A stretch of DNA of 64,000 bases from the NCBI RefSeq assembly GCF_001194135.2, contig NC_068984.1:145475638-145539637 (forward strand), read 5' to 3'. The translations under genes were made by a program, and so were the position numbers. The notes below the pieces were generated by a model. It ran no database searches, was not told the DNA's origin, and saw only the letters and a list, made by a program, of their open reading frames with translations. The first letter of the stretch is position 1. Each line of letters starts with the position of its first letter. The stretch comes from Octopus bimaculoides. Lineage: Eukaryota. Positions 1-64,000 of this stretch are shown piece by piece.

Positions 1-2019
1 CAGAAGAAAAACATTAAACAATGTAAAAATATGTAAAAATAAACAAATGATGTTTGCTGCAGCAGACTTTTCACTAATAAATGGTAAGGTTTGAGAGAAA
101 GAAAATGCTTGACTGAACACCATGTTAACTGGTAAGTCATCTTTCTAATGAATCTGGAGACTGTGTTGTCTGTTAATAAGTTATTCGGTAAGGAAAGAAG
201 TTGTTATCAACTAACAAAGATAGAACGATGGAGAGAGGAGGCTGGACAGAGGAGAAGATACAATACTGGGTAGCTACAGAGGGTGGACAGAGGAGAAGAA
301 TACAGTGATTAATATAAGAGGGTAGATAAAGCTAGGTAGGTAGCATGGTAGAAAGCAGACAGAAGTGAGGACACTGTAACAGGCAGCTGGGAAGGAAGAC
401 GTAGGCAGAAATGAAGATATATTGATGGCTGGCTACCCAACAATATATTCTCACCTGTCCACTTCTTCTTCGCTAAGTACCTACTTATCTCTGTTAGTGA
501 ATTACAATTTATTGTCACTTTACAGACAATTATCTGGGTTATGCACCACATTTGACATGTGATTCTTTGACATTAGATTCTCAGATGTACTCGACTTCTG
601 AAAAAAATCTGGTTGTGTCAAATAAACGCAAGGACAGAGTTTAAGTTACTGGCTGGAGGTGATTTCAAAAACGAAGCCTGCCAAAACTGAGTAGCATCTT
701 TTAAGCCCATGCACCTTCATCCATGGATGGTTCAACATGGATGGTTAGAAAGGATCCAATAGCTCCAAGGACAGCATCATGCTCCAGTGTCTGCTTTGGA
801 ATGGTTTCTATGGCTATTGACAGGAGAGTGTACTTCAATAAGGCAATAAAAGGAATAATATGGATCCTCAAAATTGCCATAATTCACTTCACCTGGACTG
901 TTGCATAAAATATTTATCCAGTTAACGATAATTACAAAGTTTCCTTGATTTATTAAAGAAAGTCAAATAATTTTGGTCAATAATTTGAGTGATCGACATT
1001 CTAAATTGTTTTTAATCAATAAATTAGTGAGGCTTAAAAAGTGTTTGAATAGATTGAAAGATTTAATTAAAAGATAAGAATTTGAAATATGAAAAAAAAA
1101 AAAGATAGAAATTAGAGTTAATATTGAATATGTGTTAGTAATATTGGCCTGCCAATTTGTAAGACTGGAATCTCAGGTCTAATGCCAAAGTTTGTTGCAC
1201 ACACATTGGGTTATCTACAGCAAACATGACAGACAATTAGAAAATCGAATTACTTACATTAATTAACAAACGAGAATTCTACGATCTACAGCAGTGGCTG
1301 TTATCTTACTCATGTGTTGTTCGTCTATATTGTTTGAATATATTTATTGTGGTAAGTTCTTAGATTCCTTCAAATGATTTTAGTCACAGGACTGTGGCCA
1401 TGCTGGGGCACCGCCTTCAAGAGTTTCTAGTTAATCACATCTGCTATGATACTGTAACCTTTCACCTGGCACACAGCCACTTCCCTTGATTGTACTCCCT
1501 CTCCTCTGAGAGGTGTTCTTCTCACAGGTTAGTTGGCAACCCCACTAGAGTAGCAGTGTCAGTGCCACATAAAAAGCACCCAGTCCACACTCTGTAAAGT
1601 GGTTGGCGTTAGGAAGGGCATCCAGCCATAGAAACCATGCCAAAGCAGACAATTGGGGCCTGTTGCAGCTCTCCACCTTGCCATATCCTGTCAAACCATG
1701 CCAACATGGAGGACAGCCATTACATGATGATGATGATGATGATGATGATGATAGTGATGATGATGGTGACGATGATGATGATGGTGATATTCTCCCCAGG
1801 ACTTAATCCAGTCTGGTTTTATTTCATCAATATCTGTTTAATGAACGGTGTAGTGTAGGGTGCATGTGGTTTCTTGTGTGTGGAGGTGTGCAAGGGTGAG
1901 AGTGGCATGGAATATTGGACTTAATACTAACCAATAAGGAATAAAAGAGACAGACCTGTACATGGTCCTTTGACCTGCAAGAAATAGCAGCCAAATCTCC
2001 TTTTAATCTCAGTCTAAAA

Positions 2020-2340
2020 TAAAACCCGACACTGTCAGTTACGATGATGAGGGTTCTATTTGATCTGATCAACAGAGCATCCTGCTTGTGAAATTAACAT
2101 GTAAGTGGCTGAGCACTCCACAGACACACTTACTCTTAATGTAGTTCTCGGGAAGATCCAGCATGGCACAGAATGTGACAAGGCTGGCCCTTGAAATACA
2201 GTACAATTTTGCCAGCTGAGTAGACTGGAGCAATGTGAAATAAAGAGACTTGCTCAAGGACACAACATATCTCTGGATATTGAACCCACAATCTTATGAT
2301 CATGAGCTGAATACCCTAAGTCACGTGCCTTCACAATCTC
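2020..2340 (-). mobile_element. SINE (family D)
   Basis: Same body (GAAATTAACATGTAAGTGGCTGAGCACTCCACAGACAC) and decayed tRNA head. Confidence 0.7.
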
Positions 2341-4172
2341 AGTCTACGGTCTTAGAGAAGGAAGCACAAGTCTGGTGAAAGAGGGACAAAGTGCCATAGA
2401 TGAAATGTCTTTGATCAGAGGTCTGCTCAATCAAGGCAGACCCGGGGCTAAATAAACAATAAAGCGAATAACAGTCATAGAAGCAAAACCCGAGGATAGT
2501 AGGATGTGTGCTAGGCACTGCACAGATCCCACTCGGGGTACTCTCAATACAGTAAAATTAAGAATGGTAAAAGAAACCACAGCACAACCCAAGGCACACA
2601 GAGCTGCACTTGGGAGTGCGGGGAAAGCAGGCAAGAAAAATAAGATTAATGAATGACGATGATGATGATGATGATGAGGAGGAGAATGAGGAGGAGGATT
2701 ATCACTTCTTCAGTATTGCTAACATCCTTACCAATGTTGTGGCTGTTTAGTGCCAGGTCAACACCAATTAAGGAAACCTCGAGGTTAATGGTGTTCCGGA
2801 TGTGACCATCCTATTTCTTTTTTTTTTTCCGATACATTCCCCTTAGCCATAGTGTATCTCAGACTACATTATCAAGTCTGTCTTTCCCCACTTCATATTT
2901 CCCTTGCTAGTGACAAAGATGTAGTAGTTATTTCTAGCAGATCGAGCTACCTCACGGAGGCTCCCTCATGGCATCCACAACTTTTTTACCAGTAATATAC
3001 TGTCTGAAACGAATGACTCTTGTACCCGTCTCCCTATTAAAAACAAGTTACGTGACTACAAATGAAATCATCATTATCTTTCTGCACCGTTGTTGGAAGA
3101 AACAACAAGACAGATGTGGCTTACATAATTTCTCATCAGAAGAATGCAGTCTTCATTCCCACACACACCAGGGGAAAATATAGAAACATCATCTTCCCAC
3201 CCACGTCCTCTTCTTTATGGGCCCCTCATCTTCAACAGCTTCTTTCCCAGCAAGCACAGCAGTGATGTAAGAAATATGGTATTTCTTTTAGCTGAAGTCA
3301 AAACAACAATAGACAACAACTACAACAACAATAATTATAATAACAACAATAATAACAGCGTAATTGTGATGGGATTGTCAATGCCGTATCTTAGCGAACA
3401 CAGTCAGGGCTTTCTCACGAAGACAGAAAAAACAAATTAACAGGCATTATAGCAAACACACACACACACCACAGAGAGAGAGAGAGGAAAAAACAAGAGA
3501 AAATTTCAAAACTAATTTTTAAAGACTTAATGTCGGTAAAAATGGCATAAAGCGGAAATATCTAACATTCTTGAAATCATTAAATAATTTCCTTCAATAT
3601 TTCCTGTGTTCTTCCAAAATTAACCGATTTCCTTTTTAGCCATCCTTTCAGTTATAAAGACATCTAAAACTGGCACAGGAAGATCAATTTGAGAGAAAGA
3701 TGGATAGGAGTGGGTGGTGGGTGGTGGGGGGGCACACATAGTCTATTATTAGATCGGCCCAAAGTATATGACTGGTAATTCTGTTATGGAACCTACTGGG
3801 AAGATGAAAGGTAAAAATCTCTCAAACAGGTTTGAACTCAGAATATAAAGAAATGTAATGAAATATTGTGAGGCATTTTATTATTATTGTTATTGTTATT
3901 ATGCTTTGAGTTTGATGGACACTGCTTGGATGACAGTAACATTTGCCTTCAGACAGTTGATTTCTGTACTTATTATCAGTGTATTTTGGTGATTTAAATA
4001 AGAGATTTGACTGTTATTTCCAGCAGGTAGACATACTTAGTAGGTCCTTTGATTAATTTTAATCCTTCAGCTATTTAACGTTTTTTTGTGTTTTTTTTTG
4101 TGAAGGGCCTGCAATTGCCTCTATTATGAATTCTGTTATTATCACAAATTAGTTCTCATGAATTATTTGCTC

Positions 4173-4204
<32 letters not shown>

Positions 4205-4322
4205 CAAATATATACATATATANNNNNNNNNNNNNNNNNNNNNNNNNNNNNNNNNNNNNNNNNNNNNNNNNNNNNNNNNNNNNNNNNNNNNNNNNNNNNN
4301 NNNNNNNNNNNNNNNNNNNNNN

Positions 4323-4360
<38 letters not shown>

Positions 4361-5128
4361 TACACACATAAATATATATACATTTATATATATGCATAAG
4401 TATATATACATACATATATATTATACACACACACAAACGCACACACATATATAAGTAGACACATTTCCATTGAAATGTTGCTATATATTGTCATATATTG
4501 AGTTGAAGTGTACAACCATGACCAACACCACCAAACCCCCCACCACCATCACAGTCGAAACAAGACTATACTGGAGTCTTTAAGTGGTCGTTTGACCTGC
4601 AAGAAATAGCCTAGACCTGCCCTCGAGTCATACCCCAAGTGCCAGCTTAGAGAAGGACTCACTGCATCATATGCACTAGGTTCCCTGCATGAATGAAAAA
4701 GATAGGGTGGTCACAAGCGGAGAGCCGTTTATCATAGGCTGGGGCTTATAAAAAAAAAAGACATTAATAACGAAGCAACCACTATCATCACAATGACACC
4801 AACCAGTGTTAGTAACATCATCATCATCATCATCATCACAGACAATACCGTCTTTAAAAATACTATTGTCACCACCACCACCCCAACCCTTACCATCCAC
4901 TTATTGCCCCTGAAACCATTACCACAGCAAAAGAAAAAATTTAAAAAACTAAAAAGATCACCATCATCATTACAACCAACCACAACAATCAACCACCGCC
5001 ACCTTCGTGTGGGTGAGAGGACACAGTGTAGGATTCAATACAATGTGGGGAAGAGGACATTGTGAAAGAGGGATGTAATGTGATAGTCCTTGTCGCGTGT
5101 GTGCGTATGAGAGAGAAAGAAAGAGTAC

Positions 5129-5166
<38 letters not shown>

Positions 5167-5414
5167 ATGTATGTGTGTGGATGCATGTGTGTAAGTGTAT
5201 GAAGAAAACATGGTTGACTAAATTATCGCTGACAGAGACAGGAACAGTCACAAAAAGACAAAGAGAGAGAGAGAGGGAGACAGAGAGGGAGAGTAAGAAA
5301 TTAGAGACAGACAGACAGACAGGCAAGTTGGCAGAGAGAGAGAGAGAGAGATCAAACAGAACTAGTAAAACATGTACTTATTGGCTTGCATTTCACACTA
5401 AAGTGTGTGTGTGT

Positions 5415-5453
<39 letters not shown>

Positions 5454-5927
5454 GTGCCTCTAGTGGCCCGGGAGGGGGGGGTTATGACTGTATCTCCATC
5501 TCTCCCCCCCTCCCTCACACCTTGCAGTGTTGTATTGTTGTTGTAGTTGTTGTTATTTAGATCAAACAATGGCAAAGTGGTGGTGGTGGTAAAATTAATT
5601 AATAATGTGGAACAAGAATAAGGGCCAAGTTAAGTGATGATGATGATGGTGGTGGTGGTAATGATGATGACTAAAACAATATCAAGGCCAATGACCTAAT
5701 GAACAGGCCTCCACGTCATTTCCCCTGACCTCTAAGACATAGCAGCTAAATCTTTCTCAAATTTCATACACATTGAATCAGAAATAAGGATTGTCGAGGC
5801 TAGAATCTCTTTAATACTTTTCTTCCTAGGGAGGGTCTACTTGATTAGGACCTAATTTGGTGCCTAAAGTGTATCAAGGCCTTCCATGAGAATCTGTCAA
5901 AGATCTTGACTTCTTTTCTTTTTCACA

Positions 5928-6340
5928 GAATGGCTGTGTGGTTAAGAAACCTGCTTTGCACCCAAGTGGTTTCAGGTTCAGTCCCATTGCACAGCACCTT
6001 TGACAAGTGTCATCTATAACAGTCCAGGACTGACCCGTGCCATGTGAGTGAATTTGGTTGGTGGAAACTGTGTGGAAACCCATATGATCTGACCAGATCC
6101 AATGAGTCCAAGGACTGCATTGTAGGGATGCGACTGTGTATATGTGTCTCTTTGCATTTGTATTTATCTCCTGCCACCACTGAACACCTGGTGTTGGTTT
6201 ATTTACACCCTTTTATACTTGGTTGTTCAATGAAAGAGATCAACAGAATAAGTACAAGGCTTAAAGAAAATTAGTGTCGGAAACCCTTCAAAACGATGCC
6301 CCAGTATAGTCGCAGTCTAATGACTGAAACAGGTATAAGA
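5928..6340 (+). mobile_element. tRNA-derived SINE (family A)
   Basis: Head GGCTGTGTGGTTAAGAA...GGTTCAGTCCCA, tail TAATGACTGAAACA. Confidence 0.7.
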
Positions 6341-7317
6341 TACAAGACTAATCCAAAAAGTCAAGTGTCAGACTAAAAAAGATAATGAATACAGAATTAA
6401 TTCTGGGTGTATTTAAAAATGTCTAGAGGTTATGGGCTTGACCTTATGAATTACATTTACCAAATACACACACAATGGTAGATAAACAATTGTTTACAAA
6501 AAAAAACTTAAAAGCTGAGGGTGAAATTTATTCCATGGCCACTAAAGCGAATGAATCACAGACTGTCTGAGGTGAAATATATAGAACAAACATCATAATG
6601 GAAGCAAATAAGAAAGACATGATTATTGTCTTGTAAAAATAATACATTTTAGGGGGGAAAATAAAGCAGAAACACAGACACAATGTGTTAAAAATGAGTT
6701 AGAACTGGAAGAATGGCAGTTGGAATTGAAAAATAAATAAAGCAAACAAATAAACGACATCTAAATAAAATAGGAAAATGGAATAAAATGGAATGGTAGC
6801 AGCTACAAAAAAGCATCTGTTTATGATGTTATAAGAATTATTCAAATTCAGATTTAAAATAGTTATTTTTTCTTTTTCTTCTTTTCATAAAAATAAACTT
6901 TCTCATTTCCAACCGACTAATGGAATTATGGAAACTAAGGGCCATAAACATAAATCTGGATATTTATAAGACCTTCTCTTAAATGGCTAAATGTGCACAG
7001 GTTTGGCTGTGTGGTTTGGAAGCTCATTTTGCAAACATGTGGCTTCAGGTTCAGCCCCACTGCATGGCACATTGGGAAGGGCCTTCTACTATAACGCTGG
7101 ACCGACCAATGCCTTGTGAACAAATCTGGTAGGTAGAAACTGTATGGAAGCCTGCCAAGCCTGTCAGTGATCGTACCACTTAAAAAGCAACCAACACGCT
7201 CTATTAAGTGGTTGGCATTAGGAAGGACATCTAGCTGTACAAAAGAGACAATGGAACTTCAAAGTCACTATGACTACTATTCTTGTAAATGTATTGCAAA
7301 TTTACAATATATATATA

Positions 7318-8149
7318 CTGGGTCATCCCATAAATAATGTGTTTTTTTTCAATTGCACGAATTAAAAGTCAGGGGGGGACAGGATAAACTACTTGCATCA
7401 ATTTGCTATAAAAGCAGGTAGTAATTTTACATTATACTTATTCTTAGTGCATGTTTTGAAGAGTGCAGTTTCATTTTAACAGTTATTTTTTCAAAGCTAT
7501 AATAGAAGTGACAAAGGAGCATATTCGGCATATTTTGCTTTATGAGTTCAATAAAGTCAACAACGCAATGGAAAGTGCGAAGATTATTAATGCAGTATAT
7601 GGGAATTAGACAATAGGCATAAACCAGTGTCAACGATGGTTCCAGAAATTCTGATCTGGAAACTACAGCCAAGAGGATGAGCCTCATCCTGGAAGATCAG
7701 TAGAGTTTGACGAGGACATCCTACAAACCCTGGTGGAAGAAAATCTCATTGTAACTGTTGAGGGACTAGCAGAGAAGCTTGGATTTGGTCATTCAACCAT
7801 TCATCGACACTTGTGTGCCATTGGAAAAGTCACCAATCTGTGTCAATGAGTTCCTCACAAACTTTTCGGGTCTAATCATGGCAGAGAGTGAATGTGTGCT
7901 CTTCTTTGCTGTCACGTCTCACAAATGAACCTTTTTGTGGACCGAATAGTGACTGGTAACGAGAAATGGGTTCTCTATAAAAATGTCAAGTGCTGAAGAC
8001 AGTAGGTAGGGAAAGGAGAAACACTGGCACCCCAGGTTAAAGAAGGTCTTCACCCACGTATGGTGTTGTTATCTGTTTGGTGGGATATGAAAGGTTTAGT
8101 CCACTTTGAACTTTTAAGCCCAAATCAAATAATAACAAAGGAGATCTAC

Positions 8150-8150
<1 letters not shown>
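7318..8150 (+). mobile_element. Decayed mariner (Mos1/SETMAR-like) transposase with left end
   Basis: From 7502: IEVTKEHIRHILLYEFNK...RWFQKF*SGNYSQEDEPHPGRSVEFDEDILQTLVEEN...IVTGNEKWVLYKN...GLHPRMVLLSVWWDMKGLVHFELL, with stops and frameshifts. TA followed by CTGGGTCATCCCATAAATAATG at 7316 resembles a terminal inverted repeat. The 3' part is lost at the microsatellite. Confidence 0.9.
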
Positions 8151-8202
<52 letters not shown>

Positions 8203-8909
8203 GCTCACATAAGTATATATATACAATCATAAATATAGATAAACATGCACACATCAATAAAGATATATACAAAAATACATTAAAACTGCTTTTCTTTTTG
8301 ATCCCTCAAGTTCTTATAGGGGCTGTAGAAGCATAAACATGACATACAGTGTGCCTTGAGCATTTGTGAACCCTTCCAACNNNNNNNNNNNNNNNNACAC
8401 ACACACACACACGATGGTGCACTAAGTTCCCGTCAGACATGTTGACTTAAGTAACATTTAAAGTCAACTTGTCAAATTCGGTGTCTTCATGTTCTCTTAA
8501 TCCTGAGTTAATCCAAGAAAAGCAGCTGAGACAACAAAATATATTGGCTCAGGGAGAATATAACCAGATTATCTCAATATATCAGGTAGGCTATATGAAT
8601 GATAATACAGGATCCTGAATGAATTGTAATTAAACTTGATACTGTCACAGAATTAGAATTTATGGAAGTTTCTCTATGAAAGTTGCATTAGGAAAAGCTG
8701 AGAAATGTGAGTTTCGAAGCTAAAAACTAATGTGAATTGCTTATAAACGTCATTGGAGATCAGGTTTTGTATCAATCATTTAGATCTAGATGTATGAAGA
8801 AGCAAATCTCTGTCACATGTCTGGCGGAGAGACTAAGAGAGAGTGTCTGCAAGGGTGGGGTTTGTAAATAGATCATCTAAATTTATATACACACACATAT
8901 ATATATATA

Positions 8910-8946
<37 letters not shown>

Positions 8947-9026
8947 TTATATATACACACACACATAAATACATGTACATACATATGTATACACAAATAT
9001 ACATAGATGTGCATAGATTTGTATAC

Positions 9027-9063
<37 letters not shown>

Positions 9064-9627
9064 CCAACCCATATATATAGTCCAACCCATGGAAAGTGGA
9101 CGTTAAACGATGATGATGATATATATATATGCATAGATTTGTATACACAAATATATATATATATATATATATACATACATATAATTACACACACACACAC
9201 ACCTAAACATATATATGTATACATAAAATACTTATATAAATATACATACAACCATAAACATACAAATACATACACAGGTGTGGAGTTTTGCAAACACACA
9301 CACACATACACACACAACATACACACATACATACATGCATATTGACAGTTTGACTCGAATTGTCCATCTATTCACACACACACACACTTATATACATACA
9401 CAGAGTGAGATTGTGTATATAAGAATATTTATATGCGTGTGTATATGTTTATATTTTTTTGGCAAGTATATATTTTCCTTCAATCCTGAAAAACATCCAA
9501 CAAAACAAATGTCAGTGTTTATGTGTATCTAAGCATGTTTGCAGTTATATGCACACACACAAACACATGCATGCAGACACACACACACATGCATGCACAC
9601 GCAGACATACACACACATCTTTCATGT

Positions 9628-10095
9628 TTTCCTTGTTTCAGTCATTGGACTGTGGCCATGTTGGGGCACTGCCTCGAAGAAGTGGTGTTAGTCGAATGAA
9701 TCAACCCCAGGACTTTCTTTTTTAAGCCTGGTACTTATTCTATCAGTCTCTTTTGCTGAACTGCTAGATTACAGGGATGTAAACACACCAACACCGGTTG
9801 TCAAGCAGTGGTGGAGGACAAACACAGGCACAAAGACACACACGTGTGTGTGTATGTGTGTGTGTGTGTGTGTATGTGTGTGTGTGTGTATGTGTGTGTG
9901 TGTGTGTATGTGTGTGTGTATGTGTGTGTGTGTGAGACGTGCTTCTTGTTTCAGTTTCCGTCTACTAAATCCTCTGAAACAGCTTTGGTCGGTCTGAGAC
10001 TACAGCAGAAGACACTTGCCCAAGATGCCGCACAGTGGGACTGAACTCAGAACCATGTGGTAGGGAAGCAAACTTCTTACCACACAGCCATGCCT
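9628..10095 (-). mobile_element. tRNA-derived SINE (family A) with internal (TG/CA)n
   Basis: Reverse complement of the family A head, microsatellite and GATAGAATAAGTACCAGGC...ATGACTGAAACAAG tail. Confidence 0.8.
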
Positions 10096-12139
10096 TGTGC
10101 CTATAGCCACACCTATATATCTCAGACAGACTGAAATGATTAAGATAGTGTTCAGGACACAACATATGAAGCCACAGAATGGTGGCTAGATACGTCCATG
10201 TGTTGCCAAATGACTAGTGCTGTTGTTGGTTAACTCCACATTGACCTTGAGTGAGCAGTCTATGATTAAAGACATTCTATACATGACCAACTAGTCTTAA
10301 TCTGTTCAGGTGTATCTAGGACAGCTAAAATTTCTTTCCCTTACTCCGCTCCCCTCGAAATTACTGGCCTTGGGCTGAAATTGGAAAGAATAGATTACAA
10401 AAAGGCAGTGAGCTGGCAGAATCGGTAGTGTGTCAAACAAAATGCTTAGTGACCTTCCTGAGTTCAAATTCTGCTAAGGTCAACTCTGCCTTTCATTCCT
10501 GCAGGGTTAATAAACTAGAATATAAGCCAAGTACTAGGGTTGATACAAGGTACTTGCCCCTCCCCTCAAAACTGTTGGTGTTATGCCTAAAACAGAAATA
10601 ACATTACTTGAAGGAAAAATAAAATTTGTTGCTATTTCTAGCAGATCAAACAACACCAAATGCCTTGTTATGTACAGGTTAGAATTGTAGAATGTAAAAG
10701 CAGGTACCAATGTATATATATATATATATATAACCTTTACTGCAAGACAAAGAATGTTTGTATACATACATGGAACAAAATGAACCACTGTGCATGATGT
10801 TGTTGTTGTTGTTGCTGTTGTATAGATTTGGGTCAAGTCTGATGAAGCATTCTTATGGCACTGAGATAATCATGTGAACAATTCAATGTCTCCTCTCCAC
10901 CCCCAGACCAGCTCAGCCATGGCACCACCAGGATGACAGCAATACTGCACACGGCACCATACGTAGGTGCAGACATGACAATGCAGTGAAGAATTTCACT
11001 TTGAAACAACATAGCTTCAGGTTTAGGCTAACCCTGCAGGGAAACTGAAAGATCCCCCAGGGTGTGTGTGTGCGTGCATGAGTATGTTTGTATGTGTGTG
11101 TCCTTTGCCATGAAAAAAGCACCTGTGTTGGTCCTAGATAGAAAAGCACATGTGCTGGTGCCACATAAAACGCATTCATGCTGGTGCCACGTAGAAGGTT
11201 CCTGTGCTAGTGGCACGCAAAAGACACAGAAAAAACACTGGTCCTGGTGCCACATAAAAAGCACCCAGTGCCACTCTGTAAAGTGGTTGGCGTTAGAAAG
11301 GGCATCAAGCTGTAGAAACCATGCCAAGACAAACAATTGGAACCTGGTGCAGCTCTCCAGCTGGCCGCCTCCTCTCAAACCATCCAACCCATGCCAGCAT
11401 GGGAAACAGAAGTCAAACAATGATGATGATGATGATGATGATGATGACCCTGATTTTTAAACAAACGTCACTGTAATATAAGTGAAGTTATTGTCTCCAA
11501 GATTCTAGAGAAAAATTGTCTCCAAGATTCTAGAGAAAAATCATCAAGATCTGCTGCTGTGCTTTTAGTTTACATAACTGCTGCTGCTGCTGACACAGTT
11601 TTTTTGTTGCCACTAAAGCTCCTGCTGATTATTTTATTATTGTTGTTACTTTATTGTTGTTATTGGAGTTGTCACAGTCCATGTTGATGTCAGTGATTCT
11701 GTTGCTGCCATCATCATCATCATCATCATCATTTGTTGCTGTTGTTTTTAGATTCGTTGCTACTTCTGGTGGGAGTTGCTCGCTGCCTCACACTGAAGAC
11801 TTTGCTGGTGGATTACTGCAGCAAATGTCATCTAAGCCTGAGGCAGAAGAAGGAGGAGAAGCAGAGTCGTTCTCTCCTAAGCCCACTCCTCCATTTCAAC
11901 ATGTGCTGGCCATCTTGTGGGAAAATAGTGGTTAGAAAATATATATCTGAAAATGCTATGGAATGGATGTTTATTTCTCCTATTTCTTTTATGTGATTCA
12001 GCCATGTGGCTGCAGTCATGCTGGAGCACCAATGTAACTTTGTACCCTTTCCACAGCCCTCTTTTGTGTGGTGGGATTTCATACCACCACTCTTGTGTGT
12101 GCCTTTTTATCCTGGTTTATATCTGGTATTTGAGGGAGT

Positions 12140-12930
12140 TTGAAATTGCTGCCCTTATTTGAACTTCATGTTGGGATGTTGGTGCATCTGGTATCATGGT
12201 TAGGAAAATGTCCAGTTCCTTTCTGAAGACATCCACATCCACATTGTGTAGGCTTCTTAATTCTTTCAACAGGACATTGAAGAGCTATGGGGCTTCGAGC
12301 CCCAAGCTATTGCAGTACCAGGTCCCCACTTTAGATGAAGTGGACAGTAACTTTGGTTCTATGCAATGGCATCCAGTATGTTCACTTGTATGACTCTTGA
12401 ACACAAAGTTAGATATTAGCCCCCTCCACAATTTTCCACATGTAAATTATTCCATATCTCTTGTGTTTTCATTCCAGGGAGCAAAGCGATAGTTTTTTCA
12501 GCTTTTTCCAGTAGTTCATCTGCTGCACTCTGGCAATCTTTTTAGTAAAATAGCAATGAATTTCTTCAAGTCCTGCTGTTAATTTGACACTATGTGGTGG
12601 CCACAGCTGAGAGCGATAGTCCAGGCAGTTGACAACAAAGGTCTCCCACACGACTGACATGACTTCTTGGTCTCTTGTCCTGAAGGACCTCAATATTCAT
12701 CCTTCTAACTGTCTACACTTTGATGCCATTTTGGTAATAGGCACATGAAATGATGCATCATTACACATACTGATCCCCAAGTCTCTCATTGTCCGTGACT
12801 CTGGGATTGCAGTACTTTTGCATTGTGTAATTGCAACCTGGGGTGCATTTGTAAGCTGAGAGCACAGTTTGAAACCTCAGATCTCCATCTCATAAGGATT
12901 TTCCCAACCCTGAGATTCTTATTTTTGGCT
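12140..12930 (-). mobile_element. CR1/L2-type LINE 3' remnant (RT C-terminal region)
   Basis: Minus-strand peptides MRDLGISMCNDASFHV, ILRSFRTRDQEVMSVVWETFVVNCLDYRSQLWPPHSVKL and LFNVLLKELRSLHNVDVDVFRKELDIFLTMIPD; disrupted by stops. Confidence 0.85.
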
Positions 12931-14929
12931 ATGCTGGCCTTTTTTCTGGAACATATTTAGCGCATATAGCTGGCACTGTCAACATAAATTTGTGGGGAGA
13001 GGTTAGTCAATTACATCAGCCCCCCCCCCAGTAATTGTGGGGAGGAGTTAGTCAATGATATCAACCCCCAGTACTTGTGGGGAGGGATTAGCCAATGATA
13101 GCAACCCTCCCCCCCAGTACTTGACTGGTGCATTTAAACTCAGAATGAAAAGTCTAAAGAAATGACACAAAGCATTTTGTTCAGGATGTTAATAATAATA
13201 ATAACAATAATAATAATATGTCATGATATTAAATGATATCTAATTGTTTTTAGATTTGATAACGATTTGAGTTCAAAAAAAAAAAACAGCCTCAAGTATG
13301 ACCTCATATTTAAAAAGCATTATTCTGCTGTCTCACAGGTTTATTTTCGTTAGAAGAAGAAACCAAAATCTTTCTTTCACAATAATAATGAGAAGAAAGA
13401 TTCTCTTCTGCTAATTTCACTGCCCCTACCCCCACCCCCACTGAAGAACTGTTGCAATGTCAGGTTGTATTTCTTTATTTCATTAAGAAGAGTTAATTAT
13501 CAAACAAAAATCTGTTAAAAAAATTTCACAATTCTTTTACATCCAATCTTCAAAGATAAAAATGATACGGTGGAACAAAGACCATGTTTGATTCTTTATA
13601 TTGATGGCGACTTTAGAATAATAAGTAATTACCAATGTCTTGGAGATATCTCATTATCTGATTAAAATATCCAAATTTCCTTGAGAATTAACGTTTGAAA
13701 AATATAAAACAAAATTTTTTATTTTATTGAAAGAAAATAACCAAAATATTAATTGTAAACATGTGAAAAACATGTTCTTTGAGAGAAATTATATGTTTGT
13801 TGAAATCTTAAACTCAGCAAAATCATTAAAGAACATTATTTATTTGCTAATCATTGCCTTTAAAGTTCTTTTACGTTGTCCGTATTTTTCTCTCTGCAAT
13901 TTCACAGCAGTTTCCATTCTCCAGTTCACTTCACATTCTGCTTTTTCCTTTTTGCACAATCATTAACTGACATTTCTCTCATCAGAAATTTGTCTATTTT
14001 TGTCTCCTCCTCCTCCTCCTCCTCCCCACCTTCTCCGAGAACCCAGAGTGGGCCATATTTCATTGTTTAATCAAATCTCTATCACCGTTCAGTGTTCTTA
14101 CATGTACTCTCTCATGCTGTCGTGGTTCCTATGCATGTTATTGCTTCAGAAATCAATATTCAGCTTGAAAATACAAATAAAACAAAAAACCCCTTCTTTC
14201 ACAGATCGGTCGTGTTTGTGTTTTCTCCTCCATTTTACTTCCAAAATGATTGTTGTGTTGGCATCTGTTTCATTGAAAAATATACATAGATAAAACTGAA
14301 CTATAAGCTAAGCTGTAATTTTGAAAAATTATCCAAACACTCAGCCACTTTGATAAATACTGCTGCTACCTCTGCTGCTGCTGCTGCTGCCACTACTACT
14401 ACTACTACTACAAATCTGGTCTTTGCAAACAGTTTCCACTGAACATTGTTCTCTGTCTCCTTTTCTTTTCTTTTCTTCTTTCACCTTATATCAAACTACA
14501 GAGTTTATCTTGATATTTTTTTCACCACCAATTACTGCCTAACCCCTTGTAGATACACTGACTTCACAGAACCAGAATAAAAGTAATGCCGAAATTGGTA
14601 GCACAGCAGACAAGACTGTGTGAAGGCACTTGGTTTAATGGATACGGTTTTGCACTTACAGTTGTATGGTTATAGGTTTGATTCTCAGACTGAGCAGCAT
14701 GTCGTGTTCTTGAACAAAACATTCCATTTCATGCGGTCCCAGTCCACTCAGCTGTAAATGAACACCAACAATAGCTGGGGAGCTAATTTTATGAGTGACC
14801 AGCAACTTATTCAGGTGGGGAGTGATGTAATCTCAGTCACTGACATGCCATTGCAACAGGTCTAAACTCTGGTCTTATGAGTCCAAAGGGCTTGTGGCAG
14901 CCCTAAGCAAACTAACTTGGGGCCAGTAG

Positions 14930-15170
14930 CACGTAAAAAGCACCATCCGAACATGACCAATGCCAGTGCCTCCTGACTGGCACGTAAAAAGCACCTGCTA
15001 CACTCTCAGAGTGGTTGGCGTTAGAAAGGGCATCCAGCTGTAGAAACATTGCCAGATCAGATTGGAGCCTGGTGCGGCCTCCTGGCTTGCCAGTCCCCAG
15101 TCAAACTGTCCAACCCATGCAAGCATGGAAAACGGATGTTAAACGATGATGGTGATGATGATGTTGATGG
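14930..15170 (+). mobile_element. Family C repeat ending in (GAT)n (probable RTE-mobilised SINE tail)
   Basis: GTAAAAAGCACC...GTGGTTGGCGTTAGAAAGGGCATCCAGCTGTAGAAAC...CAACCCATGC..GCATGGAAAACGGATGTTAAACGATGATG. It recurs at about 1560-1790, 11250-11450, 17560-17730(-), 31100-31290, 36080-36210, 37165-37340(-), 38180-38360 and 48770-48935. Confidence 0.8.
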
Positions 15171-16589
15171 TGAAGGTGGTGAACCAGCAGAATGGTTAGC
15201 ATGCAGGACAAAATGTCTAGCAGTATTTCAACATTCTGAGTGCAAATTTCACTGGGTTTAACTTTTCCTTTCATCCTTTCAGGGTTGCTAAATTAAATAC
15301 CAGTGAAGCACTGGGGTCGATGTAATTGACTAGGCTCCTGCCCCCAAATTTCAGGCTTTGTGCCTATAGTAGAAAGGATATTTAGGTTTTGAGTTCAAAT
15401 CCCTACTGAGGTTAACTTTGCCTTTAACTGTCACATGACACAATCTAAGCTTCAACTGACCAATGGAGGGGAAGGGCACATAGTTTTGGCCTGCACCCTC
15501 TCTAGACCCATGTTCCAATGTTAGTTTCAGTTCCAGCAGCCAGCGCCGACCAGCTGTCTGGTGGTACAAGCCTTCAAACTATCAGGGAGGAGGGTGCACA
15601 ATGAACAAGATGGTTCCCCTGGCCCACCTTTCAAGCAGCAATGCTATTCAAGTGCCAGCCAGCCAGCCTCACTTTGAATATTACTCATTTCTCACAGACA
15701 TCACCTTTTTTCCCAAAAACCTAAACATCACAGATCTTGCCATTGAGAAGAATTGAACTCAATACTATGAGTTAATAAAACCCTCATCAATAACTGCAAC
15801 CACAATTTATAACTGGTAACTATTTATAACAAGGTAAACTGAAGCAATGGAAGTTACGTAGTTTTTGCCTAGGATACAGTACGATTCTAGTCAATATGGT
15901 GTAAAAAAAATTCGTTAAAAAAAAGAGAAAAAAGGCCAGCCATTCGCTTGAAATGGTAGGTCAACATGGTAATAAAATAGGAAAAATGGTAAGAATAAGG
16001 GCAGAAATAGTAAAAATATTCAGTTACCATTATTTCTCATTAATTACTTTTAGGACCCTTATAAAGTGATAAAAGAGAAGGAGGAGGAGGACTCTATTAG
16101 GAACAACAGGGATTGTTTGAAGGGTCTTCGGTATCTAAGAAAACTAATTGTGATCTGGTATCAAGGACATGGATTTCAAATGTAACACATCTGTGCATAC
16201 CATCAAATATGAAAATGATAATAATAATAATAATAATACTCAACCAGCAAAACCTCTCATCAGTTAGTTTTAAGGACCCAATATTGCCACCTGTCCATCT
16301 ATTAAACAATGGTACCAACTGCTACTACCTTTCTACACAGACTTTGGCAATATTTCAGAATTTTTTTTCTTTTCTTTTTTTTTCCCCCCAATTTTCTGCA
16401 TATACTTTCTTTGTAACAGACTTTCAAAATACTCACATTTCCCCAAGAGAATAAAATCCATTAATATTTTGTTTTTCGTCCACTTACTGGCAATAAGATT
16501 CCACATATAGAATTCGGTTCCCATTTACTTCCATTCCACTTTCATGTCCCTCTTTCTCCCTCTCTCTTTACCAAAGTTTATCACTTTAT

Positions 16590-16633
<44 letters not shown>

Positions 16634-19479
16634 CCTTCTCATAATGGCACTTCTTATTCTATTTGATTCTGTGAACAATTGCAATGATGAAGCAATTTCG
16701 TTCCATATTTTTCTGCTTGTCTCTTGTTATTATCAGTTTGTTTCTTTAAAATAAGAAACACTTTTTTTTTTTGTTGTGTGTGTTTTATATTTTTAAATAG
16801 TTCCTACTTTAAATAACATCTTATTCTTCATTCAACACCAATACAGAATCACCATCATCAAAACAGCACACCGTATTATTTATTCACCGGCACCACAGTC
16901 ACCATCCACATCATTATTGTTGTCACCATCAGCATCGACATCAACAACAACATTTTATTGATGTTGTCCATTTACCGTGTTTCCTGGGCAACAAAACTTG
17001 TATTGCACCATATTGCAGTGTCAGCACACTTTGAGCAATAGCAGTGCTATTGTACTCCATAATACATCACCCATCATCATCACCATCTATATCATTTTAC
17101 AACTGCTTTTTTATCATCATCATCATCACTATTTAATGTCCGTTTCCCATGCTGACATGGGTTGGCTGGTTTGGCATGAACCAACAAGCCAAAGGATTGC
17201 ACCAAGCTCTACTGTTAGCTTTCGCATGGTTTCTACAGCTAGATGACCCCACCACCTAATGCCAACCAATTCACAGAGTGTACTGGGTGCCCTTTACAAG
17301 GCACTGCTGCCAATGCCTTGTAAAAAGCACCCAAGTGCTCACAAGACAAGACACCCTTCAACTGAGATATGCCATGTGATGAGAGGTTAAAGTATGATAG
17401 ATGGGAAGAAACAGGTGTCTTGCAGTGGAAGAGATACACCGTTACCTCAGTTAGAAGAAGAAGATGAAGAAGAGGTGCACTCTCAAGCCACAGGGAGATG
17501 TGGCAGAAGAGGAATGGTCCAGAAGATTGGGCAGAGTAAAGGGAGACACCAAGGAAGAACATCATCATCATTATCATCGTTTAATGTTCGTTTTCCATGC
17601 TGGCATAGGTTGGACAGTTTGACTGGGGACTGGCAAGCCAGGAGGCTGCACCAGGCTCCAATCTGGTCCAGCAATGTTTCTACAGCTGGATGCCCTTCTT
17701 AATGCCAACCACTCCGAGAGTGTAGTGGGTGCTTTTTATGTGCCACCAGCACAGGAGCCAGTCAGGCGGCACTGGCAACCACCCATGCATGAATGGTGCT
17801 TATTGCCTGTCACCAGCATGGCTCCTGTGCTGGTGGCACGCAATAAGTACCTGGAAAATATTTCTACACACTTTTACTAATTTCAGTCACGTGACTATAG
17901 CCATGCTGCAGCACTTCCTTTAAAGACTTCCATCAATCAAACTGACCCCAGAGCTTATTGTAAGTGTGGTGATAATTCTGTCAGTTTCTTTTTGTCAAAA
18001 CACTAAGTTATGGGGATGTTATCAAACCAACACTGGTTATCAAGCAATAAGAGACAAACACAAAGATGCACACATGATGGGCTTCCAGAGTCTCCATTAA
18101 CCAAATTTCACTTTCACATCATTGGTTGGCCCAGAACTAATGCAGAAGACACTAAGCCAAGGGGCCACACAGTGAAATTGAACTCAAAGCCACATAATTG
18201 TGAAGCAAAATTCTCAACCACACAACCATACACACACATGATGGGCTTCTTTCAGTTTCCATTCACCAAATCCATTTACAATGCTTTAGTTGGCCTGGGG
18301 CTATAGTAGAAGACACTTGCCCAAGGTGCCATGCAACAGAATTGAACTTGAAACGATGTAGTTGAGAAGCAAGCACCTTATTTATAGAAATATAATCAAA
18401 GATAACCAACCGGTTCTCTAATTCAAATTAACAGTCCATAACAAATACACAGCTTTTTCCCAATTACTGCCACCACTTAACGAGACATATTATGGAAAGT
18501 TTGTCAAGCCAGAGTAAACTCATCAATGTCATTAGATAACATTATAATTCACTTCAATTGTTGCCATGTTAATTCAGGTGGAATAAAACTTCCTAGGCCA
18601 ACGCTTATATCAGTGTTGACTAATAACCATCCATCTGATACCCAGGAGAATGGTAGAATGGTACACAATATTTTATCTTCTGCCCTCCCCCACCATAAAC
18701 CTACCAAGCATTCACCATCATATAGCTTTCTTGTGTTGTGTATTTATCATAGTAAATTAATGTTTATTTAGATATTCATCATCGTTCTATTACTCCAGTT
18801 CATGGCCCATGTACTTTACTTTCCTAACTACATCTGTTCCACTCTCACTCTCAAAGCTAAGTCATTTGTTTATATTATATTACAGAATTTAACACCCCAG
18901 TAAATAAATAAATATACAGAGAGACGTGGTCGGTATTTTTTTTTTTTCCTCTTTTCTTTGCAAGAAATCTTGCTTTTATGCAAATTTTCTACTTATAAAG
19001 TGACAAAATTATAATATTGAGAAATTTATGACTGTCTATCTTTCCTTCCTTATTTTTCAACAGACATTAAATCTGAAGACAGTGGTCAACTGTCTAATGT
19101 GTCATAGTTGGTTGATAGATGTTCAATTTCTACCTTGCCCTAAATTAAGAAAGCAAAGATATTTGATAAAATAAAATGAGTAAATATTTTTTCTCAGACA
19201 ATTTTTCTGTCAATTTTTTAAAATCTGGTACAAAGACGGACATACCTTTCATTTATACTGTAATGAAGAAGGCTAATTATATGTATTAGTAGGAAGAATA
19301 TAGCTTACAAAAAGAGAGTAATTATTAGTCTACACTGTCCAGAAAATTTTGATTTTATTATACTTTTATCAAAATATGGTTTGCCTGTTTCTTTTATTAT
19401 TGAAGACATCAACAAATATGACGAGAAGAGAAGAGACAAGTGGATTGGGAATACTTGAGTGGAGATGATATAAGCCTTG

Positions 19480-19870
19480 CCAACTCCAAGGAGTAGGGAT
19501 GCTAGTAAAAAGCAGAGAGAGTTAACAGCCTGGCAGTGAGATAGGGGCAGGAGTATGTCTGGGAGTGAGCTGATGCCAATCTGTTGTGTGAGCCTTATTT
19601 GGATGCAGTCTAGGATGCCTGAGTGTGCAGCAGCACCATTCTAGATGTGACAGCAGTACTTCATTGCAACCCTAACCTGAGCTTTGTAGGGTGATAATAA
19701 CTGTTAGGGGTTAAGGTAGCTTCTCCCCTAGAAGAGAAGGGCTAGTCCCTGAGAAACAGTCATGGTTATGTTAAGGCTAAGTTTTCACAAGGAGAGGTTT
19801 TTGTTGATTTTTGGAGGCCAAACATTTGGAAGCAGTGTGATAGGTCTAGCTGCACGTTGCTCATGATTAT
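19480..19870 (-). mobile_element. CR1/L2/Jockey-group LINE 3' remnant
   Basis: Minus frame YKAQVRVAMKYCCHI*NGAAAHSGILDCIQ...LLPLSHCQAVNSLC resembles the LYKAQIRP.MEYCSHIW...LSHRR.VASL motif. Confidence 0.65.
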
Positions 19871-19964
19871 ATAAAGAAATTGGTTAGGAATAGCAGCAGA
19901 ACAGCAGAAAGCATAGCACTACCTCACACATATATATCTCATGGCACTTTGCTGCCAAAAACTA

Positions 19965-20560
19965 TCTTTTATCTTTTACTTGTTTCACTCATTGAACTGC
20001 AGCCATACTGGAGCACCACCTTGAAAGGTTTTAGTCAAAGGAATTGACCCCCAGTATTCTGTTTTTTTTTTGTCTGGTATTTGTTTTCTTTTACCAAACT
20101 GTTAAGTTACAGGGACATAAATAAACCAACACCAGTCATCAAGTGATATGGAGGAAGTGACAAATACGCACATACATACACAAACATACATATAATGATC
20201 TTCCACACAGTGGAAGGAAGACACTGGCCCAAGATGCCACGCAACAGAACTGAGCCTGAAACCACATGGTAGCAAAGCAAACTTCTTAACCATACAACCA
20301 ATTTTAAAACTTTATAATCAAAGGTGCAGCTTCCCAACCACATGGTTTCAGGTTAGTCCCACTGCATGGCACCTTGGGCATGTGTCTTTTACTATAGCCT
20401 CAGGCTGACCAAAGCCTTATGAGTGGATTTGGTAGGCGGAAACTGAAAGAAGCCCATCATATGTGTGTGTGTGTGTGTGTGTGTTCATGTGTGTTTCCTC
20501 CACCACTGCTTGGTATGTTTACATCCCTGTAACTTAGCAGTCCAGTAAAAGATACTGACA
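19965..20560. mobile_element. Two family A SINEs back to back (minus 19965-20320, plus 20325-20560)
   Basis: Family A head and body motifs in opposite orientations. Confidence 0.65.
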
Positions 20561-20798
20561 GAATAAGTAAAAACAAAAAATACATACTGAGTTGAATAAA
20601 GAGATTTATCTAAATGAGGGAGATTTGGCTGTTATTTCTAGTAGCATACACAATTAGACTGACTCATGATTCACAACCCTGGCTCATTGAAAATAGGAGG
20701 GGTGGGGCAGTTAGCTCTGATTGCTCATGCACACCAAAAAAATAAGATAAAATGGTGCCACTAGTTGGGTCATCGTTTTGGTATAACAGTGAGAAAAC

Positions 20799-20845
20799 CC
20801 ACCAGAAGCCCCACCAGAAGCCCCACCAGAAGCCCCACCAGAAGG
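20799..20845. repeat. 12-bp tandem repeat (CCACCAGAAGCC)x~4
   Basis: Directly visible. Confidence 0.9.
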
Positions 20846-21879
20846 CAACTTATTCCTGATCTGGTGATTAGAGCAGAACAGTTCTTTCAAAGCTGTGCAC
20901 TGGTAAAAGTCAAACTTTGACATTATCACAACCTCCACACAATTGAGATTTATGAAGTACCAACAAAACCAGGCAATAATCAGACTAGTATAGCAATAGC
21001 CATCCTAATGGTATTGGTGGTGGTGGTGGTGGTGGTGACAGCAGCAGCAGCAGTGGTGGTAATGGTGGTGGCAGTAGGTGTAGAAATAATGATGTTGGTG
21101 GTGATTTTAAAGGCTATTATAGGAAATATTTATGTCAACATCAAACCTGACGCCAGTTCCAATTAAAAGTTCTTGTAGTTGGTCCACCCATCACAGTTAA
21201 CAACACTCAACGGTCCTCATATAACACGGTTTGCCTGACATATTTCACTGCCAAGTCTGGACCTAATTTTAAAATCTGTCACACACAGAATATATTTTAT
21301 GTCCACTCGTATTTATAATTCCCATATTTTGCTTAAAACTACTACAGATTTTCACATTCAAAGCAGAGATTCTTTGCATGTATTTTAAATTCTTCTATTA
21401 TTGTTTAGCTTCAGAAGATTCCCTTGTCTCCTGTCATAAGACCATAACCGATTTATTCCCATCAACTTTCCAATAAAATTACCTCATTCTTTATGATGTT
21501 TCATGGTTTTAAAAATTGCATTCAATAAATTTACTGGCAGATTTCATCCTGTTTATACAGTGACTAATAAAATTATTTGCTGAAACCAAACAATTTTATG
21601 GCCAAAATTTATTAAAATAACATTAGTCACTGAGTTAATATTGTCTTTTCCTCACCACATATGTTTTTCTAATTAAATTTTCCATGGCTCACTACATTAA
21701 ATATGTTTACACTAAGTTGTTTACATCATAAGAATTTATATCTTGTGTGTACAGTTAAATGTACGGCTATTACTGTATGAGTAAAAGCTCCATGTAGATT
21801 ATCATTCTCCAATCAGCTTCCAGTATAGGGGCCAGGTGACTACTATACTTAGAAGTATTACTAGTTATAATTACTATGG

Positions 21880-22250
21880 CACTCTGTCGGTTACGACAAC
21901 AAGGGTTCTAGTTGATCCAATCGATGGAACAGCCTGCTCATGAAATTAACGTGCAAGTAGCTGAGCACTCCACAGACACGTGTACCCTTAACGTAGTTCT
22001 TGGGGAGATTCAGCGTGACACAGAGTCTGACAAGGCTGGCCTTTTGAAATACAGGTACAACAGAAACAGGAAGAAAGAGTGAGAGAAAGTTGTGGTGAAA
22101 GAGTACAGCAGGGTTCACCACCCTGCTGGAACCAGTGAAGCTTTAGGTGTTTTCACTCAATAAACACTCACAATGCCTGGTCTGGGAATTGAAACTGCGA
22201 CCCTACAACTGCGAGTCTGCTGCCCTAACCACTGGGCCATTGTGCCTCCA
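21880..22250 (-). mobile_element. tRNA-derived SINE, near full length (family D)
   Basis: Minus-strand head GGCACAATGGCCCAGTGGTTAGGGCAGCAGACTCGC...GTTTCAATTCCC with A and B boxes. The body recurs at about 2020-2340, 33870-33910 and 39690-40000. Confidence 0.8.
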
Positions 22251-23184
22251 CTAGTTATGATATACAGAACATATATCGCAGAAAATTAAGATAAGCCCCA
22301 ATATGAATTATCAGATCCAGCATAGATTCCACCATTGCAGTTCTTTGGAGCTCAGCATCGTTGGATGCTTTGAGTGGCTTCGGAGGCCTAAGCACGATGG
22401 ATCACCAAGGAAACGCTTCCTTTTAAAGAGATGTAATATCTGAAGTCAGACACATGATGAGGCAATTTAGAAGTAAATTATTTGGGCTTTTGTGTGTGTG
22501 TGTGCATGTGTGTATATGTGTGTGTATATTAGGTGCAAGTGTGGCTGTGAGGTTAAGAAGTTCGCTTTGCAATCATGCAGTTTTAGGTTCAGTCCTACCA
22601 TGTGGCATCTTGAGCAAGCAACTTCTATAGCCTTGGGCCAACCCATCTCTTATTAGCGGATTTGGCAGGCAGAAACTGTGTTGTGTATATANNNNNNNNN
22701 NATATATGTATATGTATGTATGTAACATAATTTAAATAATTTGGGAAAACGAATTTCAAATTGAATCAGGTACAACCCTTTAGCATTACATGCATCTGCA
22801 TATAGTACAGTGGGGTCTTGATTATTTATATATTTATATAAAAGTATACAAAATATATAATAGAAATCAATAATAATAATTCAGTTTGGGGGATTAATAG
22901 ATATGCGAGTATTCTGTTTCAGATAATACAAAAAAATAACCTAATGAGTATATCTGAAGGTAATCTCGTGGTGATTATTTGCACATCATGAAATGATATA
23001 ACGAGAACACCAGCAGGGTATGAAATATACTTCCTTAATTATCTCCTACTTAAGTTAAAATTAAAATTATCAATTATGAAGGAACTACATGTGCTTCAGT
23101 ATTAGAAGATTATAAAATATATACATATACATACATATACACATATAAATATATATATGCAATCATCATATTTACAATTCTACC

Positions 23185-23556
23185 AAATGTATAGTAAACT
23201 CTAAGAACAATAATAATAAAATTATAAATAAGGTTTATATAGGATCTACAGCTAATGAAATTAAAAAAAGAATCTCCCAACACTACCACACTTTCAAAAA
23301 TCCTAATTTGAGTAAGTCCACAGGTTTAAGTAAATATATATGGGAATTAAAATCTAGAAAAAGAGAGTACACCCTTAGTTGGAGTATAATAGGTAGAGCC
23401 CACTCTTATAATATTGGGAATAAAATGTGTTTATTATGTATAACAGAATTTATGAAACTGCTACAGTCTAAAGATAAATTAGTAAATACATATGATGAAT
23501 GAGGAGTAAAATGTAGACACAAAAGTAATTTTACTTTTAATAAAATGAAATACTGA
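23185..23556 (+). pseudogene. Penelope-like element GIY-YIG endonuclease C-terminal remnant
   Basis: KCIVNSKNNNNKIINKVYIGSTANEIKKRISQHYHTFKNPNLSKSTGLSKYIWELKSRKREYTLSWSII...KMCLLC...*GVKCRHKSNF. The YIG motif is at 23236-23244; ST.LSKYIW.LK, C.LC and KCRH are typical of Penelope endonucleases. Confidence 0.85.
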
Positions 23557-24126
23557 ACCCCACCCTTGAATCTAATAACCACACACTTTTGATTTCTACA
23601 GTACTTGAATAGATTATATAAATAATTAAATAAATTAATTAAATATTACTAAAAATTATATTATAACAAATTATATATATCTCTCAACATAGTCAGATTG
23701 AAGATAATAATAGAAGATAATTTAAATAAAACTATGCATAGTATAATTACCCCCCCCCCCCNNNNNNNNNNNNNNNNNNNNNNNNNNNNNNNNCCCCCCG
23801 GAACTAATCACCTATAAATTCCCATAGTGCTCTGCTATCTTCACTTCTTCTGATCACCATTTTGAAAGACATCTTGTTTCCACCATAGGAGGATATGTAT
23901 TTGCGCTTTTTATGTTATTTTTCACATGTAATCACAGACATTTTTATTCTGATGTATATTTTATATCTTATATTTTGTATTTGATATCATATACTTGACT
24001 TTATAAGTTTGATATATGTATACTAATTCATCTTTATAAAGTATAATTTTTAATTTTTAATGTAATGTTTAATTTAACACTTAATTTTAAGGTGATGTAA
24101 AATTAGATTAACAATATTTTGAAATA

Positions 24127-24232
24127 GAACCTGAAGATGTGTTGGTAGAATTATAAATATGATGATTGCATATATTTATTTATATGTGTATATGTATGTA
24201 TATGTTATAATCTTCCAAAGCACATGTAGTTC
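24127..24232 (+). ncRNA. Type I hammerhead ribozyme motif (degenerate) in the Penelope pseudo-LTR
   Basis: GAAC-CTGAAGA-T-[long stem II]-(C/G)AAA/G-CACATG-TA-GTTC. Stem I is GAAC/GTTC and the cleavage site is UA. GAAA is mutated here (CAAAG) and in the inverted copy (TGAAG). Confidence 0.6.
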
Positions 24233-24505
24233 CTTCATAATTGATAATTTTAATTTTAACTTAAGTAGGAGATAATTAAGGAAGTATATTTCATACCCTG
24301 TTGGTGTTCTCGTTATATCATTTCATGATGTGCAAATAAATACCACGAGTTTACCTTCAGATATACTCATTAGGTTATTTTTTTGTATTATCTGAAACAG
24401 AATACTCGCATATCTATTAATCCCAAAAACTGAATTATATATGCAACATATGGTATAATTATAAACAGCAAATTTTAACCATTTCTCCGCAGACTGAAAA
24501 ATGAT

Positions 24506-24556
24506 GAACAACCTCAATCGATTTTCAAACCTTATTGAGTTCTTATCAGAGGCGTC
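24506..24556 (-). ncRNA. Minimal type I hammerhead motif, copy A (degenerate)
   Basis: Minus strand GACGCCT-CTGATAA-GAAC-tcaataag-GTTT-GAAA-ATCGAT-TG-AGGTTGTTC. Stem II is paired; core G8 is mutated and position 17 is G. Confidence 0.65.
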
Positions 24557-25553
24557 TACATCATTCTGACAATCTCCAGAGAAACAATCAGTCAAACAGT
24601 TTATATACTCAACAAATGCATCAGTTACTCTATGAAGGAGTCCCTAATAAGCATACGGAAAATGCTTAACACTCTATAAATACCAGCAGCCTGTCAACGG
24701 GGATCTTAGTCCACACAGTATCAAGGTATGATATAATATATATGTAACATATGGTATAATATATATATATATATATTTGGAACTCAGCATTATTGAATGT
24801 TCCAAATGCATTTGGATGCCTAATCCCAATGGATCATCTAGGGGAAACACTTCATTGCATTCTATTACAGAGATTTAGTATCTGAAGTCAGACACATGGT
24901 GAAGTAATCCATAAATAACTGCAGTAATTTATACTTATTCTGACAGGTTTTCCGAAAAGGCAAGAATTTGAAAACTTCAAGAGAATGTGAAATAATTATT
25001 CTTAACGGTTGCCTGTAGAATAAGAACCCACATCTGTAAACATGACAGACAGGATGTAGTCTTCTGCTTTTTCTATCCAAGTGGTTTTTAAACCCATTAT
25101 CTACTCACAAGTTATCATGGTTTTATCTACTTCAAGAAGCACTGATAAAAAAATGCAAAATTATTTCAGGCACTGGAGTGCGATAACAAGTTTGCTTCCC
25201 ACCCACATGGTTCAGTCCCACTGCATGGCACCTTGAGCACGTGTCTTCTACTATAGCCCCAGGCCAAGCAAAGCCTTGTGGGTGGATTTAGTAAATGGAA
25301 ACTCAAAGAAGCCCTGCTGAGAATCTCTGGTGAGTTCTTCATTACAATTAGAAGTGCTCCTTACATGTATGAGACATACAAAAACTCATACATTGCTTGG
25401 GTGAGGACTGATTTGAGGTTGGACTTTACAGCTAGATGCTCTCCCTGTTATCAACCTTTAACCCATTTCTCAAGTGATGAGATGTCTTTATTCCACAAGT
25501 CTTTGAACGTCCAGAGTAACAAGCAATGTCAACATCAGCACAAATGAAATACC

Positions 25554-25588
<35 letters not shown>

Positions 25589-25849
25589 GCAACAGGCTTA
25601 ATACAGTTTCATCTACCTAATTCGCTCACAAACTTTGGCTGATCTGGGGCAATAGCAGAAGACACTTGCCCAAGGTTTCATGCAGTAGGACTGAACTCCA
25701 AGATCACATGGTCAGGAAACAAGCTTCTTACCTACATATGCTAACAAATGCTAAAAAAAAGAGTTCAGAGACAGTGAAAAACATTTTTCTGTGTCAGCAA
25801 GAGATTGAAGAACTTACAGTACCCTTATCAAAGGACACCATGTCATTCT

Positions 25850-26277
25850 AGTACTTAAAAAAAAGCACTAGATAACGTAGAGGGGGACACTAGTCATTCT
25901 AACTAAAAGACCCTCCTGTTACCCTCAAGCTCCTCTGATTTTTCTGAAACACTTATTAACCACTTACATTTCCTAATTACAAAAACTGAAAACTTTCAAA
26001 AACTTTCTGCCAGCTTAATAACTGGATTAACTAATTTCCTGCTTTAAGTAATCTCTTGAGAATCTTCTCTTCTATTACTTCAACTGATGCCACACTTAAT
26101 AGTTCCACTGTAATCCTAGAAGCCAAACTATTACAGCTATTCACCACTCTCCCACCATTTGTCTATGTCTAAGAAAACAGTTTGTATCACAACAGAACAT
26201 TTCTACATATCTATGTTTGTCTAAACCACCACTGCCTCCAACTTGTAACTTCTCTCTCTAACATATACATGTCGCAA

Positions 26278-26320
<43 letters not shown>

Positions 26321-26700
26321 CTGCAGAGGTGAAGGAGACCTTTGAATTAACAACTCCTCTCATCACAGCACAACTGGCCTAATTTATCTTAAACTTAATT
26401 ACCAAATCATTAGGGTATGGTACCCTTTTTAGGCAACAGAGTAGAAAACCATGTTTACATCCATGCTACAGGCCTCACATCCTATTCATCTACCCCTTTA
26501 CCCAACACCCTATCCATAACATTATTAATATACCTCGTTTGTAAAGTCTATTAGTTTATCTTGCATCTAATTAACTGCTATCTAAACTGTAACTCACACC
26601 CAAACACTACAGATTTAAGCTCCTACTGGTCCATTCTATATCTAACCCCATTAACCCTAACCTTATATCAAACACCTTATAAGCAATGCTGAGTTACCAT
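25850..26700 (+). mobile_element. Possible highly decayed Penelope-type RT region
   Basis: C/A-rich, G-poor strand. VENHVYIHAT near 26440-26470 resembles the Penelope K.TD...YLH..S.HP motif. No continuous frame. Confidence 0.25.
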
Positions 26701-26880
26701 CAAGCAGAAAAGCATATACTTAGGTCACCAAGGGAAGTGGGGTGGGAGCATCACAGAAATGGTTAACGGCTTACAGCACAAAAGAAATCACTTTAAATTT
26801 GCTAAAGTAATATTCAAAGGGGTTTAAATGAGTAGAAATATAATTTCTAAGTGTTCATGGTGTCATAGTGAGATCGTGAA

Positions 26881-27120
26881 GGGCACATGGCTTTATCTGG
26901 AGCATCAAGCTTACGACCGTGAGGTTGTGAGTTTGAATCCCAGACCGGGCTGCATGTTATGTTCTTGAGCAAGACACTTTATTTCACGTTGCTCCAGTTC
27001 ACTCAGCTGTAGAAAGGAGTTGCGACATCACAGGTGCCAAGCTGTATCGCCCCCCCCCCCNNNNNNNNNNCCCTTTTGCCTTTCCCTTGGATAACATCTG
27101 TGGTGTGGAGAGGGGAGGCA
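26881..27120 (+). mobile_element. tRNA-derived SINE (family E)
   Basis: GGGCACATGGC...GAGTTTGAATCCCAGACCGGGCTGC...GTTCTTGAGCAAGACACTTTATTTCAC. Its reverse complement is at 36295-36580. Confidence 0.75.
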
Positions 27121-27124
27121 GTAT

Positions 27125-27540
27125 TTTGTCTGTCTTTGTGTTCAGTTGTCAAGCGATGTTGGGCGGGAGGGGGGACAAACACAGACACACAAATATATAT
27201 ATATATATATATACATATATACGACAGGCTTCTTTCAGATTCCGTCTACCATATCCACTCACAAGGCTTTGGTCAGCCCAAGACTATAGTAAAAGACACC
27301 TGCCCAAGGTGCCACGCAGTGGGACTGAACCCGGAATGATATGGTTGGTAAGCAAGCTATTTACCACACAGCCACTCCTATGCCTATATACATATGTGTG
27401 TGTGTGTGTGTGTGTGTCTCTCTGTCCCCCCCCCCCAACATCGCTCGACAACCGATGCCAGTGTGTTTACGTCCCCGTAACTTAGCAGTTCGGCAAAAGA
27501 GACCAATAGAATAAGTACTAGGCTTACAAAGAAACAAGCA
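27125..27540. mobile_element. Family A SINE pieces (minus head 27125-27380, plus tail 27385-27540)
   Basis: Family A motifs on both strands around a (TG)n tract. Confidence 0.65.
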
Positions 27541-28427
27541 AAAGAACAAAAGAATAACACAGTTATCAAAACAGAAGTAAAACAAAACATTGAAAAAAAA
27601 AATGATTCTGATGTTCAAAATGTGTTGCAATCAAGAAAAGATGTTTGAGGTGGTTGAGGAAATAATGGGAGCTTCTTTAAACTGACATTTACAGAATGGT
27701 ATTGTCATTGATCTTAAAGGAGTGCCATCTTCGACAATTGGTTTGGAAACTCAAAGAAATTTCCTCACATATCAAATGACAGCCAGATTCTTCCCCCGAC
27801 TTCTGAATTCATTCCATTCCAGATTTGTGCACCTCAAGTAATTTATAGATAGTGCTTCTTTTTCATCTACGTCGATAATGATGGTTAGACAGCTCCTTAC
27901 AAGACCTGTCGTATCAATATATCTATTTACGGATTTTTTTCATTAGCCTGCCATTTCTGATCTCTCTCCCTCTGCCATTTCTCATCTCTCCCTCTGTCCT
28001 TTCTCATCTCTCCCCCCCTCTGCCATAATCGCTTTCTCTCTTTCCTTCTTTCCACCTGATTTATCTATATTTCAGGAACTATTGTATAAGTTGTCAATGT
28101 GCTGCCAGACATTCACTTCCCATCTGTTTTATAATTTTTAATTAATATTAATTCCAGGGTTGCTTCCCTTGCCAGTCCTGATCAGAATTCATCATCATCA
28201 TCATCATCATTTAACTTTCAGTTTTCCATGCTTGCACAGATCAGATTTGTTGAGACAGATTTTCTATGGCTGGATGCCCTTCCAGTAGCCAACCTTCTTG
28301 TTTCACAATGGCCAGACATGTTTTTCCTGAAAGACTGGAAATGGACAACACCACTTGTATGATAATGATGCTTGTTTACAACCATCATGTGATGTCAAGG
28401 CAAGGCTGCACATACACACGGACATAT

Positions 28428-28501
<74 letters not shown>

Positions 28502-29874
28502 TGTTTGGAGATAATAATTATAATGGAACACCAATCCCACATGACGAGTGGTATGTGCTAGTCGTTACAAATACAGTGAAGTGGGAGAAGTCGTGGAAGT
28601 CGGTTATAGATAGTCATGTCTTATTTGTTTAACAAACTATACTGTTAAACCAGTTATATATATATGCGCGCGCGCGCACACACACACACAAATGATGAGC
28701 TCTATTTCAGTTTCTCTTTTATATGGATAATGCCATCATCAAATGAAAAAGAATATTTTAAGGCACTTTTGATAATGAAATTGTAAGCTTTATTATGCAT
28801 GAGATTAATAATTACAATTTTTGTATTTAATTTAAGTGAAGATAAGATTAAAAATTACTCTTAAGAAAAGATGTTTTTTTGTTTTTGGCCCATTTACACA
28901 ACATTCACACAACCCTTTTCCTCCATTTAAGGGTCAATCAACTATACCCTGTATCCCTTAATGATTTGTGAGATTTTAGTACTGGGGTCCCTCCTCACCT
29001 AAAAATATTTCTGACCCATGTTTCCAGAGGTGAATTATTCGAACCCAAAATAATTCCTCTCAACACATGGCTATGATGCTCCCCGACTACTTCTGCTCAT
29101 GATCAGAGATGCACATATCGTCAGCCATCAAGGGACATGCTCAACTGGTTAAGGTCAAACAACTGACAAGCAAATGTGTGGTATTAAGCAGAATATTTGC
29201 TATAGCCCATTGTTTATACCAAGACAAAACATGTACATGATAACATTTCCAATCAGTTAAGATTAGAAGCCATGAAAGCCACTGCCTGGTACTGCATCAG
29301 GGCATTAATTCCACTGAGGTCGACTTTGCTTTTCATCCTTTCAGGCCTTGTGCCTTCAGTGGAAAGGATTATCGTCATCATCATCATTATCATTATTATT
29401 ATTACTATGATTATTATTATTATCATCATCATTGTTATTATTATTATTATTATTATTATTTCTACTACAATGACTATTACAAATGAAATACTTTTCTTCT
29501 GCAGACAATATTTAACATTCTTCAGTTTACAATAGTCAAAGAAAAGGGCTGACTTCAAGAGAGGGAAAGATCGAGAAACAAGAAGAGGGAGGGAGAAAGA
29601 AAGAGAGAGTGGAGAGGAGGAGGAGGAGGAGGAGAAAGATGAAAGAGGGGTGTGTGAGAAATATTTCCCACTGCAGTAGCAGCAGCAACAAGAGTCTGAT
29701 AAAAGTTTCTTGCCAAGGAATTAAAGAAGAAAGAAAGAAGGAGAGAGAGGAAGAATTGAAGTAGCAAATAATTAAAGCGTTGGCAGGAAATGAGTTGGAA
29801 GTTCTGCTGTTGCAGTTGTTGAAAGTCGGATTTGGGTGGCGGCTCAGAAAAACTAACTCAGTCAGCAAATACAA

Positions 29875-29931
<57 letters not shown>

Positions 29932-30054
29932 ATATATATGATACAAACAACTGTTTACATATACATACACACACATATATATGTGCGTGTGTGTATATAT
30001 ATATATATGTGTATATATACACACACACACATACATACATATATATATATTCTT

Positions 30055-30395
30055 TTATTCTTTCATTCTTTTACTTGTTTCAGTCATTTGACTGTGGCCG
30101 TGCTGGAGCACCGCCTTCAGTCGAGTAAATCGACCCCAGGACTTATTCTTTGTAAACTTAGTACTTATTCTGTCAGTCACTTTTGCCGAACCGCTAAGTT
30201 ACGGGAATGTAAACACACCAGCATTGGTTCTCAAGCGATGTTGGGGAGACAAACACATGCACAAACACACTCATATCTGATAAGCCTCTTTCAGTTTCTG
30301 TTTACCGAATCCCCTCACAAGGCTTTGGTTAGCCCAGGCTGAAGTGGAAGACACTTGTCCACGGTGCCATACAGTGGGACTGAACTTGAAACCAC
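30055..30395 (-). mobile_element. tRNA-derived SINE (family A)
   Basis: Reverse complement of the family A tail and head. Confidence 0.75.
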
Positions 30396-30929
30396 ATGGC
30401 TGTTTTATTTTGTTTTTGTTTTTTAATTAAAAACCTTCTTTGTAATTATCGTTGTATAGACATGCTGGCCGTGTGGTTAAAAAATCCTTCCCCCAACCAT
30501 ATAGTCTCAAGACCAGTTCCACTATATTTAGCAATTACGTTCTACTATGGCCTTGTACAGTGGAGGCGCATGGCTTAACGGTTAGGATACTGGACTCATG
30601 ATCATAAGATTGTGGTTTCAATTCCTGAACCAGGTGATGCATTATGTTTTTGAGCAACACACTTCATTTTACACTGCTCCAATCCACTCAGCTGGTAAAA
30701 GTGACTGATTCTACATGGGACTGGCACCCCATCCAGGGAGGAATATATACACACCAGAGAAACCATAAAACCAGCTCTATGCTCCCTATGGAGTAATGTT
30801 GGCAAACCATAGCCTTGTATAGGAGCCTACTGAACGTGTTCGTATATACACGTGATGTCCCCCAAAATTGTGTACACACTTTACTAGTTAATAAAATCAA
30901 AATGGAAATTGGGAAATTGTAGTTGTGGC

Positions 30930-31290
30930 TGATGCCAGTGCCGCCTAACTGGCTCCCCGTGCTGGTGACATATAAAAAGCACCATCCGAACATGGTTGAT
31001 GCCAGTTCTCCACCCACCCCCACCCGGCTCCTGTACTGGTGGCATGTAAAAAACACTATCCGAACGTGGTCGATGCCAGTACTGCCTGACTGGCTCCTGT
31101 GCCGGTGACATGTAAAAAGCACCCATTACACTCTCGGAGTGGTTGGCACTAGGAAGGGCATCCAGCTGTAGAAACATTGCCAGATCAGATTGGAGCCTGG
31201 TGCAGTCTCTTGGCTTGCCAGTCCTCAGTAAACTGTGCAACCCATGCCAGCATGGAAAGCGAACGTTAAACGATGATGATGATGATGATG
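30930..31290 (+). mobile_element. Family C repeat with tandem AAAAAGCACC sub-units
   Basis: Repeated GCCAGT...CTGGCTCC...TAAAAAGCAC units followed by the family C tail. Confidence 0.75.
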
Positions 31291-31419
31291 GACTCACTGA
31301 ATTGTCATTTCCTTTTAGATTTAATCCATTAGAAATAATGAAGGGACCAAGACTAAGCATTGAACAGTGCAGAATCTTCCTAGTGATGCTAAGGGTTTGA
31401 AAATAACACACAAAGACAG

Positions 31420-31790
31420 TTTAGGTGGCAGGGAGTTTGAAGCACATCCACCTATGTAACTTATTCTCATTTGAATTAAAGATAAATTTAAAGCAGATGG
31501 AATGGTTCAGAATGCCCAAAAGAAATGTTCTGGAAGATTGCAGACATCAACAAGCTTCATAAAGCAAGAAAGGGCTCAAGGAACATATTGTCAGAGTTCA
31601 AGAAATTTCAAGAGGAATTTCAAAATCAAGTGCTATCATTGGAAAAGTTACACTCCAAGAAGAGTTCATGCTCTCAACAAAGCTGATCCAGACCAAAGAG
31701 TGGAGTTTTGGAAATGGTGTACTAATTTGATAATGAAAAACACGCTTATTTGACTGAAATCTCTCAAGCATTTTGATCATTTCGGAAATT
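31420..31790 (+). mobile_element. Tc3-like / DUF4817-type Tc1 transposase N-terminal remnant
   Basis: KDKFKADGMVQNAQKKCSGRLQTSTS...HALNKADPDQRVEFWKW resembles the DKFE..GTV.N....SGRP.TS...H.L...DPD.R.EFC.W pattern. Confidence 0.7.
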
Positions 31791-34700
31791 AATTGAAAAA
31801 CATGATTTTCTTCATTAGAAATATGGTGACAAAAGGGTTAAAGCATAGAAAAGAAGAAAAGAGCTTCCCCCATCATTCAAAGAACCTCACTTTCTCTATC
31901 GGGCAAGTCTTTAATTCTTTATGGAACCATATCAATGCCATCTCGTTCCCATTTCTAAAAGTTCCATTTACTTAGTCACACACATACTTTTTTTTCCTAT
32001 TATGTGCTCATGTTTTCTTTTAATAATTTATTTTATTGAAGTGTGTCACACATTTCCACCATTAAATACATGCATAATACACACACATGTGCTACCTTAT
32101 ACACACACATGTACTACATTCATATGAGGACACTATTGATAAGACAGCATTAAAGCACTTAGACTAAATGGCTCACATTTAGATTAAAATTCTCAACAGG
32201 GCTATGTCTAAGGAGACCCAAATTAATTTTGCTGATACAGAAAAAAATCTTCCATTACTTGGTGTGCTAGCATTACCAAAATTCTAATTCAAAGTGATTT
32301 TAACACTCTTTTACAAGTTTCAGTTGTTTTCTGGGGTCAGATTAGAAGAATGACTTTAAAAGGAATGTGTAAACAATTATTTTTTTAAAGTATGCTCCAA
32401 GTAAGGACTGAACCCACAACCTTCAGATTACTCTATGGTTAGATTTGATTATGGGACTACCATACTAGCTTACTGACACCATTACAATCTATGGATGTAG
32501 TTCATACAGAAAAGTGATGTTTATTCAAGCTAAACTCATTGCATTTTCATAGTCTTTGCAATAATTTAGTACCAATTTCACTTGTCCTCACAGAGTTGGC
32601 AGCATTCATACTCAAGAAATGACCATTCCAACAAAGTTTTCCGCCATCGCACTTTCTCATAAACAACATCAAGTTTCTTTAATTCTCCAAATACCAGAAT
32701 ACAAAGCAAATTTACAGTTCTGCTCAAAACAATGATCTCATCTACCAATCGAATTCAACCTTATCTCTTTGGCACAGATTCTATTAACACACACACACAC
32801 ATGCATCACTATCATCATCATCATCATTGTTTTAGCATCCACTTTTTCATGCTTGCATGGGTCAGATGGAATTTGTTGAGGCAGATTTTCTTCATCCAGA
32901 TACCCTTCCTGCCACCACCCTTTACCTGTTTCCAAGCTAATATTCGGCCAGTCATACCATGTCAGGACAAATATCAGAGAAAAATAGTTACATGCAAAGA
33001 ATGGTTTGTTACTAAATTTAATTGGTTTACAACTAAACTTGATTACTAATTTGGATTTAAAGATAAAATGATTTTTTTTTGTTTATATGTAAGGGTTCTT
33101 AGAGACTTTTTGGCAGGGGCTAGTTTAAGATTTGAATGAAAATGGAATTTTTACAATAATTCTCAATAAATCTAAAAAACTCGATGTTTTTTCAGTATGA
33201 CAACTTATATCATTACACTAACAATCAAGCCATGACCATCTCATCTAGTTTTTGGCATATTATAATCAGGATTATTTCATCTGATATTTTCATCTATTTT
33301 AAAGACAGCAGAGCAGATTTTCAAAGGTGATTTAGGCTGCCCGTCCCATAGTAGGAGGCAAGGCTCCTTCCCGCAAATGTAACATTCTGAACAAGGCCAC
33401 TTTGTCTAGCTCAGTTTTGGCTACTCTCATCATCTACAAGCATTCACTGCATGGCCATGTGGTAAGAAGTTCATTTCCCAGCCACATGGTTTTGGGTTCA
33501 GTTGTGTGGCACCTTGGGTGGGTGTCATCTACTATAACCCCAGGTTAACCCAAACCTTGTAAGTACAAAACTGAAAGAAGCTCATTGTGTGTGTGTGTAT
33601 GTGTGAATGTATTTGTGTGTGTGTGTATGTGTGAATGTATTTGTGTGTGTGTGTGTGTGTGCATGTGTGTGTGTATGCGTATGTTGCTGTCTTACCTTGA
33701 CTTTGCACAATAGTTGTAAACGAGTATCAATGTCATGCAAGCAGTATCCTTTATTTCCAATCTTCATGAAATCATGTTTGGACAGTGGCTAATGTGGAAC
33801 TGGGTAATATTCCTTAACTTGGAAACAGGCAAGTGTTGGCAACAGGACAGATATCTAGCTATAAAAAATCTGTCTTAACAAATTCTGTCCCACCCATGCA
33901 AGCATAGAAAAGTAAACATTAAAGTGATGACGAGTCTATGCCCAGACTGTCTCACTGCATGATCGCAGCCACATGTTCTTAGTTGGAGACAAGGCATAAC
34001 TAGAACACCAAATCTGCAGGTTGCACCTTGTGATTCAGCCAACCACCAGTAACATAAAATGACCATTCTGTAAGCACTGACCTGGAGTTACACAACAACA
34101 ACAACACAATGATGCTAATTTACATATGGGAAATTAGAGGTGAGAAATATTCTGATTTGCAATTTAACATATACTGATTACATTAACTAGCGTACCTTGA
34201 TAAAGTTAATATTATCAAGAGACAGAATAATGTTGGAGAGAAAATTCACATTGTGAACTTGTGTTTGAAACCCCTTTCATGGTGTATGTTCTCAATATTC
34301 GTAATAATGTTCAAGGCAAAGTCATTCTCCTTCAATTATCAAAGTTGTTACATTCAATGCCAATTCTATTTATCTATTTCCTTTAACATAGAATGTCATT
34401 TACCATTTATTGATTTTGGTATTAATTTCTATGGATACCAACATGTGGAAGTGAAATGACCCATTCCGTAGCTGAGTCCGTTGAAGCCAAATATTCCTCG
34501 ACAGCAAAGAAATGTTTAATATATTTTCAGCCTTCAGCAGAATCAAACACGAAAATAACATTTTCTTTATGCATGCATGCACACATGCACACACACATAC
34601 ACACACAACTACATGTGTACCACATTCATTTTTACACAAAGTAATTTCTCATTCCACCTTAGTAATCACTTTTAAGAAGTATTCTTCAATCTCAAATTTA

Positions 34701-36294
34701 TTTTTTGCTTCTCGGTACACATGCAACAACAACAAAAAAAAAACAGTTTATAAAAGTCAGCAGATGATATCTTATAGACATATTGTTGATGTGAGTCTTT
34801 GAGAGATCATTGCTTGAATATGATAATATATAAAGCAGGTAAGAACTATCAAGAATGGCAGACCAAATCTGTCACACTGTCTCACACCACCATTAGACCA
34901 TTGGGTTATCTTTAGCAGATATCACATTCTATAAAGCATTTGGACCAGGCCTCTCTTATACAAGAACAGCTACCAATATATTTTGGGGTGGTCTATAACA
35001 GCAGCAACACAAGAGCAATGGTTTCTCCTTCTCTTTTTCTCCCGAACCAGTCTTGGAGTCAATCTCCTATTGCCTTCTTCCTTCACATCAATCTTCAAGA
35101 AACTGGTCTTCCCTTTTCCTCACACCAATCTTGAAATCAATGGCTTTTCCTGTCTCCTCTTCACACATACACACACACACACACACACATTGACCTTGAA
35201 GTCATTTCTTCCTTTTTCTGGCCCCACCCTATTCTCAAAGACATTGCCCTTCCTCCAAAAGCTAAACTATATCAAATGTTGATATCAAATTTTGGCACAA
35301 GGGCAGAAATTTCAGGGAAGGGGATAAGTTGATTACAATGACCCCAGTGCATAACTGGTACCAATTTTATCAACCCTGAAGGGATGAAAAGCAAAGTGGA
35401 CCTCAGCAGAATTTGAACTCAGGACATAAAGGTGAGCAAAATACCACAAAACATTTTGCCTGGTATGCCAATGATTCTGGCAGCTCCCCCTTTAATCATA
35501 TCAGATATTTCAGAAATATGTGTGATTTGGTTGACGCAACACAGAAATGTTTACAGAACATCTAAAAAAAAAAAACAGATATTGTGTTACATCACAATAC
35601 TCTGTATTATTTAAATGTAATTCTGTTTTGGTGCAGAAGCAGAATTACTATACAAATAGTGAAAGGAAATATTACAATGGTTATTGGAAGACAGTTATAA
35701 AATTTAAAGTCAGTTGTTTAAATTTCGGTAAAATAAACTTTATTTATCAATAAATGATGTGCGTTTGTATTTTTTTACCCACAAAATTGCTTTTGATAAA
35801 CAAATACTTTATGAAACACAACAGAGGAGGATAATAGAATTTAGTTGTAGTGTCTAGATGCAGATATGGCTGTGTAGTTAAGATGTTAGCTTCCCAATCA
35901 TGTGGCCCTGGGGTCCTGCCTTTCTCTCTTTAATGTAAGATTACAGAAAAGAAAGGAGAAACCTCACATTCAAATAAATATACTCCAACATTTGCATTGA
36001 GTACATTTTCTTCTACTTACAGATTCAAATGTACATGTACTTGGGTGTGTGTGTGTGTGTGTGTGCATTATATATGTAAAGTGGTCGGCATTAGGAAGGG
36101 CATCCAGCCATAGAAACCATGCCAAAACAGACTGCAGAGCTTGGCACAGTCTTCTGACTTGCCAGCTCTAGTCAAACTGTCCAACCCATGCCAGCAGGGA
36201 AAGCAGATGTTACTGTAAACCCAACCTCCACTTTCAGGGTCGAGAGAGAGAGAGACAGACAGAGGCTGGATTAACGGTAACATTTATATGCATC

Positions 36295-36580
36295 CACTAG
36301 AGGAGACCCCCTTCGGTCATGAATGACCGTGGGATTGCACCTAGAAAGTTACCCTCCAAGGCACAAGTCCAGCAGTCGCCACCGATGTTATCCAAGGGAA
36401 AGGCAAAGGGGCTGATACAGCTTGGCACCAGTGACATCGCAACTCATTTCTACAGCTGAGTAAACTGGAGCAACCGTGAAATAAAGTGTCTTGCTCAAGA
36501 ATACAACATGCAGCCCGGTCCGGGAATTGAACTCACAACCTCACGATCATAAGCTCAACACTCTAACCACTGAGCCGTGC
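36295..36580 (-). mobile_element. tRNA-derived SINE (family E)
   Basis: Reverse complement of 26881-27120 plus 3' body. Confidence 0.75.
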
Positions 36581-36877
36581 ATCCACAACTGATTATATAT
36601 ATATATAGTTTATATGAGAAGATCTGAATGAAAAATTTAAAGCCCATACAAATCAGGGAAATTACCTATTAAGAGTGAACTGTAATTGAAATAAAGTGTA
36701 ATTAATATCACACAATGAATTTATGTTAATGATTAGGAGATAATATAACCTCATTAGACTTGATAACAGAAATTTATCTAAAACTATGTAATAAATTATA
36801 TACGACAATAATATATGAGTTATCTCATAACCAATGGATATCATAAACACCACTAGCAGACTAAATATCACACACAT

Positions 36878-36908
<31 letters not shown>

Positions 36909-38067
36909 CAGACACACACACACACATATATATATACATATATATATGCACACACACACACATATGGGAATATATACATACACATTATATATAGCAATGC
37001 TGTGTGGTTAAGAAGCTTGCTTCTAAACCACATGATCTTGGGTTCAACCCCACTAAGTGGCACTTTGGGCAAGTGTCTTCTACTATAACCCCAGGCTGAC
37101 CAATGCCTTGTGAGTGAATTTCATAGCAGAAATTGAAAGAAGCCTATCATCTATATATATGTATATATCATCATCATCATCATTACTGCTTAACATCCGC
37201 TTTCTGTACTGGCATAGGTTGCACGGTTTCAAAAGCCAGGAGGCTGCACCAGGCTTCAATCTGATCTGGCAGTGTTTCTACAGCTGGATGCCCTTCCTAA
37301 TGCCAACCACTCCGAGAGTGTAGCAGGTGCTTTTGACATGCCACAAAATATAAGTCAAAGAAATGGTACAAGGACTGTAATCATGACGACTTAGTGAAAT
37401 TGAAAAAATAAATGTAAAAATTCTGGGAAGAGAGAAAAGTGGGTGATAGAGATATAGATAGACTTATTTATATATACCCAGGTATGTCTCATTCTCTGGG
37501 TAGTTCATCCAACTATTACAAATTCTGATACTGGCAATAACAGTAATTAATACATCAACCTCCCCATAACACTCATTTGCCATCTCAACTAACGAGGGGC
37601 TTGGATGTGGTGACAGGCTAACAAAAGAAATTCTATGTGATCTGTTAGAAACAACAGTTAAATCTCTCTAAATTACATTCTACCAGTCTAAAAGGATGAC
37701 GAAAAATACATTGAAATCGTAGCCTAGGAATAAAAACAACATAATTTGCTACTGTATAGACTAGAGTTTAAATAAATCTAATGTTATATACTCAGGTGCC
37801 AGACATAACAACAACACCTGGCATAAAACACAATACATACAGTAAGCATTGCATCCTGTATTTGCCAGCTGTAATCCTCTTCAATTAATTAAGATCTTTA
37901 GAAACTGTCTGATCTGATTTGTTTCATATGAAATAATCACAATATTGCAAACATGGTCCTCAGTTACAGAGTCAAAGAGTACAAGTTTAATCTAAGAGAG
38001 CCAGTGAGCACTTGAAGCTCAAAGGTCATTTAAGATTTCACATAGTGTGTGTGTGTATGTGTGTGTG

Positions 38068-38145
<78 letters not shown>

Positions 38146-38939
38146 GTTGCCAGTACCGTGTGACTGGCCTTCATGCCGGTGGCATGTAAAAGCACCCACT
38201 ATACTCTCGGAGTGGTTGGCATTAAGAAGAGCATCCAGCTGTAGAAACTCTACCAGATGAGACTGGAGGCTGGTGCAGCCTTCTGGCTTGCCAGTCCTCA
38301 GTCAAATCGTCCAACCCATGCTAGCATGGAAAGCGGATGTTAAACGATGATGATGATACACACACATATATATATAAATACATGTAGATGTCTATATTTC
38401 TGCACAGAATATCATCAGACAAAGTAAACGTCCATGAGAAAACTGAAAAACTTCTTTTTTTTTTTTTAATGAAGTTTGTAGTGATATTTGTTCTGCACCA
38501 TCTCACAGACACTTCCTTGTCAGGCTCACTCTTAGAAATGCCGTGAACCCCTGACAGGCCTGTTGGAAACATATCACTAATGATCCTATTGTTCACTAAT
38601 AGCAATATAAAAATAGTTTTGTTTTAAAACCTGTTTGATTCACCCCCTCCAGTGAAATAATTAACAAAATACAACACTATTTCTGTATTTTAGAAGCAAA
38701 GCACTTAGGAAATTCTTGTCATAATGCAAAATTCATTTCCCCATTGATTTTCATGTTAAAAAGTGAAAATATGTTGCAACAGATTTTTCTATAAAACAAC
38801 AAGAAAGCAACATGACGACTTTTACGTATGAAAGTAACAAAGAGACACACTGCAAGGTGTATACATAAATATGTTGAAGAGAAACACATTAGGGAATAAA
38901 TAAGAATCCTAATACCAGACTGGGGTACATTCTTAGCAT

Positions 38940-39510
38940 GAAGGACGTTGACTATGGAGTGAAGGGTGGTGGTGGTGGCGGTGGCGGTGGAATGAGATTT
39001 ACTGGGAGGATGAAGAACACTATCCTCTGTCTTAGAATTCATCATTATCAATATGGAGGAGTGAAGAACTTATCCAAAATTATTGGATGTTTATGGTGCA
39101 TCACTTCTTTGAACAGCTCAGTGTAGGAACTGAGCTTATCGTAAATTCTTCTTGGAATTATTCTATGTCCACAATAAGGATTGCCATTAGCAAAAACCTT
39201 GCACATCTTCCTCTTCTAAATACCAATCCTATTGCAATATTCTTTGTATTTAAATGGAGTTGATGGAATTTCCATATTTTTATCTGTATTCTCATCTTGT
39301 TTATGCTCAAAGTTCTTCTTTAGATAAAACTTTCCCTATGGGACCCTAGCAACTCAACCATATTGTCCCCTATGACTTCTCCAAACCCTACATCATTTGC
39401 AAGGGTCACAATATCTTCCTCAATTTCATATAGACTTCCTGGTTTGTGCAAAATTTGCGCAGTTACAGATACAGTCTGGCCATGTGTTTTGCCAAGCACC
39501 ATTCAAAGAA
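38940..39510 (-). mobile_element. Tigger/pogo transposase C-terminal remnant
   Basis: Minus-strand IEEDIVTLANDVGFGEVIGDNMVELLGSH and VFANGNPY...RRIYDKLSSYTELFKE...ILDKFF match the Tigger C-terminal pattern. Confidence 0.7.
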
Positions 39511-39689
39511 AACTTCACCAAAAGTTTATAGTGACATATGAGATGAAGTGAAGCATTAAGTGAAGATGTAGAGCATCGGAATGTCAGAAAGGGTTGATGA
39601 GAACAAGTTGTTATGACAAGATGTGGCTTGATACTACAAGAATGGTATATTACATTATGGCAACAGGGGAGTATAAGACTTTCAGGTAG

Positions 39690-40005
39690 ACACTGGCCCT
39701 CTGCCGGTTATGGTGATGAGGGTTCCACCTGATCCAATCATTGGAACAGCCTGCTCGTGAAATTAACATGCAAGTGGCTGAGTACTCCACAGACACATGT
39801 ACTCTTAATGTAACTCTCAGGGCGATTCAGCATGACACAGAATGTGACAAGGCTGGCCCATTGAATTACTGGTACAATTCATTTTTGCCAGCTGAGTGGA
39901 CTGGACCAAGGGGAAATAAAACATCTTGCACAAGGACACAACACGTTGCCAGGAATTGAACTCATGACCTTAGAATCGTGGACCAAAATACCTTAACCAC
40001 TATGT
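39690..40005 (-). mobile_element. SINE (family D body with tRNA-like head)
   Basis: Shares GAAATTAACATGCAAGTGGCTGAGTACTCCACAGACAC with 21940-21980. Confidence 0.75.
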
Positions 40006-41545
40006 CACTCATAATAGGCTCATAACCATGCATCTCAGTTTCAATTCCTGATTGAAACAGTTTCGTATCTCTTACACCATTAATAATATGTTGTTAACAG
40101 TTGGAAACATTATACAGCCTCGCTCAGCCCTGCTCTCAAGCTAAGCCAGACTGACCCAAATAGCTGATCAACATTCCATGCATGGCTGGTTAAATGCAGG
40201 CCTTAGCAGATTCAGAATTTTCCCACAAGTCCCAAAGTTCATGACCACTTTTTTTAACCTAATTTCACACCTTTTCTCTCTGTCTCTCTCACTTTTCTGT
40301 AAAAAATGGCTGACAGCTTTCCCAAGAGAATTCTCTGGAATAGAAGGAAATAATATTTCAAGCTAATATCTACCCTGAATTTAGTCTAGGAATGCTACAA
40401 AGGGTTTGTGGGCACTGCATGCTTTTCTTTTTGAATTTTTCTCTCAGACAAACCTTATGGAAGGATTTTGTGCATCAAAATTTTGAAAACAGAAACTTTT
40501 AATGACATAAAACTTTAATAGGCCTCACTTTTCTTTTTCTTTTTTTTTTACTTGCTGGGATTTGATGGAGGGACAGTGCCCAAGACCTTCAAAGATTAAT
40601 AAGGCTGGTGCTATTAAGGGTGCTCTTGAACTATTGCAAGTCAACATTGGTATGAAAGACGTGCGCAGAGTGGGAACTCAAGGGGGAGGGGACAATGCAT
40701 GGGGACTAGTGTGGGGTTGGGGGTTTGAACACAACAAGGGTGAGAAAAGAAGTAATATTCAACCAGTGTGTGTGCTATTACTGGTGTAATGATCCTCGCA
40801 AAACACAGGATTAATTTAAAACATTGTTTTGAATCAGTCATGTATTATCTCATAGTTTTGAGATATTGATGATGTGTTTGTATAGTTTTGGAATGACATT
40901 GTTGGTGTGAGAAGCCAGATCTGGCCAGTTTGAACAAGTAAAGGTAGAATGTTTGGGCTGGATATGGCCAGTTTAAATGCAAAATGGTTAAACAAATGAC
41001 TGCTTTGTTAGCTGGTTAGATATTTAACCAACTGACAAACAAGAATGTGATATTGAACCAGTGTGTGTGCTATTACTGGTGTAATGATCCTCCCAAAAAC
41101 ACAAGACTTATTTCAACACAAATTCTCATAAAAGAAATCTTGCAAAACCAAATTCAAAAATGAAATGAAATATTTGGCTTACAACACAGAAATAAAAAAA
41201 AAAAAGAAAAACCAAGCCCGTATATTAATGGCAACTTTCTAAGGGCTTGTTAGAATTTTAGCAAGGCAAGAAGAATAGTTTTTCCCTCTCCTTCAATATT
41301 TCCACCACCTCCCTACATATCTAACCCCACAACCATTTAACAGCAGATGTTTTAAGTAAATATAAATCTTCCTTGCAAACAAGATAACAGCTTCTCCCTG
41401 TTACCAGATGCTTGTTTGGTGGTGTATGGGGGAGGAGGTGCGATGGTAGGGGAGAAGTCTTTTAGCAGCAAGTTGGGGGTTGCTGTTGTTGTTTCAAAAA
41501 CTTAGAAACGTGGCAGAATCTGTCAACTGGATCACAGACAGAAGC

Positions 41546-41592
<47 letters not shown>

Positions 41593-41791
41593 GAGAGAGA
41601 GAGAGAAAGAGAGAGAGAGAATGCCGGCATCGCTTAACAGACAGCACTGTGTTACACAAACGCCTCTCTATGCTCTTTTCCTCTCTCTCTCTCACATATA
41701 CACACTACCTCTCGAACTTTCTGCCTCTCTCTCTCTCTCTTCCTCTCCGTCTATCTCACTTTCATTTTTTCTTCTCTCTCTCCCTCTTTTC

Positions 41792-41826
<35 letters not shown>

Positions 41827-42379
41827 ATAGATATATATATATATAGAGAGAGAGAGACAGACAGACAGACATATATATACATTCTCTACCTTCTTTCCTA
41901 TCTACCTACCTACCTACCTACCTCTCTATCTATCTACCCACCTACCTCTCTATCTATCTATCTATCTATCTATCTAATTATCTGTCTATCTATCTATCTA
42001 TCTGTCTGTCTGTCAGTCTCTCTCATAAACGTCAGTTTATGACATCATAAAAAATAAAACTTACTTCAACTTCATCATTAAAAAATGAAGAAATCCTTAT
42101 AAAAAAAAAACGAAATTAAGAAACCATTAAATATAATTTTTAAAAAGAATCATTATTTCCATTGCTATTATTGTAAATAATTCATTATTATTATTATACT
42201 ACTACTACTACTACTATAGAGTTCTTAGTTTTGACTGAGTTTTCAACAACAGTTGTGCTGACTCAGGCAGTTTTCACCATTATTCAAATTCGGTTCCAGC
42301 CAAAAATAAATTCCCCCTAAAATGGTCTTTTTTCTTTTTTATCAAGTAGATGATATATATTTCTAAGAATTTATCGAGT

Positions 42380-42720
42380 GTTAAGTGTTTGAATAACAAC
42401 AACAACAATAATAATAATAATAATAATAATAATAAAGCTTTTTTAATGTTTTACGAGATTTCTAATAATGACGACGGCGACCACGATGATGATGGTGATG
42501 ATGACGACCACGAAGACGACCATGATGACCACCACGACGAACGGTTACAATGATGGTGATGACGGACGACGCTGACGATGTTTAAGATGACAACAAAGAT
42601 GATGATGCTGATGATAATGATGATCATGATGATGCTGATGATAATGATGATCACCAAGATGACAAAGATACTGACGGTTGTTATTATTATTATTACGGCG
42701 ATGATAATGGTGCTGACATG
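42380..42720. repeat. (AAT)n / (GAT/GAC)n trinucleotide low-complexity tract
   Basis: Directly visible. Confidence 0.85.
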
Positions 42721-43102
42721 ATTACCATTATTCCGATGAAGACGATGCTTGTGGCAGAAACGATGACAACGGATCCAGGTGAACTGAAGCTAAACTTATT
42801 GGCTCCTTAAAACATTCAGGAATCTATATTCTTACCATTTTTCTTCTCCCCCCCCCCGTCTCTTTTAGCGTTAGACATCTTTTATTTCGTTTGAGGAATT
42901 TACAATAAAAATTCACAACAACAATTTCAGTAACGAAAGGCAAAAGAAAGCAGGACTTAATAATAATAAGAATAAACAGCGAGAAAATGGCAAAAAGAAA
43001 CACAACGACGAGGCTAGGAAGAACCAGAATATATATATATATATATATATATATACAAATATATGCATATATACATACATAGGTTATGAGCGGTAGTGGT
43101 GT

Positions 43103-43145
<43 letters not shown>

Positions 43146-43527
43146 AACATACATATATATATATATATATACATACACATGCATAAATATTTATATTCTT
43201 TTATTCGTTTAAGTCATTTGACTGTGGCCATGCTGGAGCAAATCGATCCCGGGACTTATTCTTTGTAAGCCTAGTAGTTATTCTATCGGTCACTTTTGCC
43301 GAACCGCTAAGTTACGGGGACATAAAGACACTGACATCGGTTGTCAAACAATGTTGGTGGGGAAAATACAAACACACACACACACATAATATATATATTT
43401 ATATTTACATTATAGAGACACGCGTTTATACATACATACATGCATTATATACGTTTAAATTGCTAAGGGCCACGTATATTATATTTGATATATTATTTTA
43501 TTTATACATATGTGCGTGTGTGTGGTA

Positions 43528-43569
<42 letters not shown>

Positions 43570-44349
43570 TATATATACAAATGTAAATATATAGACGTAT
43601 GTATACATACAAACGTGCACATATACACACATATATACAAAAATATCTTGATGTTGAAATTCCAATGAAGGAGCCTTGGATCTAGGTTAGAAACCGGTTC
43701 CTTCTGTATTAGCAAGAAATCTTGAAATAAAACTTAATAATGACATACACACGCATACGTGTGAGTGTAATTAATTATTAATTATAGTTCTAATTTGTTT
43801 ATTAAACGAGTTACAACTTCAAGCAAAATATTTAGAATCTTTTTTTTTTTTAGCATTTTTACTATTTTAACCAAATTTCCACCCCCCATTTAGCCCCTAA
43901 ATTAAAGAATTTCTACAAAATATCCGAAATTAAAAAAAATATGGAGTCTAGAAAATTCTTAATTGCGTTAAAAACTAATTATTTTCTTAAAACATCTAGC
44001 AGAAAAGTGGAGAGCAAATAGACAGACAGGGACGCTGTAATAAAAGAATGTCTTGTAATAATGTTTATTATAAAGAGAAAATAAAATTCTGTCATCAGTT
44101 TAACAACAGAAGACATATGTACACTTTAGGGCCCCATCATCCCTACAACTTTATTTCTTTTTAATTTGATATTCTTTAATTTATTTTCATGAAAATTTCA
44201 GAAGAGAAGTTTTCGATGGCGTAAATGACGATTATGCCAATACAATATTTTTCGTTTGAAAAATTTATGCATTTCTTTTGTATTAAGAAAGAAAACATGT
44301 TCATATCTTCTTAACCGATTCATAAATGACTCATGTTCATTCCTTAGAC

Positions 44350-44570
44350 CAACGGCTCCCGACCGGGTTCCATATGACCCTTAGGGATCCATATAAGATT
44401 TTATTGTTAAAGTTTATGTGCAATACACTGGTTATGTTTGTACAATACACAAAATATTTTAACAATTTTTTTTTTTATACACAATATCTGATAATATTTC
44501 ATGATAAAAATATATTTTAAAGCATCGAACGACTAAGAGGGTCCATCTGAGTAAAATACAAATGAAAGGG
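44350..44570 (+). mobile_element. Truncated hAT (Charlie-like) MITE
   Basis: Starts CAACGGCTCCCGACCGGGTTCC (degenerate CAGCGGTTCCCAAC-type end). The interior resembles 62250-62561. No right end seen. Confidence 0.35.
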
Positions 44571-44637
44571 AGTCTTCCTCTGCAACTGTTGTTTATCCTT
44601 TTTGAAATTTGAATAAATTTTATTTCTTTACAGAGAT

Positions 44638-44813
44638 ATGACGATGAAGTACCGAGTAGAAAAAAAAATGGCCAGTTTTCGACACCTGCTCTTCTTCGGT
44701 TTCAAATATGGTTCCAAAGTTGCCGAAGTCGCTCAAGACATTTGTGCTGTGGACAAAGAAGGCACTATTACTAAAAGAATTCCACGGAAGAGCCATTCGC
44801 ATGAACGTTTTTA
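44638..44813 (+). mobile_element. Mariner transposase N-terminal fragment
   Basis: MTMKYRVEKKMASFRHLLFFGFKYGSKVAEVAQDICAVDKEGTIT resembles the FRHLL.F.F..G.KAAE.AR.IC.VY.EG helix-turn-helix start. Confidence 0.75.
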
Positions 44814-45201
44814 GAATGTCCAGAAAAGTCATTATAAACCTTTATACGTAGGTTGAAATGAGTCATTTTCGACTATACATCGGTATTGGGACGATTTCTT
44901 TGGAAGATAATGAAAATGTTTGTCTTGAAAATATCATTCCAGCTTTGTCTTGCACATCACATCAAATGAGAATGGCGACCACAGACATCGTTGTCCAGAA
45001 AATTCATTAGCATGTTTTCGAAATTTCAAAGTTAATGTAAATAAAAACCATGAGGCTTTTTTATGCTGTTCTGGAGAAATTCAGATGAATTGGCAGTTAA
45101 TATTTTCAGGTGAAAAAAAAAAAGTCATTTTGTACGGTGTCACGTATGTTACGCTTGTCAAAAAAATTTACCATACATTCCAAGTTTTTTTTTTGTTTTT
45201 T

Positions 45202-45429
45202 NNNNNNNNNNNNNNNNNNNNNNNNNNNNNNNNNNNNNNNNNNNNNNNNNNNNNNNNNNNNNNNNNNNNNNNNNNNNNNNNNNNNNNNNNNNNNNNNNNN
45301 NNNNNNNNNNNNNNNNNNNNNNNNNNNNNNNNNNNNNNNNNNNNNNNNNNNNNNNNNNNNNNNNNNNNNNNNNNNNNNNNNNNNNNNNNNNNNNNNNNNN
45401 NNNNNNNNNNNNNNNNNNNNNNNNNNNNN
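45202..45429. other. Assembly gap (N run)
   Basis: Other gaps: 4223-4322, 8381-8396, 22692-22701, 23762-23793, 27061-27070, 50073-50214, 52202-52450, 56324-56333, 58396-58405. Confidence 0.95.
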
Positions 45430-45769
45430 AGAGACTCTCCACTTTCCAGCCAACCTGTTCAGTTCAGTGAGACTCGGTTAAAGTAGCTCATCCACAAAGA
45501 ACCGTGCCAAACCATGAGGGCATTTGGCCCAGCAGATGAGATCTTGTCGTGATACTCAATGCCCATCACCTTCACTCGAGGGTTAAGGGCCAAAAATTTG
45601 GTCCATGGAAGAAAAACGTACGAATTTATCTGACAACGCAATATAAAACAAATCAAGTTTCCAGAAACAATTTTGTTTCTTTTTTTCTTTTTTGACAGTA
45701 GACTAAACGCAAACTGGAGATATTCCTCATTGTGTTTCCAAATTTCATATTGATAATCAATATATCAAT

Positions 45770-45940
45770 CAGATAATCTTTTCTACTCTAGGCACAAGGC
45801 ACAAAATTTTGGCGGAGGAGGCTAGTCGATTAGATCGACACCAGTACGCAACTGGTATTTAATTTATCGATTCCGAAGGGATGAAAGGTAAAGTCAACTT
45901 TGGCGGAATTTGAACTCAGAACGTAAAGACACGAAATACC
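45770..45940 (-). mobile_element. SINE (family B)
   Basis: Reverse complement of the family B core. Confidence 0.75.
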
Positions 45941-46956
45941 GCTTATTTTACATTTTATACTATGATTCTAAGCCATTATAAACATTCAAAGGAAGATATG
46001 AACTGGTCTCCTTCATTTTGTATCTTTTGTCAATGGACAGCGAAGGGGTTAAGTAGAACAAACCGGCCCCATCTTTTTAAGTACTAATTCTATCGGTCAT
46101 TTTTTTTTTTTTTTGCCAAACAACTAGATGGCAGGAACGTAAACAAACCAGTATCGGTGGTTAAGCGACGGGGACCAAACACACACACACACCCGCGCGA
46201 CGGGTTTCTTTCTGTTTCCATCTATCAAGTCCACTTACAAGACATTGGTCGGCCCAAGGGACCACGCAATGGAACTGAACCCGAAACCATGTCGTTGGGA
46301 AGCAAACTTTCCGAGCAAAACCAAAATTTTCTGGGTTTTTTTTTTTTTAAAACTAACAAAAAAAAATCTACATCTTCGAAAATTTAAATCTATAAAATTT
46401 CCTTTAAAAAATACATATTACGGGGAAAATCTACGAGGAAACAAAGTCGGGAAGTGGTGGAGGTGACGAAGGCACGAAAACGAAGTTAAGGCCGACAGAC
46501 ATAGCAGACTATAATTAAACCAGCGACGAGAAAAGATTTGTGTGTTTAATATTTTCATCGTCACTTTTTTGTGGGGGTGGAGAGGAAATTACCAGAAAAA
46601 AAAAGTTTTCGAGAGACTTCTAAAAGAGTAAATGCGTCAATATGGCGGGGAAGGCGAGACAGAACAGACAGACACGTGTACTGGAAGTACGTGTGTGTGT
46701 GTGTGTTTATTATACGGCAACAGAGAAAATCTCAAGCTATGACGGACAGCGTTACTAGTGCACTTGTCTCTAGAATATAGGACCATTTCGGAGACTAATA
46801 TTGCCATAAGTAGGTAGTTTACTAAAAGGAAACAACTGTAACAGATATTGTCGAAACTGAAGGAGGATCAGATACTGGCTTTTTTTTTAATTATTATTAT
46901 TAATTTGTACGTGTATCTAGAGATACACACATTTGAGGTTATATATTCAGCATTCC

Positions 46957-47038
<82 letters not shown>

Positions 47039-47378
47039 AGTAAAAATAAATACAAAAAAAGGGGTTTTGTATGATTGTGTATAGAGGAATATATTATTTT
47101 GTTTAAAAGAGTTCCAACACTGTCTGTTTTTTATGTTTTATTTATATTCCTGCAAAACCAATGTGGAATATAGAATATGGAATATACAATATATTATATA
47201 AAATAAAAATGGATGGTACAATGAAATAAAGTATTGAATGTCTTATTGAATATATGGAATATGTCTTATTGAATAAATGAAATATTGAGTGTTCAATATT
47301 AAGGATTAAATATATAAAGGCGAATACGTATTTTCTATACCTTGTGGTATTCCATCATGGCCGGTATGACAGACTTTA

Positions 47379-47409
<31 letters not shown>

Positions 47410-47561
47410 TTTTCAGCAAGTGAAAATAACTAAGGTATCTTCAGCCTGATGAGAGCTAGCTGAGTACCCCCTCGTTGTGTAATTATTACATCAGAAGATC
47501 TGCTAACTAAGAAACATATGTAACCTGGATTTCACCTGCTCCAGTCCCTCAATTTGGATTT

Positions 47562-47592
<31 letters not shown>

Positions 47593-47607
47593 GAACATAC
47601 ACAAACA

Positions 47608-47830
47608 AGGGGGGTGCTGAAAAGTTGTTGACTTTAAGGGCATTGTGAAACGTCTAGTTGGAGGCCCAACCTTCTGAGTTCTTTCACAGGGCTTAGAAAA
47701 ATTGAAGGACTGCTGCGATAAGTGTGTGAATCTGCAAGGAGAATATGTTAAATAAAATATGTTGAATAAAATCACAAATGATTCTCCTGTATTTTCTTTT
47801 ACCCAAAGCCAGGAACGTTTCACCACCCCT
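47608..47830 (+). mobile_element. Mariner-derived MITE with both TIRs
   Basis: Left AGGGGGGTGCTGAAAAGTTGTTGACTTT; right end reverse complement AGGGGTGGTGAAACGTTCCTGGCTTT. The interior encodes GLEKLKDCCDKCVNLQGEYVK*, like the mariner C-terminus. Confidence 0.75.
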
Positions 47831-47841
47831 TCTTATATATA

Positions 47842-47901
<60 letters not shown>

Positions 47902-50015
47902 GGTGTGCTAGTTACCAAAAGCAATTAATATTTAGGAGAATTATGTTCGGTAACTGAGTAACAGCATCATACCATAGAGGTTCCCTGTGGTTGGCATCAG
48001 CCACTACACACACCTCATTGGTGAGTCAGTCTCACTGACAAATATGCTTTACTAAAGTCAACTGCAGAAACCTTTGGGCAGGAGGTGAAAAGTAATCTGC
48101 TTCGCCAAAACAACCACACTAAACTCTACACATGTTTTACAATTATGTAAAGAACGTGTGCGTGTGTGTAGGTGCAGGCATGGCTGTATGGCAAGTAGTT
48201 TCTAGCTCTGTTGTTCAGGGTTCAGTCCCACTGCATGGCACCTTGGGAAAGTGTTTTCTACTATAGCCTCAGGCTGACCAAAGCCATGTGAGTGGATTTG
48301 GTAGACAGAAACTAATGCATGTGTATATATTTGTGTGTCTGTGTTTGCGTCACAGTCATATGACAGAAACAAGTAAAAGAATAAAAGAATAAAAGAATAT
48401 ACACAACACACAGAGAAGAAGAGCAGATGAGAGTGCATCATAGATATGGCTGCGGGCTGTGACAAAAGGACCCCAATGAATCAGCTGATTGATGAATGAA
48501 ACGATTGAGTAAACTACTGAAATGTTGACTGACTGATAATAGCAAAAAGAAGTGAAATACGACTAGCATGTGTGTTTTTATTGGCAAAGTGACCCTTCCA
48601 AAGTACACCAAAAGTGTGTGTGTACATACATACAGACATACATATTTTTACACACACCATTCGAGCATGGTCATTACCAGTGCTGCCAGACTGGCTCCCG
48701 TGCAGGTAGCACATAAAAAACACCTCTTCAGCATGGTTGTTGCCAGAACCGCCTGACTGGCCCTCGTGCCAGTGGCACGTAAAAGCACCCCTTACACTCT
48801 CAGAGTGATTGGTGTTAGGAAGGGCATCCAGCTGTAGAAACTCTGCCAGATCAGATTGAGCCTGGTGCCTCCTTCTGGCTCACCAGTCCTCAGTCAAACT
48901 GTCCAACCCATGCCAGCATGGAAAGCAGACGTGAAACAACAACACACATACCCTCCCTTCCCTGGCTAAATGCTAAAAAAGGGAGAGAGAGAGGGAGAAA
49001 TAGAGAGATAATGTGAGGTAGTTAGAGTATAAGACAGGATAATTAAGCCAAACCCAATTCTAAGCAACAGGACAGACAACAACATTGATTTCAGTATAAA
49101 ACCCAAAATGAGAAGTGATAAGCAAAAGAAGTTTCCATGACAACCTCTTTGAGTCTGTCTTGGTAAATGACAATAGTGACCTTGTTATCAGAGCTGTGAC
49201 CTTAATAGTCATGTTCAACAACAACACAATGGATATTCTCACACTACATGGAGGCTACATGGATGTTATGGTTCATGAAATAAAGAGAGTTCAAGATTTG
49301 CAGTTCTGTGATGTAAATGACTCAATATCATCATCATCATTTAAAGTCTACTTTTCTCTGCTTGCATGGGTCAGACATAATTGGTTGAAGCAGATTTTCT
49401 CCAGCCAGATGCCTTCCTGTTGCTAACCCTTGCCTGTTTTTCACAGAAGACTAGAAACAAATAGCATTGCTTGTAAGATGGTGATGCTCGTTTGCAACCA
49501 TCCTGGATTTCAAGACAAGGACATACAAACACATTTGGAAGGGCATCCAGCTGTAAAAATCATGCCAAAACTTAGTTCACATGTGTTAGTGCCACGTGAG
49601 AAGCACCAAGTTCACTCTGTAGAGGGGTTGGTGTTAGGAAGGGCATCCAGCCATAAAAACCCTGCCAAAACACACGGTAGCCTAGGGTAGTATTCTACCT
49701 GGCCAGCTCCAGTCAACCATCCTACCCATGCATGTATGGAAGACAGACATTAAACAATAATGATGATGATGATGATGATGATTGGGTCAAAATACTTGTC
49801 AAAAATATGAAGACAGAGGGAGGCAAGCAGGGGATGAGGCACAGTTCTGACTTACTGAAGACATCCATTGAAGTAGGATGTTCCCTCATCACTTGTCATG
49901 TGTGTGAAGGGGTGGGGTTGGAATTGGTGTCACCTCATTTTCACAATGTGTGACAGTTGTAAATGGGTGTCACCACCATATAAGCAATGTCATTCATTCA
50001 TATATATACATACAT

Positions 50016-50072
<57 letters not shown>

Positions 50073-50386
50073 NNNNNNNNNNNNNNNNNNNNNNNNNNNN
50101 NNNNNNNNNNNNNNNNNNNNNNNNNNNNNNNNNNNNNNNNNNNNNNNNNNNNNNNNNNNNNNNNNNNNNNNNNNNNNNNNNNNNNNNNNNNNNNNNNNNN
50201 NNNNNNNNNNNNNNCCTTATTTTAATGTGTATAAGGAACCCCCTAATTTTGGGGGCTTAAAATTTGGAAAAAAAAAAGGTTTTGTAAGGGATTATAATAC
50301 TATCCGTGTATAAGAAACTCCCATACTTTTTTAACCTAATTTTTGACAAAAAAGGGTTACTCATACACGTTAAAATATATATATGT

Positions 50387-50429
<43 letters not shown>

Positions 50430-51228
50430 CAGGGTGCGATGGGTAAATTGTCGCTACTTTATATTTTTAATTTTGTGCATGCACATTGTTTTTGATTTTG
50501 TTGACTACACGGTATAGTAGGGTCAGTTGGGCACTGTCTGTGAGAAAAACAGCACCATGATGCAATTCACTCAGCCAGAAATTTGGAAACAACATGTTGT
50601 ACTGCTTGGCATTCATGTCAGAAGCTTCAATACGAACATCTCAGAGTGGGTGTCAATGCGAGGACAGTGCAATCTGAGGACATGTACTGAGAGTGATAAA
50701 AATCAAACATCCAGTCAACATCATACACAAAGGCCTACATCAAGTGCCTGGGGGAGGTAGTACTGCCCTGAGTCAAGAGGGCAGCTGCTGGAAAACCTTA
50801 TGTCTGGCAACAGGTCTCTGCACCCTGCCACACAAGCAGGAGAACCCAGTCATGGCTGTCAGACAATTTCACCCCTAGCATCTGGCCACCTAACTCCCCA
50901 AACTGCAACCCCCTTGATTATTATGTGTGGGGCGCAGTTGAACGAGAGACCAATGAAACTCCTTGTAATACCAAACATGAACTGAAAGGCAAGGATTATG
51001 GCAGCATTCACCAACTTAATCAAAGGGACTGTCCAGAAGAGTTGCAGGAGATTCCAAAGTTGTCTGGAGGCTGTGCTTGAAGCCAATGGCGATTTTATTG
51101 AACAAATTTACTCTTTAGTATTTCAAGATATTTTAATGTAATTTTGGTAAATATATCTGTTAAAATGAGATGTCAGTGTTATTTTCATATTTGTGTAATT
51201 TACACAACAGACTATTCACCACACCCTG
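50430..51228 (+). mobile_element. Internally deleted maT/DD37D-like Tc1/mariner element with imperfect TIRs
   Basis: TA-CAGGGTG...CACCCTG-TA ends with ~24-bp imperfect inverted repeats. Interior encodes KIKHPVNI and YVWQQVSAPCHTSRRTQSWLSDNF...WPPNSPNCNPLDYYVWGAVERE and EANGDFIE. NPLDY is the maT-type signature. Confidence 0.85.
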
Positions 51229-51244
51229 TATTTAAAGAAATATA

Positions 51245-51318
<74 letters not shown>

Positions 51319-52781
51319 AATCTACATATATCACATAGATACACACACACATATATATGTATATACATATATATATGTATGTGTATATATGTATATATAT
51401 ATGTATATAAATATATGCGTGTATATATGCGCATGTGTGAGTTTGTGAATGTTAATATATGTATATGAAACAACTCCATTGTCATCTCTATTATCATTAT
51501 GTTTATTTAATCAACCACTTTTTCAGGTTTGTGTGGGTCAGAGTGAATGTCAATCAGATGCTCTTCTCATTGACAAACCTTATCTATTTCCAAGTAAAGT
51601 AATGTTTATCCTAACACTTCAGACATGAATAGCTCAATCACTAGACATGCTTTTCTGGAGGATGACAAACAAACAACACCACTTGTATGATAGTGGTTCC
51701 TGTTTATAATTAGTGGGGGTCATGACGGAACAAAGGCAAACACGCACACACACACACATAGGTACAACACTATCCTTTTTACGTCCCCTCTCCATGCTCA
51801 CATGAGTGAGACAATTTTTGATGAGGCAGACTTTTCTAATGGTTGAATGCTTTTTCTTTCACCTGTTTCCAGGGTGATTTCTCTCCATAACAGACATGTT
51901 TTCATGGAAAATTCAAAATGAAGTACACAGCTTACATGATGGCCACATTCATTTACAACTACTGTGTGATGTCAAAGTGAGGAGATAGTAATACACACAT
52001 ATGTATATATATATATATTTTCCATTCTCCGAACTTTCTGTCTTTCCGACGAAGGGCTCCACCCAAAACGTCATACTCTCTCTCCTTCCTTTCCCGAGCG
52101 TCCAATAACACTATCCGTATCACGTCCTCACTTTGTTGTTTTTTTGTTATTGTTTTTTGTGTTTTTTTGAAGCTATATATATATATATATATATATATAT
52201 ANNNNNNNNNNNNNNNNNNNNNNNNNNNNNNNNNNNNNNNNNNNNNNNNNNNNNNNNNNNNNNNNNNNNNNNNNNNNNNNNNNNNNNNNNNNNNNNNNNN
52301 NNNNNNNNNNNNNNNNNNNNNNNNNNNNNNNNNNNNNNNNNNNNNNNNNNNNNNNNNNNNNNNNNNNNNNNNNNNNNNNNNNNNNNNNNNNNNNNNNNNN
52401 NNNNNNNNNNNNNNNNNNNNNNNNNNNNNNNNNNNNNNNNNNNNNNNNNNTATATATATACACTGTCCGGTTTGTGTTACCTATTTTGACCCTCTTCAAA
52501 ACCCCAAATTTGATTTAATTTGCTTTGCGGGAGCAACAGTTTTATCTAAAGCTTTTTTTTCTTGTTAAATGCTCGAAATACGAGACTAGAAAAGCAGCCA
52601 ACAACTAACGAAGGGTCGCTCTTTATGTTATTTGTTTTGTTTTCCATTTGTGTCTTTCATTTCCGAAAGAATGTTCATGTTTCATGTACTCGTACTTTGT
52701 ATTTTTTTGTTGTACATATTTCATGACATCCTGTGCCCACATATGCATATATATATATATATATATATATATTATTTATAT

Positions 52782-52820
<39 letters not shown>

Positions 52821-53008
52821 AGCTTCTAGCAACTTCTGACAACCAATCAATTCACAAGGCTTTGGTTGTCCCAGGGCTGCAGCAGAAGATGCTTGACCAA
52901 GGTGCCATGTTATGGGATTGAACCCACAGTCATGATGTGGTTAGGAAGCAAACTTCTAACCACGTAGCCAGGTCTGCACATGTATGTACGTATGTATGTA
53001 TGTATGTA

Positions 53009-53057
<49 letters not shown>

Positions 53058-53469
53058 TATATATCTTTTATCTTTTATTTGTTTCAGTCATTTGACTGCG
53101 GCCATGCTGGGGCACCACCTTTAAGAATTTTAGTTGAATGAATCAGCCCCAGTATTTTCTTTTTAAAAACTAGTAATTATTCTATCAGTTCTCTTTACCA
53201 AACCATTAGGTTAAGGGGACACACCCACACTGTTTCTGAAGACGTGGTGGTGGACAAACACAAAGATACACACACACACACATATATATAGGACAAGCTT
53301 TTTCTCATTTTTTGTCTACCAAATCCACTCAAAAGCTTTGGATGGCCCAAGACACTTATATCAACTTATATACATCTATATATAGAGAGAGAGAGAGTGT
53401 ATGTAAAGGTGGGTGGGTGTGTGTTTGAGATAAGGGCCCATATATATATAAAAGTAACAGGCACCGAGC

Positions 53470-53730
53470 AATTAAGGGTATTCAAGACATCATGCTACAG
53501 ACAAATGGTGTAGGTCTGCTGGGTGGTTCATAGAATGACTGAATCAATACCAGAAGAGACAGGAGTGGAACAAAAATTAGTGACGATGGTCACTAATATT
53601 TTGCAATATTTTGGCAATGTTATTAGGGCCCAGAGCCTCTCTGTCTGCACCCTTGATGCCTGAGTGAACAAAAAACAGGCTCTTGGACAACAAAGACGGA
53701 AGGGGAACAATCCAATGGAATGTCAAGGAG
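53470..53730 (+). mobile_element. RTE-type LINE 3' remnant
   Basis: LQYFGNVIRAQSLSVCTLDA*VNKKQALGQQRRK resembles L.YFGHV.R......LEG.V.GKR..GR.RRRW. Confidence 0.6.
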
Positions 53731-53940
53731 ACGAACTTGCAGAACTGTTAGCACACCAGACGTAATACTGCCAAGTATTTCGTCCATCTTTGCATTCTGA
53801 GTTCAAATTCCGCCGAGGTCGACTTTGCCTTTCATCCTTTTGGGGTCGATAAATTAAGTACCAGTTGCATATTGGGATCTAATCGACTGGCCCCCTTCCC
53901 CCAAAAATTCTGGGCCGTGTGCCTAGAATAGAAAAGAATC
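53730..53940 (+). mobile_element. SINE (family B)
   Basis: GAGTTCAAATTCCGCCGAGGTCGACTTTGCCTTTCATCCTTTTGGGGTCGATAAATTAAGTACCAG. Confidence 0.8.
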
Positions 53941-54093
53941 CAATGGGATGTGTATGCAAGTGCAGCACAAGAACACAGGTGTAGTACATTGTGGTATCTG
54001 TTTGGAGGTGGGGGAGCACCACCCCTCAGACATGAAGATGGGACATAATCATACACTAATTCCCAAATGTGTGTAGCTATCTATCTATCTATC

Positions 54094-54138
<45 letters not shown>

Positions 54139-55273
54139 ATGTATGTATGTGTGTGTGTGTGTGTGTGTTCGAACCCGTATGTGCAGGAAAAGCTGTATAT
54201 TCTATTCGCTTTGGATAACAATAACCGGTTGATTATATTAAGCAGATGATATAACAATATCCTGAACGTGTTTGGGACCCTACAATTTTGATGTCTCCAA
54301 CACACACACACACATACATACACACACACACAGTGTGAGAGAAAGAGAAAGAGTGACTCAAGAAAAGAAAGATAATGGTAATTAGGACGAATCTAAAATA
54401 TTTTTGGGTTGATTTCCCGGCCACGAGCTAACAAGGTACCCTCTGCCTGGTCGCTTCATACGCTAGAAATAGCAACCAAATCGCAACTTACTACCTTGGT
54501 GAAGTGATAGACACATTGAATGATGTAGTCCGAGATATACTATGTCTAGAAGGAAAAAAAATGGGACGGTCGTAGACGGAATACCTTTCATGATAAGCCT
54601 GTTGAATAAGAGGTGATTCGGAATGGGGTGGCGTTAAGCAACCACCGCCCTTGGTGTAATTTAATAGCTGGGAATGTAGTGTAGTTTAAACTGTAGTCTC
54701 AGTAAGAGTGTGTTTTTGATGTTGTCATAATTTTTATCGGGAACGTACAAGGGAAGATTAGGTTACCAAAAGGAAAAATAAACATTTAACAGTTATAGAA
54801 AATTAATATTAAACAGATATGCCACAAAAAAGGGAAGACATTGGCTTTACGGTTCTGTGGTTGAATAAATAAATAAATAAATAAATAAACAAATAATAAA
54901 TAAATAAATGAAAAGTCTATAGTTTCACGTGAAAAATCAAAACAAAGCACACATCAAAAATCTGAGAACCAATAAACCGATTCTGCTTTACCGATCAGGT
55001 AAAGTGCTGTGATCGATCAGTTTCATCTATAGTTATAATAAGAAATATCATATTTTTCCGCGAAGGATGGACAGAAAAGAAAAACCTGGCAAAAACGCAT
55101 TCCTGAAAGTGAAGATCCAAAAATCATGAAACTCATGTTGTGATTTTTACGTAGAGCAGTACAGAGGATATTTGATATCATTAGGGAACGGTAAGGGTTC
55201 CGACACGATAGGACCTTACATGGCTCTCATGAACGATGGTTATATGTATATAGAGAAATATAAGAAGACTTAC

Positions 55274-55521
55274 CAAAAAGAAATGCGGTCTTTGGGGTAG
55301 TTGAGGATTTCCAACTGACCGAGAACCCAAGGTAAGGCGTGTCCTTCGTTGCGCACAGCTAACGCTATCAAAACTGTCGGAGGGAGCTTCGACTCCGCAT
55401 TGTTCGTAGAATTATTGTTCAATATATTATCACTATATACAACTAGAAAATTCGAAATAAATACAGCAAAACATAGTAATGTTTGCGGGAGGTAGCTCCA
55501 CGTCAACTTAGACGCAGCCAT
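55274..55521 (-). CDS. COLGALT1: First coding exon of a procollagen galactosyltransferase (COLGALT/GLT25D, glycosyltransferase family 25)
   Basis: ORF MAASKLTWSYLPQTLLCFAVFISNFLVVYS-DNILNNNSTNNAESKL-PPTVLIALAVRNEGHALPWVLGQLEILNYPKDRISFW. It has a hydrophobic N-terminal signal/anchor followed by PTVLIA..RN..HALP..LG.LE.L.YPK.RI.FW, matching the N-terminus of the COLGALT family. The frame ends at TG|GTAAGT (donor = plus-strand ACTTAC 55268-55273, phase 2). The symbol denotes the family (COLGALT1/2, CERCAM); exact orthology untested. Confidence 0.88.
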
Positions 55522-55830
55522 GTTGCCAGGCGAACAACACTAACTTCGACACTAAAGAGTTCTGCTGCTGTTTTTACTGAAGCAGTCGACTTTTCTGCCA
55601 GCTCCACGCCCCCACCAAACTCCTCCTCCTCCTTCCTCCTCCTTCCTCCAGCTGTTATCTGCCTCCACCTTAAGCTCCCGTTCTTCGATGTTGGGGAGTG
55701 GTGGTGGTGGTGGTGGTGGTGGTGGTGGTGGAGGATAAGATTGGTCTGTCTTAAGAGATTTTTATATCTCTTCTCTTCAAAGTGAGTGTGTAGAAGTGTG
55801 CACTCGATCTTTCTCTCACATTAGGGTGTG
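55522..55830 (-). promoter_or_regulatory. Probable 5' UTR / promoter of the COLGALT-like gene
   Basis: CpG-retaining unique sequence with (CCA)n and (GGA)n tracts directly upstream of the ATG. The TSS cannot be placed from sequence alone. Confidence 0.45.
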
Positions 55831-56231
55831 TATGTAGAGCAACATTTATGTGCGTGTGTACGTATAAGTGCATATATGTATGTGTATATGTTTGAGTGTA
55901 CATATATGTGTGTATGCTTCTTTATACATGTGTGGTTATATATATATGTATAATTATGTGTGTGTGTATGTATCATCATAATCCTCACTGTCATTTATAT
56001 ATGTACGTATGTATGTATGTATGTATGTATGTGTGTGTGTATATACATATATACACCCATATACACATATATATCATCATCATCATTATCATCATCATCA
56101 TTTAACGCCCGTTTTCCATGCTGGCATGGGTTGGACGGTTTGACAGGATAAACCAACGAAAGGGTTGTTCAGGCTCCCACAACCACACATACATGTATGC
56201 ATGCGTGTGTATATATAGATTTTATATACAT

Positions 56232-56333
56232 AGGCGCTGTGTGGCTATGTGGTAAGAAGCTTGCTTACCAACCACATGGTTCCGGGTTCAGTCCCACTGC
56301 GTGGCACCTTGGGCAAGTGTCTTNNNNNNNNNN

Positions 56334-56401
<68 letters not shown>

Positions 56402-56624
56402 TTGTGTGTTTGTGTGTTTGTGTCTATGTTTGTCCCTCCACCATCACTTGACAACTGATGTTGGCGTGTTTACGTCCTCGTAACACAGCTGTTCGGCAAA
56501 GGAGACCGATAGAATAAGTACTAGGCTTACAAAGAATAAGTCCAGTGGTTGATTTCTTCGACTAAAAGGCGGTGCTCCAGCATGGCCACAATCAAAATGA
56601 CTGAAACAAGTAAAAGCATAAAAG
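56232..56624 (+). mobile_element. tRNA-derived SINE (family A)
   Basis: GGCTATGTGGTAAGAAGCTTGCTTACCAACCACATGGTTCCGGGTTCAGTCCCACTGCG...ATGACTGAAACAAGTAAAAG. Confidence 0.85.
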
Positions 56625-57586
56625 AATTCACCACTGGGATACACAGATGCACACCTTCTGAGCACCTGAAACTACGGAATTGGAAGTGTTTGTTGCAAAT
56701 GGGAAGAATACCAAAGCTACTGCAACACCATTTTACCCTAAGAGGAGGAGAATCTATCAAATATACAATATAAGTATGTGCAGGCATAGGCATAGCTGGG
56801 TGGTAAGAAGTTTGCTTCTCAACCATATGGTTTAAGGTTCAGTCCCAGAATGTGGCACTTTGGGAAAATGCTTTTTATGACAGCCCTGAGCTGGCCAAAA
56901 CTTTGTAAGTGGATTTGGTAGATGGAAACTAAAAGAAGCCCTCAAATATGTATATATGTATATGTGTGTGTAAATGAGTGAGTCACCATCTCCTTGCCTT
57001 GATTTCATGCAATGGTTATATAAGGGGTACCACTAGACACAATGCTAGACTAGCATAAGGGGTGGTTTTGAAATTAAGACAGAGATGCTTTCACAGCAGA
57101 CTCACTCTCTCCCCCCTCACACAATATACTCAGTGGTAAGATAAGCCAATAACACAGCTAACACAGGATTATCTCAACCTAAGCAGGAGAACCACCATTT
57201 ATCCACCACACAGTATTACTACTCCCTAGACACAGATGTTAAACTAGTGCAGCACTGATGGTACTTAATGGTCACAGATGTGTGTTACCTCCTGCAACCT
57301 CAAGAACAAAAAAAAAGTCATGAGATTTCAGAAGGCTGCAAAAGCTAATGAAAGGATCTCCATATCTCTCAGTACAATAAACCTTGGTTTGTGTCCAGGC
57401 CAAAAGATATCATTCCAAATGTTTGCCCTGCATTTTCTGCCCAACACGATGATGTGCTACTACCGGTTGCTCTACCAGCTGTTGCTCTTTCTTTGGACAA
57501 CTGCTGACAACTTCAAAGCGGTGGAGATGACGATCATATATTGCTTCCAAGTTTCTTTTGAATTAATGAACACAGGCCACTAAACA

Positions 57587-57628
<42 letters not shown>

Positions 57629-58129
57629 TACATACATATAGACATTTACATGCCCACATAAATACATATATTCATATATATAAGTGCTTTGCTGCTTCCA
57701 TTTCTCCAATCTTTCCAAAGGTAGTGCTCCAGCATGGCCACAGTCAATTGATTGAAACAAGTAAAAGAATAAAATAATAAAGGGAATTAAATACAGCGTG
57801 CAAGAGAGAAGAAGACTGCACTAGTTTGGTCATGTGATGTGTATGGATGGGGACAGTTGCATAAAGAAGGGCCAATCCCTTAAAGTGAATAGAAAAGCAT
57901 GGAAGAGAGAGATCCAGAAAGACATGGCACAAAGTACCGAAGGTCAATCTCAAGACTGAGCTTTATGAAGGAGATGACAAAAGACCAGGATATTTGATAC
58001 CTTGTTGTACTCACGGTCCCCAATGCTCAACTGACACTTATTCCATCGACCATGAAAGGATGAAAGGCAAAGGTGATCTCGGTGGAATTTGAACTTAGAA
58101 TGTAAAGGTAAACGAAATGCTGCTGAGCT

Positions 58130-58750
58130 ATTTACTTAACAATCCTAACATCAAAGTAAACACATACACACATACACATACATTTATAGATATATATACA
58201 CACACATACACATTCTCGCATACACATACACACATGTACGTACACACATGTACGTACACACATACACATACTCACATACACACATACACATTCAGACATA
58301 CAAGTACACAGACACGTACATACATACACACATACATATAGACATACACACATATACATACACACACGAATACACACATACACACACATACACGTNNNNN
58401 NNNNNATACACATACACACATGTACGTACACACATGTACGTACACACATACACATACTCACATACACACATACACATTCAGACATACAAGTACACAGACA
58501 CGTACATACATACACACATACATATAGACATACACACATATACATACACACACGAATACACACATACACACACATACACGTGCACATACACACATACATA
58601 TACAGACATACACACTTACACATGCATGTACACACATACACGTACACACATACAGATACACACATACACGTATGTACATAAACGCACACATACACACATG
58701 CATACATACATGCATGCACACATACATACATACATACATACATACATACA
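58130..58750. repeat. Complex (CA/TA)n microsatellite tract
   Basis: Directly visible; contains an N gap at 58396-58405. Confidence 0.9.
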
Positions 58751-58805
58751 CGTAAACCTACGTAGTAGATATACAAATATAGCAAATTTAACTTTTTCCG
58801 AAGAT

Positions 58806-58856
58806 GAACAACTTCAATCGATTTTCGAAACTTATTGCATTCTCATCAGTGACGTC
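58806..58856 (-). ncRNA. Minimal type I hammerhead motif, copy B1
   Basis: Minus strand GACGTCA-CTGATGA-GAAT-gcaataag-TTTC-GAAA-ATCGAT-TG-AAGTTGTTC. CUGAUGA and GAAA are intact and stem II closes with G-C; position 17 is G and stem I is weakened. Confidence 0.7.
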
Positions 58857-58989
58857 TTACATATCTTGACCGATCCCAGATAAACACTCAGCTAATCTCT
58901 TTCTATACACAACAAATCCAGTAGCTTCAGAGAACAGGAGGGACTAATTAGTATATTATAAGTGTTTCACCCTTTATTTGATAGCTGCC

Positions 58990-59203
58990 AAGGCAGCGAG
59001 CTGGCAGAGTCGTTAGCACGCAGGACGAAATGCTTAGTGATAGTTCGCCCGTCGCTACGTTCTGAGTTCAAATTCCGCCGAGGTCGACTTTGCCTTTCAT
59101 CCTTTCGAGGTTGATAAAATAAATACCAGTGAAACACTGATATAATCGACTAGTCCCCCCCTCCCCACAAAATTTCAGGCCTTGTGCCTATAGCAGAAAG
59201 GAT
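58990..59203 (+). mobile_element. SINE (family B, MetaSINE-like central domain) inserted in the retrozyme-like repeat
   Basis: AAGGCAGCGAGCTGGCAGAGTCGTTAGC...GAGTTCAAATTCCGCCGAGGTCGACTTTGCCTTTCATCCTTTCGAGGTTGATAAAATAAATACCAG. The same family occurs at about 10405-10600, 15180-15380, 35290-35500(-), 45770-45940(-), 53730-53940, 57990-58130(-) and 62868-63070. The MetaSINE assignment is from memory and needs a library search. Confidence 0.85.
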
Positions 59204-59273
59204 TAAATACCAGCAGCCAAGGAGATCTCAACTCACACAACATCAAGGTATGGTTATGCTGTGAAAAACTAAT

Positions 59274-59327
59274 GAACGGCCTTAATCGATTTTCGGACCT
59301 TATCGAATTTTCATCAGAGGTGTCTGC
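59274..59327 (-). ncRNA. Minimal type I hammerhead motif, copy B2
   Basis: Minus strand GACACCT-CTGATGA-AAAT-tcgataag-GTCC-GAAA-ATCGAT-TA-AGGCCGTTC. Core and UA cleavage site are intact, stem I is CCT/AGG, stem II is weakened. Confidence 0.7.
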
Positions 59328-59396
59328 ATCACTTGACCAAAGTGTGTACTCGCTCTATCCTCACTCAACAGTAACTGTCGTCATCGTAACTGTTGT

Positions 59397-59441
<45 letters not shown>

Positions 59442-59732
59442 CGACGACGATGACGATGATGATGGTGATATGATGACAGAAAAATAATGTTCATATTTTA
59501 AAAATTAAACAGGAAGAAAATGGAAGAAAATAATCTAACAAATAAAGCGAAAAAATCTCTTGCAAAGAATGAAATGTATTTTATTGGTTAAAAGTTAAAT
59601 AAAACGGATTCATATCAGGGCCTTGCCCAGATGCTGCTATAAAACGATATCAATAGTTTTATTGCTGGTGCTGTATACTAAAAAGTATTATGTTAAGAGG
59701 AAGTGCAGAAAGTGTGCTAAAATACATACGTA

Positions 59733-59779
<47 letters not shown>

Positions 59780-59783
<4 letters not shown>

Positions 59784-59933
59784 TTCCAACCACAAGGTTC
59801 CAGGTTCAGTCCCACTGTGTGACATCATGGGCAAGTGCCTTCTGATATAGTCTCGGGCCGACCAAAGCGTTGGGAGTAGATTCGGTAGACGGAAACTGAA
59901 AGAAGCCTGTCGTATAAATAAATGTGTGTGTGT

Positions 59934-59997
<64 letters not shown>

Positions 59998-60180
59998 CAA
60001 CACTGCTTGACAACAGGTGTTGATGTATTTCTGTTCTCGTAACTTAGCGGTTCAGCAAAAGTGAAAAAGTGACTACCAGAATAAGTACTAGAAAATAAAT
60101 ACTGGGGTCGATTCATTCGACTGAAATTCTCCAAGACATTGCCCCAACATGGCCGCAGTCTAATGACTGAAACAAGTAAA
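59780..60180 (+). mobile_element. tRNA-derived SINE (family A)
   Basis: Family A head, (TG)n and tail. Confidence 0.75.
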
Positions 60181-60384
60181 ATATCCAAGATATATATTAA
60201 TAGATTTACATACTGGTGGATGTAAACATTTATCCGCACTTTCGCCAAAACTTTACTTAGGTCGACCTTCAGCGCCTTCAGTGCTCGCGTGCTAAAAAGT
60301 GTTACACTTGTGGTTACGTAACCAGGGTTTGACCTAGATCGCTCCGGGTTTCCTTCTCGTGTTATTGAGTAAACATAGCCGTTC

Positions 60385-61255
60385 TGCTGGCTGTGTGCAC
60401 CGAGGAAGAAGAGAGATCAGTAATCCGATTTCTCTAGTCTGAAGGCGTGTCGGGAGCTGAAACTCATCGCAGGCTCTCGGTTTATTAGGGAGACAGCGAT
60501 CTACCGTGTAGAAGTGTGTGGGGTGGATTGAGAAGCTTAAAACGAGACGGACAAGCGTGAAGCACGAAGAGGGAGCAGGACGCCCATCAACTTACACAAC
60601 TGACGTGAGGATTCAACAAGGTCGGGAGATGGTTCTTGCGAACCGACGAGTGACCCTCGATGAAGTAATTGGTTCTTTTCAAATTAGTCGTTGTCACTAT
60701 ACGAAATCATCCACAACAAGCTTCGCTTCCGTAAAGTTTGTACGAAATGGTTACCAACAGACCTTACCGAAGCGCATGCGCACAACGTTTACTCGACCGC
60801 AACAACGATTAAGACGAAGCTTTTTTTTTTTTTTTTTTTGAGAATATAGTCATAGATGAGACCTAGAGCCATCAGTTGGAGCCAGAATCCAAAGGGCAGC
60901 GAAAAAGGAATTCAGGACTCAATCTTCAGAAGAAAAAGTAATGCGAACCGTTTTGAGGGATGCAAAAGGGAACATTACTTGAAAAAGGGATCTACAGTGA
61001 CCAGTGTAGGCTACAGAGAGATGCTGACCAATGAACAGAAACCAGCAATTCTCAGCCAACGCCGAGGTCTATCGTCAAATCAAGTGCTATCGTTGCACGA
61101 CCAGACATAGCCACCTGCACCGATGAAACTGTTGAAAGCTGGGCTTCGAGTTGCCGAAACACCGAGCATACAACCACGCCTTCCAACTGTCGCCACTTTG
61201 GACCGATCAAACATTCTTTGCGGGGTCGTCAATTTGCTAAGGACGAATAATTTGA
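60385..61255 (+). mobile_element. Decayed near-complete mariner transposase (Hsmar2/irritans-like)
   Basis: EERSVIRFL*SEGVSGAETHRRL...WIEKLKTRRTSVKHEEGAGRPST...RIVIDET*SHQLEPESK...VLSLHDQT...HFGPIKHSLRGRQF, with many stops and frameshifts. Confidence 0.88.
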
Positions 61256-61282
61256 ATTTTGTTAATTATATTTCAAAATCTT

Positions 61283-61463
61283 AGGCGTGGCTGTGTCGTA
61301 AGAAGTGTGCTTCCCACCACATGATTCTGGGTTCAGTCCCACTGCGTGGACCTTGGGAAAGTACCTTCTACCATAACCTCGAGCCGAGCAAAGCCTTGTG
61401 AGTGGATTTGGTGGAGGAAAATTGAAAGAAGCTTGTTATGTGTGTGTGAGTGCGTATGTACGT

Positions 61464-61500
<37 letters not shown>

Positions 61501-61717
61501 TGTCTGTCTGTCTGTGTTTATCACCTACCACCACTTGAAAACGGTGTTGGTTTCTTTATGCTCCCTTAACTTAGCGGTCCGGAAATGGAAATCGATAGAA
61601 TAAGTATCAGGTTGAAAAAAAAGTACTGTGGTCGACTCTTACGACTAAAAATTCTTCAAGGCGGTGCCCCAGCATGGCCGCAGTCTAATGACTGAAACAA
61701 GTAAAAGAATAAAAGAT
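61283..61717 (+). mobile_element. tRNA-derived SINE (family A), at the 3' end of the mariner remnant
   Basis: AGGCGTGGCTGTGTCGTAAGAAG...ATGACTGAAACAAGTAAAAGAATAAAAG. Confidence 0.85.
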
Positions 61718-62140
61718 TTCTAAAATGTTAAACAGAATGACACGAACGTTTCGGAAGCGAGCTTTTGCGTTGCGTGTGAGCGTATTCGCTGCTTGACAAA
61801 TACATACAAAAAGAAAATGCCTATGTTGAACTATTGAGGAATCTACAGCTACCCTACGTAGATTGCAAGTTCAGGTTTATACCTGTAATTATTGGGGCAG
61901 ATATGTAGCACACTGCCGAAATACCAATCTTGAGAAATTAGGCTTCTCTAAACCAGAAAGAATAAAGCTAATTCGAAGACTACAGATCCAATCCATCACT
62001 GGAACTGTAAAAATCTGTAAAACTTTGCAGAAGTTTATCATTTAAATATATATGAGCTTGTCTAGATATGTAACTATATGCATGAGAATACAAACATAAA
62101 ACAAAACATACAAATCTGCACGTATACATACATACATACA

Positions 62141-62171
<31 letters not shown>

Positions 62172-62249
62172 TGTCTGTCTGTGTATTTGTGTGCGTGTAC
62201 ATTTATACATACGCACACGCATTTATCTGAATTAAGCATCAGTCTACGC

Positions 62250-62561
62250 CAGTGGTTCTCAAGCCCTGAGGTCCACATATGATTTTCTGGCTGTCATCAT
62301 ATACACAATCGAAAATTGGTTCCACGGTTTCATTTTAAGGGTCTATGGAAACATTTTGCTTCAGGTGTATTTATTGCAAGAAACGTTTCTTTGCCGTTTT
62401 ATCGAGTTCAACCTACACAGGTTAATGCATGAAAAGCGAAACACAGATTTTGAAAGATGCACCACAAAACTAGTTTTTAAACAACGTATGGCAATGGCGT
62501 CCATCAGAGTAAAACAGTAATCGATGGAGTCCATAGATAGAAAAACGGCTGGGAAACACTG
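62250..62561. mobile_element. Complete hAT-family MITE with perfect 8-bp TSD
   Basis: Left TIR CAGTGGTTCTCAA; right TIR reverse complement CAGTGTTTCCCAG. GTCTACGC is duplicated at 62242-62249 and 62562-62569. Confidence 0.85.
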
Positions 62562-62724
62562 GTCTACGCCAGTGCTTCTCAAACTATCTGATGTGGCGTG
62601 CCGGCAGTTTTTTGCTTCCAATGTGCCAGGGACCGGTTTAATATTTCTTAGTAATATTGATTTATACCGGAAACAATATATATAATCACAAAAACCGTTA
62701 GATTCACTTCAACATTTGAATTTA

Positions 62725-62830
62725 ATTTGCCAAAATATTTTCGTCGCTTTGTGACCGCGACCTGTTCACTGACAAAATTCCGTTAGTGAACAGGTCACGG
62801 TCTCAAAGTGACGAAAATATTTTGGCAAAT
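62725..62830. repeat. 106-bp palindrome (probable MITE)
   Basis: 49-bp arms (62725-62773 and 62782-62830) with 4 mismatches and an 8-nt spacer. Confidence 0.9.
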
Positions 62831-62867
62831 AGGACTTATTCCCGCTGGTGATAATGGTAATGTACAT

Positions 62868-63070
62868 AAGGCGGCGAGCTGGAAGAAGCGTTAGCATGCC
62901 GGACAAAATGCTTTGCGGCATTTCTTCCGTCTTTATGTTCTGAGTTCAAATTTCGCCGATGTCAGCTTGCCTTTCATCCTTTCGGGGTTGATAAAATAAG
63001 TACCAGCTGAGTGTGTGGGGTCGATGTAATTAATCGACTTACCTCCCACTTCGAAAGTGCTGGCCTTGTG
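62868..63070 (+). mobile_element. SINE (family B)
   Basis: AAGGCGGCGAGCTGG head plus family B core. Confidence 0.8.
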
Positions 63071-63499
63071 ACAACATTTGAAATCATCATCATCATCATT
63101 ATTATTATTATTATTATTATTATTGTTATTGTTATTATTCTATACATTTATCATATGTATTCGTATGCATATAAGTCTAAGTTCGTATTTATTTATATGT
63201 AAGGCGGTGACTTAGCCTTTTATTCTTTCGGGGTCGATTAAATAAGTACCAGTTGAGTAATGGAGTCGATGTAATCGACTTAATCCCTTTGTTTATCCCA
63301 TCTATGTTTAGACCCTTGTGGACAATAAAGAAATATGTATTCATATGTGAATACTATCTCGTGTAACAGGCTACAAGTCGGTTAAGACTAAAACCCTTTT
63401 CTAACTCACACACTACACCGTTTCACTTCTTAATTCTAAACTGGATTCGATATTACCATACTTTTGCTGACAACAGTAACAAACAATCGTTCAGAATAT

Positions 63500-63915
63500 T
63501 GTAAATCTCTTTTTTGAGTCCTCAACCGCTGAAGGGATCGAAGAAGCACCGTTGTGACACAGGATCATCTTAACAGCATTACAGCCCTTCCCCTTCTGGG
63601 CAAAATAGTTCACAAGATCCCTACCACACACAGTCACACATACATTGGTTAGCAACGGGCCACCAAGGGGCAACTGCCTATTGTGCCTATGCCTTTAGAG
63701 AAACTGGTCTTGGCTGGGTATTTTAAACTGGTCGCACCACATCTCTTCTCGAGATCTAAATACAACCGATTTCTGCCAGAGAATAACGGAATCGCTCCCT
63801 AAGACTATCGGCCACGAAATGTAGGATTGACCCTGGTTGGATTCGATCTCATACCACTGGAAAACCAGAATACTGCAATGTATTCTACTCGACGCCATAG
63901 CAACTCTTCCAGCTC
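63500..63915 (-). mobile_element. Possible additional tRNA-headed SINE
   Basis: Minus-strand head GCTATGGCGTCGAGTAG...GAGATCGAATCC is B-box-like. No second copy recognised in the window. Confidence 0.3.
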
Positions 63916-64000
63916 ACCACCATTCAATAATTCTTTTCTACTCTAGGCACAAGGTCCGAAATTTTGGTGGGAGGCGGGGGTGGAAGTTGTTTAGATCGAC

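What the first reader, a model, noticed from the sequence alone, without database searches (positions are those of the whole stretch)
58780..59350. Head-to-tail hammerhead ribozyme repeat: candidate cephalopod retrozyme (self-cleaving, circRNA-forming element)
Seen: two minus-strand hammerhead cores (CTGATGA...GAAA) 468 bp apart. Removing the ~226-bp SINE-containing insertion (58978-59203) leaves a period of about 240 nt, with no ORF. With the copy at 24.5 kb, the three copies give the consensus GACGCCT-CUGAUGA-GAAC-loop8-GUUC-GAAA-AUCGAU-UA-AGGC.GUUC. This has paired stems I and II and a 2-bp stem III inside the 8-nt palindrome AAUCGAUU. Established: minimal type I hammerheads with palindromic stem III occur in Penelope-like elements and metazoan non-LTR retrozymes, are thought to cleave as dimers, and retrozyme arrays yield small circular RNAs. 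Inference: this is a non-autonomous retrozyme-like family whose transcript was cut into ~240-nt monomers. Each copy here has at least one defect, so these copies may be dead. Whether the family is already described in Octopus is unknown to me.
Basis: partly seen in the sequence, partly recalled or inferred. Interest (0 to 1): 0.85.

Follow-up and report, generated by a model that had tools for sequence, protein, structure and literature searches.

The report
Decayed hammerhead-ribozyme retrozyme repeat copies
The window holds three dead copies of a roughly 300-base, non-coding mobile repeat whose family consensus encodes a complete self-cleaving hammerhead ribozyme; this is a new member of the known animal "retrozyme" class, not a new kind of element.

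Summary
Two minus-strand hammerhead-like motifs lie 468 bp apart at 58.8 and 59.3 kb, split by a SINE (58990-59205). A third lies at 24.5 kb. Each window copy is defective, and none matches any Rfam hammerhead model.

Genomic reads laid at 80% identity show a family with a depth of about 330-410 in a sample of one run. The majority letters restore a canonical type I hammerhead: CUGAUGA, helix II GAACC/GGUUC with loop CAAUAA, GAAA, a 2-bp helix III inside the palindrome AAUCGAUU, and cleavage site UA.

The family unit is 301-303 bp, not 240, and head-to-tail junctions are common. It has 37.5% G+C and no ORF. The same consensus letters appear in contigs from five other organism labels.

The consensus monomer RNA folds into a rod (z about -4) that is 22 kcal/mol more stable than the opposite strand. 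Two ribozyme domains co-fold into the classical double hammerhead.

No reverse-transcriptase ORF adjoins either locus. RNA-seq of the source organism shows only background-level reads. No pile-up of read ends marks the cleavage site, and junction reads are not enriched.

Verdict: dead relics of a non-LTR retrozyme-like family, probably mobilised by Penelope-like elements. Self-cleavage and circular RNA remain untested.

The parts
59262..59336 (-). Hammerhead domain A, in a 5'-truncated upstream unit. Core CUGAUGA is at 59317-59311, GAAA at 59294-59291, and the site UA|A at 59283|59282. Defects: helix II reads AAAUU...GGUCC and does not pair; G10.1 is A; helix I has A for G at 59321.
   Evidence: 84% identity to the consensus; fold z +0.8. 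Family reads restore G10.1, helix II and helix I.
59206..59261 (-). Junction between unit A and unit B, plus the first ~50 nt of unit B (CATACCTTGAT...GGCTGCTGGTATTTAATC). About 60 nt of unit A's tail and linker are missing here.
   Evidence: 59204-59252 is 74% identical to unit positions 31-84. Family read depth is about 0 over 59223-59268.
58990..59205 (+). Later insertion of a very abundant SINE into unit B. Other copies carry a (TTA)n tail.
   Evidence: depth up to ~165,000, a joint 59205->58990 that goes back 216, and a loose end TTATTATTA behind 59205; diverged target duplication of ~16-17 bp; no tRNA called.
58765..58989 (-). Rest of unit B with hammerhead domain B (58868-58794). Core CUGAUGA is at 58849-58843 and the site UG|A at 58815|58814. 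The 3' tail reads GGAAAAAGTTAAATTTGCTATATTTG. Defects: G17, helix II reduced to 3 bp, and U2.1 changed to A.
   Evidence: 75% identity to the consensus; z +1.0; family reads give A17 in 92%, plus GAACC/GGUUC.
24436..24765 (-). Copy C, 1.09 units and 94.8% identical to the family consensus. Hammerhead domain is 24568-24494. The core is mutated to CUGAUAA (24549-24543) and the site reads UG|A at 24515|24514. The ends 24436-24464 and 24737-24765 repeat each other, because the insert is longer than one unit.
59397..59476 (.). (TGA)27 microsatellite about 60 bp from the 5' side of the 59-kb insertion (homology to the family starts at 59336).
58160..58754 (.). (ACAT/AC)n microsatellite abutting the 3' side of the 59-kb insertion.
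   Evidence: The Rfam miRNA-like matches here, all below gathering score, are repeat artefacts.

Best explanation
The three motifs are mutated copies of a non-autonomous, non-coding short retroelement of about 301 nt. I file it as a non-LTR retrozyme-like family.

Shown here:
- The family consensus encodes a complete type I hammerhead.
- Units occur head to tail.
- The ribozyme-polarity RNA is predicted to fold into a long rod. In that rod helix I is extended to about 40 bp by pairing of the 3' tail with the region upstream of the ribozyme.
- Helix III alone is unstable, and two ribozyme domains co-fold into a double hammerhead.

Inferred mechanism, by analogy with described retrozymes:
- A transcript spanning two or more units lets neighbouring ribozymes pair through the palindrome AAUCGAUU.
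- It is then cut after UA into unit-length RNAs. A host RNA ligase may circularise these.
- The RNA is copied back into DNA by the reverse transcriptase and endonuclease of Penelope-like elements.
- This would account for inserts slightly longer than one unit, partial tandems and microsatellite-associated sites.

The copies in this window can no longer cleave.
For: Family size and consensus:
- DNA reads at 80% likeness reach a depth of about 330-410 over the unit core, from 1.93 Gb of one run.
- Majority letters restore CUGAUGA: 24544 T>C in 81-84% of reads.
- They restore the UA site: 24515 in 85-87% and 58815 in 92%.
- They restore GAACC-CAAUAA-GGUUC: 24538, 58830, 58838/9, 59296, 59304, 59306 and 59310.
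- The same majority letters appear in contigs of organism labels C, D, F and G at all 17 diagnostic places. Organism E has them at most of those listed.

Tandem arrangement:
- At 24760, 102 reads from three runs run on into the tail of another unit, with agreement about 0.8.
- Joints that go back 292-293 occur in DNA reads and contigs.

No coding capacity and no attached ORF:
- The unit has 37.5% G+C and stops in every frame.
- Within +-3 kb of either locus every frame carries 34-78 stops per 1000 codons, and Pfam found nothing relevant in ORFs.
- The remaining unit edges continue into heterogeneous sequence, with agreement about 0.5.

RNA structure:
- The consensus monomer folds at -88.5 kcal/mol against -68.9 +- 4.8 for shuffles. 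That is z -4.1 to -4.3, with 0 of 300 shuffles as stable.
- The opposite polarity gives -66.1, z -2.5. The structure contains 15 G.U pairs.
- The actual copy C gives -75.3 (z -2.5) against -43.7 (z +0.7) for its opposite strand.
- The helix III hairpin scores 0.0 kcal/mol, whereas the 8-bp intermolecular duplex scores -6.1. The co-fold minimum of two domains is the double hammerhead, with the cores left open.

Match to the literature:
- The architecture fits published descriptions of canonical metazoan type I hammerheads and of non-LTR retrozymes: monomers of about 300 bp, G+C below 45%, and arrays from dimers to multimers.
- Partial tandems, an extension at one end and microsatellite targets are Penelope-type insertion traits.
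- Retrozymes have recently been argued to be non-autonomous Penelope derivatives.
Against: - No Rfam hammerhead hit for any window copy, even at E<=10. The consensus itself could not be submitted to Rfam.
- No catalytic test was possible.
- In RNA-seq of the source organism the RNA/DNA depth ratio is about 0.17, lower than the 0.4 seen for the SINE.
- Both strands are read, and no read-end pile-up occurs at 24514/24515.
- No joint reached the listing threshold in RNA. Only 5 reads cross a unit junction in one run, a smaller share of the local depth than in DNA.
- The best-expressed copies carry private changes that kill the core, G12>A or A13>C.
- Stem covariation cannot be shown: with 4 sequences the observed values do not exceed the shuffles.
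- Variation among family reads is dominated by transitions and CpG decay.
- 13-16% of reads share the G8>A and A17>G defects of copy C. That could mean dead-ribozyme copies also spread, or it could be reference bias.
- No autonomous partner element was identified.
Confidence: 0.75

Rival explanations
1. The units are ordinary pseudo-LTRs, or 5'-truncated 3' ends, of an autonomous Penelope-like element. They would then be debris of full-length elements rather than a separate non-autonomous family.
For: Penelope-like elements carry hammerheads in their pseudo-LTRs. They insert as partial tandems with a short extension at one end, often in microsatellites. Both window loci show such traits. Penelope-like elements are reported to be numerous in octopus genomes, if that is the source.
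Against: - Unit-to-unit junctions recur at a 301-303 bp period with nothing between the units.
- At the unit's 5' edge the only consistent continuation is another unit's tail. The rest is heterogeneous.
- There is no ORF within 3 kb of either locus, and no YxDD-bearing open stretch anywhere in the window.
- The ribozyme has the canonical architecture: helix III of 2 bp with a 4-nt palindromic loop, helix II of 5 bp and a long helix I. Most metazoan Penelope elements instead have a minimal form with no helix III, a 7-8 bp helix II and a 4-5 bp helix I.
Confidence: 0.12
2. This is a dispersed or tandem satellite-like repeat whose hammerhead-like sequence has no RNA-level role today. It would spread by DNA-level duplication, with no self-cleavage or circular RNA.
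For: RNA representation in the source organism is at background level, with no cleavage-site ends. Dead-core variants are frequent, at 13-16%. No covariation could be shown.
Against: - A complete 11-nt core plus three correctly placed helices in the consensus is not expected by chance.
- The same consensus letters appear under several organism labels.
- The predicted rod is strongly strand-specific, by 22-32 kcal/mol, and depends on G.U pairs, which points to selection on the RNA.
- Solitary inserts just over one unit long, with heterogeneous flanks, indicate transposition rather than array expansion.
Confidence: 0.08
3. The motifs are a chance resemblance to a hammerhead in AT-rich repeat sequence.
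For: No Rfam hit. Each copy breaks at least one rule.
Against: The pattern occurred in 0 of 100 shuffles. The family majority repairs every defect. The pairing register is specific: 84.5% of cells pair, against 50% or less when the partners are slid.
Confidence: 0.01

Closest known systems
Metazoan non-LTR retrozymes (coral Acropora, mussel Mytilus, axolotl; Cervera & de la Pena 2020, PMC7229834)
   Same: A type I hammerhead sits inside a short AT-rich non-coding repeat of about 300 bp. Copies occur as monomers, dimers and multimers. The predicted RNA is compact and highly paired. A short helix III calls for a dimeric ribozyme, as in the axolotl.
   Different: Abundant linear or circular RNA, which defines those families experimentally, was not seen in the source organism. 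Only about 10% or more of units have an upstream neighbour, so most copies are solitary. The window copies are dead.
Schistosoma mansoni Sm-alpha repeat and its Sm1 hammerhead
   Same: The type I layout and a very similar helix II and loop. The Sm1-derived N79 ribozyme reads CUGAUGA-GUCC-CAAAUA-GGAC-GAAA. This family reads CUGAUGA-GAACC-CAAUAA-GGUUC-GAAA. The 5' strand of helix I also begins GAUG.A in both.
   Different: There is no sequence homology outside the ribozyme. The cleavage triplet here is UUA rather than GUC. The N79 helix III is engineered, so it cannot be compared.
Pseudo-LTR hammerheads of Penelope-like elements (Cervera & de la Pena 2014, PMC4209133; Craig et al. 2021, PMC8557442)
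   Same: Insertion anatomy matches: partial tandem, a short extension at one end, 5' truncation and microsatellite neighbourhood. These ribozymes are also thought to act as dimers.
   Different: No RT/endonuclease ORF is attached. The ribozyme is not the minimal Penelope variant.
Newt/salamander satellite 2 hammerhead transcripts
   Same: A tandem repeat of about 330 bp whose hammerhead has an unstable helix III and is active only as a dimer (Forster et al. 1988, as cited; axolotl data).
   Different: Those are large arrays with abundant transcripts. Here copies are mostly dispersed, and no abundant RNA was seen in the source organism.
Plant LTR retrozymes (PMC4918200)
   Same: A non-autonomous retroelement with hammerheads that is processed through circular RNA.
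   Different: Plant elements have type III ribozymes inside true LTRs, a PBS and PPT, G+C above 55% and a size of 600-1000 nt. None of these applies here.

Membership tests
Hammerhead ribozyme, type I | Conserved core C3-U-G-A-N-G-A9 and G12-A-A14 | tested here: met
   Met by the family consensus and by copies A and B. Copy C has CUGAUAA, a G8>A change.
Hammerhead ribozyme, type I | Cleavage site U16.1-H17, where H is not G, preceded by an A15.1-U16.1 pair | tested here: met
   The consensus is UA, in 85-92% of family reads. Copy A has UA. Copies B and C have UG, so they do not meet it.
Hammerhead ribozyme, type I | Helices I and II paired, G10.1-C11.1 present, helix I open-ended | tested here: met
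   In the consensus, helix II is 5 bp GAACC/GGUUC. Helix I is 4+3+7 bp with a bulged U and a UA bulge. Copy A's helix II is unpaired and copy B's is 3 bp.
Hammerhead ribozyme, type I | Match to a curated covariance model (Rfam hammerhead families) | tested here: not met
   No hit at gathering score in the window, and none at E<=10 on any of the three copies. The consensus sequence cannot be submitted to this tool.
Hammerhead ribozyme, type I | Compensatory changes that preserve the helices | tested here: inconclusive
   Four sequences do not exceed the shuffles. The variable stem sites in family reads are mostly G-C<->G.U transitions, and their linkage is unknown.
Hammerhead ribozyme, type I | Site-specific self-cleavage | not testable with these tools
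   Needs in vitro transcription. No read-end pile-up occurs at the site in three RNA-seq runs, but the depth is only about 50-90 and most copies are dead.
Non-LTR retrozyme | Type I hammerhead inside a short (150-450 bp) head-to-tail repeat | tested here: met
   The period is 301-303 bp, and 102 junction reads were found in three DNA runs.
Non-LTR retrozyme | Non-coding, low G+C (below 45-50%), no LTR/PBS/PPT | tested here: met
   G+C is 37.5%, with stops in all frames of a trimer. PBS and PPT were not looked for separately.
Non-LTR retrozyme | Expressed as abundant unit-length linear and circular RNA | tested here: inconclusive
   The source organism shows background-level reads, on both strands, with no enrichment of junction reads. 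The libraries may be poly(A)-selected. One run of a sister organism label shows word depths of 10^5-10^6 on parts of the unit, but whether it is RNA or DNA is only guessed.
Non-LTR retrozyme | Stable, highly self-paired monomer RNA | tested here: met
   Prediction only: z -4.1 to -4.3, and strand-specific.
Penelope-like element pseudo-LTR | The repeat flanks an RT plus GIY-YIG endonuclease ORF | tested here: not met
   No open frame within 3 kb of either locus, no YxDD open stretch in the window, and no consistent ORF-like continuation of family reads.
Penelope-like element pseudo-LTR | Minimal hammerhead: no helix III, helix II of 7-8 bp, helix I of 4-5 bp | tested here: not met
   Helix III of 2 bp plus a 4-nt loop, helix II of 5 bp and a long helix I, measured against the description.
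Penelope-like element pseudo-LTR | Partial-tandem insertion, short extension at one end, microsatellite target | tested here: met
   The 59-kb locus is a truncated unit plus a full unit, lying between (TGA)n (about 60 bp away) and (ACAT)n (abutting). Copy C is one unit plus 29 nt next to (AT)n. These traits fit mobilisation by Penelope machinery, not membership as a pseudo-LTR.

The most novel reading that the evidence does not exclude
The family may still be active in the clade. In at least one sister species it may produce an extremely abundant, heterogeneous population of ribozyme-bearing unit-length RNAs, possibly circular. One run of organism label E shows word depths of 10^5-6x10^5 on two segments of the unit, about 1000 times those in the source organism. 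If the source is an octopus, this would be a highly expressed retrozyme in cephalopods, which no paper in the searched library describes.
Probability: 0.2. Interest if true: 0.55.

Novelty: new member of a known kind. Interest (0 to 1): 0.4.

Why it matters
Retrozymes are the main genomic home of animal hammerhead ribozymes. They are also a ribozyme-based, splicing-independent route to small circular RNAs.

This work adds a well-defined family: a 301-nt consensus, a dimer-dependent canonical hammerhead, a rod-like RNA and Penelope-type insertion anatomy. The family is shared by several related organism labels.

In the papers searched, no hammerhead or retrozyme has been described for cephalopods. 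If the source is a cephalopod, this extends the known host range.

The consensus gives a concrete construct for cleavage and circularisation tests. It should also improve repeat annotation, which probably files these copies as unknown repeats. The window copies themselves are inert relics with no expected effect on neighbouring genes.

Tried and rejected
- Rfam found no hammerhead, neither at gathering score on the whole window nor at E<=10 on each copy. The miRNA and snoRNA matches listed there are microsatellite or chance hits below gathering score.
- I first read the 24-29 nt direct repeat at the ends of copy C as a target-site duplication. I rejected this because family reads from other loci cover it and the repeat is part of the unit. 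It is terminal redundancy of a 1.09-unit insert.
- About 150 reads break at 24501. They looked like a separate tail-only family or a poly(A)-ended element on the other strand. I rejected this because their loose-end consensus is a diverged hammerhead with an indel in the T-run.
- The 240-nt period is not a family property. Family depth is about 0 across the A-B junction, and only one contig shows a joint that goes back 240.
- Exact-pattern scans of metagenome and viral contig collections for the ribozyme consensus found 0 matches.
- Attempts to identify the organism failed. Two ORF look-ups found nothing. One protein search, on an ORF with a weak otopetrin-like Pfam hit, returned only weak unrelated hits, so that ORF is spurious. 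The library-word filter gave no information on older runs.
I replaced it with stop counts and a motif scan.
- An orthologous empty site for copy C in other species could not be read, because contigs break in the flanking (AT)n. The joints that skip about 552 bases are microsatellite artefacts.
- The covariation test on four sequences has no power.
- Read variants show no A>G excess on the RNA strand that would suggest ADAR editing.

Full report
**1. What is in the sequence**

On the minus strand, CTGATGA-N16-GAAAATCGAT occurs at 59317-59285 (copy A) and 58849-58817 (copy B). The two cores are 468 bp apart. The pattern occurred in none of 100 dinucleotide-preserving shuffles. A third copy (C) lies at 24568-24494.

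Each copy is defective.
- Copy A has an intact core and a UA site. Its helix II does not pair (AAAUU/GGUCC), and G10.1 is A.
- Copy B has G at position 17, a 3-bp helix II, and A for U at position 2.1.
- Copy C has CUGAUAA (G8>A) and G17.

No Rfam family reaches its gathering score in the window. No hammerhead model appears at E<=10 on any copy.

**2. Anatomy of the two loci**

Copy C is a discrete 330-bp block (24436-24765) next to (AT)n.

The 59-kb locus reads as follows in the minus direction.
- A (TCA)n microsatellite, seen as (TGA)27 at 59397-59476.
- About 60 unassigned bases, then a 5'-truncated unit with ribozyme A.
- A junction that lacks about 60 nt.
- A full unit interrupted by a SINE, with ribozyme B and a 3' tail.
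- A 590-bp (TGTA/TG)n tract.

The SINE occupies 58990-59205 on the + strand. It reaches a read depth of about 165,000, other copies carry (TTA)n tails, and it is flanked by a diverged duplication of about 16-17 bp. It entered after the unit did.

**3. The family**

Raw genomic reads from the source organism (label A; names are coded) were laid on copy C at 80% likeness. Depth over the unit core was about 330-410, from 1.93 Gb sampled out of a 128-Gb run.

If the genome is about 2.7 Gb, which I assume and have not checked, that means roughly 500 copies. This is a lower bound. Copies as diverged as A and B (84% and 75% identity to the consensus) are mostly missed. Two loci in one 64-kb window also suggest many more old copies.

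The majority letters repair every defect of the three window copies.
- 24544 T>C (81-84%) gives CUGAUGA.
- 24515 C>T (85-87%) and 58815 C>T (92%) give the UA site.
- 24538, 58830, 58838/9, 59296, 59304, 59306 and 59310 give helix II.

The consensus on the ribozyme strand reads: GAAUGAUG-UA-GAC-GCCU CUGAUGA GAACC CAAUAA GGUUC GAA AA-UCGA-UU A | AGG(U/C)-U-GUU-CAUCAUU.

Sites with intermediate frequencies are mainly CpG decay: 24527, 24553/4, 24519/20 and 24526. The 17 majority changes gave a 301-nt consensus, to which copy C is 94.8% identical.

**4. Unit length and arrangement**

At the 5' edge of the unit (24760), 102 reads from three DNA runs continue into TATAAACAGGGCAAATTTTAGCCATTTCTC. That sequence is the tail of another unit, and agreement is about 0.8. 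Joints that go back 292-293 bases, with 10-11 letters between, appear in reads and contigs. The period is therefore 301-303 bp.

The repeat at both ends of copy C looks like a target duplication. It is instead terminal redundancy of a 1.09-unit insert.

Junction reads amount to about a tenth of the core depth, so most units are solitary or truncated. Other edges continue into heterogeneous sequence (agreement about 0.5) or into a SINE-related palindrome.

It is matched by only one contig.

**5. Not coding, not attached to an ORF**

The unit has 37.5% G+C and 16-18 stops per frame in a trimer. Within 3 kb of either locus every frame has 34-78 stops per 1000 codons. Pfam found nothing relevant in the longer ORFs. 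No open stretch of 70 or more codons in the window contains a YxDD motif.

**6. RNA structure**

The 75-nt consensus ribozyme domain folds with helices I and II as expected (-19.6 kcal/mol, z -2.4). Copies A and B do not (z +0.8 and +1.0).

The whole consensus monomer, cut at the ribozyme site, folds into a rod at -88.5 kcal/mol. Shuffles give -68.9 +- 4.8, so z is -4.1 to -4.3, and none of 300 shuffles is as stable. The tail CAGUCUGCGGAGAAAUGGCUAAA pairs with the region upstream of the ribozyme, which extends helix I to about 40 bp.

The opposite polarity reaches only -66.1 (z -2.5), and the structure has 15 G.U pairs. The real copy C gives -75.3 (z -2.5) against -43.7 (z +0.7) for its opposite strand. 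This strand asymmetry points to constraint on the ribozyme-polarity RNA.

Helix III alone is not stable (0.0 kcal/mol). The palindrome AAUCGAUU forms an 8-bp intermolecular duplex (-6.1). The minimum-energy co-fold of two domains is the classical double hammerhead, with both cores unpaired.

**7. Breadth**

Contigs from runs labelled organisms C, D, F and G carry the family with the same majority letters at all 17 diagnostic places. These include G8 (92-97%) and A17 (91-95%). Organism G also shows the tandem junction. Organism E has it too.

**8. RNA evidence**

In three RNA-seq runs of organism A the unit is read at a depth of about 50-90 over the ribozyme region. The RNA/DNA ratio is about 0.17, against about 0.4 for the SINE, and both strands are read.

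No pile-up of read ends occurs at the cleavage site. No joint reached the listing threshold, and only 5 reads in one run cross a unit junction. That is a smaller share of the local depth than in DNA. The dominant expressed copies carry private changes that kill the core.

This looks like read-through of dead copies, not retrozyme expression. Selection of the libraries for poly(A) RNA cannot be excluded.

One run of organism E, whose RNA status is only guessed, is very different. Word depth reaches 266,000 over 24502-24523, spanning the cleavage site. It reaches 626,000 over 24612-24622. Depth is much lower over the 5' half of the ribozyme and over the tail. No read-laying runs were left to replicate this.

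**9. Comparison with what is known**

Published descriptions define canonical metazoan type I hammerheads as follows. Helix I is about 6 bp, helix II about 4 bp, and helix III is 1-2 bp capped by a 2-4 nt palindromic loop. They are active as dimers and sit in tandem repeats of 150-450 bp.

The minimal Penelope variant lacks helix III. It has a 7-8 bp helix II and a 4-5 bp helix I.

Non-LTR retrozymes are monomers of about 300 bp with G+C below 45%. [quoted passage not shown]

The present family fits the canonical and retrozyme description in every sequence-level feature. Its helix II and loop resemble those of the Schistosoma Sm1-derived N79 ribozyme, GUCC-CAAAUA-GGAC.

Its insertion anatomy matches that described for Penelope-like elements and their non-autonomous derivatives: partial tandem, an extension at one end, 5' truncation and neighbouring microsatellites. 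This agrees with the recent proposal that animal retrozymes are non-autonomous Penelope derivatives.

In the searched library I found no paper that describes hammerheads or retrozymes in cephalopods. Octopus repeat surveys list Penelope-like elements but no ribozymes. I could not verify that the window is from a cephalopod.

**10. Verdict**

Cleavage and circular RNA remain unproven.

It is a new member of a known kind. It is of moderate interest, mainly as a defined test construct and because of the unexplained very high depth in one sister-species run.

Noticed in passing
window 24491-24534 and 24579-24655 (copy C), seen in run X27 of organism label E: Logan contigs of one run of a sister organism label give word depths of 97,000-626,000 on two segments of the unit. 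One segment spans the cleavage site. Runs of organisms A and C give 20-260. The abundant species has the family-consensus letters plus private ones, and it runs on into a diverged 5' half of the ribozyme. Whether the run is RNA is only guessed, so this could be very abundant retrozyme RNA or a large satellite array.
   Followed up: partly
window 58990-59205 (+): A hyper-abundant SINE, with read depth up to ~165,000 in about 1.9 Gb of reads. Other copies have (TTA)n tails. There are SINE-to-SINE tandem joints and common internal deletion variants that skip 62-72 nt between 59097-59107 and 59168-59170. It is also heavily represented in RNA. ARAGORN calls no tRNA in it.
   Followed up: partly
loose ends at window 59095 (SINE) and at 24728, 24733 and 24756 (retrozyme 5' edge): A perfect 28-nt palindrome, GGTTCGTCCATCGATCGATGGACGAACC, is the consensus continuation of 5202 reads that leave the SINE at 59095. 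It also continues dozens of reads that leave the retrozyme unit near its 5' edge. It may be the end of another abundant element or a SINE variant. Like the ribozyme's helix III, it contains ATCGAT.
   Followed up: no
window 58160-58754 and 59397-59476: A long compound (ACAT/AC)n tract with a 186-bp higher-order period, and (TGA)27. They generate long spurious ORFs (58132-58785, 58248-58883). They also give Rfam matches to mir-297, mir-3149 and mir-1277 with E down to 1.7e-07 that stay below gathering score.
   Followed up: yes
window 24164-24204 and 24369-24409: The low-coordinate flank of copy C is itself repetitive. A TATATG-type microsatellite shows word depth near 10^6 in other species. 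Another repeat, with depth 3,700-28,000, ends about 25 bp from the insert. Copy C therefore sits among other repeats.
   Followed up: no
window 24515, 24544 (copy C) and 58815 (copy B): The ribozyme-killing states G17 and A8 of copy C are shared by 13-16% of family reads, and G17 also occurs in copy B. Either a subfamily with a dead ribozyme kept spreading, or this is reference bias. Linkage between the two sites could not be read.
   Followed up: partly
window 5097-5546 (+): A 149-aa ORF with a weak otopetrin-like Pfam match (E 0.007, below cut-off) has no close homologue among 5.8 billion proteins. It is probably not a gene.
   Followed up: yes
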